Source: Propionibacterium ruminifibrarum
GTDB lineage: Bacteria; Actinomycetota; Actinomycetes; Propionibacteriales; Propionibacteriaceae
Reading direction: 5' to 3'
NCBI RefSeq assembly: GCF_900289195.1
Contig: NZ_OMOH01000001.1
Span: 414,768 to 446,767 of the forward strand
Length of the DNA stretch: 32,000 nucleotides
Shown piece after piece: positions 1-32,000 of the stretch. Within the stretch, counting starts at the first letter, position 1. Each line of letters begins with the position of its first letter. The notes beneath the pieces are model-generated. The model was given only the letters and a program-made list of their open reading frames with translations, did no database searches and was not told where the DNA came from. Made by a program: the position numbers and the translations under genes.

Positions 1-308
1 AGCCAGCCCTCACCGTACGGCGAAGAGTTGATGGTCTCGGGCGAGGTGATGACCGTCTCGTTGACCGCGCTGACCACGCCCGTGACAGGCGAGTGGACAT
101 CGCGGGCCGACGTGGTCGACTCCAGTCCACCGCAGGCATCCCCTGCGACGACCTCGTTGCCGACAGTGGGCAGATCAACGTGCACGACATCGCCGAGGGC
201 ATCGGCCGCTCGCTCGGTGACGCCGACCCGGACGATCTCGCTGCCCTCCTCGGAACGGACCCATTCGTGCGCGCGGCTGTAACGGAGTCCGGCCGGGAAC
301 TGCGCCAT
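1..308 (-). CDS. gcvH: Glycine cleavage system H-like protein, N-terminal ~102 codons (3' end lies beyond the left edge; absent from the supplied ORF track)
   Basis: My own translation of the minus strand from ATG 308..306, with AAAGGTGAGG SD-like sequence upstream, gives MAQFPAGLRYSRAHEWVRSEEGSEIVRVGVTERAADALGDVVHVDLPTVGNEVVAGDACGGLESTTSARDVHSPVTGVVSAVNETVITSPETINSSPYGEGWL. It aligns without gaps to the GcvH hallmarks (HEW, LGDVV-V-LP, ES-x-K-S, SP-x-G, PYG-GW), but the lipoyl-Lys position is Thr. Confidence 0.75.
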   Translation of the reverse strand, partial: MAQFPAGLRYSRAHEWVRSEEGSEIVRVGVTERAADALGDVVHVDLPTVGNEVVAGDACGGLESTTSARDVHSPVTGVVSAVNETVITSPETINSSPYGEGW

Positions 309-377
309 GTCCTCACCTTTCGGGCAGAGCCTGAAGCCTCTGGCACCCCGGTCACGGAAGCCCGGGGAGCGCGCGAA

Positions 378-401
378 GCAGGTGGGGCTGCGCCCACCTG
401 C
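378..401 (-). terminator. GC-rich hairpin between pimA and the gcvH-like gene
   Basis: gcaggtggg (378-386) pairs with cccacctgc (393-401), a 9-bp stem with a 6-nt loop. There is no clear U-tract. Confidence 0.3.
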
Positions 402-489
402 CGCACAGTCAACCACCGCCGCGAAGCGTCGGTCCACCCGGGCACGCACCATCGGACATGGTCCACAAGAAGTACACAGGAATCTGGGG

Positions 490-1674
490 TCAGGGCCGCG
501 AGAGGCTGAGCGTCCCGGCGGCACGCCCGCGGAAGCGGGGAATCCGCCAGCGGCTGCTCAGACGCATCCTGGCGGAGTTGAGCCGGGCGGTGCGGTACAT
601 CTGCACGATCTGCGGGCCGATCTGGGACCAGTCGAAACGGGCGGCCTGGGCCCTGCCCCGTTCCAGACGCAGGTCGCGGGGCTCGGACAGGCTGCGCACG
701 ATCGCCCGGGAGGCGCTCGCCGAGTTGCCGTTGCGGAAGACGTGACCGATGATGCCCTCGTCGTCGGAGAGGACGTCGACGAAGGCCGGCAGGTCGGACG
801 CGACAACGGGCGCCCCGCAGGCCATCGCCTCGAGCAGCACGATGCCGAAGCTCTCCCGGCCGGTCTGCGGGGCGATGTAGACGTCGGTGTGGCTCAGCCA
901 GTAGTTGCGGGCCTCGTCGTCCAGCCCGCCGAGGAAGCGCACGCCCTGCTCGGAGCGCGCCGACCCGGACCCGATGACGACGACGTCCAGGTCGGGGAAC
1001 TGGGCGCGCACCAGCGGGAGCGCCGGGGTGAGCACCTCGAAGCCCTTGCGGGGTTCGTCGTAGCGCCCCAGGAAGGTCAGGCGCGGTGCGTCCCCTCCCC
1101 GCCAGCGCCCCTGGACGGGCTCCAGCGGGTAGTCGTCGACATGGATGCCGTTGCCGATGATCACCGGGTTGACACCGGAGTGCTCGTGGGCGACCTTTGC
1201 CGCGGCCTCCGAGACGGCGATCGAGGCGTCGATGCGGCTCACCACGCTCGGCAGGATCGAGTTGACCATCTTGATGGCCCGCAGCGTCGGCATCGCGGTG
1301 TGGAAGGTGGTGATGACGGGGCGGTCGGTCAGGTACAGCGCCATCAGTCCGATGTTGGGGCCGATGGGCTCGTGCAGGTGCACGACGTCGAAGCGCCCGG
1401 AGTCGAGCCAGCGCTTGACCTTGGCGGCGGGCCCGGGACCGAAGTTGATCCGCGCCACCGAGCCGTTGAAGTTGATGGGCACGGCGTGACCGGCACTGGT
1501 GAACTCCTCGGGCCGCAGACCGGTCTCGGCGAGCAGGGCCGGGCTGGCCTGGCCGGGGGCCAGGATCGAGACCTCGTGGCCGTCCTTCTTGAGCCAGCCG
1601 GCCAGCCCCAGGACGTGGTTCTGCACGCCACCGGGGTACGTGAAGGAATAGGGGCAGACGATACCCACCCTCAT
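490..1674 (-). CDS. pimA: GT4 glycosyltransferase, phosphatidylinositol alpha-mannosyltransferase (PimA)
   Basis: 394-aa ORF starting MRVGIVCPYSFTYPGGVQNHVLGLAGWLKKDGHEV, a GT-B/GT4 N-terminus. It is the last gene of the conserved actinobacterial thrS-HIT-pgsA-acyltransferase-pimA cluster. Its ATG overlaps the upstream stop (ATGA at 1671-1674). Confidence 0.85.
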   Translation of the reverse strand: MRVGIVCPYSFTYPGGVQNHVLGLAGWLKKDGHEVSILAPGQASPALLAETGLRPEEFTSAGHAVPINFNGSVARINFGPGPAAKVKRWLDSGRFDVVHLHEPIGPNIGLMALYLTDRPVITTFHTAMPTLRAIKMVNSILPSVVSRIDASIAVSEAAAKVAHEHSGVNPVIIGNGIHVDDYPLEPVQGRWRGGDAPRLTFLGRYDEPRKGFEVLTPALPLVRAQFPDLDVVVIGSGSARSEQGVRFLGGLDDEARNYWLSHTDVYIAPQTGRESFGIVLLEAMACGAPVVASDLPAFVDVLSDDEGIIGHVFRNGNSASASRAIVRSLSEPRDLRLERGRAQAARFDWSQIGPQIVQMYRTARLNSARMRLSSRWRIPRFRGRAAGTLSLSRP

Positions 1675-2552
1675 GCGGCAACCCCCCTGAAGAACTTCTG
1701 CATCATGTGCCAGCTCACGGTGTGCCGGCTGACCTGTTCGCTGAAGAAATCGGCCAATTCCTGCATGGTGCGCACGAGTCCATCGGCCCCGTGCGTGACA
1801 TCCAGCTGCTCGGTGACGAGCACGTGGAGTCGGCCGACCCGGTCGAACCAGGTCACCACGCCGAACAAGGGGCGGTCGCTCTGCTGGGCCAGCAGACCGG
1901 GGCCCGCGGGCATCGTGATCTCGGCGTCACCGCCGGGCAGGTGCCAGGTGACCGGCACGCCCTTGCGGCTGAAGTCACGGTCCGCCACGAGGCAGACGAC
2001 GCGGCCCTCGTCCAGGTCGGCGCGCAGACGCGAGAAGACGGCCCGGTCCTTGACGTTGTAGATCCGGAACCCGAGTCTGGCCCGCAACTGCTGGAAGTAC
2101 TCGAACTGGCCGTCGGGCAGGCCCTCCGCCACGGAGCTGACCGGCAGCCCCTCGAGGCAGGCGAAGGCTCCCACCAGGTCCCAGCTGCCCATGTGAGGAA
2201 GGGCCGCGACGATACCGCCCTGCTCGTGGGCGACCTTGAGCCGATCCCAGGCCTCGGGGTTCTCCAGGATGATGCGCCGCCGGATGCGCCGCTCGCTCCA
2301 CCCGGCGAGCTGGAGCGAGGTCATCGTGTTCTCCATCCAGTCGGTCATCGCCCGGTAGGTGGCCCGCCAGCCCGGTGCATGCCCCTGAACGCGCTCGAAG
2401 TTGAGCTGCCACTGGCGCACGGTCCTGTTGCGCCCCCTGGCAAGGACGACGGTGGTGAGGGCGCTGACGGGGCGCCAGAACCACCAGGGCAGGTGGGCCC
2501 CTGCCCTGAGGACCATGAGCATGCCCGGCTGGCGGGACCGGCGGGGGCTCAC
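1671..2552 (-). CDS. patA: Phosphatidylinositol mannoside acyltransferase (HtrB/LpxL-like lysophospholipid acyltransferase family)
   Basis: This is the C-terminal part of ORF 1671..3026 (...LRAGAHLPWWFWRPVSALTT...GGIVAALPHMGSWDLVGA...VCLVADRDFSRKGV...). The position between pgsA and pimA supports the call. The start is either GTG 2552, which overlaps the pgsA stop as GTGA, or ATG 2522. The upstream 158 codons of the track ORF are Arg/Gly/Pro junk that overlaps pgsA. Confidence 0.75.
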   Translation of the reverse strand: MSPRRSRQPGMLMVLRAGAHLPWWFWRPVSALTTVVLARGRNRTVRQWQLNFERVQGHAPGWRATYRAMTDWMENTMTSLQLAGWSERRIRRRIILENPEAWDRLKVAHEQGGIVAALPHMGSWDLVGAFACLEGLPVSSVAEGLPDGQFEYFQQLRARLGFRIYNVKDRAVFSRLRADLDEGRVVCLVADRDFSRKGVPVTWHLPGGDAEITMPAGPGLLAQQSDRPLFGVVTWFDRVGRLHVLVTEQLDVTHGADGLVRTMQELADFFSEQVSRHTVSWHMMQKFFRGVAA

Positions 2553-3172
2553 TCCCTGAACTCCTCGGCCTGTGCCTGTGCGGTGGCCCGGCGCACGAGC
2601 ATCATGCGCTGGGCGACGGTGACGATCCCGGCGATGGCCAGGATGACCAGGCAGGCGGGCAGGCCCCAGTCGATGCCGACGCCGGTGAGCATGGCCCCGA
2701 GCAGGCTGAGGAGCAGACGGTCCGCACGACCGGCCAGGCCGCCGTTGACCTCGTAGCCGAGGGATTCCCCGCGGGCCTTGGTGTAACTCGTCACCTGGCC
2801 GAGCACGAGGGTGACGAGGGCCAGACCCGCCCACCAGACGTTGTTGCCGGCGCCGACGAAGTAGAGCGCCAGGCCCCCCATGACCGCGCCGTCGGCGATC
2901 CGGTCGAGCGTGCTGTCGAGGAAGGCGCCCCAGTCGGAGCTGCGGCCGCTGGTGCGGGCCATGATGCCGTCCAGCGAGTCCGAGAAGATGAACACGAGCA
3001 GCAGCAGGACGCCCTGCCACAGCCAACCGTTCGGGAAGCAGATCAGCGAGATCGCGACGACCCCGATGGTGCCGGCCCAGGTGACCATGTCGGGCGTGAC
3101 GTGGGCCTTGAGCAGGGCGTGCGCGATGGGCGACATGACCTTCGTCCAGCGGGAGCGAAGATGCTCAAGCAT
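2549..3172 (-). CDS. pgsA: CDP-alcohol phosphatidyltransferase (phosphatidylinositol phosphate synthase)
   Basis: The protein starts [31 protein letters not shown] and carries DSLDGIMAR...DSTLDRIAD, the CDP-alcohol transferase D-x2-DG-x2-AR...D-x3-D motif, plus multiple TM segments. ATG 3172 overlaps the HIT stop (ATGCTTGA). Confidence 0.85.
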   Translation of the reverse strand: MLEHLRSRWTKVMSPIAHALLKAHVTPDMVTWAGTIGVVAISLICFPNGWLWQGVLLLLVFIFSDSLDGIMARTSGRSSDWGAFLDSTLDRIADGAVMGGLALYFVGAGNNVWWAGLALVTLVLGQVTSYTKARGESLGYEVNGGLAGRADRLLLSLLGAMLTGVGIDWGLPACLVILAIAGIVTVAQRMMLVRRATAQAQAEEFRE

Positions 3173-3776
3173 TCGGAACCTCCTGGTATGGGCCGAACAG
3201 CTCAACCCACGCGTCGGCGAAGAGACTGCGCGTGTCGGACAGCAGCTGGGGAACGGCCTTGGTCCGTCCGATGATCGGCAGGAAATTGGTGTCGCCGAGC
3301 CAACGGGGCACGACATGCTGGTGAAGGTGGGCGGCGATGCCCGCACCCGCCGCATCGCCCTGGTTCATGCCGATGTTGAACCCGGCCGGCGCGGAGACAT
3401 GACGCACCACGTGGATGGCCTGCTTGGTGAGCCGGGCGACCTCCTCGGCCTCGTCCTCGGTGGTGTCCGCGTATTCGGCCACATGGCGGTAGGGGCAGAC
3501 GAGCAGGTGGCCGGGGTTGTACGGGTACAGGTTGAGCACGACGTACGCGGCCCGTCCGCGCCGGACGATGAGCGAGGCCTCGTCGTCCCCGGCCTCTGGC
3601 GCCCGGCAGAAGGGGCACTGGGGTCCGGCATCGGAATCCGCCGGCTTGCCCTCGCCACCGACGTAGCTGGCCCTGTGCGGGGTCCACAGCCGCTGGAGGG
3701 CATCGGGCACGCCGGGCAGGTTCTCGACCCATTCGACGCCTCCGGCCGCGGCGTTCAGGGATTCGGAGTCACTCAC
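3165..3776 (-). CDS. HIT (histidine triad) family nucleotide hydrolase/phosphorylase
   Basis: Contains ...[22 protein letters not shown]...[17 protein letters not shown], which includes the HxHxH-type histidine triad. GTG 3776 overlaps the thrS stop (GTGAGTGA). The position matches the conserved thrS-HIT-pgsA arrangement. Confidence 0.8.
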
Positions 3777-5820
3777 CCGCGCTCGCCTGCCTCGGTGCCG
3801 TCGGGTCCTCGTTGGCCCGTGAGACGATGTGCCCGACGATCCGGTCAATGGCTTCGTCCACGGCGACGCCATTGAGCTGACTGCCGTCCCGGAAGCGGAA
3901 GCTGACTGCGCCCGCGGCGCGGTCCGTCTCACCAGCGATGAGCATGAACGGCACCTTCTGCCGGGTGGCGTTCCGGATCTTCTTCTGCATCCGGTCATCG
4001 GAGTCGTCGACCTCGACCCGCACTCCCCTGGCCTTGAGCCGGGCGGCCACATCGGTCAGGTAGTCGGTGAACTCACCGGCGACGGGGATGGCGACGACCT
4101 GCACCGGGCTCAGCCAGGCCGGGAAGGAGCCCGCGTAGTGCTCGGTGAGCACGCCGATGAAGCGCTCGACGGAGCCGAGCTTGGCCGAATGGATCATCAC
4201 GGGCCGCCGACGCGAGCCGTCGGGGGCGGTGTACTCCAGGTCGAAGCGCTCGGGCTGGTTGAAGTCGTACTGGATGGTCGACATCTGCCAGGTACGACCG
4301 ATGGCGTCCTTGACCTGGACGGAGACCTTCGGCCCGTAGAAGGCCGCTCCCCCCGGGTCCGGCACGAGCTGCAGTCCGGTGGCGCGGCAGGCCCGTTCGA
4401 GGACGCGGGTGGCCTCCTGCCAGTCCTCGTCCGAACCGATGAACTTGTCCTTGTGGGAACCGTCATCGTCCCGCGTGGACAGCTCGAGGTAGAAGTCGTC
4501 GAGACCGAACGCCTCAAGGATGGACAGGAAGAAGGCGATCTGGTTGGTGATCTCCTCCTCCGCCTGCTCGGGCGTGCAGTAGGTGTGGGAGTCGTCCTGG
4601 GTGAAGCCGCGCATGCGGGTCAGCCCGTGGACGACGCCCGACTTCTCGTACCGGTAGTCCCGGCCCATCTCGAAGAAGCGCAGCGGGAGCTCCCGGTAGG
4701 AGCGTCCACGCGAGCGGTAGATGAGGTTGTGCATCGGGCAGTTCATGGCCTTGAGGTAGTAGTCCTGGCCGGCCCTGGTGACGTTGCCGTCCGCATCGCG
4801 TTCCTCGTCCACGGCCATGGGCGGGAACATCGTGTCGGCGTAGTACGGCAGGTGACCCGAGGTGTGGAACAGACCTCCCTTGCTGATCTCGGGAGTGTGC
4901 ACGACGTCGAACCCGGCCTCGAGGTGACGGCCGATCACGTAGGACTCGATCTCGTGACGCAGGATGCCCCCCTTGGGGTGGAAGACCACCAGGCCGGGAC
5001 CGATCTCCTCGGGGAAGCTGAACAGGTCGAGTTCGGCACCGAGCCTGCGGTGGTCACGCCTGGCGGCCTCGGCCATTCGCTCCTGGTAGGCCTTGAGGTC
5101 CTCGCGGCTGGCCCAGGCGGTGCCGTAGACGCGCTGAAGCGTGTCCCTGGCCTGGTCTCCGCGCCAGTATGCGGCGCTGGTGCGGGTCAGTGCAACGGCC
5201 CGGATGTAGCCGGTGTGCGGCACGTGCGGGCCGCGACACAGATCTTTCCAGGCCACGGTGCCGTCGCGGCGGATGTTGTCGTACATGGTCAGTTCGGCGC
5301 CGCCCACCTCGACCTGCGAGCCGTCCTGCGCGCCGGGGCGGTCCTTGTCGGTGATCAACTCGACCTTGAAGGGCTCATCGGCCTCCTCCGCGAGGGCCTG
5401 CTCCGTGGTGACGACACGGCGGACGAAACGCTGGCGCTGCTTGATGATGGCCTGCATCTTCTTCTCGATGGCCTTGAGGTCCTCGGGAGTGAGCGGGTCG
5501 GTCTTGAAGTCGTAGTAGAAGCCGTCGGCGATGGGCGGGCCGATACCGAGGCGGGCCTGCGGGAAGATCTCCTGCAACGCCTGGGCGGTCACGTGCGCAG
5601 CCGAGTGGCGGATGATGGCCAGTCCCTCATCACTGGTGTCCAGAACGGGTTCGAGACGGTCGCCGTCGGACAGCTCGGCGGCCAGGTCGCAGGTGGCACC
5701 GTTGACCCGCATGGCGACGACCGACTTGTCGCCACCGAAGACGTCCAGACCCGTGGTACCCGCCTCGACCATCTTCGACTCGTCTCGATGATCGCTGGCG
5801 ATGACGACTGATATCGACAC
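3769..5820 (-). CDS. thrS: Threonine--tRNA ligase
   Basis: ORF 3769..6219 contains full ThrRS-like sequence: a TGS-like N-terminus, HSAAHV, class II core ([26 protein letters not shown]) and an anticodon-binding C-terminus. I place the start at GTG 5820, preceded by AAAGGAAAAG SD. The ~133 codons further upstream look non-coding. Confidence 0.9.
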
Positions 5821-6082
5821 TTCTTTTCCTTTCGGCGGCGAACCGGGCCGCGCGTGGTCGATCACCCGCCTGTGGCGGGAAGCAACCCCCATACGGGGAC
5901 CCCGTACATTCTGCCCCATCAGAACCGGTCGGCGACGTATCTCATTGCCCGCCGGTCGTGTCAGGCGCCTCGTCTCGAGGTCACGGCCCACGACGAGGGC
6001 CTCTCGGCGGCGACCGCCTGCGGGTGGCTTCCGGAGCTGAACCGGAAGCCTCCGTGAGACCCGGGGCGGACAGGAGACCATT

Positions 6083-6931
6083 ATGCGATACTCACCAGCT
6101 ATGAGCGATCCACAGAATCCGAATGAGAACAACCCCGCCGCCCCTGACGCCGAAGGTTCGTGGCAGCCTGCCGACCCCAGCGCCACCGGCCAGCCGACCA
6201 CCGGCCAGGACGCCATCAATCAGAACTACGGCTCCGCCCCAGGACAGGGCCAGCCGCCGTTCCAGCAGCAGTCACCGGGCCCCTTCCAGCCGAACCCCCA
6301 GGCACCCGCTCAGGGCCAGCCGCCGTTCCAGCCGAATGGCCAGCTGCCCCCGCAGGGCCAGGTTCCTGCGGGCAACGCCGCGGCCATGGGCAGCAGCGTC
6401 CCTGCCAAGACGAGCAATGCCGTACTCAAACGTGTCCTGGCCATCGTGGTGGCTGTGGTCCTGATCATCGGCGGCAGGCTCCTCTACGGCTGGCTCACGA
6501 CCTCGCACGACGCCACCAAGGACGTCGGCAAGTGCGTGGTCCTGTCCGGCACCGAGGATGACGTCAAAACCGAACGCGTCGACTGCAGCACCGACGGCTC
6601 CTACTACGTGGCCAAGGCCGGTTCCGGTGAGACCTGCACCGATGTCGCCGACACCGCGACGAACATCGGCGGCGCCTACGACCAGGTCACCATCACGAGC
6701 AACGGCTCGACGGCCAGCATGTGCCTGGTCCCCCAGCTGGCGAAGGACTCCTGCTACCCGGCAGAGACGAGCGGCCTGAGCTACCAGAGCGTCGACTGCA
6801 GCAGTTCCGAGGCGTACATCCACGTCGACGAGATCATCGAGGAGTACGACGCGACCTGCCCCGACACCTCCATGGGAGGACTGACCTACGACGAGCCGGC
6901 CCGCACCTACTGCGTCTCCACCACCGAGTGA
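6083..6931 (+). CDS. Hypothetical single-pass membrane protein with a Pro/Gln-rich N-terminus and an 8-Cys extracytoplasmic domain (LppU/SCO3897-like pattern, tentative)
   Basis: AGGAG SD lies 7 nt upstream of ATG 6083. There is one TM segment ([25 protein letters not shown]). The C-terminal domain has two similar modules, each C...VDCS...(E/A)TC(T/P)D...C. Confidence 0.7.
6245..6332 (+). repeat. In-frame 22-bp perfect direct repeat (two copies, 66 bp apart) inside the PQ-rich region
   Basis: cagggccagccgccgttccagc occurs at 6245-6266 and 6311-6332, encoding QGQPPFQ twice. Confidence 0.8.
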
Positions 6932-6990
6932 GCCCGCCCGCCGGGCTCACCGACCGGCGGTTCCGCACCGCAACAGCACCACAAGCATGA

Positions 6991-7022
6991 CGATCCCCCT
7001 GGCAGGGTTGCCAGGGGGATCG
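6991..7022. terminator. Bidirectional intrinsic-terminator-like hairpin between the membrane-protein gene (+) and the tRNA cluster (-)
   Basis: Perfect 14-bp inverted repeat: cgatccccctggca (6991-7004), loop gggt, tgccagggggatcg (7009-7022). Confidence 0.6.
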
Positions 7023-7027
7023 TCACA

Positions 7028-7102
7028 TGGTGGGCGACACTGGGTTTGAACCAGTGACCTCTTCCGTGTCAGGGAAGCGCGCTACCACTGCGCCAGCCGC
7101 CC
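7028..7102 (-). tRNA. tRNA-Val (anticodon GAC), CCA encoded
   Basis: The reverse complement is GGGCGGCTGGCGCAGTGGTAGCGCGCTTCCCTGACACGGAAGAGGTCACTGGTTCAAACCCAGTGTCGCCCACCA. It folds as a cloverleaf with anticodon loop CTGACAC and a GTTCAAA T-loop. Confidence 0.95.
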
Positions 7103-7103
7103 G

Positions 7104-7174
7104 AGGTGGAGACGGGATTTGAACCCGTGTATACGGATTTGCAGTCCGCTGCCTCGCCTCTCGGCCACTCCACC
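7104..7174 (-). tRNA. tRNA-Cys (anticodon GCA), no encoded CCA
   Basis: The reverse complement is GGTGGAGTGGCCGAGAGGCGAGGCAGCGGACTGCAAATCCGTATACACGGGTTCAAATCCCGTCTCCACCT. Anticodon loop is CTGCAAA and the discriminator is U. Only 1 nt separates it from tRNA-Val. Confidence 0.93.
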
Positions 7175-7237
7175 ACGTGGAGAGCTTGCCTCCACCACGA
7201 AGCTTCATGGTCAGTGGATGGGGCCAAGGCCTCTCCG

Positions 7238-7310
7238 AGCGGACGACGGGACTCGAACCCGCGACCCTCACCTTGGCAAGGTGATGCTCTACCAACTGAG
7301 CCACGTCCGC
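7238..7310 (-). tRNA. tRNA-Gly (anticodon GCC), no encoded CCA
   Basis: The reverse complement is GCGGACGTGGCTCAGTTGGTAGAGCATCACCTTGCCAAGGTGAGGGTCGCGGGTTCGAGTCCCGTCGTCCGCT. Anticodon loop is TTGCCAA. Confidence 0.95.
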
Positions 7311-7350
7311 ATCGCTTGTTCGAGGTTCCCCTCGGCGAAGCGCGGAGACC

Positions 7351-7379
7351 ACAATAGCGAACTCGCACGGGCAGCACAA
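7351..7379 (-). promoter_or_regulatory. Candidate promoter of the tRNA Gly-Cys-Val cluster
   Basis: The minus strand reads GGATTTGTGC-N17-TATTGT about 35-40 nt upstream of the tRNA-Gly 5' end. The GGATTTGT motif is shared with the divergent tRNA-Val promoter candidate. Confidence 0.3.
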
Positions 7380-7615
7380 ATCCGATGTTCCGCGCCACCG
7401 CAACGGCCATGGCGGCGGCCCCGACCGGTTGCCGGTTCACGACCGACGGATCCCGTACCACGCGATCACCCTGGCCCCTCACGCCGACCGCCTCCCGACA
7501 GCGGCAGAAGCACCACTGGAACACTGGGACGGGGTCACGGCCGGTCTCGGCGCCCCGGCGCGCCCCGCCGCCGGATCCGCACCACCCGCCCCCCACGAGA
7601 ACAGACGGCAAGGAT

Positions 7616-7645
7616 TTGTCCCGGCACGGCGCGGTGCGCTAGCTT
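7616..7645 (+). promoter_or_regulatory. Candidate promoter of tRNA-Val(CAC)
   Basis: TTGTCC (7616-7621), 18-nt spacer, TAGCTT (7640-7645), about 11 nt before the tRNA 5' end. It is preceded by the same GGATTTGT motif. Confidence 0.3.
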
Positions 7646-7656
7646 TGGCCAAGCCC

Positions 7657-7728
7657 GGGCGATTGGCGCAGCGGTAGCGCGCTTCGTTCACACCGAAGAG
7701 GTCACTGGTTCGAACCCAGTATCGCCCA
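7657..7728 (+). tRNA. tRNA-Val (anticodon CAC), no complete encoded CCA (ACCg)
   Basis: GGGCGATTGGCGCAGCGGTAGCGCGCTTCGTTCACACCGAAGAGGTCACTGGTTCGAACCCAGTATCGCCCA. Anticodon loop is TTCACAC. Confidence 0.95.
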
Positions 7729-7745
7729 CCGAGATACCGTTTCAT

Positions 7746-7771
7746 CTGCTGACTGGCTGGCCAGGCAGCAG
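7746..7771 (+). terminator. Hairpin downstream of tRNA-Val(CAC)
   Basis: ctgctgactgg / ccaggcagcag gives 10 bp with one A-G mismatch and loop ctgg. There is no clear T-tract. Confidence 0.35.
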
Positions 7772-8145
7772 AATGTGTGGCCCCACCGAGAGCGCCGACC
7801 CGTGCCCCCGCCGTCGAAAGCAGCTGGACGATCGCGCATCCGGCGCAACGACCGGCCAGACTGAACCAGGTCGACCGACACTCACCGACTCAGGCCGCGC
7901 CACAGCCACTCCCCCGCGCCCGGCGGAAAAATGCTGTTCCTCGGGCCCGCAATCGGGCCCCACAGAAGATTCTTCGGCCTCGACCGCCTCGTGAGAGCCG
8001 GAGAACAGGGACGTCCAACTCACCCAGTTTGATTATTTTGTTTCACATCGTGGACAGCAGACTTGTCATTTCCAACAAAATGTCCGAAAGTTGAGACACC
8101 ACGGCAACGGTGCCGCCCTGACAGTAACAAGAGATAGGGCATGCT

Positions 8146-8934
8146 ATGACTGCACCGGCACTGATCCTGTTGGCCGATGGTGCTGAGGAGATCCGGCTGC
8201 TGCGCAAGCGGATGCAGATGCAGCGCCCCGAGTTGCCCGTTCACCTCGCGTTCCTCGATCAGTGCCCACCGAGCGCCCCGCAGGTCGTCGGCGCCCTCGC
8301 CTCCCGCGGGATTCGCGAGGCGGTGTTCATCCCCATGTCCCTGACCCACGCCGTGGACGTGGGACAGTCGGCCAGTGACATGTTCCAGCGCGTCCGTGCG
8401 GCGCACCCCGACATGAATCTCGCCATGGCCCGTCCGATCGGCCCGGCCGCCGAACTCCTCAGCATCCTCGACCTGCGGCTGCGCAACGCCCTGTCGAGCT
8501 GCCACGCCCTCGAACTCGATGGTCTCGTCCTGGCAACCCCGGACAGCGGCGACGTCCGCGGGCAGAGCCTCATCGCCCGGCGCGCCCGGCAGTGGAGCTC
8601 ACATCACCGGCTGCCGGTCGCCATGGCCAGTGTCGACGGTTCTGGTTCGTCCATCGTCTCGGCAATCAACCTGCTGCGTGAGCAGGGTCGCAGGGCCATC
8701 GCGGTGGGGTCCCTGTTCCTCACCGCATCGGAGAGTTTCATGGCGGCCGTCGAACAGGCCCTGTCGGCGGGCGCCCTCACCATCAGTTCTCCGCTCGGCG
8801 CCGACGAACGCATCGTCGAACTCGTCATGAGCAGGTATTCGTTCGCCGCCATGGACATGCTCGACGCCGTGCCGGCCGATGAGCACCTGGGCGATGACGT
8901 CATCACCAGTTCCCTCGAGTTGATCGCTCTCTGA
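8146..8934 (+). CDS. CbiX/SirB-like (sirohydrochlorin chelatase family) two-domain protein with a degenerate N-terminal motif
   Basis: 262-aa ORF with two tandem CbiX-like halves (ALILLADGAEE...AVFIPMSLTHAVDV and LDGLVLATPDSGD...AIAVGSLFLTASESF). The family assignment comes from pattern recall, not a search. Confidence 0.6.
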   Translation: MTAPALILLADGAEEIRLLRKRMQMQRPELPVHLAFLDQCPPSAPQVVGALASRGIREAVFIPMSLTHAVDVGQSASDMFQRVRAAHPDMNLAMARPIGPAAELLSILDLRLRNALSSCHALELDGLVLATPDSGDVRGQSLIARRARQWSSHHRLPVAMASVDGSGSSIVSAINLLREQGRRAIAVGSLFLTASESFMAAVEQALSAGALTISSPLGADERIVELVMSRYSFAAMDMLDAVPADEHLGDDVITSSLELIAL

Positions 8935-9010
8935 CCATCTCGGCCCCGTCGGTCGATCGGGGCCTGGATTCGGCGAGCTAGTCTCTCGGCAACGTTTTCA
9001 GGAGGCAGTC

Positions 9011-9427
9011 ATGGGTGAGTATCCCATTGAGAAGACCGATGAGCAGTGGCGCGCGGAACTGAGCCCGCAGGAATTCCAGGTACTGCGCCGTGCCGGGACC
9101 GAGGCCCCGTTCACGGGCGAGTACGACAACACCTTCACTGAGGGCGTGTACAGCTGCCGCGCCTGCGGCGCCGAACTCTTCCGTTCCGAGACGAAGTTCG
9201 CCTCACACTGCGGCTGGCCCAGCTTCTACTCCCCGCTGGCAGCCGACCGCGTACGGTATCTGAGCGACACCTCGATCCCGGGCAGGCCGCGCACCGAGGT
9301 GCGGTGCGCCGCCTGCGGCTCGCACCTCGGCCACGTCTTCGAGGGCGAGGGCTACGACACCCCCACCGATCAGCGTTACTGCATCAACTCGATCAGTCTG
9401 AGCTTCGCCCCGGCCGCCGAGGCCTGA
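9011..9427 (+). CDS. msrB: Peptide-methionine (R)-S-oxide reductase
   Basis: AGGAGG SD upstream. The sequence has two CxxC zinc motifs (CRACGAELF, CAACGSHLGHVF), GWPSF, and the catalytic RYCINS motif. Confidence 0.92.
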   Translation: MGEYPIEKTDEQWRAELSPQEFQVLRRAGTEAPFTGEYDNTFTEGVYSCRACGAELFRSETKFASHCGWPSFYSPLAADRVRYLSDTSIPGRPRTEVRCAACGSHLGHVFEGEGYDTPTDQRYCINSISLSFAPAAEA

Positions 9428-9515
9428 TCGTGACGCGCCCAGGCACCGGGCCATCTGCCCCCTCGCCGCGGCGTGGCGTCCGGGACTGGGGGTGAGCAGA
9501 TCGTAGTGTCAGGGC

Positions 9516-10121
9516 ATGCCCACGCCCACGGACCTACGTGACCGCTTCGGCGCCGATGCCTTCAACCGTGTCGTGGCCGAGCTCAAGGCATTCGGCTGGA
9601 GACCCGACATCAGTGTTGAGGAGATCGGCGCCCCCCAGCGCATCGCACCATACGGTTTTGCACTGGAGGCGGAACTGGGCGCCTCGGACGAGGAACGCGG
9701 GTCGGGGCGGCTCATCCTGCTGCACGACCCCGCCGGCAACGACACCTGGGACGGACAGTGGCGGCTCGTCACCCTGGTCCGAGCAGGAACAGACACCGAC
9801 ATCGTCACGGACCCCCTGATCAGCGAGGTGGCCTGGAGCTGGCTCATCGAGGCGCTCGGCGAGTGCGACGCGGCCTTCACCGCCCCCGCCGGCACGGTGA
9901 CCACCGTGACCAGCCGGTCATTCGGTTCGATGAGCACCGAGGCCGATCGCGACGAGATCGAGATCCGGGCGAGCTGGACCCCCCTCATCGCCGACCCGTC
10001 CGACATCATCGGGCACCTCGGCGCATGGCAGCAGCTCATGTGTCAGGCGGCCGGCATGCCGCCCCTGCCCGACAAGGTCACTCCCATCCGCGCCAACCTC
10101 TCTGTGACAGGAACACGATGA
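9516..10121 (+). CDS. DUF3000-like conserved actinobacterial protein
   Basis: 201-aa ORF whose stop overlaps the RNase D-like start (ATGA at 10118-10121). A conserved protein directly upstream of the HRDC exonuclease is the usual actinobacterial arrangement. The family name is from memory. Confidence 0.7.
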   Translation: MPTPTDLRDRFGADAFNRVVAELKAFGWRPDISVEEIGAPQRIAPYGFALEAELGASDEERGSGRLILLHDPAGNDTWDGQWRLVTLVRAGTDTDIVTDPLISEVAWSWLIEALGECDAAFTAPAGTVTTVTSRSFGSMSTEADRDEIEIRASWTPLIADPSDIIGHLGAWQQLMCQAAGMPPLPDKVTPIRANLSVTGTR

Positions 10122-11431
10122 AGGCCACGGACCTCACACATGACTCCGAGACAGGCCGCAACGGTCAGATCGACCCGGACTCCGGCCTGCCCATTCTGGC
10201 GATCCCCCGCGAGGGCATGCCGCCTCTGGTCGACACGGCGGAGAAACTGGCCGAATGCGTCCACGCGCTCGGGTCGGGCACCGGCCCCGTCGCCATCGAC
10301 ACGGAGCGCGCCCAGAGCTTCCGGTACAGCGGGCGCGCCTACCTGCTGCAGCTGCGCAGGCCAGGAAGCGGCACCTGGCTCATCGACCCGCAGGCCTTCG
10401 AGCCCGGGGATGGTTCGGTGGCCGACCTCAGCGCGTTGCGTGAGGCGATCGTCGACTGCGAGTGGGTCATCCACGCGGCCACGTCCGACCTGCCCTGCCT
10501 GACCGAGCTCGGGCTGCTGCCCGAGAAACTGTTCGACACCGAGGTGGCCGGACGCCTGCTCGGCCTGCCCCGCGTCGGGCTGGGCACGATGGCCGAGACC
10601 TTCTTCGGCGTCCATCTCCTCAAGGAGCACTCGGTCGCCGACTGGTCCAGGCGGCCACTGCCCACCGACTGGGTCGCCTACGCGGCGCTCGACGTCGAAC
10701 TGCTCGTCGAACTGCGGGACCTGCTGTGGCGGCGGCTGCACGCCGAAGGCAAGTGGTCCTGGGCCCAGCAGGAGTTCCAGCACCTGATCGACACCCACCG
10801 CGAACCCCACCCCCCCGTCGCCGAGCCCTGGCGGCACGTCAACGGGGTGCACTCCGTGCGCACCCGCCGCGGGTTGGCGCTGGTGCGCGAGATCTGGGGT
10901 GAACGTGACCGGCTGGCCCGCGACTTGGACCGGGCGCCGAGCAAGATCCTGCCGGACAAGGCGATCAGCGAGCTGGCCGGCCAGGTCACCAAGGACTCCC
11001 CCGGCGTGCCGGGGATGGCCGAGATGGAGGCGATCGCGGGGTTCAAGCGGCGCAACGCCCGCCGCTATCGCGGGCGGTGGCTCGCCGCCGCGGGGCGTGT
11101 CGCGGCGATGCCCGAGTCGCAGCTGCCGCGTCTGCGCGTGCCGTTGGAGGGGCCCTCCCATCAGCCGCGCAACTGGCAGCGCAGCAACCCGGACGCCTGG
11201 CGCCGCTGGCAGCGCGTACGGCCCGCGATGAACCGCCTGGCCAAGGCCCTCGACATGCCGCCCGAGAACCTCATCGCGCCCGAGGCGCTGCGCCGGCTCG
11301 CCTGGGAACCGCTGGAGGCCGTCGACCGCGGTCACGTCGCCCGGCGCCTGTCGGCCCATGGCGCACGCGAGTGGCAGTGTCGCCTGGCGGCTCCGGTGAT
11401 CGTCGCGGCGCTGGAGTCCGCACCCGGCTGA
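10118..11431 (+). CDS. rnd: RNase D-like 3'-5' exonuclease with HRDC domain
   Basis: In-frame ATG at 10118 within ORF 9758..11431. The sequence has a DEDD exonuclease motif (VAIDTERAQSF...HAATSDLPCL...YAALDVELL) and an HRDC-like C-terminal half. Confidence 0.82.
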   Translation: MKATDLTHDSETGRNGQIDPDSGLPILAIPREGMPPLVDTAEKLAECVHALGSGTGPVAIDTERAQSFRYSGRAYLLQLRRPGSGTWLIDPQAFEPGDGSVADLSALREAIVDCEWVIHAATSDLPCLTELGLLPEKLFDTEVAGRLLGLPRVGLGTMAETFFGVHLLKEHSVADWSRRPLPTDWVAYAALDVELLVELRDLLWRRLHAEGKWSWAQQEFQHLIDTHREPHPPVAEPWRHVNGVHSVRTRRGLALVREIWGERDRLARDLDRAPSKILPDKAISELAGQVTKDSPGVPGMAEMEAIAGFKRRNARRYRGRWLAAAGRVAAMPESQLPRLRVPLEGPSHQPRNWQRSNPDAWRRWQRVRPAMNRLAKALDMPPENLIAPEALRRLAWEPLEAVDRGHVARRLSAHGAREWQCRLAAPVIVAALESAPG

Positions 11432-11449
11432 GGCGGGGCAGCCGCTCAG
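11428..11449. terminator. Short hairpin spanning both stop codons of convergent rnd and dxs
   Basis: ctgaggcgg-ggcag-ccgctcag forms 8 bp with one bulged G. The intergenic gap is only 14 nt. Confidence 0.25.
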
Positions 11450-13362
11450 CGGACCTGGAGGGTTCGTTCGGGCTCGGGCAGTTCGTGCCCCAGACCGGTC
11501 CAGGCGGCGACGATGGAATCGGTGATCCGGTCGGCGGTGAGCCCGACGTCGGCCAGCACCTCGGCCCGCGTACCGACCGGCAGGTACTGCTGGGGGATTC
11601 CGAACTGGCGCACCGGGACGTCGATTCCCGCGGTGTTCATGGCGAGTTGGAGCTGGGAACCGATACCGCCGACGACCTGGTTGTCCTCGATCGTCACGAC
11701 CAGCGAGTACGCCGCGGCCAGCCGCAGCAGCGGATCGGTCACCGGCAGTGCCCACAGGGGGTCGGCGACGGTCGCGGACAGACCCCGCTCGCCCAGCATC
11801 CCGGCGATGGTGAGCGCCGTGCCGGCCGGCTGCCCGTACCCGATGACGAGCACGTCGGGTCGTTCCCCCACCGCCAGCAGGTCGATGCCGTGGCTGCGCG
11901 TCACGGCCTCGATCGGGTCGGGCAGCTTGTCCTTGGAGTAGCGGATGAGGCTGGGGGCGTCATCGATGTCGAGGGCACGGCGCAGGGCCTCGCGCAGACG
12001 AACCGCGTCACGGGGGGAGGCGAGGTGGATGCCCGGCACGAGACCGGCGATGGAGCAGTCCCAGACGCCATCGTGGCTGGGGCCGTCGGGGCCGGTCACG
12101 CCGGCACGGTCGAGAACGACGGTGACACCCAGATGGTGCATGCCCACATCGAGCAGCAGCTGGTCGAAGGCCCTGTTGAGGAAGGACGAGTAGACCGCGA
12201 CGACCGGGTGCAGCCCGCCGCGGGCCAGGCCGGCGGCAAGGCCCATCGCGTGCTGTTCGGCGATCCCGACGTCGAAGACGCGGTCGGGATGGGCGGCGGC
12301 GAACCGTCCCAGCCCCACCGGGTGGAGCATGGCGGCGGTGATCGCCACGAGGTCGTCGCGTTCGGCGCCCAACTCGGCGAGCTCCGCCCCGAAGGCATCG
12401 GTCCAGGTGGCCTGGACCGGTGGCGTGAGGGGTTCACCGGTGGACGCGTCGATCCTGCCGACCGCGTGGAAGAGATCCTGCTCGTGGTTCTCGGCCGGCG
12501 CGAATCCCTTCCCCTTCTGGGTGATGGCGTGAACGATGACCGGGCCCCCGAAGCCCTTGGCCTGACGCATGGCGATGACCAGCGCCTGCAGATCATGGCC
12601 GTCGATGGGGCCGATGTACTTCAGGCCGAGATCGCTGAACAGGCCCTGCGGGGCGAGCACGTCCTTCAAGCCGATCTTGAGGCCGTGCAGGAGGTCGTAG
12701 GCGGGTCTGCCGACGAGCGGGGCGCGTGAGACGTTCGCCTTGAGATTCTCCATGGCCTTCTCGTAGCGCGGGTCGGTGCGCAGGCCCGACAAGTGCTTGG
12801 ACAGACCGCCAACCGTCGGCGAGTAGGACCGGCCGTTGTCGTTGACGACGATGACCATGGGCAGCCCGGGTTCGGCGGCGATGTTGTTGAGGGCCTCCCA
12901 GGCCATCCCCCCCGTGAGGGCGCCGTCACCGACGACGGTGACGACCGTCCGGTCATCCCGGCCGGTCAGCGAGAAGGCCCGCGCCATGCCCTCCGCCCAG
13001 CTCAGGGCGGCCGAGGCGTGCGAGTTCTCGACCCAGTCGTGCTCGGACTCGTCCCTGCTCGGGTAGCCGGACAGCCCGCCCCTCTGACGCAGCGTGCCGA
13101 ACTCGCCGGCACGATCGGTGAGGATCTTGTGGACGTAGCTCTGGTGGCCGACGTCGAAGAGGACCGGGTCCTGCGGCGAGTCGAAGACCAGGTGGATCGC
13201 CATGGTCAGCTCGACGACGCCGAGGTTCGGGCCGAGGTGCCCGCCGGTTCGGGCGACGTTCGAGATGAGAAACTGACGGATCTCCCCGGCGAGCGTCCGG
13301 AGTTCCCCGTCGCTGAGAGTGCGCAGGTCCGAGGGCTTGTGAATACGGTCCAGCAGCGCCAT
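11446..13362 (-). CDS. dxs: 1-deoxy-D-xylulose-5-phosphate synthase
   Basis: The protein starts MALLDRIHKPSDLRTLSDGELRTLAGEIRQFLI...GGHLGPNLGVVELT...DVGHQSYVHKILT and has a TPP-binding GDGALTGGMAWEALNN motif. ATG 13362 lies within track ORF 11446..13527. Confidence 0.93.
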   Translation of the reverse strand: MALLDRIHKPSDLRTLSDGELRTLAGEIRQFLISNVARTGGHLGPNLGVVELTMAIHLVFDSPQDPVLFDVGHQSYVHKILTDRAGEFGTLRQRGGLSGYPSRDESEHDWVENSHASAALSWAEGMARAFSLTGRDDRTVVTVVGDGALTGGMAWEALNNIAAEPGLPMVIVVNDNGRSYSPTVGGLSKHLSGLRTDPRYEKAMENLKANVSRAPLVGRPAYDLLHGLKIGLKDVLAPQGLFSDLGLKYIGPIDGHDLQALVIAMRQAKGFGGPVIVHAITQKGKGFAPAENHEQDLFHAVGRIDASTGEPLTPPVQATWTDAFGAELAELGAERDDLVAITAAMLHPVGLGRFAAAHPDRVFDVGIAEQHAMGLAAGLARGGLHPVVAVYSSFLNRAFDQLLLDVGMHHLGVTVVLDRAGVTGPDGPSHDGVWDCSIAGLVPGIHLASPRDAVRLREALRRALDIDDAPSLIRYSKDKLPDPIEAVTRSHGIDLLAVGERPDVLVIGYGQPAGTALTIAGMLGERGLSATVADPLWALPVTDPLLRLAAAYSLVVTIEDNQVVGGIGSQLQLAMNTAGIDVPVRQFGIPQQYLPVGTRAEVLADVGLTADRITDSIVAAWTGLGHELPEPERTLQVR

Positions 13363-13550
13363 GTGCGTCAGTCTAGGACGGGACCGCGGAGCAGGCCGAG
13401 ATGCCCTGCTGGCGGCGCGCTGAACCACGCCACCAGCATTTTCCACGGGTCGATCCACACTTTTGCCGCGGTCGCCGTTATGGTTGGGTATGGCGTCACG
13501 CGGGAGGGCCCGCCGAGTCGCCTCCACGAGGAAACAAGGCAGTCGCTCAA

Positions 13551-14678
13551 ATGACCGGACATCATGTGCCAGCGCCCGGCGGCGGTCAGCCAGTCGGTGG
13601 CGTCGCCCTGCCCGTCACCGAGCTCTTGGCGTCCCTGACGGACGTCGTCGCCCAGGTTCACGCCACCCTCGGCCCCGACCAGAGCGGCCTGTGCGTGCAC
13701 CGCAACCTGACTGCGGCACGCTGCCAGACCGTCCAGATGCAGACCCGGCCGCGTCCCGTGGGAGAGCTGAAGCCGATGACCTGCCTGCTCGACCCGGGCA
13801 GCACGTGCATCCTGGCCGGACCGCGCCTGAAGTGCCCGCGGGCGATGGACGAGAAGGACGTCGTCCGGGTGGGCTTCGGCAAGGACGACGAGTTCGGGTG
13901 GTTGTGGCACGCGCACCTGGGCGGCACCGATCCCGCCCGCCGGCAGGCCGAGGAACTCGTCCTGGTGGCGATGGCCGGCATGGCCGAACGGTTGATCTCC
14001 AGGGCGATCCAGGCCGACGACTCCGAGGCGCGCATGATCGCCGGCGAACGCGAACGGATCTCGAGGGAGCTGCACGACGGCGTCGCCCAAGTGCTCGGCT
14101 CGGCTCATCTGCGCCTGTCGGCCCTGGCGGGGCAGGAGGAGCTCGGGGACGAGACGGTCAGCGAACTCACCCAGATCAGCCAGGACTGCGCAATGGCCTA
14201 CGCCGACGTCCGTGAGGCCATCTGGGACCTGCACATGCCCGAGGAGATGACCGGTTCGCTGGCCTCCGGCATCCGGTCCACGACCGGCGCCTTCGAGCGG
14301 CGCACCGGCATCACCTGCCGCGTCGAACTGGCCGATCCGGGCATCAGCCTGCCCGCCGGCACGCGCCTGCAGCTGCTGCGCGTCGTGCAGGAGGCACTGA
14401 CCAATGTGCGCAAGCACGCGCACGCGAGCACCGTCGACGTGACGATGCGCACCAACCCGAACAGCATCACCATCAACATCAGCGACGACGGGATCGGGTT
14501 CGAGGACCCCGAACCGGCCCCCGGCCACTTCGGCCTGCTGTCGATGCGCGAGCGCATCGAGGGCATTGGCGGGCGCCTGAGCATCATGAGCATCCCCGGG
14601 GCGGGCACCTGCGTCAGCGCGGTCGTGCCGCTCGCTCTGTCCGACGAGAGCCCTCGCGAGGAAAGGACCCGTGTATGA
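13551..14678 (+). CDS. Cytoplasmic sensor histidine kinase (HisKA_3/NarX-LiaS class) with an N-terminal Cys-rich GAF-like input domain
   Basis: H-box ERERISRELHDGVAQ. HATPase_c motifs QEALTNVRKHA, DDGIGF and GHFGLLSMRERI. No TM segments are visible. Five Cys lie in the ~160-aa N-terminal domain. The stop overlaps the regulator start (ATGA). The ATG 13551 start is my choice within ORF 13401..14678. Confidence 0.82.
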   Translation: MTGHHVPAPGGGQPVGGVALPVTELLASLTDVVAQVHATLGPDQSGLCVHRNLTAARCQTVQMQTRPRPVGELKPMTCLLDPGSTCILAGPRLKCPRAMDEKDVVRVGFGKDDEFGWLWHAHLGGTDPARRQAEELVLVAMAGMAERLISRAIQADDSEARMIAGERERISRELHDGVAQVLGSAHLRLSALAGQEELGDETVSELTQISQDCAMAYADVREAIWDLHMPEEMTGSLASGIRSTTGAFERRTGITCRVELADPGISLPAGTRLQLLRVVQEALTNVRKHAHASTVDVTMRTNPNSITINISDDGIGFEDPEPAPGHFGLLSMRERIEGIGGRLSIMSIPGAGTCVSAVVPLALSDESPREERTRV

Positions 14679-15370
14679 ACACGACGCCGACGGAACCGAA
14701 GCACGAACCGATCCGCGTCGTCATCGCCGACGACCAGACACTCTTCCGCCGAGCCGTCAGTGCGCTCATCGGCCGGGAGGACGACATGACCGTCATCGGC
14801 GAGGCCTCCAACGGACTGGAAGTGCTCGAGACCGTCGGCTCGACCGAACCTGACGTGGTGATCCTCGACCTCGAGATGCCGGTGATGAACGGGGCCCGGG
14901 CCGCCAAACTCCTGCGCGAACGGCACCCGGACCTGAAGATCGTCATGCTCACCGTCCATGACGAGAACGAGCTGCTGACCGAGGCCGTGCGCGCCGGGGC
15001 CGACGGCTACCTGCTCAAGGACCTCGAGCCGGCCGAGCTGCTGCAGATGATCCGCGGCGTCATGGCCGACCAGTCCCCCCTGTCACCGAAACTGGTCAGC
15101 GGCCTGCTCAACCAGCTGCGCGTCGGCCTGGACGTGCAGAAGGTCATCGTGCCGGAACCGGACACCGCGCACGGGCTGAGCCGACGCGAGCTCGAGATCA
15201 TGACGCTCGTGTCCAAGGGCATGTCGAACCGTGAGATCGCCACGCACCTGACCATCACGGAGGGCACGGTCAAGAACCACGTGCACAACGCGCTGCGCAA
15301 GCTCGGCATGAGCAACCGCAGCCAGGCCGCCGCGTACATCATCCGCAACGGGCTGAACATCCGGGTCTGA
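14675..15370 (+). CDS. NarL/LuxR-family response regulator
   Basis: REC domain (IRVVIADDQ...VVILDLEMPVMNG...) followed by a LuxR-type HTH (LSRRELEIMTLVSKGMSNREIATHLTITEGTVKNHVHNALRKLG). Confidence 0.92.
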   Translation: MNTTPTEPKHEPIRVVIADDQTLFRRAVSALIGREDDMTVIGEASNGLEVLETVGSTEPDVVILDLEMPVMNGARAAKLLRERHPDLKIVMLTVHDENELLTEAVRAGADGYLLKDLEPAELLQMIRGVMADQSPLSPKLVSGLLNQLRVGLDVQKVIVPEPDTAHGLSRRELEIMTLVSKGMSNREIATHLTITEGTVKNHVHNALRKLGMSNRSQAAAYIIRNGLNIRV

Positions 15371-15410
15371 GCGCCCGTCAGCACCTCCCCGAGCCCTCTC
15401 ACCAGCCCCT

Positions 15411-15500
15411 TTGTGTCTTTTCTGTGCCCAGTTTGTGCCCTTTTCCCCATGGACGCGACAACCCGTCCCCATCATGATTGAGTCAAGAAATTTCAACACT
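15411..15500 (+). promoter_or_regulatory. Candidate nrfH control region: three 11-bp-phased TGTG repeats plus an AT-rich palindromic patch
   Basis: ttgtgtc (15411), ctgtgcc (15422) and ttgtgcc (15433) recur at exactly 11-bp spacing. TTGAGTCAA (15478-15486) sits inside the AT-rich stretch atcatgattgagtcaagaaatttcaaca. Confidence 0.3.
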
Positions 15501-15511
15501 CGTGGGGGTGG

Positions 15512-16012
15512 GTGACCATGACGAGCGGGCGCCGAGCATCCGGCGTACTGGCTGCTGCGCGTCGATGGTTGCCGGGAATCGCTGGACTACTCATCGGCGC
15601 CCTGGTGGGGCTGGCGGCGTTCACGTTCATCTACGCCAACGGTTTGTCCTACCTGGGTCATGACCCCAAGGCCTGTGCCAGCTGCCATGTGATGCAGGAC
15701 TACTACGACGCCTACACCGCCGGGGCGCACCACCACGTCGCCGGGTGCAACGACTGCCACACGCCCCACGACCTCGTCGGCAAGTACGCCGTCAAGGCCG
15801 AGAACGGCCTGCACCACTCGATCGCGTTCACCTCCGGAAACTACCCGCAGAACATCCAGGCGCGAGACGTCTCCTTGCAGATCATCAACAACAACTGCAT
15901 CTACTGCCATGGCGGGTTCACCCACGACGTGCTGGCCAGCCAGCGAGACGGCGACCAGATCATGTGCATCCGATGCCACCAGGGGGTGGGCCATGACGTG
16001 CGGGGCAAGTGA
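15512..16012 (+). CDS. nrfH: Tetraheme NapC/NirT-family quinol dehydrogenase, cytochrome c nitrite reductase small subunit
   Basis: N-terminal TM helix followed by four CXXCH motifs (CASCH, CNDCH, CIYCH, CIRCH). It lies directly upstream of nrfA. The start is GTG 15512 or ATG 15518, with a GGGGTGGG SD-like sequence upstream. Confidence 0.88.
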   Translation: MTMTSGRRASGVLAAARRWLPGIAGLLIGALVGLAAFTFIYANGLSYLGHDPKACASCHVMQDYYDAYTAGAHHHVAGCNDCHTPHDLVGKYAVKAENGLHHSIAFTSGNYPQNIQARDVSLQIINNNCIYCHGGFTHDVLASQRDGDQIMCIRCHQGVGHDVRGK

Positions 16013-16090
16013 CCCCAGCGCCCCGGCCCTGCGGCCCGGGCAACCAGAACAGTCAGCACACCGATCACAGGCACAGGAGGTGAGAAGAGG

Positions 16091-17590
16091 ATGAGCGGAT
16101 CGAACCAGTCCCAGTACAGACCGCGGGTCTCGCGCATGAGCAAGACCGCGATGTTCATCGTGTTCCTCATCGCCGGCGCCCTGGTCGCTGCCGGTATCGT
16201 CGCGCTGCTCACGAGCATCTTCAATCACAAGCAGGAGGGCAGGGAGCAGTTCACCCAGGTGGTCGAGCTCGACGAGACCGTGGTCGACCCGGCCGTGTGG
16301 GGCCAGAACTTCCCCGAGCAGTACGAGTCGTACATGATGACGAGCGACCCCCGCCCCGGGAACTACTTCCCCAGGACACCGACCGCCGATGATCCCCGCG
16401 AGTGGACCACCTACGACAACCTGGCCAACGACGAACGCCTGGTGACCATGTGGGCCGGCTACCCGTTCTCGGTGGACTACACCGAGCCCCGCGGGCACAA
16501 CTGGATGCTCATCGACCAGCGCTACACCAAGCGGACGACGCAGTTCAAGCAGCCCGGCTACTGCCTCAACTGCCACGTCAGCGTGCCGAAGCTGTTCACC
16601 GACCTGGGTAACGGCGACACCGTGGCCGGCTGGGAGAAGATGAACGCCATGACCTATGACGACGCCTACGAGATCGCCAAGGACAACGGCCCGATAGCCT
16701 GCATCGACTGCCACGATCCCGCGACGATGGAGCTGCGTGTCACGCGTCCGGCCTTCATGAGGGGCATCGCCGCCTACAAGGCCTCGCAGGGCGTCTCCGA
16801 CTACGACGTGAACCGCGACGCCTCCACCCAGGAGATGCGCACCTACGTCTGCGCCCAGTGCCACGTCGAGTACTACCGGTCCCCGGAGGACGACAACCTG
16901 ACGTTCCCGTGGAGCAAGGGCCTGACGATCGACGACGCGTACAACTACTACCAGGAGATCGACTTCACGGACTTCACGCACGAGCTCACCGGGGCCTCGA
17001 TCATCAAGGCACAGCACCCCGACTTCGAGACCTGGCAGAACGGCACCCACGGTCAGGCCGGCGTCACCTGCGCCGACTGCCACATGGCGTACCAGAGCGC
17101 CGGCGCGAAGAAGGTCAGCAATCACCACGTGACCTCGCCGATGGACGACGTCAACGGAACGTGCGGCACCTGCCACAAGGTCTCCGACGATGAACTCAAG
17201 GCGCGCGTGGCGACGATCCAGACCCGCTTCTACCAGGCGCGGGACGTCTCCTTCGACGCACTGGTCGCCCTGATCGATGACATCGAGAAGGCCCAGAGCA
17301 ACGGCACGCCCGCCGATCGCGTCGAGGCTGCGCGCAACTACCAGCGCAAGGCGCAGTTCTACATGGACTACGTCGAGTCCGAGAACTCCCACGGCTTCCA
17401 CGCCCCCGAGTACTCGCTCCGCATCCTCAACGACGTGACCGACACGGCACGCCAGGGCCAGCTCGCACTGACCGGCGCCGATGTCCCGAGCACGCCCGAG
17501 CCGGGTCGTGCCAACGACCAGGCCGCCCCGCTGCCCGCGGGCTCGACCCCGATCAACACGTCCGTCCCGACCCCGTCACCGTCGCCATGA
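16091..17590 (+). CDS. nrfA: Pentaheme cytochrome c nitrite reductase (ammonia-forming), CXXCH-type catalytic heme variant, membrane-anchored
   Basis: AGGAGG SD upstream. Five heme motifs are present: CLNCH, CIDCH, CAQCH, CADCH and CGTCH. NrfA hallmarks EPRGH, CAQCHVEYY and KAQHPDFETW are present. There is an N-terminal hydrophobic anchor and a Pro/Ser/Thr-rich C-terminal tail. Confidence 0.9.
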   Translation: MSGSNQSQYRPRVSRMSKTAMFIVFLIAGALVAAGIVALLTSIFNHKQEGREQFTQVVELDETVVDPAVWGQNFPEQYESYMMTSDPRPGNYFPRTPTADDPREWTTYDNLANDERLVTMWAGYPFSVDYTEPRGHNWMLIDQRYTKRTTQFKQPGYCLNCHVSVPKLFTDLGNGDTVAGWEKMNAMTYDDAYEIAKDNGPIACIDCHDPATMELRVTRPAFMRGIAAYKASQGVSDYDVNRDASTQEMRTYVCAQCHVEYYRSPEDDNLTFPWSKGLTIDDAYNYYQEIDFTDFTHELTGASIIKAQHPDFETWQNGTHGQAGVTCADCHMAYQSAGAKKVSNHHVTSPMDDVNGTCGTCHKVSDDELKARVATIQTRFYQARDVSFDALVALIDDIEKAQSNGTPADRVEAARNYQRKAQFYMDYVESENSHGFHAPEYSLRILNDVTDTARQGQLALTGADVPSTPEPGRANDQAAPLPAGSTPINTSVPTPSPSP

Positions 17591-17615
17591 GACGTTGACG
17601 GTCCCGAGAGGGAGT

Positions 17616-17653
17616 GCGGCACCGGTGATGTGCACCGGTGCCGCGCTTTCTGT
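17616..17653 (+). terminator. Intrinsic-terminator/attenuator hairpin after nrfA
   Basis: gcggcaccggtg (17616-17627), loop atgtg, caccggtgccgc (17633-17644), then gctttctgt. Confidence 0.55.
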
Positions 17654-17745
17654 ACCCCGCACATACCCAAAGGTGGATACCGAATGGAGTTCCTGCTCGT
17701 CACACTGGCAGACAGCGAACGATTCGGATCGAAGACGAACCGGAG

Positions 17746-18819
17746 ATGATGATGACGCGGCACTCGAGCCTGGCCCAGGCCAGACACACGCTGCTGAGCT
17801 CGCTGGGGCTCCCGCCCGACGCGAGCGCCGAGGAGTTGGCCGCGAAGAAGGCCGAGTTGAGTTCATCGCTCACGACCGCATCCGAGGGCCGCTCGGAGTG
17901 GCTCACCCAGCAGATCGCCAAAGTCGACGCCGTCATCGCCCTCGATGCCGCCGGGGCTGACGGTGGCGCCGGTGAGCCGACCGGGCGGGCGGGTGACGAG
18001 CCGGACGCCGCCACGGCCTCCCCGGCAGCCGAGGAGGCCGATCCCGATGACCCGGTCGCCCTCGACGAGATCGATGAGGTGGCCGAGGCCCGCCGCGCCG
18101 CCCGCAAGGCCGCCCGGAAGAACACCGTCCACGGCGCCGACGCGGACACCTCGCCGAAGGCCGCGGGTTCGTCAACGGTGAAGAAGACCCGGAACACGTC
18201 CGCCGGCCGTCGCGGCGGCGACACCGCCAGCTGGGTGGCGCGGATCCTCATCGTCGCCATCGTCGTGGCTGTCGTCCTGGCCGTCTACAAGCTCGGGGCC
18301 CCCGCGGACTCGAGTTCGGACGCCTCGGCCTCGGACCTGATGGGCATGGGGGCCACTGCTACGCCGACGCTCGACGAGGCCCAGGTGGCCGAGCTCGAGC
18401 AGCGGGTCAGGGACAACCCCGAGGACACCGACGCCATGGGCCAGCTGGCCTCGCTGTACGCCGCGGTCGGCGACTACGCCAACGCCTCCAAGTGGCAGGC
18501 CCGGCGCGTCGAGTTGATGCCCGACGACGTCGACGCCCAGCTCACCCTCGGCGTCTCCTGCTTCAACAACGGCGACCTGGACTGTGCCAAGGAGCACTGG
18601 GACATCGTCAACGAACTCGACCCGGACCGCGCGGACCTGCACTTCAACCTCGGCTACTACTACCTGTCGATCGACCCGCCCGACATCGAGATGGTGAAGA
18701 AGGAGTGGAACCGGGTCCTCGAACTCGAACCCGACGGCGAGTACGCCCAGATCGTCGAATCGCACATGGGCAGCTTCGACACCATGACCGCATCCCCCAG
18801 CGCCAGCCCGACACCGTGA
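17746..18819 (+). CDS. Membrane-anchored TPR protein (CcmI/NrfG-like), predicted cytoplasmic N-domain, one TM, extracytoplasmic TPR domain
   Basis: Three consecutive ATGs at 17746-17754 follow GGAG. Basic stretch RRAARKAARK...RRGG, then [21 protein letters not shown]. Three TPR-like repeats are readable by eye (TDAMGQLASLYAAVGDYANASKWQARRVELMPDD, VDAQLTLGVSCFNNGDLDCAKEHWDIVNELDPDR, ADLHFNLGYYYLSID...KKEWNRVLELEPDG). Confidence 0.7.
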   Translation: MMMTRHSSLAQARHTLLSSLGLPPDASAEELAAKKAELSSSLTTASEGRSEWLTQQIAKVDAVIALDAAGADGGAGEPTGRAGDEPDAATASPAAEEADPDDPVALDEIDEVAEARRAARKAARKNTVHGADADTSPKAAGSSTVKKTRNTSAGRRGGDTASWVARILIVAIVVAVVLAVYKLGAPADSSSDASASDLMGMGATATPTLDEAQVAELEQRVRDNPEDTDAMGQLASLYAAVGDYANASKWQARRVELMPDDVDAQLTLGVSCFNNGDLDCAKEHWDIVNELDPDRADLHFNLGYYYLSIDPPDIEMVKKEWNRVLELEPDGEYAQIVESHMGSFDTMTASPSASPTP

Positions 18820-18825
18820 CCGCCC

Positions 18826-19527
18826 ATGGAACCGATCACCTTTCCCCTGGCCCTGCTGGCTGGCGTCGTCTCGTTCGCGTCGCCCTGCTTCCTGCCCATC
18901 GTGCCGGTCTACGTCGGATACGTGGCACAGGGGCGTGACGGCGCGGCGGGCTCGCGCCGTCACGCGGTGACAGGGGCGCTGTTCTTCGTCCTGGGCTTCT
19001 CGGCCGTGTTCATGGCGCTGTGGGCGTCGTTCGGCACCCTCAGCGAGCTCCTGGCCGGGCACCGAGCACTCCTGCGCATCATCGGCGGGGCGATCATCAT
19101 CGTGATGGGGCTGTACGTGGCCGGCCTCATCCGGCTGGCACCGCTCGACCAGAACAGCCAGCCGCTGCTGCGCGCACGCCGGTCGTCGCGCCCCGGACTC
19201 GCCTCCTTGCTCATGGGCGTGGGTTTCGGGGCGGGCTGGACCCCCTGCATCGGGCCCGTCCTGGGCGGCATCATCGCGCTGGCCCAGATGAGTTCCTCCG
19301 CCGGGCGCGGCGCCCTCCTCATGGCGGTCTACTGCCTCGGGCTGGGGATCCCGTTCGTCCTGGTGGCGGCCGGGGCCTCGCAGCTGTGCGACAGGCTCGG
19401 CTGGTTCCAGCGCCACCACGTGGCGGTCTCGCGCGTCTGCGGCGCGCTGCTGGTGGTGACGGGTTTCCTGATCATCACGAATCTCTTCGAGCGTCTGGCC
19501 GGCTTTCTTCCGGTGCCGGCCCCCTGA
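18826..19527 (+). CDS. ccdA: Cytochrome c biogenesis thiol-reductant transporter CcdA (DsbD-family membrane protein)
   Basis: Starts MEPITFPLALLAGVVSFASPCFLPIVPVYVGY, and the second conserved Cys lies in GWTPCIGPVLGGI. Multi-pass membrane protein. Confidence 0.9.
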   Translation: MEPITFPLALLAGVVSFASPCFLPIVPVYVGYVAQGRDGAAGSRRHAVTGALFFVLGFSAVFMALWASFGTLSELLAGHRALLRIIGGAIIIVMGLYVAGLIRLAPLDQNSQPLLRARRSSRPGLASLLMGVGFGAGWTPCIGPVLGGIIALAQMSSSAGRGALLMAVYCLGLGIPFVLVAAGASQLCDRLGWFQRHHVAVSRVCGALLVVTGFLIITNLFERLAGFLPVPAP

Positions 19528-19544
19528 GGACGAGGTGGAACACC

Positions 19545-20975
19545 ATGACGACACCAGCCGACGAGTACGACGAGGCCCCGCAGATCGGGGTCGGCGACTT
19601 CTTCGGGGCGATATACCGTTTCTTCTACAACAAGAAGGTCGGCCTGGCACTGATCCTGGCGATGGGCGTCCTGAGCCTGCTCGGCATCCTGATCGAGCAG
19701 GTGAATCCGACGGTGCGCGCCGATCCCGACATGTACGCCGCCTGGCTGGAGCAGGTGCGCTCGACGTACGGCGGCTGGACGAGCGTGCTCGACGCGATCG
19801 GTTTCTTCCACATGTTCGGCTCCCCGCTGTACATCGGGATGCTCACCCTGCTCGCCCTGTCGATCATCGCCTGCACCGTGCACCGGATCCCGGTGCTGTG
19901 GAGGAATGCGGCGCACCCGAAGACGCGCGTGACACCGGGCTTCTACTCGCGGGCCCGGACCCGGTCGCAGGCGGTGAGCCCGCTGAGCACCGGCGAGGCC
20001 CACGACCAGGTGCGCACGATGCTGTCGAAGGCGCACTTCAGGGTGCTGTCCGATCCTGAGCGCCCCGACCAGCTCTACGCCGACCGGTTCCGCTTCGCCC
20101 CCTTCGGCACGGTGTTCGCCCACTCGGCCTTCATCATCATCCTCATCGGCTTCACCCTGACGGGAGCGGCCGGTTTCCAGGACGACGAGGTGACGGTCCC
20201 GCTGGAGAGCCGCGTCGAGGTGGGGCACGACACCGGTCTCGAGGTCGAGCTCATCTCGTTCGAGGACAGCTACTACGACGACGGCAGTCCCAAGGACTAC
20301 GTGAGCGATCTCGCCGTCTACCGGGATGGCCAGCAGGTGGCCCGGCAGATGGTGCGCGTCAACCACCCCCTCAAGGTCGACGGGGTGGCCTTCAACCAGA
20401 GCTACTTCGGTGTCGCCGCCGACGTGACCGTCGCCGACGCCGAGGGCATCGAGATCACCACGCAGGTGGTGCCGCTGCAGTGGAGCACCGATGACGGCCA
20501 GAACGCGTACGGGATGATCAACCTGCCCGAGCAGCACCTCGACGTCTACGTGATGACCGCCGCCTCGGGAGCCACCTCCTCCCAGCTGGCTCCCGGTGAG
20601 GCGCGCATCGAGGTCTACGGCGAGGGGGAGCAGACGCTGCGCGGTTCGGGAACCATCCAGCAGGGCTCCCCGGGCACCGTCGGCGGGTTGAAGTTCACCT
20701 TCAACCGGGAGAAGACCTACACCGGGCTGCTCGTGGCCCACGACCCGGGAGCCGTCTGGGTGTGGGTCGGCTCGGGCCTGCTGCTGGCCGGCATCTGCAT
20801 GACGATGCTCGCCCGCCACCGGCGGGTCTGGGTACGCATCAGCGAGGCGCCGGAGGGCGGCTCGCTCGTGCAGTTCGCCTGCCCGGACCGCCACGACACG
20901 TCGTTCGAGAACCAGCTGAACCGCATGGCCGCGAGCCTTGCGGACAATGCCGAGGAGGACACCGAGAATGCTTGA
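19545..20975 (+). CDS. resB: System II cytochrome c biogenesis protein ResB/Ccs1/CcsB
   Basis: In-frame ATG 19545 with GAGGTGG SD. The N-terminus FFYNKKVGLALILAMGVLSLLGILIEQ is followed by a conserved His in CTVHRIP, a large extracytoplasmic domain and a C-terminal TM. It lies directly upstream of ccsA with an 8-nt overlap. Confidence 0.85.
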   Translation: MTTPADEYDEAPQIGVGDFFGAIYRFFYNKKVGLALILAMGVLSLLGILIEQVNPTVRADPDMYAAWLEQVRSTYGGWTSVLDAIGFFHMFGSPLYIGMLTLLALSIIACTVHRIPVLWRNAAHPKTRVTPGFYSRARTRSQAVSPLSTGEAHDQVRTMLSKAHFRVLSDPERPDQLYADRFRFAPFGTVFAHSAFIIILIGFTLTGAAGFQDDEVTVPLESRVEVGHDTGLEVELISFEDSYYDDGSPKDYVSDLAVYRDGQQVARQMVRVNHPLKVDGVAFNQSYFGVAADVTVADAEGIEITTQVVPLQWSTDDGQNAYGMINLPEQHLDVYVMTAASGATSSQLAPGEARIEVYGEGEQTLRGSGTIQQGSPGTVGGLKFTFNREKTYTGLLVAHDPGAVWVWVGSGLLLAGICMTMLARHRRVWVRISEAPEGGSLVQFACPDRHDTSFENQLNRMAASLADNAEEDTENA

Positions 20976-21819
20976 GATCTCTCGATACTGCCTGGTCGCG
21001 GCCACGATCGCGGTGGCCCTGTCCCTCATCGCGCAGATCGTCGTGTCGACGGCCCGTGCGACCCCTGGGACGAAGCAGACGGGGGATGGGCGCACCGCGC
21101 AGCCCAGGGGCCGGGGCCTGGCCCACTACGCGGCCGTGCTCGACCAGTTCGCGTTCCTGTGCCTCACGGCGTGCCTGGTGCTGCGCACGATCGTCGTGCA
21201 CAGGGCGCCGCTGTCGAACCAGTACGAGTTCGCGGTCTCGTTCGTCTGGGGCATCATGCTGGCGATGGTGATCGTCGAATGGCGCACGAGGCTGCGCGCC
21301 CTGGCCCTGGCGGTGCTGCCGGTGGCCCTGGCACTGAGCCTGTACTCGCTGACCCTCGACGACACGGCCACCGAGCTCATGCCGGCCCTGCAGAACGGCT
21401 TCCTGCTCCCCCTCCACGTGGTCACCGCCTCGCTCGGCTACGGCGCAGCGGCCGTCTCGTTCGGCGCCGCGGTGCTGTACCTGCTCCACGGCCACCTCGG
21501 GCGCGTGCGGCTGCCGAGCAGGGAGCGGCTGGACGAGATCGGGTACCGTTCGATCATCATCGCGTACCCGCTCATCACGCTGATGATCATCCTGGGTGCG
21601 ATCTGGGCCAACGTGGCCTGGGGCCGCTACTGGAGCTGGGATCCGAAGGAGACCTCGGCCCTGGTCACCTGGCTGTTCTACAGCGCCTACCTGCACGCGC
21701 GGGTCGTCGGCAACTGGCGCGGGGCCAGGGCCGCGTGGCTGCTCATCCTCGGGTTCGCAGCGGTGATCTTCACCTTCATGGGGAATCTCTTCTTCGGAGG
21801 TCTGCACTCCTATGCCTGA
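20968..21819 (+). CDS. ccsA: System II cytochrome c synthase subunit CcsA/ResC (heme-handling WWD protein)
   Basis: Trp-rich WWD motif WGRYWSWDPKETSALVTWL, conserved His residues and multiple TM segments. The ATG overlaps the resB stop (ATGCTTGA). Confidence 0.88.
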   Translation: MLEISRYCLVAATIAVALSLIAQIVVSTARATPGTKQTGDGRTAQPRGRGLAHYAAVLDQFAFLCLTACLVLRTIVVHRAPLSNQYEFAVSFVWGIMLAMVIVEWRTRLRALALAVLPVALALSLYSLTLDDTATELMPALQNGFLLPLHVVTASLGYGAAAVSFGAAVLYLLHGHLGRVRLPSRERLDEIGYRSIIIAYPLITLMIILGAIWANVAWGRYWSWDPKETSALVTWLFYSAYLHARVVGNWRGARAAWLLILGFAAVIFTFMGNLFFGGLHSYA

Positions 21820-22462
21820 TCGTCACAACGCGGGTTCGACACCGCCGGTCACGCAGCGGGCCACGGCCGGGGAGTCGGGCTGGGCCCGGTTCCGGCGCAG
21901 TCCCCTGTTCACCCTGCTCGTACTCGTCGTCACGGCCGTCGTCGTGATCGCCGGCGTGTGGCTGGTGAACCACCACGACGAATCCGACGAGGCCGGTATC
22001 ACCAGTGTCCAGGTCAGCGGCGGCGCCGGGAAACTGGTCGAGGTGGGCCAGCAGGCCCCCGATTTCGCGGCGGCGACGATCGACGGGCAGACGGTGACGC
22101 TCAGCGAGTTGCGCGGCCACCCGGTCTGGCTCGTCTTCGAGGCCACGTGGTGCGCTGCCTGCCGCTCGGAGGCGCCTGACATCGAGGAGGCCTACCAGCA
22201 CGGCAGGCGGGCGGGGCTCGAGACCGTCGGGGTGTACCTGTCGGAGGATTCCGACGCGGTACAGCGGTACGTCAACACGCTCGGCCTGACGTACTCCCAG
22301 GTTCCCGACGCCGGTTCGCGGATCGCCGGCTCGTTCGGGGTGATGGGCATTCCCAGTCACGTGTTCATCGATGCCGACGGCGTGGTGCAGGTCGCCCACC
22401 CGGGGGCACTGAGCGCCGGCCAGATGATCTCCGAGGTGAACCGCCTGACCGGGCAGGGCTGA
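21812..22462 (+). CDS. Membrane-anchored thioredoxin-like protein (ResA/TlpA family)
   Basis: N-terminal TM (LFTLLVLVVTAVVVIAGVWLV) and a thioredoxin fold with WCAAC active site (LVFEATWCAACRSEAP). The ATG overlaps the ccsA stop (ATGCCTGA). Confidence 0.85.
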   Translation: MPDRHNAGSTPPVTQRATAGESGWARFRRSPLFTLLVLVVTAVVVIAGVWLVNHHDESDEAGITSVQVSGGAGKLVEVGQQAPDFAAATIDGQTVTLSELRGHPVWLVFEATWCAACRSEAPDIEEAYQHGRRAGLETVGVYLSEDSDAVQRYVNTLGLTYSQVPDAGSRIAGSFGVMGIPSHVFIDADGVVQVAHPGALSAGQMISEVNRLTGQG

Positions 22463-22672
22463 CTGCCGGGGAACCTCACCGCTTCAGCAGAAAGTAAACG
22501 CCCGATCCCGGCTCTGCTCCTCGGACCCGGGAATGCACGCCGCAAACGGGCCGTCGTCCCGTGTGCTGTGACGTCGATTCCTCCCGGGCCGCGCGGGCCC
22601 ACCGGTTCGCACCCCACCGGCCGGACATCTGCCCGGAGGCGCCCGAGCGAGGGCCCGGGGCATGGCCGTCGT

Positions 22673-23053
22673 TCAGCGCGCCCCGGCCCGCAGCGCCTGA
22701 CCGACGAGCGCGACGGAGTGGGACGCCTCGATCAGCCGCGTCTCCTCACGGCGAAGCACCGTCACGGCGTCATCCAGGATTCCCGGGCCGGCGTTCTGCT
22801 CAGGGTCCGCTTGCGTCTGCGCCAGTGCCCTGCGCGTCGCCCTCAGCTGATTGTCGACGTGGTCGGCAGCGAGACGGGCCAGGAGGAGCGGTCTGCGCCG
22901 CAGCTGCGGGTGGGCCATGAACTCGGGCGGGCAGTGGTCGAGCAGGAAGGCCACGGCGTCGCGGCGCATCCGCGCCGAACCCGGTGCGGCCACGCGGGCG
23001 GGCCAGTCGGCCGGGGCCGGGACGCCGGCCGCATGATCGGGAACACCACTCAT
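22673..23053 (-). CDS. Hypothetical protein (126 aa, helical-looking, no recognisable motif)
   Basis: This is the most protein-like of three overlapping ORFs; the opposite-strand ORF is Arg/Pro/Gly junk. GAGGACGG SD-like sequence upstream. It sits 158 nt downstream of the kinase gene on the same strand. Confidence 0.5.
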   Translation of the reverse strand: MSGVPDHAAGVPAPADWPARVAAPGSARMRRDAVAFLLDHCPPEFMAHPQLRRRPLLLARLAADHVDNQLRATRRALAQTQADPEQNAGPGILDDAVTVLRREETRLIEASHSVALVGQALRAGAR

Positions 23054-23211
23054 CTCGCACCGTCCTCATCCACTGCATGAATCGAACTGTTGTTCACTCA
23101 CCAGTGTGGACGCCGCCACTGACAGATTCACCGTGCCGAGCTTTCCCGTTCCACGAGCCCTGGGCCATCCCTCGGCACGACGGGACCGGCGCGCATCGGC
23201 CCCGCCGGGCC

Positions 23212-24180
23212 TCAGCCCGCGGCGGGCAGTGTCATGGTGATGCTCGTGCCCACGCCCAGCCGTGAGCTGAGCGAGCAGCTGCCGCCGTGGCGGGAGGCGA
23301 TCGTCGCGACGAGGGCCAGGCCCAGGCCGTGACCGGGCAGCCCGCGCGCATTGCTGGCCCGGCCCAGCTCGCTCCACACCTGGTCGATCTCCTCGGCGGG
23401 AATACCGATCCCGGTGTCCGCGACCTCAAGGGTGACGGCTCCCCCGTTCTGGGATCCGCGCACCTCGATGAGGGCTTCCGGGCCGGTGTACTTCGCGGCG
23501 TTGGAGACCATGTTGTAGATCGCCGAGTAGAGCAGGTCGGCGTCGCCGAGGACGGTGGGTAGCGGCCATGGCGCCCCGGGGAAGCTGACGGAGAAGGCGC
23601 GCCGCTGCCCCGCCACGGCCAGTTCCTGCTCGACGGCGTCCACCGCGTCGTGGGTGGCCTCGACGAGGTCGACCTGCTCCATCTCGAGGGGGGCGACCTC
23701 GATCTCGGCGAGCTTGCGCAGGTCCTTGAGCAGCCGGCCCATCCGCTGGGACTGGGCGTCGATGATGGCCCGGCTCTCGTCGTCCTCGATGCTGTTGGCC
23801 GCGGCGCGCACGGCCGTCAGGGGATTCTTCAGCTCGTGGTCGAGGCGCCCCAGGAACTGGCGGTACGCCTGGCGATTGGACTCCTCGGCGTTCTGACGGG
23901 CCCGTTCGATGCGCGACGCCGTGCCGGTGCGCAAGAGCTGGACGCCGAGCAGGACGGCGCTGGTCGCCACCCCGACACCGAACAGCACACCCGGCAGTTC
24001 GGCGGACAGCACCAGTGAACGCCGCTCCCCCGCCAGCCACCAGGCGAGCGAGGCCAGGGCCGCGACGGCGGCGGGCAACAAGGGCAGCAGGAGCAGCCGG
24101 CGCCGCCACGGTGTGGAGGCGGGCTCCTTGTCGGCGCCGGCACGCTGCAGGTCGGCACCGGTACGCGGGACGGTGGTCAT
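23212..24180 (-). CDS. Intramembrane-sensing-type histidine kinase (two TM segments, ~12-aa outer loop, no HAMP or input domain)
   Basis: ATG 24180 overlaps the regulator stop (ATGA). TM1 LLLLPLLPAAVAALASLAWWLA, short loop GERRSLVLSAE, TM2 LPGVLFGVGVATSAVLLGVQLL. The H-box LGRLDHELKNPLTAV follows directly. N and G boxes NMVSNAAKYT, DTGIGI, GHGLGLALV. Confidence 0.85.
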   Translation of the reverse strand: MTTVPRTGADLQRAGADKEPASTPWRRRLLLLPLLPAAVAALASLAWWLAGERRSLVLSAELPGVLFGVGVATSAVLLGVQLLRTGTASRIERARQNAEESNRQAYRQFLGRLDHELKNPLTAVRAAANSIEDDESRAIIDAQSQRMGRLLKDLRKLAEIEVAPLEMEQVDLVEATHDAVDAVEQELAVAGQRRAFSVSFPGAPWPLPTVLGDADLLYSAIYNMVSNAAKYTGPEALIEVRGSQNGGAVTLEVADTGIGIPAEEIDQVWSELGRASNARGLPGHGLGLALVATIASRHGGSCSLSSRLGVGTSITMTLPAAG

Positions 24181-24899
24181 GACGCGTGGACCTGCCCGAT
24201 GAAGCGGTAGCCGATCGAGGGCACCGTCTCGATGTATTGCGGGTCCGAGGGGTCGTCGCCTAGGACGCGGCGGATCTCGCGGACCCGGTGGTCGACCGCG
24301 CGGGTCGAGGTGGCGAAGTCGATGCCCCACAGCGCCGCGAGCAGTCGTTCTCGGGTGTGGAGTTCGCCGGGGTGGGTGACGAGGTAGTCGAGCAGCATGG
24401 CGGCTTTCGGGGTCAGGGACAGCTCGCGGTCGGTGAGGAAGAACCGACGGGCGACCCGGTCGACGACGAGGTCGCCGCAGGTCACCGTGTCGGAGGCCGA
24501 CAGGGGTTTGGGGGCGCCGGAGGCGCGGCGCAGGACCGCCCGGATGCGTGAGACGAGCTCCTGCGGGTCGAAGGGCTTGGACAGGTAGTCGTCGGCGCCC
24601 TCGTCGAGGGCGGCGGAGCGTTCGTAGGGGGCGTCGATCTGGGTGAGCAGGATGATCGGCGTCCACCCGCCCTTGGCGCGGATGCGGCGCACGAGTTCAC
24701 GGCCGTCCATGCGGGGCATGAGGACGTCGGTCACGACGATGTCGGGCGCCACCCGGTCGTGCAGTGTCAGGGCCTGCGCGCCGTCGGTGGCGACGTGCAC
24801 CCGGAAGCCGCACCGTTCGAGGTAGGGGGCGAGGGCGCCGGTGATGGCCTCCTCGTCGTCGACGAGCAGGACCGTCCGTCTGCCGTGGTCGTCGGGCAT
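24177..24899 (-). CDS. OmpR/PhoB-family response regulator
   Basis: GAAGGAA SD upstream of ATG 24899. REC domain (TVLLVDDEEAI...DIVVTDVLMPRMDG...DDYLSKPF) plus a winged-helix output domain (LTPKAAMLLDYLVTHPGELHTRERLL...VDHRVREIRRVLG...IETVPSIGYRF). Confidence 0.92.
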   Translation of the reverse strand: MPDDHGRRTVLLVDDEEAITGALAPYLERCGFRVHVATDGAQALTLHDRVAPDIVVTDVLMPRMDGRELVRRIRAKGGWTPIILLTQIDAPYERSAALDEGADDYLSKPFDPQELVSRIRAVLRRASGAPKPLSASDTVTCGDLVVDRVARRFFLTDRELSLTPKAAMLLDYLVTHPGELHTRERLLAALWGIDFATSTRAVDHRVREIRRVLGDDPSDPQYIETVPSIGYRFIGQVHAS

Positions 24900-25000
24900 G
24901 ATGGGTTCCTTCTCAATCCGATGCGACCGCGGGGGCGCCCCTGGCGCCCCCGCGGAGTTCCTGCACTCTACCCCGTCCCCGTGCGGCACGGGACCGGTGC

Positions 25001-25582
25001 TCAGCGGGCCTGGCGCACGATGTTGTCCGAGCCGCTCTCCTGCACGGTCGGCTCGGGGCCGTCGTCCCACACGACCGTGTTGTCCGAGCCTCCGAACGAC
25101 ACTGTCCTGGTGTCATCGACGAACACCGTGTTGCCGCTGCCCGAGATCTCGATGCTCGTCGCATCGTCGACGATGACCGTGTTGTCCGAGCCGTGGATCG
25201 CCAGCACATCGCAGTCGCCTCGCACGGTGATCACCTGATCGGAGCCGCTGATGGTCGTCGTCGGGGTGGCGGCGATGGTCTTCTCCGAGTTGGCGATGGC
25301 CTCGAGCCATTCGGGATCGGTGATGTCATCGTCCGGGTCGTCCACATCCGTGGTCCTCGTGCTGGCCTGCGTGGTCGGGGCCGCTGCGGTGCTGGCGGGT
25401 GCGACGCTGGAGGCGCTGGGATCGGCAGAGGTCGAGGACACCGATGCCGGCTGCGTGGCCGTGGTCGGCGCGGAGGAGTCGTTGACGCTGAACGAGCAGC
25501 CGGAGGCCAGCAGGATGGCGCTGGTTGCGCCGGCTGCGACGAGGATGAGCTTCCTGCCGTGGTTCATCGGGTTCATGGTCAT
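25001..25582 (-). CDS. Lipoprotein with GSDNTV-type solenoid repeats (DUF3060-like), paralog 1
   Basis: AAAGGAA SD upstream. Signal peptide with lipobox LLASGC. Ser/Thr/Ala/Pro-rich linker. C-terminal repeats GSDQV, GSDNTV, GSGNTV, GSDNTV and GSDNIV recur roughly every 15-20 residues. Start is ATG 25582 (alternatives 25576 and 25567). Confidence 0.78.
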   Translation of the reverse strand: MTMNPMNHGRKLILVAAGATSAILLASGCSFSVNDSSAPTTATQPASVSSTSADPSASSVAPASTAAAPTTQASTRTTDVDDPDDDITDPEWLEAIANSEKTIAATPTTTISGSDQVITVRGDCDVLAIHGSDNTVIVDDATSIEISGSGNTVFVDDTRTVSFGGSDNTVVWDDGPEPTVQESGSDNIVRQAR

Positions 25583-25594
25583 TGTTCCTTTCGT

Positions 25595-25619
25595 GGGCCC
25601 GCCGGTTGTTGGCGGGCCC
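25595..25619 (-). other. GC-rich hairpin in the 5' leader of lipoprotein paralog 1, abutting the SD
   Basis: gggcccgcc (25595-25603), loop ggttgtt, ggcgggccc (25611-25619). On the minus strand the stem ends about 12 nt before the AAAGGAA SD. Confidence 0.4.
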
Positions 25620-25850
25620 GGGTTGTGGATCGAAGCCGGATGAAGTGGGCCCTGGGGCGTCGAGTGGTCGGCACCCCGTTTCATCTCGTCTGCTTAAAGC
25701 CTAGGGAACCGATGCAGCAGGCTTGTCGCTCCGATGTCGCAATCCGGCGACAGCCGATCTCAGCTGTCCCGGGGAGGTGGCGGCCGCGGCGCCAGGCGTC
25801 GGGTGGGACCCTCACGGGCTGGTGGTGAGGCCAGCGGGCCCTGCCGAAGC

Positions 25851-25899
25851 AGCAGGCCCCGGCAAGGCTCTTTCAGCTGGAGCCTTGCCGGGGCCTGCT
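25851..25899 (-). terminator. Strong hairpin downstream of lipoprotein paralog 2
   Basis: Perfect 20-bp inverted repeat: agcaggccccggcaaggctc (25851-25870), loop tttcagctg, gagccttgccggggcctgct (25880-25899). It lies 22 nt after the stop at 25922. Confidence 0.6.
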
Positions 25900-25921
25900 C
25901 GTCCGGATGCGGGTCAGCCGG

Positions 25922-26506
25922 TCACGATGCCTGGCGCACCGTGTTGTCCGCGCCCGCCTCGCTGATCGAGGGCTGCTCCTCGCCGCTCCACACGATCGTG
26001 TTCTCCGAGCCGAGCAGGTTGATGGTGACCGGGTTCTTCACGTAGATCGTGTTGCCGCTGCCTCCGACAGTGAGGGTGCCGACGCCCTCGGCGACGATCG
26101 TGTTGTCGGAGCCGCCAACGTTCAGGCTGTCGCAGTCGCCGGCGATGCTGACGTTCGTCTCGGATTCCCAGATCGCGGTTGAGGCGGAGGCCTGGATCGT
26201 CCTGTCGGCCTGGTCGAGTGCCTCGCGCCAGGCCTCGTCGGTGATCTCGGCGGCCTCGTTCCCGGCCTCCTGGGCGGCACTCGCTGCCCCGGCGGCAGCG
26301 CTGGCGGCCTCGTCGGCGGCGCTGGCGGCCTCGTCGGCGGCGGAGTTGACGGCCGACGATGCGGCACTGGCAGCGGAGGAGACGGCGCTGGCGGCCGAGG
26401 CGGCGGTATCTGCGTCAGAACCGCCTCCCGAGCAGCCGGCCAGCAGGGTGATGCTGCCGAGCACGGCGGCAGCCTGAACGAGTCTCTTGGAACCGAAGGG
26501 GGTCAT
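25922..26506 (-). CDS. Lipoprotein with GSDNT-type solenoid repeats (DUF3060-like), paralog 2
   Basis: GAAAGGA SD upstream of ATG 26506. Lipobox LLAGCS, an Ala/Ser-rich linker, then a domain colinear with paralog 1 (DEAWREALDQADRTI..., GDCDSLNVGGSDNTIV..., GGSGNTIYV..., GSENTIVW..., GADNTVRQAS). The upstream 103 codons of the track ORF look non-coding. Confidence 0.78.
   Translation of the reverse strand: MTPFGSKRLVQAAAVLGSITLLAGCSGGGSDADTAASAASAVSSAASAASSAVNSAADEAASAADEAASAAAGAASAAQEAGNEAAEITDEAWREALDQADRTIQASASTAIWESETNVSIAGDCDSLNVGGSDNTIVAEGVGTLTVGGSGNTIYVKNPVTINLLGSENTIVWSGEEQPSISEAGADNTVRQAS
26300..26341 (-). repeat. Perfect 2 x 21-bp in-frame tandem repeat inside paralog 2 linker
   Basis: gctggcggcctcgtcggcggc occurs at 26300-26320 and 26321-26341 and encodes ADEAASA twice. 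Confidence 0.9.
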
Positions 26507-26720
26507 CGTGGTCCTTTCCGTGACCGGGCGGGTGAACTCCGGTGGGTGGTTGTCCGTCTGTTGTGGCGGGCAGGGTGGCCCGGCCCCATTGGCCGGACCG
26601 CCCTCATCCGCACCGATCGCCCGGTGAGACCACCGGATGTGTCTGGCCCTTCGGGGGACACCATGTGGTGGTTCCGGCGGGCACGCGGATTCCGCACGGA
26701 GCACAGTAGCAGCTGTCGCC

Positions 26721-29393
<2,673 letters not shown>

Positions 29394-29455
29394 TGACTCT
29401 TCCCAGGCGTCTGGTCTCCTGCGGCGGGTGAGCGCAGCGGCGACGATCCAGCGAT

Positions 29456-29475
29456 TTATCTTGACATCAAGATAA
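29456..29475. promoter_or_regulatory. Perfect 20-bp AT-rich palindrome upstream of acn (candidate operator)
   Basis: TTATCTTGA-CA-TCAAGATAA lies 63-82 nt upstream of the acn ATG (29393, minus strand). It is AT-rich in a GC-rich genome and contains a TTGACA hexamer. Confidence 0.45.
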
Positions 29476-29581
29476 CACCGCGAGGATGCCCACCCATTCC
29501 GTATTGCTCAAAGCGGACACTATCAGTCCGCAATGCCCGGCAGTGGCACGGTCAAGGGGCGCTGGGACGGGCCACGAAGCG

Positions 29582-29620
29582 GACGAGGGTCTGGAGCCAT
29601 CGCGGCTCCGGACCCTCGTC
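29582..29620 (-). terminator. Hairpin downstream of ettA
   Basis: gacgagggtctggagcc (29582-29598), loop atcgc, ggctccggaccctcgtc (29604-29620). This is 17 bp including one G-U pair, 16 nt after the ettA stop. Confidence 0.5.
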
Positions 29621-29635
29621 GGTGGATCGCTCGGT

Positions 29636-31318
<1,683 letters not shown>

Positions 31319-31615
31319 GAGGGCGTGGTTTTCCTTCGCGTCTGTTGGTGACCGCCTGCCGTGGACCGGGTGCGATCGGATGCCTTGGCCGGTGAACCGG
31401 ACCTCACACCGGTGCACGAGCCGCACAGCATCCCCTGCCAGCTCCCGGACGGGGCGGGCGAGGCCGACGCGTGCACGGGCATCGGAGCACCTAGGTGCAA
31501 CTCCTCAAGTATGCCAGTGCGGCCGGACCCGCCCGAACGGGCGCGCTGGATGGCCGTGGCAGTGTCGCGCCGGGTCCACCCGACGGGACACCTCCATCCG
31601 CGCGTCGTGACCCGG

Positions 31616-31700
31616 GCGTCCCCTGACGCGGGCGGTCCATATCACCCCAGCAGGCACCGACGCCTACGACCTGCGTCCCCCTGACGTGGGCGGGTGGTCC
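31616..31700. repeat. Imperfect direct repeat (two copies, ~57 bp apart) in the ettA upstream region
   Basis: gcgtcccctgacgcgggcggtcc (31616-31638) versus gcgtccccctgacgtgggcgggtggtcc (31673-31700). Confidence 0.6.
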
Positions 31701-31765
31701 GGACCTGGCTCACGGACTCGGCTTCTTCCCGGTCCGTTGCGTCCCGGATGCCAGCGGTCCAGGTT

Positions 31766-32000
31766 TTACCGGTTGGGGTTGGTGAGGAGTGAGGATAGTT
31801 CGATGACGGTGACGTGGCGGGTGCCTGCGGGCCTGGTGGTGGTGTCGGTGCCGGTGTGTGCGGCGGCGGTCCAGGTGATGTTCCAGGTGCGGGTCGCGGT
31901 CACGGTGTACTCGCCGGGGGTGTCCCAGGCGTGTCCGCAGTACGGGGACGGGGCGTCCACCCCTGTCGGGTTCTGGTAGGGCACGGTGTGCCGGCAGGTC
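31766..32000 (-). CDS. C-terminal fragment of a hypothetical protein (reading frame open to the right edge)
   Basis: The frame has no stop between 31984 and the window end. The tail is ...PYQNPTGVDAPSPYCGHAWDTPGEYTVTATRTWNITWTAAAHTGTDTTTRPAGTRHVTVIELSSLLTNPNR. I can assign no function. Confidence 0.4.
   Translation of the reverse strand, partial: TCRHTVPYQNPTGVDAPSPYCGHAWDTPGEYTVTATRTWNITWTAAAHTGTDTTTRPAGTRHVTVIELSSLLTNPNR

Follow-up and report, generated by a model that had tools for sequence, protein, structure and literature searches.

Is a set of cytochrome c maturation genes that directly follows a nitrite reductase there for that enzyme, or is it the ordinary maturation locus of the cell in a chance position? 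The question is raised by Propionibacterium ruminifibrarum from the rumen, where nine genes occupy positions 13551-22462 of the plus strand in the stretch of 32,000 nucleotides that we analysed (the window). The initial annotation had called these genes a self-contained island for nitrite ammonification; the nine-gene block stands, and in the P. ruminifibrarum lineage it looks inherited vertically, not acquired recently as an island. We consider it likely that the nine genes form a self-sufficient operon set, by which a monoderm actinobacterium is predicted to ammonify nitrite for respiration or at least in an energy-linked way.

The nine-gene block and its nitrite reductase

The gene order is HisKA_3 kinase, NarL-type regulator, NrfH, NrfA, a J-like/TM/TPR protein, CcdA, ResB, CcsA and a ResA-like thioredoxin. 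Open reading frames, public gene calls on identical contigs (same nine-gene boundaries) and Pfam and NCBIfam models agree with the genes and families listed initially, and the profile searches proposed at that time matched the NrfH, NrfA, CcdA, ResB and CcsA families, with curated cut-offs passed by NrfH and CcsA. Every gene lies at the coordinates given here, together with two non-coding features:

13551..14678, +, sensor histidine kinase (375 aa; HisKA_3 and HATPase_c in Pfam and NCBIfam)
14675..15370, +, NarL/LuxR-family response regulator (REC PF00072, 101.7 bits; GerE HTH PF00196, 66.7 bits)
15420..15478, +, conserved non-coding block 5' of nrfH (near-identical in A. acidifaciens)
15518..16012, +, NrfH, membrane-anchored tetrahaem (mena)quinol dehydrogenase, small subunit (TIGR03153, 158.9 bits, above the cut-off of 134.2)
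16091..17590, +, NrfA, pentahaem ammonia-forming nitrite reductase (PF02335, 408.8 bits)
17609..17651, +, GC-rich hairpin directly 3' of the nrfA stop codon (fold energy)
17752..18819, +, bitopic membrane TPR protein (AF2 model, TM helix 165-183, conserved gene position)
18826..19527, +, CcdA, membrane thiol-reductant transporter (PF02683, 53.9 bits)
19545..20975, +, ResB/CcsB, System II cytochrome c synthase subunit (PF05140, 215.5 bits)
20968..21819, +, CcsA/ResC (NCBIfam CcsB), haem-handling WWD synthase subunit (TIGR03144, 216.7 bits, above the cut-off of 187.6)
21812..22462, +, ResA/TlpA-like thiol-disulfide oxidoreductase, membrane-anchored (AhpC-TSA, 84.6 bits; Redoxin, 69.6 bits)

The junction overlaps of 4-8 nt reported earlier are present between kinase and regulator (4 nt), ResB and CcsA (8 nt) and CcsA and thioredoxin (8 nt), and gaps of 6, 17 and 161 nt separate the TPR gene from ccdA, ccdA from resB and nrfA from the TPR gene, respectively. 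No variation was seen at functional residues of CcdA, ResB, CcsA and NrfH.

As the initial annotation had it, NrfH has 4 CXXCH motifs and NrfA five haem motifs. Those of NrfH, including CASCHVM, are invariant among 6 orthologues, and NrfH has a single TM helix at residues 20-38. In NrfA all five motifs including that of the first haem are CXXCH, with CXXCK absent, and the protein has an N-terminal signal/anchor and a C-terminal tail rich in Pro, Ser and Thr. Alignment to the W. succinogenes enzyme (1FS7) showed that PRGH, CAQCHVEYY and KAQH are kept, and thus the catalytic Arg, Tyr and His and the Ca ligands are conserved. NrfA is 54-57% identical to NrfA of Intrasporangium calvum, an organism with respiratory nitrite ammonification (PMC6349771), and by analogy with this orthologue we infer that it reduces nitrite to ammonium. 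Menaquinol in the membrane would be the electron donor of NrfH, which would hand the electrons on to NrfA at the outer face; there, a Ca-type active site with a CXXCH first haem would convert nitrite to ammonium.

NrfA enzymes reduce NO and hydroxylamine too, the host genus is fermentative and its habitat is nitrite-exposed, all of which would suit a role of NrfHA in detoxification (of nitrite, NO, hydroxylamine or sulfite, in rumen or mouth) and not in energy-conserving respiration. We find such a role improbable, since NrfH connects the enzyme with the quinol pool in the manner of respiration, and the I. calvum orthologue takes part in growth-linked ammonification (PMC6349771); moreover, detoxification and respiration are mutually compatible.

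Control of the block would lie with the HisKA_3 kinase and the NarL-family regulator, which we expect to turn it on. The kinase has a soluble N-terminal domain of ~165 aa with 5 Cys, and a search for an N-terminal TM segment found none, in line with the cytoplasmic kinase described at the outset. This sensor domain is common to A. acidifaciens, whereas the kinases of Propioniciclava and Arsenicicoccus have 2 TM segments instead; its cysteines suggest that it may sense redox state, O2 or an N-oxide. The regulator was also classified correctly as NarL-type from its REC and GerE domains, with NarL as top NCBIfam match, although at 178.9 bits this is under the equivalog cut-off of 250. The conserved block at 15420..15478 is probably the promoter/operator of the nrf operon, as the rest of the intergenic region upstream of nrfH diverges between the window and A. 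acidifaciens; a scan of the block for a sigma-70 consensus gave no match.

The maturation genes and their lineage

Motifs and family matches agree with the initial assignment of CcdA, ResB, a WWD-type CcsA and a WCAAC thioredoxin-like protein. CcdA has six TM-like segments and invariant Cys21 and Cys141, ResB has four TM-like segments and invariant His193 and His425, and in CcsA the WWD motif (WGRYWSWDPKE), His150, His243 and His280 are invariant. The thioredoxin-like protein has one TM helix at 34-52, and its top NCBIfam match is ResA (94.8 bits, below the cut-off of 170). The five genes after nrfA would attach the nine haems of NrfH and NrfA, with CcdA and the ResA-like thioredoxin holding the CXXCH cysteines reduced and ResB and CcsA exporting haem and forming the thioether bonds.

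Between the two gene groups, the 83-nt stretch 17588-17670 that contains the hairpin folds with -42 kcal/mol (z = -4.4), a stability reached by 0/200 shuffled sequences, and the stem is kept in A. acidifaciens. A scan for terminators with a T-tail did not detect the hairpin, which is probably a partial terminator or a 3' stabiliser that divides nrfHA from the maturation genes; it would then probably keep structural transcripts in high excess over maturation transcripts.

The initial annotation had made its reading depend on whether nrfHA and ccs genes are also adjacent in relatives, and this adjacency is conserved. All or most of the gene order was found again in at least 10 other Actinomycetota in differing genomic neighbourhoods, and A. 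acidifaciens, Arsenicicoccus, Piscicoccus, Propioniciclava, two Actinomyces species, Propioniferax and metagenome contigs have it between unrelated flanks. The TPR-ccs block lies beside nrfHA for 5/5 other actinobacterial NrfA homologues looked up and at 7/7 metagenome loci with NrfA identity of at least 55%, and searches from CcsA, the TPR protein or the J-like domain all lead to the same block. The set is not strictly invariant, since the blocks of Propioniciclava and Propioniferax lack CcdA and one locus of module type (L031) has no TPR gene. In Chloroflexota and Solirubrobacterales the series TPR-ccdA-resB-ccsA-trx occurs without nrfHA, beside 3-4 multihaem cytochromes, and in I. calvum the five-gene block adjoins both nrfHA and multihaem cytochrome genes.

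A single NJ tree of CcsA, calculated with no bootstrap, places the module apart from the housekeeping trx-ccdA-resB-ccsA loci of Mycobacterium and Micrococcales and together with the multihaem-cytochrome-linked modules of Chloroflexota. Similarly, a module ResB HMM built in this analysis gave 400-840 bits on module-type loci vs 80-100 bits on housekeeping actinobacterial ResB. Both results favour the earlier proposal that the module was recruited, and among the matches listed one Chloroflexi MAG has the module as well as a separate CcsA locus (L017 and L051). Judged by sequence relationships, the five-gene module is a distinct System II lineage that is found with genes for multihaem cytochromes in Actinomycetota and Chloroflexota.

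Could these genes nevertheless be the sole, general-purpose System II locus of the organism, next to nrfHA by chance and with no functional meaning? NrfA would allow it, as its motifs are all canonical CXXCH and therefore need no specialised lyase (PMC12285233). We give this explanation little credit, because the adjacency is kept across at least 4 actinobacterial families in unrelated neighbourhoods, the module differs in lineage and gene order from housekeeping actinobacterial ccs, and I. calvum, which has bc1 and aa3 (PMC6349771), still retains the module beside nrfHA and multihaem cytochromes. To be the only locus and to be present for nrfHA are also compatible in a host without other c-type cytochromes. 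Within the same genus, P. freudenreichii no longer has most of the subunits of cytochrome c oxidase and reductase (PMC7650540), and NrfHA may thus be the main or only client of the module in P. ruminifibrarum.

The membrane TPR protein

The protein encoded between nrfA and ccdA is a membrane TPR protein, as first described, with one TM helix. A J-domain-like domain of three helices in the cytoplasm is followed by a disordered linker, the TM helix and, on the extracytoplasmic side, a domain made up of three TPRs with capping helices, and the AF2 model is confident at residues 3-69 and 209-343. The J-like profile matches PDB J domains (best E = 2.5e-4), and the HPD motif is missing from this domain. 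Sequence and fold searches with the protein returned only generic TPR matches: PF23914 scored 16.6 bits (cut-off 42), the NrfG and CcmH TPR models matched under threshold, NrfG was absent from the top 60 PDB sequence matches and the top 50 fold matches, and no specific affinity to NrfG/CcmI beyond the TPR superfamily was seen in sequence or fold.

From conserved gene position and topology we propose that the protein is a candidate apocytochrome chaperone or adaptor, whose outward TPR groove would grip unfolded multihaem apoproteins and pass them to ResB/CcsA. By analogy, it would be a functional counterpart of System I CcmI and of NrfG. In two phyla, ~25 loci have the gene immediately 5' of ccdA or resB. 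TPR domains, however, serve generally in protein binding, the best matches being peptide-binding TPRs of unrelated function, and the structured cytoplasmic domain has no counterpart in NrfG. Together with the position of the gene directly after nrfA in most actinobacterial loci, this leaves some room for a protein that is no haem-attachment factor and acts as a membrane or wall scaffold for NrfA/multihaem cytochromes, or signals across the membrane to the kinase or DnaK via the J-like domain. We hold this to be possible but rather unlikely, because the gene stays directly 5' of ccdA-resB-ccsA-trx where nrfHA is apart from the module (I. calvum) or missing (Chloroflexota, Solirubrobacterales), and is in these loci not tied to one particular cytochrome. 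Just 6 nt separate it from ccdA in the window, vs 161 nt and a hairpin from nrfA, and some loci keep it without kinase and regulator.

Comparison with known systems

Linkage of nrfHA to System II is itself not new, as Wolinella nrfHAIJ and Parabacteroides nrfHA-resB-ccsA are precedents. In Wolinella succinogenes nrfH and nrfA are likewise followed by a System II synthase in one operon, NrfI being a dedicated CcsBA-type synthase that matures the nitrite reductase (PMC12285233). NrfI, however, is a CcsBA fusion with a specialisation for haem 1 at CXXCK, whereas the window has separate ResB and CcsA and five CXXCH, and adds CcdA, the ResA-like thioredoxin, the TPR protein and a two-component system. 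The clusters of Bacteroidota and Clostridia also have nrfHA contiguous with resB and ccsA (nrfH-nrfA-resB-ccsA in the annotated record of Parabacteroides distasonis, NZ_OY725752.1, and in Lachnospiraceae and Oscillospiraceae MAGs), but the TPR gene, CcdA, the thioredoxin and a NarL-type two-component system beside them are all missing; their CcsA groups in another clade, and the module HMM gives no more than 55-99 bits for their ResB.

Monoderm housekeeping System II loci (B. subtilis resABC with ccdA; the mycobacterial Rv0526-0529 type) comprise the same four families of thioredoxin-like protein, CcdA, ResB and CcsA. They differ in having the thioredoxin first, no TPR gene and no adjoining client cytochrome (L075, L078, L083, L086), and they form a separate clade of the CcsA tree.

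I. calvum NrfAH belongs to the same NrfA clade, has CLNCH at the first haem and NrfH next to NrfA, and is the experimental anchor for function (PMC6349771); the report on this enzyme does not mention ccs genes (Vuono et al. 2019, PMC6349771). There, the TPR-ccs module is 5' of nrfHA between genes for a 7-CXXCH and a 10-CXXCH cytochrome, and a MerR-type regulator replaces the kinase/regulator pair.

Finally, E. coli nrfABCDEFG (NrfEFG haem lyase) and System I CcmI/CycH resemble the block in combining operon-borne haem-attachment genes with a membrane-anchored, outward-facing TPR domain, and the TPR protein NrfG binds apocytochrome (PMC12285233). NrfEFG is nonetheless System I (CcmF/H paralogues) and the block System II, and NrfG is without the cytoplasmic J-like domain that the TPR protein of the window has. 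What is new here is the fifth member of the module, this conserved and so far unnamed TPR protein of the membrane with its J-like domain in the cytoplasm.

The nrfHA cassette and its predicted products

The initial annotation had proposed nine consecutive plus-strand genes at 13551-22462, and all nine are present with exactly these coordinates. The proposed gene overlaps of 4-8 nt are real as well (measured as 4, 8 and 8 nt), and HMM searches bore out the family identities, with NrfH and CcsA above equivalog cut-offs and NrfA, ResB and CcdA as strong Pfam matches.

Genes of the nrfHA cassette (window coordinates)
13551-14678, plus strand: HK, HisKA_3 kinase
14675-15370, plus strand: RR, REC-GerE regulator
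15518-16012, plus strand: NrfH (TIGR03153)
16091-17590, plus strand: NrfA (PF02335)
17752-18819, plus strand: TPR protein with TPR domain, TM helix and J-like domain
18826-19527, plus strand: CcdA (PF02683)
19545-20975, plus strand: ResB (PF05140)
20968-21819, plus strand: CcsA (TIGR03144)
21812-22462, plus strand: thioredoxin-like protein (WCAAC), closest to ResA

Propionibacterium ruminifibrarum is an isolate from cow rumen, and the window is high-GC DNA (GC ~0.64-0.73) in which the GC of the cassette is unremarkable. The cassette sits between dxs and an OmpR-type two-component system, with ordinary actinobacterial housekeeping genes in both flanks (upstream pimA, an acyltransferase gene, pgsA, thrS, cbiX, msrB, DUF3000, RNase D and dxs; downstream the OmpR-type system, DUF3060 proteins, aconitase and an ABC-F protein). 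Three ORFs of the window have coding-like GC3 or public gene calls and lack a Pfam match: 22673-23053 (minus strand), 6083-6931 (plus) and 7119-7994 (plus). The one of these that lies directly 3' of the cassette, an ORF of 126 aa, was found in the contigs of this organism and was absent from that position in A. acidifaciens.

NrfA (SPF67368.1) matched PF02335 with 408.8 bits over residues 66-461, and its best PDB matches were NrfA structures (E = 1.8e-61). It scored below the cut-offs of the NCBIfam equivalog models (293.5 vs 595), which points to a divergent NrfA clade. Each of the five haem motifs reads CXXCH, and no CXXCK motif for a lysine-ligated active-site haem 1 was found among them; haem 1 is CLNCH, which places the protein in the clade with a CXXCH first haem. 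This is a recognised sub-clade (PMC6349771, PMC12285233), into which the experimentally studied NrfA of Intrasporangium calvum also falls (PMC6349771). Three segments were conserved in an alignment with the NrfA of W. succinogenes: PRGH with the catalytic Arg, CAQCHVEYY with the Glu-Tyr pair, and KAQH. We take their counterparts in the W. succinogenes structure 1FS7 to be Arg114, Glu217/Tyr218 and Lys274/Gln276/His277, respectively. The catalytic Arg, Tyr and His and the Ca2+ ligands are kept, and as judged from these residues the active site is of the Ca type and not of the Arg-substituted type (cf. PMC12285233). Conversion of nitrite to ammonium has been demonstrated for I. calvum, the carrier of a same-clade orthologue (PMC6349771), and by analogy with this orthologue the window NrfA is a predicted ammonia-forming nitrite reductase.

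NrfH scored 158.9 bits against TIGR03153 (equivalog cut-off 134.2) and has an N-terminal TM anchor (helix at 20-38) and four CXXCH motifs, the first within CXXCHxM; the motifs, including Met59, were invariant in six orthologues. The end of nrfH lies 78 nt from nrfA. A single TM helix, N-terminal or internal, is present in each of four proteins (NrfA, NrfH, the TPR protein and the thioredoxin), and such helices are what a monoderm needs to hold these proteins at the outer face of its membrane.

System II of cytochrome c maturation consists of a synthase (CcsBA or ResBC) and a thiol-reduction branch (CcdA and ResA/CcsX). On the synthase side, CcsA scored above the TIGR03144 cut-off (216.7 vs 187.6 bits) and carries the WWD motif WGRYWSWDPKE and invariant His150, His243 and His280, and ResB (SPF67371.1; 215.5 bits against PF05140) has four TM-like segments and invariant His193 and His425. 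On the side of thiol reduction, CcdA (53.9 bits against PF02683) has two invariant membrane cysteines, Cys21 and Cys141, and the thioredoxin-like protein combines a TM anchor with an extracytoplasmic CXXC (WCAAC); its score against the ResA subfamily model was 94.8 bits, under the cut-off of 170, with ResA still its best NCBIfam match. By family assignment the System II set is complete, with ResB/CcsB, CcsA/ResC, CcdA and a ResA/CcsX-like thioredoxin, and is predicted to attach haem to NrfA and NrfH. The results support the interpretation of the cassette as an nrfHA operon that brings along genes for the maturation of its c-type cytochromes.

Two irregularities were seen among the ccs genes of related cassettes. 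In the A. acidifaciens genome CP033719.1 (locus L008, ~14981), one nucleotide is missing from a G7 run close to the 5' end of ccsA, as compared to an oral-metagenome copy (locus L007). The deletion splits or shortens the gene call (227 vs 285 aa) and may reflect either a sequencing error in the homopolymer or a true frameshift or phase variant. Furthermore, ccdA is missing from the cassettes of Propioniciclava soli and Propioniferax innocua, where the TPR gene, resB, ccsA and trx are retained; the reductant transporter CcdA is apparently supplied in trans or dispensable.

The two-component pair, a HisKA_3 kinase with a REC-GerE regulator, is built as in the NarXL/NreBC type, with all scores under the equivalog cut-offs (NarQ 108.7 vs 553, NarX 106.5 vs 578 and NarL 178.9 vs 250). 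The kinase has no TM helix and no periplasmic domain of the NarX/NarQ P-box sensor type. Its residues 1-165 (13551-14050) make up a soluble domain at the N-terminus (~165 aa) that contains five Cys and for which no match was found in Pfam or NCBIfam. This sensor domain is shared with A. acidifaciens alone and is not conserved among the orthologous cassettes; those of Propioniciclava and Arsenicicoccus have two TM segments in its place. On the input side we also observed a GAF domain in locus L175 and a MerR regulator in I. calvum. Judged by these differing sensor domains and regulators, the input module of the cassette is swapped between hosts.

Two non-coding elements of the cassette recur in A. 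acidifaciens. Directly after the nrfA stop, within the gap before the TPR gene, lies a long, near-perfect, GC-rich hairpin (17609-17651), which was spotted by reading the sequence and then folded; the 83-nt stretch containing it gave -42 kcal/mol with z = -4.4. It has no clear T-tail and was therefore missed by the T-tail terminator scan, and it may act as a partial terminator or stabiliser. In the spacer between RR and nrfH, the segment 15420-15478 is near-identical in A. acidifaciens and the rest of the spacer has diverged. This segment contains GGACG-N8-CGTCC and two CCCCAT repeats and is a candidate operator/promoter. Sigma-70 promoter and T-tail terminator scans of the plus strand of the window gave nothing useful.

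Linkage of nrfHA to the maturation genes and origin of the module

The initial annotation regarded the maturation genes as a dedicated or recruited module for which conserved adjacency to nrfHA was to be expected. We followed this linkage from four independent starting points: NrfA, NrfA in metagenomes, CcsA, and the TPR protein or its N-terminal domain. The closest named NrfA homologue is that of A. acidifaciens (84%); the others, 53-60% identical, belong to Propionibacteriaceae, Actinomycetaceae, Intrasporangiaceae and Dermatophilaceae. In all five NrfA homologue loci examined the TPR-ccs block adjoins nrfHA: A. acidifaciens carries the full set of nine, again between dxs and acn, Arsenicicoccus dermatophilus likewise has nine of nine, Propioniciclava soli has eight (ccdA is lacking), Actinomyces qiguomingii has seven (kinase and regulator are lacking), and I. 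calvum has the five-gene module (TPR-ccdA-resB-ccsA-trx) upstream of nrfHA. Metagenome loci with NrfA of at least 55% identity gave the same picture, with the module present in 7/7 (L094-L100) and also in L107; in more distant metagenome loci with CXXCH-type nrfHA no module was found within the contig at hand. The same order was found via CcsA in Actinomyces glycerinitolerans and Propioniferax innocua, and via the TPR protein the same nine genes were found in Piscicoccus intestinalis and on one further contig (L093). The N-terminal domain of the TPR protein led to two loci, L175 and L176, with the module beside multihaem cytochromes. Adjacency of nrfHA and ccs genes thus recurs across actinobacterial families from all four starting points, as the synteny argument of the initial annotation required.

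The flanking genes differ between families, which suggests that the genes move, or are kept, together as one block. A recent horizontal acquisition in P. ruminifibrarum itself was considered and rejected: the island proteins are 63-85% identical to those of A. acidifaciens and the flanking proteins 41-89%, with the same insertion site in both genomes. As the island proteins are no more similar than the flanks, the block is old in the lineage of P. ruminifibrarum and A. acidifaciens and not a recent insertion. Among the actinobacterial plasmids searched, none encodes a related NrfA.

The module also occurs without nrfHA, in Chloroflexota MAGs (L013, L014, L016-L018 and L025) and Solirubrobacterales MAGs (L020 and L037). 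There, three to four multihaem cytochromes with 4-7 CXXCH each are followed by the module and then by a NapC/NirT-like cytochrome of 560-600 aa, whose orthologue in I. calvum contains 10 CXXCH. The same multihaem arrangement, with nrfHA appended, occurs in I. calvum (L005/L006, 1-9318), and in L175 Rieske and cytochrome b genes adjoin the cluster. The product of these clusters may be a monoderm complex for respiration or extracellular electron transfer that is so far uncharacterised. A module-type ccdA-resB-ccsA-trx set without the TPR gene was observed in an Actinomycetes MAG (JPMR_maxbin.105; L031, 6172-11198), directly 3' of a gene for a flavocytochrome c sulfide dehydrogenase-type flavoprotein, a further possible client neighbour.

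In housekeeping ccs loci (three of Mycobacterium and one of a Micrococcales MAG), the genes run trx-ccdA-resB-ccsA and a TPR gene is absent. The thioredoxin gene, first in these loci, is last in the module. A ResB HMM built from six actinobacterial nrf-linked sequences gave 80-100 bits for the housekeeping proteins and ~400-750 bits for module-type loci outside the training set. This was paralleled by a CcsA tree, a single neighbour-joining tree without support values, in which the nrf-linked actinobacterial proteins and the cytochrome-linked ones of Chloroflexota and Solirubrobacterales formed one clade and the housekeeping actinobacterial proteins a distant one. Together, the CcsA clade and the ResB scores set the module apart from the housekeeping loci, as expected of a recruited module, and judged by these comparisons it is probably a separate System II lineage. 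One Chloroflexi MAG, the sole MAG seen twice among the matches listed, has a CcsA locus of its own (L051) in addition to the module (L017), which supports recruitment; in a scan of genome contigs with a CcsA alignment, no nrf-bearing Actinobacteria with a second CcsA locus were found among the 600 matches listed, an arbitrary sample of the total. In the same genus, P. freudenreichii no longer has most of the subunits of cytochrome c oxidase and reductase, which A. acidipropionici keeps (PMC7650540). This loss suggests, by analogy, that NrfH and NrfA may be the main or only clients of the module in P. ruminifibrarum.

The TPR protein at the head of the module

The TPR protein (SPF67369.1, an exact-sequence match, as are the accessions of NrfA and ResB) is publicly annotated merely as 'tetratricopeptide repeat' or 'hypothetical'. 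Searches with the protein and with its J-like domain gave at least ten matches each, and 15 orthologues from two phyla share one architecture: a conserved cytoplasmic N-terminal domain, a variable disordered charged linker, a TM helix with basic residues before it, an outer domain and a Pro/Ser/Thr tail. In the window protein the single helix lies at 165-183, preceded by a positively charged segment, and the TPR domain at 209-343 is C-terminal to it. An AF2 model, built with an 8-sequence alignment, showed the outer domain as eight helices, i.e. three TPRs plus caps, with pLDDT ~90.

Membership in the NrfG/CcmI (CycH) family was considered and rejected, as the PDB, Pfam, NCBIfam and Foldseek comparisons gave just generic TPR likeness. 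The domain is generic by both sequence and fold, with designed consensus TPRs, OGT, PEX5 and MamA as the best PDB matches, and NrfG was not among the top PDB profile or Foldseek matches. All 15 proteins matched PF23914 (TPR_CcmH_CycH) below its cut-off of 42 (16.6 bits for the window protein, 36.7 for the best orthologue), and the score against the NrfG model NF007692 was 16.9 bits vs 306.

Three observations support a role of the TPR protein in maturation. First, its gene heads the ccs genes at an invariant position, directly 5' of ccdA or resB in ~25 loci, whatever cytochromes adjoin. Second, it lies 6 nt from ccdA and is separated from nrfA by 161 nt and the hairpin. Third, its topology is CcmI/NrfG-like. 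Since CcmI and NrfG bind apocytochromes in System I (PMC12285233), apocytochrome binding is a candidate function, and we retain a functional analogy with these proteins despite the rejected family membership. The neighbouring lyase is of System II (ResB/CcsA) and not of the CcmF/NrfE type.

The N-terminal 73 aa (17752-17970) carry the motif LLxxLGLxxxASxEDVxxAHxxVxxYLxxAPxxLxxWAxxQxxxxDEAYxLLxDP, which is also found in five of the Chloroflexota loci (L013, L014, L017, L018 and L025) and both Solirubrobacterales loci. AF2 predicted a confident three-helix unit, and nearly all profile matches in the PDB were to J domains, the best of them with E = 2.5e-4 and spanning the domain in full. The HPD site between helices II and III is replaced by AAP, GAP or TAS (TAS in the window), and none of the 15 members matched Pfam DnaJ. 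Because of these two features we call the domain, on profile and model, J-like and not a J domain.

Relation to known maturation systems

Read jointly, the TPR protein would be the obligatory fifth part of a System II sub-type in its own right (TPR-CcdA-ResB-CcsA-ResA), which arose in monoderm Terrabacteria for the maturation of multihaem cytochromes, and the first System II counterpart of CcmI/NrfG, with the J-like domain coupling the process to the cytoplasmic side. With nrfHA and the two-component system, this would make a portable cassette conferring nitrite ammonification on hosts without other c-type cytochromes. We offer this combined reading tentatively, as one somewhat more likely to fail than to hold as a whole.

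A conserved, unnamed membrane TPR protein heading the module in two phyla gives a testable hypothesis for how monoderms thread at least nine haems into unfolded multihaem proteins. For the production of such cytochromes in Gram-positive hosts, the cassette offers a compact parts list. It also marks which rumen and oral Propionibacteriaceae and Actinomyces are predicted to convert nitrite to ammonium, which is of relevance for nitrite toxicity in nitrate-fed ruminants and for the oral nitrate-nitrite-NO axis. The capacity for DNRA in Actinomycetota is best judged from the whole set of genes and not from nrfA by itself.

In a 2025 review of NrfA maturation, System II is given without a TPR factor and Actinomycetota are not covered (PMC12285233), the I. 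calvum paper, supplementary file included, does not mention the ccs genes (PMC6349771), and searches of open-access full texts turned up neither the cassette nor a TPR component of System II. Three things appear to be undescribed: the full System II variant of five genes with a J-like/TM/TPR protein at its head, the occurrence of this module together with clusters of multihaem cytochromes in both Actinomycetota and Chloroflexota, and the conservation of the nine-gene nrf cassette as one unit in actinobacteria.

One precedent for joining nrfHA to System II genes is the Wolinella nrfHAIJ operon, whose NrfI is a CXXCK-specific CcsBA (PMC12285233). A further precedent is the annotated nrfH-nrfA-resB-ccsA operon of Parabacteroides distasonis, on a record (NZ_OY725752.1) that is labelled a plasmid and typed as non-mobilizable. 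The combination nrfA-resB-ccsA is common in gut Clostridia (at least ten MAG loci in our comparison) and Bacteroidota, but without TPR, CcdA or thioredoxin genes, and E. coli has a TPR protein inside its nrf operon, but with System I. The nrf-ccs linkage itself is not surprising to a specialist; what is added to System II biology, in concrete and testable form, is a conserved fifth component with TPR and J-like parts and a module shared between phyla.

Follow-up and report, generated by a model that had tools for sequence, protein, structure and literature searches.

System II is usually pictured as a minimal haem-attachment machine comprising a synthase and two thiol-reducing proteins and, to our knowledge, this picture includes no substrate chaperone. 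It is a puzzle how such a machine copes with substrates that have 4 to 10 or more haem sites. Tetratricopeptide repeat (TPR) proteins, whose tandem 34-residue helix-turn-helix units build a right-handed superhelix, are found in related machineries. The C-terminal part of Escherichia coli CcmH is a fused CcmI/CycH, the apocytochrome c chaperone of System I, and CcmI itself has two transmembrane (TM) helices flanking a cytoplasmic leucine-zipper loop, followed by a periplasmic TPR domain. In the E. coli NrfEFG haem lyase, NrfG is the TPR subunit and works with the CcmF-type lyase NrfE/NrfF on the CXXCK haem. The premise of the initial annotation, that the System II parts list holds no TPR protein, was borne out by a 2025 review listing synthases and thiol oxidoreductases only, with no TPR protein or chaperone (PMC12285233), and by a full-text search of the literature outside subscription journals, in which no article described a TPR protein as a System II partner.

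The window analysed here is a 32,000-nucleotide stretch of the Propionibacterium ruminifibrarum genome (contig NZ_OMOH01000001.1, positions 414,768 to 446,767), in which a gene for a TPR membrane protein, present once in the genome, is situated between nrfHA and ccdA-resB-ccsB-resA (Table 1). As in canonical System II, bona fide CcdA, ResB, CcsB and ResA are encoded downstream of this gene, and searches with Pfam and NCBIfam models revealed no nrfE or nrfF at the locus. The haem motifs of NrfA are CLNCH, CIDCH, CAQCH, CADCH and CGTCH; with five CXXCH and no CXXCK, no special lyase is called for. A membrane anchor is present at the N-terminus of this NrfA. Apart from NrfH and NrfA, no protein in the genome has more than one CXXCH. 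A second System II copy was ruled out in P. ruminifibrarum, as the genome holds a single ResB and no dihaem QcrC-like ORF; thus, the cassette serves NrfHA alone. In larger relatives, the TPR-linked cassette is a second System II copy. The hairpin that separates nrfA from the TPR gene has a weak T-tract and so was not called by a simple terminator scan; a simple promoter scan detected no promoter-like sites.

Table 1. Features of the nrfHA-TPR-System II locus in window coordinates. Residues of the TPR protein are numbered from position 17746 (P0001).
Feature	Position	Strand	Basis
nrfH, four CXXCH, likely substrate	15512..16012	+	TIGR03153, 158.9 bits
nrfA, five CXXCH, no CXXCK, likely substrate	16091..17590	+	PF02335, 408.8 bits
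GC-rich hairpin between nrfA and the TPR gene	17616..17644	+	12-13 bp stem, then GCTTTCTGT; read from sequence
TPR membrane protein gene (355 aa)	17752..18819	+	open frame, GGAG, homologue starts
Three-helix N-domain, predicted cytoplasmic	17761..17961	+	residues 6-72, AF2 pLDDT 85-93
Low-complexity linker, acidic then basic, predicted cytoplasmic	17962..18225	+	composition; AF2 pLDDT <50 except helix 103-125
Transmembrane helix, predicted N-in/C-out	18226..18300	+	residues 161-185, sole hydrophobic segment
TPR domain, predicted extracytoplasmic	18376..18780	+	residues 211-345, AF2 pLDDT >90, 8 helices
Pro/Ser/Thr-rich C-terminal tail	18781..18816	+	sequence
ccdA, 6 nt after the TPR gene stop	18826..19527	+	PF02683 (DsbD_TM), 53.9 bits
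resB (ccsB-type subunit), divergent copy	19545..20975	+	PF05140, 215.5 bits
ccsB/resC (CcsA-type haem-handling subunit)	20938..21819	+	TIGR03144, 216.7 bits (cut-off 187.6)
resA-like membrane-anchored thioredoxin	21812..22462	+	AhpC-TSA/Redoxin; ResA NF002854, E 5e-27

The open reading frame noted between nrfA and ccdA is a real gene: at least 296 genomic loci keep it, at identities between 74% and 27%. Positions 17746 to 18819 form an uninterrupted frame, and the start proposed by the initial annotation (17746) lies two in-frame ATG codons upstream of 17752. The third ATG, at 17752, is the likelier start because GGAG is found 6 nt upstream of it and all close homologues begin with MTRH or MTQH. 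The architecture that had been described, a helical N-domain, an acidic linker, a basic segment and one TM helix, agrees with the AlphaFold2 (AF2) model and with composition. The conserved pattern of the N-domain is LLxRLGLxxxASxxDV...LxxAP...W; the acidic part of the linker spans residues 73-108 (11 D/E, 1 K/R) and the basic part, which includes an amphipathic helix, residues 109-160 (12 K/R). About three TPR repeats had been placed after the TM helix and outside the membrane, and the positive-inside count agrees with this topology: across 50 family members, the 25 residues on each side of the TM helix hold 287 K+R on the N side vs 28 on the C side, and the N side has the excess in all 50. 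Given this excess next to a single TM helix, the TPR domain is predicted to lie outside the membrane. In the AF2 model of this domain, a lead helix precedes three TPR helix pairs, and a capping helix closes the array. Acidic residues strongly predominate in the domain (30 D/E, 10 K/R), with invariant residues G269, A281, G303 and W321 and almost invariant N274 and W285; distant homologues have longer, PAS-rich tails. Membership of the TPR superfamily is indicated by Pfam TPR_17 (26.5 bits, cut-off 24.4) and by Foldseek superposition of the AF2 model on consensus TPR structures (TM-score (target) 0.78-0.89, rmsd 1.6-2.3 Å).

The N-domain bears some likeness to J-domains. Its profile matched those of DnaJ, Hsp40, DNAJC5 and Sec63 with E-values of 0.0025-2 over helices I-II (LLxRLGLxxxASxxDV). 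However, the HPD tripeptide found between helices II and III of J-domains is absent, and a conserved xAP stands at its place. No Pfam family matched the N-domain, and a Foldseek search with its three-helix AF2 model (pLDDT 77) found nothing significant (best E 1, J-domains at E 5-9). A true J-domain was set aside as unlikely on the weak profile matches, the missing HPD and the non-significant fold search.

The initial annotation had also called the protein CcmI/NrfG-like, a description that stands in part. The best function-specific TPR matches were indeed CcmH/CycH and NrfG, although weak. With hhalign, the family profile aligned best, of four proteins tested, to E. coli NrfG (95.3%, E 2e-8, 121 columns), and also to the CcmI-like part of CcmH (90.3%, E 1.5e-6, 164 columns), an alignment that runs collinearly between the TM helix and the final TPR; the controls were NlpI (85.7%, E 5.5e-6) and CpoB (66.7%). 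The curated cut-offs were not reached: the window protein scored 16.7 bits (E 0.007) against PF23914 (TPR_CcmH_CycH; gathering score 42) and 17.2 bits (E 0.003) against the NrfG equivalog NF007692 (cut-off 306). PF23914 matched 49 of 50 members, all below threshold (best E 5.6e-8), and NF007692 matched 16 of the 50, all far under the cut-off. Among NCBIfam models, MamA, PrsT and PilW ranked above NrfG. Sequence-profile searches of the PDB returned mostly designed consensus TPRs, with NrfG (2E2E) at E 1e-6 among many others, and Foldseek with the whole model returned only generic TPR structures (consensus TPR, OGT, MamA, PEX5), without discrimination. Judged by sequence, this is a generic TPR protein whose resemblance to CcmH/CycH and NrfG is consistent but sub-threshold, and barely exceeds that to unrelated TPR proteins.

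The protein shares with CcmI/CycH a membrane anchor, a TPR domain predicted to be extracytoplasmic, a cytoplasmic portion (functionally important in CcmI/CycH) and a gene position alongside cytochrome c maturation genes. In contrast to CcmI, it has a single TM helix, a cytoplasmic three-helix N-domain with a charged linker and only three TPR repeats. It also partners System II rather than CcmFH, both in the window and in 71 of 79 loci, ccm genes adjoining it in only four (L046, L060, L066 and L083). With NrfG it has in common an N-terminal anchor, a TPR domain on the periplasmic or extracytoplasmic side and, in the window, location in an nrf locus. However, NrfG has no cytoplasmic domain, nrfEF and CXXCK are missing from the window, and most family members are encoded away from nrfA.

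The family comprises at least 296 genomic relatives and approximately 480 clusters at 50% identity and occurs in Actinomycetota and Chloroflexota, publicly named only 'tetratricopeptide (TPR) repeat protein'. Its carriers include cultivable bacteria (Propionibacterium, Micromonospora, Kineosphaera, Piscicoccus and Intrasporangium). The N-domain is present in at least 56 of 79 loci, the System I-linked ones included; many members are 200-320-aa forms without it that match only residues 130-350. Among the 79 family loci fetched for neighbourhood counts, which as neighbourhoods of a single family do not count as independent, the next gene downstream was ccdA or resB in 71, co-oriented, and approximately 65 of these 71 junctions had a 4-nt stop/start overlap or a gap of at most 7 nt. 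The overlap partner was most often ccdA; where ccdA is absent (L018, L024 and L026), the TPR gene is coupled directly to resB. One locus (L080) has nrfHA downstream of the cassette and the TPR gene still precedes ccdA, while in another (L037) the TPR gene lies between heptahaem and decahaem cytochrome genes with no adjacent maturation genes. Upstream, many loci share a conserved pair formed by a HisKA_3 kinase and a LuxR-type regulator. The linkage is thus tight and translationally coupled across two phyla, and the TPR gene belongs to the System II locus as an additional component, conserved and specifically linked, and is no chance neighbour, in line with the accessory factor that had been suggested.

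The linkage is restricted to one kind of System II. Micromonospora, Kineosphaera, Intrasporangium, Piscicoccus and a Chloroflexia MAG each possess a housekeeping ResB (420-461 bits, in the order ResA-CcdA-ResB-CcsB; 360-500 bits in relatives overall) with no TPR gene within approximately 8 kb, and also a divergent, TPR-linked ResB of 178-240 bits. Gene order differs as well, being resA-ccdA-resB-ccsB in actinobacterial housekeeping operons vs TPR-ccdA-resB-ccsB-resA at the TPR-linked cassette. The TPR gene was found in 32 of 121 Propionibacteriaceae genomes; a divergent ResB was on the same contig in 30 of these 32, the co-occurrence with ccs genes that the initial annotation had proposed to check, and approximately 75 genomes with only the housekeeping ResB had no TPR gene. 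Thus, the TPR gene is confined to the divergent, multihaem-associated maturation cassette. A second synthase copy for particular multihaem substrates is likewise known from Wolinella, in the substrate-dedicated NrfI and CcsA1.

The cytochromes encoded beside the family vary. NrfA is nearby in 10 of the 79 loci, and most loci instead have hexa-, hepta- and decahaem cytochromes; every complete locus includes a NapC/NirT-family cytochrome, either NrfH or a 10-haem protein. The TPR gene therefore persists when the substrates are exchanged (NrfHA vs the 6-, 7- and 10-haem set). It also persists when the maturation system is exchanged: in the four loci with ccm genes, ccmE, ccmAB, ccmC and ccmF replace the System II cassette and the TPR gene lies directly between the heptahaem and decahaem genes. 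These loci belong to a single clade and so represent one evolutionary event. In the System I-linked genomes, no protein reached the CcmH/CycH TPR cut-off; the TPR family protein was the only CcmI-like TPR found and, in the two genomes where it was mapped (G525 and G526), gave the best sub-threshold CcmH/CycH match.

Because the TPR gene is the conserved first gene of a multihaem-dedicated second System II operon in two phyla, its product is probably a substrate-holding chaperone. The reading preferred here, with moderate confidence, casts it as an apocytochrome chaperone or adaptor of the CcmI kind that serves multihaem substrates. In the proposed mechanism, the TPR domain of this bitopic protein would sit at the outer face of the cytoplasmic membrane, where it would hold multihaem apocytochromes (NrfH and NrfA in this case) that are freshly exported and not yet folded, and hand them to the ResB-CcsB haem-attaching synthase encoded just downstream, while CcdA and ResA would keep the CXXCH cysteines reduced. 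Its role in this System II would then be that of CcmI/CycH and NrfG in System I. We infer both apocytochrome binding and synthase contact, as well as any role of the J-like N-domain. Findings that count against a chaperone include the sequence similarity to CcmI and NrfG, which hardly surpasses that to unrelated TPR proteins, the single evolutionary event behind the System I association, the gene placement in L037, which is equally consistent with a role in a respiratory complex, and the many NrfA-bearing Actinomycetota that apparently do without the TPR protein.

The example preferred in the initial annotation was a chaperone specific to NrfA, like E. coli NrfG, and within Propionibacteriaceae co-occurrence and adjacency with nrfA are indeed complete (30 of 30 NrfA-positive genomes carry the TPR gene), with NrfG the best of the four hhalign matches. 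Beyond that family the association dissolves, as 69 of the 79 loci are without NrfA and no family member turned up in at least 20 Actinomycetota genomes that have NrfA. Furthermore, all five NrfA motifs are CXXCH, leaving the task of NrfEFG absent, and NF007692 scores only approximately 17 bits. Since NrfA is near in so few loci and other multihaem cytochromes take its place elsewhere, the TPR protein is not NrfA-specific; this reading, largely refuted by gene distribution and by the missing CXXCK, was rejected and retains hardly any credibility. A generic TPR protein that hitch-hikes in the operon, with an unrelated role in the envelope or in signalling to the adjacent kinase/regulator pair, would explain why generic TPR proteins are the best matches by sequence and fold and why that pair occurs upstream in many loci. 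This too is very improbable, given that position and translational coupling are kept across two phyla at 27-74% identity, that the TPR gene is absent beside housekeeping System II operons, and that the kinase is cytoplasmic and encoded 2-8 kb away.

The main rival, for which the initial annotation had named a scaffold with NrfH, is a role in a respiratory complex rather than in maturation, though we consider it rather unlikely. The TPR domain would act as a scaffold, tethering a quinol dehydrogenase of the NapC/NirT type (either NrfH or the decahaem protein) and soluble multihaem partners at the membrane surface of a single-membraned cell. The NapC/NirT-family cytochrome in every complete locus is consistent with such a scaffold, as are the position of the TPR gene between heptahaem and decahaem genes in L037 and the four System I loci, and one genome in which the TPR gene stays with the multihaem genes although the sole System II is a housekeeping one located elsewhere. 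However, where NrfHA replaces the 6-, 7- and 10-haem set, the TPR gene still heads ccdA-resB and has no fixed position relative to the cytochromes, as L080 also illustrates; its translational coupling is with ccdA or resB, not with a cytochrome gene; a hairpin separates it from nrfA; and NrfA here already has an N-terminal anchor of its own. The protein might alternatively serve the thiol-reducing branch (CcdA/ResA) or haem supply, its J-like domain linking the synthase to haem delivery or to export of the apoprotein, while the protein itself would bind no apocytochrome. The frequent stop/start overlap with ccdA and the retention of an N-domain with weak J-domain-like profile matches in at least 56 of the 79 loci fit this idea, which is nevertheless improbable: three loci without ccdA have the gene coupled to resB, neither ccdA nor resB adjoins it in the System I loci and L037, many members are without the N-domain, and that domain has neither an HPD motif nor a significant fold match.

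A broader form of the chaperone reading is advanced only tentatively, as a possibility. Terrabacteria (Actinomycetota and Chloroflexota) might possess a five-component, multihaem-type System II whose first gene encodes the first known System II apocytochrome chaperone; the same family might be the CcmI equivalent where System I replaced the cassette, and its cytoplasmic pseudo-J domain might couple haem attachment at the outer face of the membrane to events at the inner face (apoprotein export or haem supply). A conserved TPR partner dedicated to the multihaem-associated System II copy, and found with no other, offers a concrete and testable answer to how multihaem proteins are processed and, if true, would connect System II with the System I logic of CcmI and NrfG. 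The TPR protein may aid heterologous production of multihaem cytochromes, and would improve how nitrite-ammonifying and electron-conduit clusters of soil Chloroflexota are annotated.

The 355-residue, membrane-anchored TPR protein encoded between nrfA and ccdA had been proposed as an additional component of a System II locus for cytochrome c maturation, and comparison of its relatives bears this out. In a survey of 79 loci with flanks of up to 10 kb, the TPR gene is followed by ccdA or, in loci without it, by resB in 71; the other eight comprise three contig-end or ambiguous cases and five true exceptions. An in-frame ccdA/resB start overlaps the TPR stop codon by 4 nt or lies at most 7 nt from it in approximately 65 of the 71 loci. 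This count took the start codon nearest the stop and is thus biased toward short gaps, but chance would still not be expected to put a start at exactly -4 in most of them.

Genes of the 13.4-22.5 kb series and associated features in the window
Feature	Position	Strand	Remarks
HisKA_3 kinase and LuxR-type regulator	13401-15370	+	first in series
nrfH	15512-16012	+	4 CXXCH
nrfA	16091-17590	+	5 CXXCH, 0 CXXCK
Hairpin	17616-17644		26 nt past nrfA stop, ~105 nt ahead of TPR start
TPR gene	17752-18819	+	frame open from 17746
TPR domain	18376-18780	+	30 D/E, 10 K/R
ccdA	18826-19527	+	start 6 nt past TPR stop codon
resB	19545-20975	+	after ccdA
ccsB/resC	20938-21819	+	after resB
resA-like thioredoxin	21812-22462	+	after ccsB/resC

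The third ATG (17752) is the likelier start of the TPR gene, because a GGAG motif lies 6 nt upstream and homologues begin with MTRH or MTQH. The hairpin behind nrfA, read from the sequence, is perfect, GC-rich and 12-13 bp long (GCGGCACCGGTG-atgt-GCACCGGTGCCGC, then GCTTTCTGT); it was not called by a simple terminator scan and could act as an attenuator of read-through into the maturation genes. The host genome (2.78 Mb, complete, high G+C) carries one ResB and one copy of the TPR gene, and its closest named relatives at the locus are Propionibacterium australiense (74% identity) and P. acidifaciens. NrfH and NrfA alone among its ORFs carry multiple CXXCH motifs, and a QcrC-like dihaem ORF was not seen in it; with a single ResB, the host System II cassette can therefore have no substrates other than NrfHA. 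The NrfA has CLNCH as the first of its five motifs, is anchored to the membrane at its N-terminus and ends in a Pro/Thr/Ser tail.

The sole name of the family in public sources is 'tetratricopeptide (TPR) repeat protein'. A word-indexed search recovered only nine clusters of relatives, and a profile run against 1.84 billion representatives returned 484 proteins at E 1e-30 or better, including a few giant generic TPR proteins. Pattern scanning, with each species represented by one genome, confirmed at least 296 relatives in Actinomycetota and Chloroflexota, with carriers among Propionibacteriaceae, Dermatophilaceae, Intrasporangiaceae, Micromonospora, Nanopelagicales, Thermoleophilia, Limnocylindrales, Anaerolineaceae and 'Chloroflexia' MAGs.

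Across these carriers the most frequent layout is [6-haem][7-haem]-TPR-ccdA-resB-ccsB-resA-[10-haem NapC/NirT-like], and NrfA adjoins the TPR gene in only 10 of the 79 loci. An Intrasporangium locus (L080) combines the 6-, 7- and 10-haem set with nrfHA, which is placed downstream of the cassette, and the TPR gene still heads ccdA. Of 401 sampled Actinomycetota genomes, 30 scored above the NrfA cut-off and 9 gave a TPR-family match (E 1e-20 or better); at least 20 of those with NrfA gave no family match, all counts from this search being lower bounds owing to its stricter pre-filter. An obligate or exclusive NrfA partnership is therefore ruled out, and the protein is not NrfA-specific, as the initial annotation had suggested it might be. 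All 30 NrfA-positive genomes in a sample of Propionibacteriaceae carry the gene.

A larger cluster is conserved in Chloroflexota and some Actinomycetota (L003 and L015-L087; e.g., L003:4151-20272). It opens with a HisKA_3 kinase and a LuxR regulator and continues with a Rieske protein, a second TPR protein, an NHL propeller, the 6-haem and the 7-haem cytochrome, the TPR gene, System II and a 10-haem NapC/NirT-like cytochrome; often a Rieske/cytochrome b pair and a further decahaem come next. The cluster probably serves as a quinol-to-surface electron conduit. Most loci in both phyla have the HisKA_3 kinase, which is cytoplasmic, and the LuxR-type regulator upstream of their cytochrome/maturation module (tblastn E 1e-30 to 1e-74), and this regulatory pair thus appears to travel with the module.

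The TPR-linked System II is a separate paralogue from the housekeeping system. Genomes of Micromonospora, Kineosphaera, Intrasporangium, Piscicoccus and a Chloroflexia MAG each hold a housekeeping ResB (420-461 bits to PF05140) and add a TPR-linked ResB (178-240 bits). In the housekeeping operons the order is resA-ccdA-resB-ccsB, no TPR homologue lies within ~8 kb, and the encoded ResB is only ~23% identical to that of the window. Among 121 Propionibacteriaceae genomes, which are kin to one another rather than independent observations, the TPR family occurs in 32 and NrfA in 30, all within the 32; the other two are fragmentary assemblies in which the gene falls at the edge of a contig. A low-scoring ResB shares a contig with the TPR gene in 30 of the 32, and housekeeping-type ResB occurs in ~75 genomes, most of which have no TPR gene. 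One Propionibacteriaceae genome (G113; contigs C2, C12, C17) has NrfA and the TPR gene together on one contig and, on another, TPR-like fragments beside a ResB split into three pieces, perhaps a second copy that is decaying or has been rearranged.

The TPR gene persists through exchange of both substrate (NrfHA versus the 6-, 7- and 10-haem set) and machinery (System II, System I or none adjacent). In four Nanopelagicales-like Actinomycetota loci (L046, L060, L066, L083) the order [6-haem][7-haem]-TPR-[10-haem] is followed by a thioredoxin, ccmE, fused ccmA/B, ccmC and ccmF, i.e., System I in place of System II; the multihaem cluster spans L060:7995-17976, and CcmH (PF03918) had no match in that cassette. 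These genomes keep housekeeping System II elsewhere, and none of their proteins passes the CcmH/CycH TPR cut-off; in the two mapped (G525, G526) the best sub-threshold match is the TPR-family member itself. In a further exception (L037), the gene lies between 7-haem and 10-haem cytochrome genes with no maturation genes nearby, and the genome has ResB of housekeeping type only. In the TPR-domain tree, the System I-linked proteins form one well-supported clade (100/98), nested in an equally well-delimited group of multihaem-linked proteins (99/95), so that the System I case is one event rather than several; NrfHA-linked proteins, all but that of L012, lie across the midpoint root from this group.

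The composition of the protein is as initially described, namely an N-domain, acidic linker, basic segment, TM helix and TPRs. An AlphaFold2 model built from an eight-sequence alignment predicts a three-helix N-domain (residues 6-72, counted from 17746; pLDDT 85-93), a disordered linker, acidic then basic, one long hydrophobic helix (161-185), the sole hydrophobic segment, and a TPR domain (211-345; pLDDT above 90) with a lead helix, three TPR pairs and a capping helix. Counts of K+R in the 25 residues flanking the TM helix, added up for 50 family members, come to 287 for the N side and 28 for the C side, and the N side is richer in 50/50; the N-domain is therefore placed in the cytoplasm and the TPR domain outside, as had been predicted. 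The TPR domain of the window protein is very acidic, which could be relevant to binding basic apocytochrome segments. The N-domain (consensus LLxRLGLxxxASxxDVxxAH...LxxAP..LRxWA) is kept in 56 or more of the 79 loci, L037 and those linked to System I included, and many family members are short forms that do not have it. In the PDB its 28-sequence profile matches little other than J-domains (DnaJ, Hsp40, DNAJC5, Sec63), weakly (E 0.0025-2) and over helices I-II, the HPD motif is absent, and a fold search with its model (pLDDT 77) gave no significant match; it may be called J-like at most.

The proposed likeness to CcmI/NrfG held in part. The window protein differs in architecture and reaches only generic TPR models in Pfam and NCBIfam, falling below the curated cut-offs of PF23914 (CcmH/CycH TPR; E 0.007, 16.7 versus 42 bits) and NF007692 (NrfG; E 0.003, 17 versus 306). 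PF23914 is nevertheless matched below threshold by 49 of 50 diverse members (best E 5.6e-8) and is the only function-specific Pfam TPR family recurring among them; in NCBIfam, NrfG matches 16 of 50 and is outranked by PrsT, MamA, PilW and others. When the 50-member profile was aligned with single E. coli proteins by hhalign, NrfG (95.3%, E 2.1e-8, 121 columns) and CcmH (CcmI-like part; 90.3%, E 1.5e-6, 164 columns from TM helix to last repeat) ranked first with the longest collinear alignments, ahead of the controls NlpI (85.7%, E 5.5e-6, 100 columns) and CpoB (66.7%, E 5.3e-5, 78 columns); the margin over an unrelated TPR protein is thus small. Foldseek and a PDB profile search returned generic TPRs. 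Given this margin and these matches, common ancestry with CcmI/NrfG is neither established nor excluded by sequence alone.

According to a 2025 review of NrfA maturation, System II is made up of synthases and thiol oxidoreductases, and the TPR chaperones CcmI and NrfG belong to System I only (PMC12285233). A full-text literature search, whose coverage leaves out most subscription journals, found no paper on a TPR partner of System II or on this family. The main rival reading, a scaffold of a NapC/NirT-multihaem complex, has the frequent 10-haem NapC/NirT-like neighbour to set beside the linkage to ccdA/resB, and is considered unlikely. Persistence through both exchanges is the behaviour expected of a factor acting between substrate and machinery, and we infer, with slightly better than even confidence, a membrane-anchored extracytoplasmic chaperone or adaptor, functionally analogous to CcmI/NrfG, whose TPR domain would act outside the membrane on multihaem apocytochromes. 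The TPR gene itself is confirmed as real and conserved, an extra component with specific linkage to a cytochrome c maturation module dedicated to multihaem proteins.
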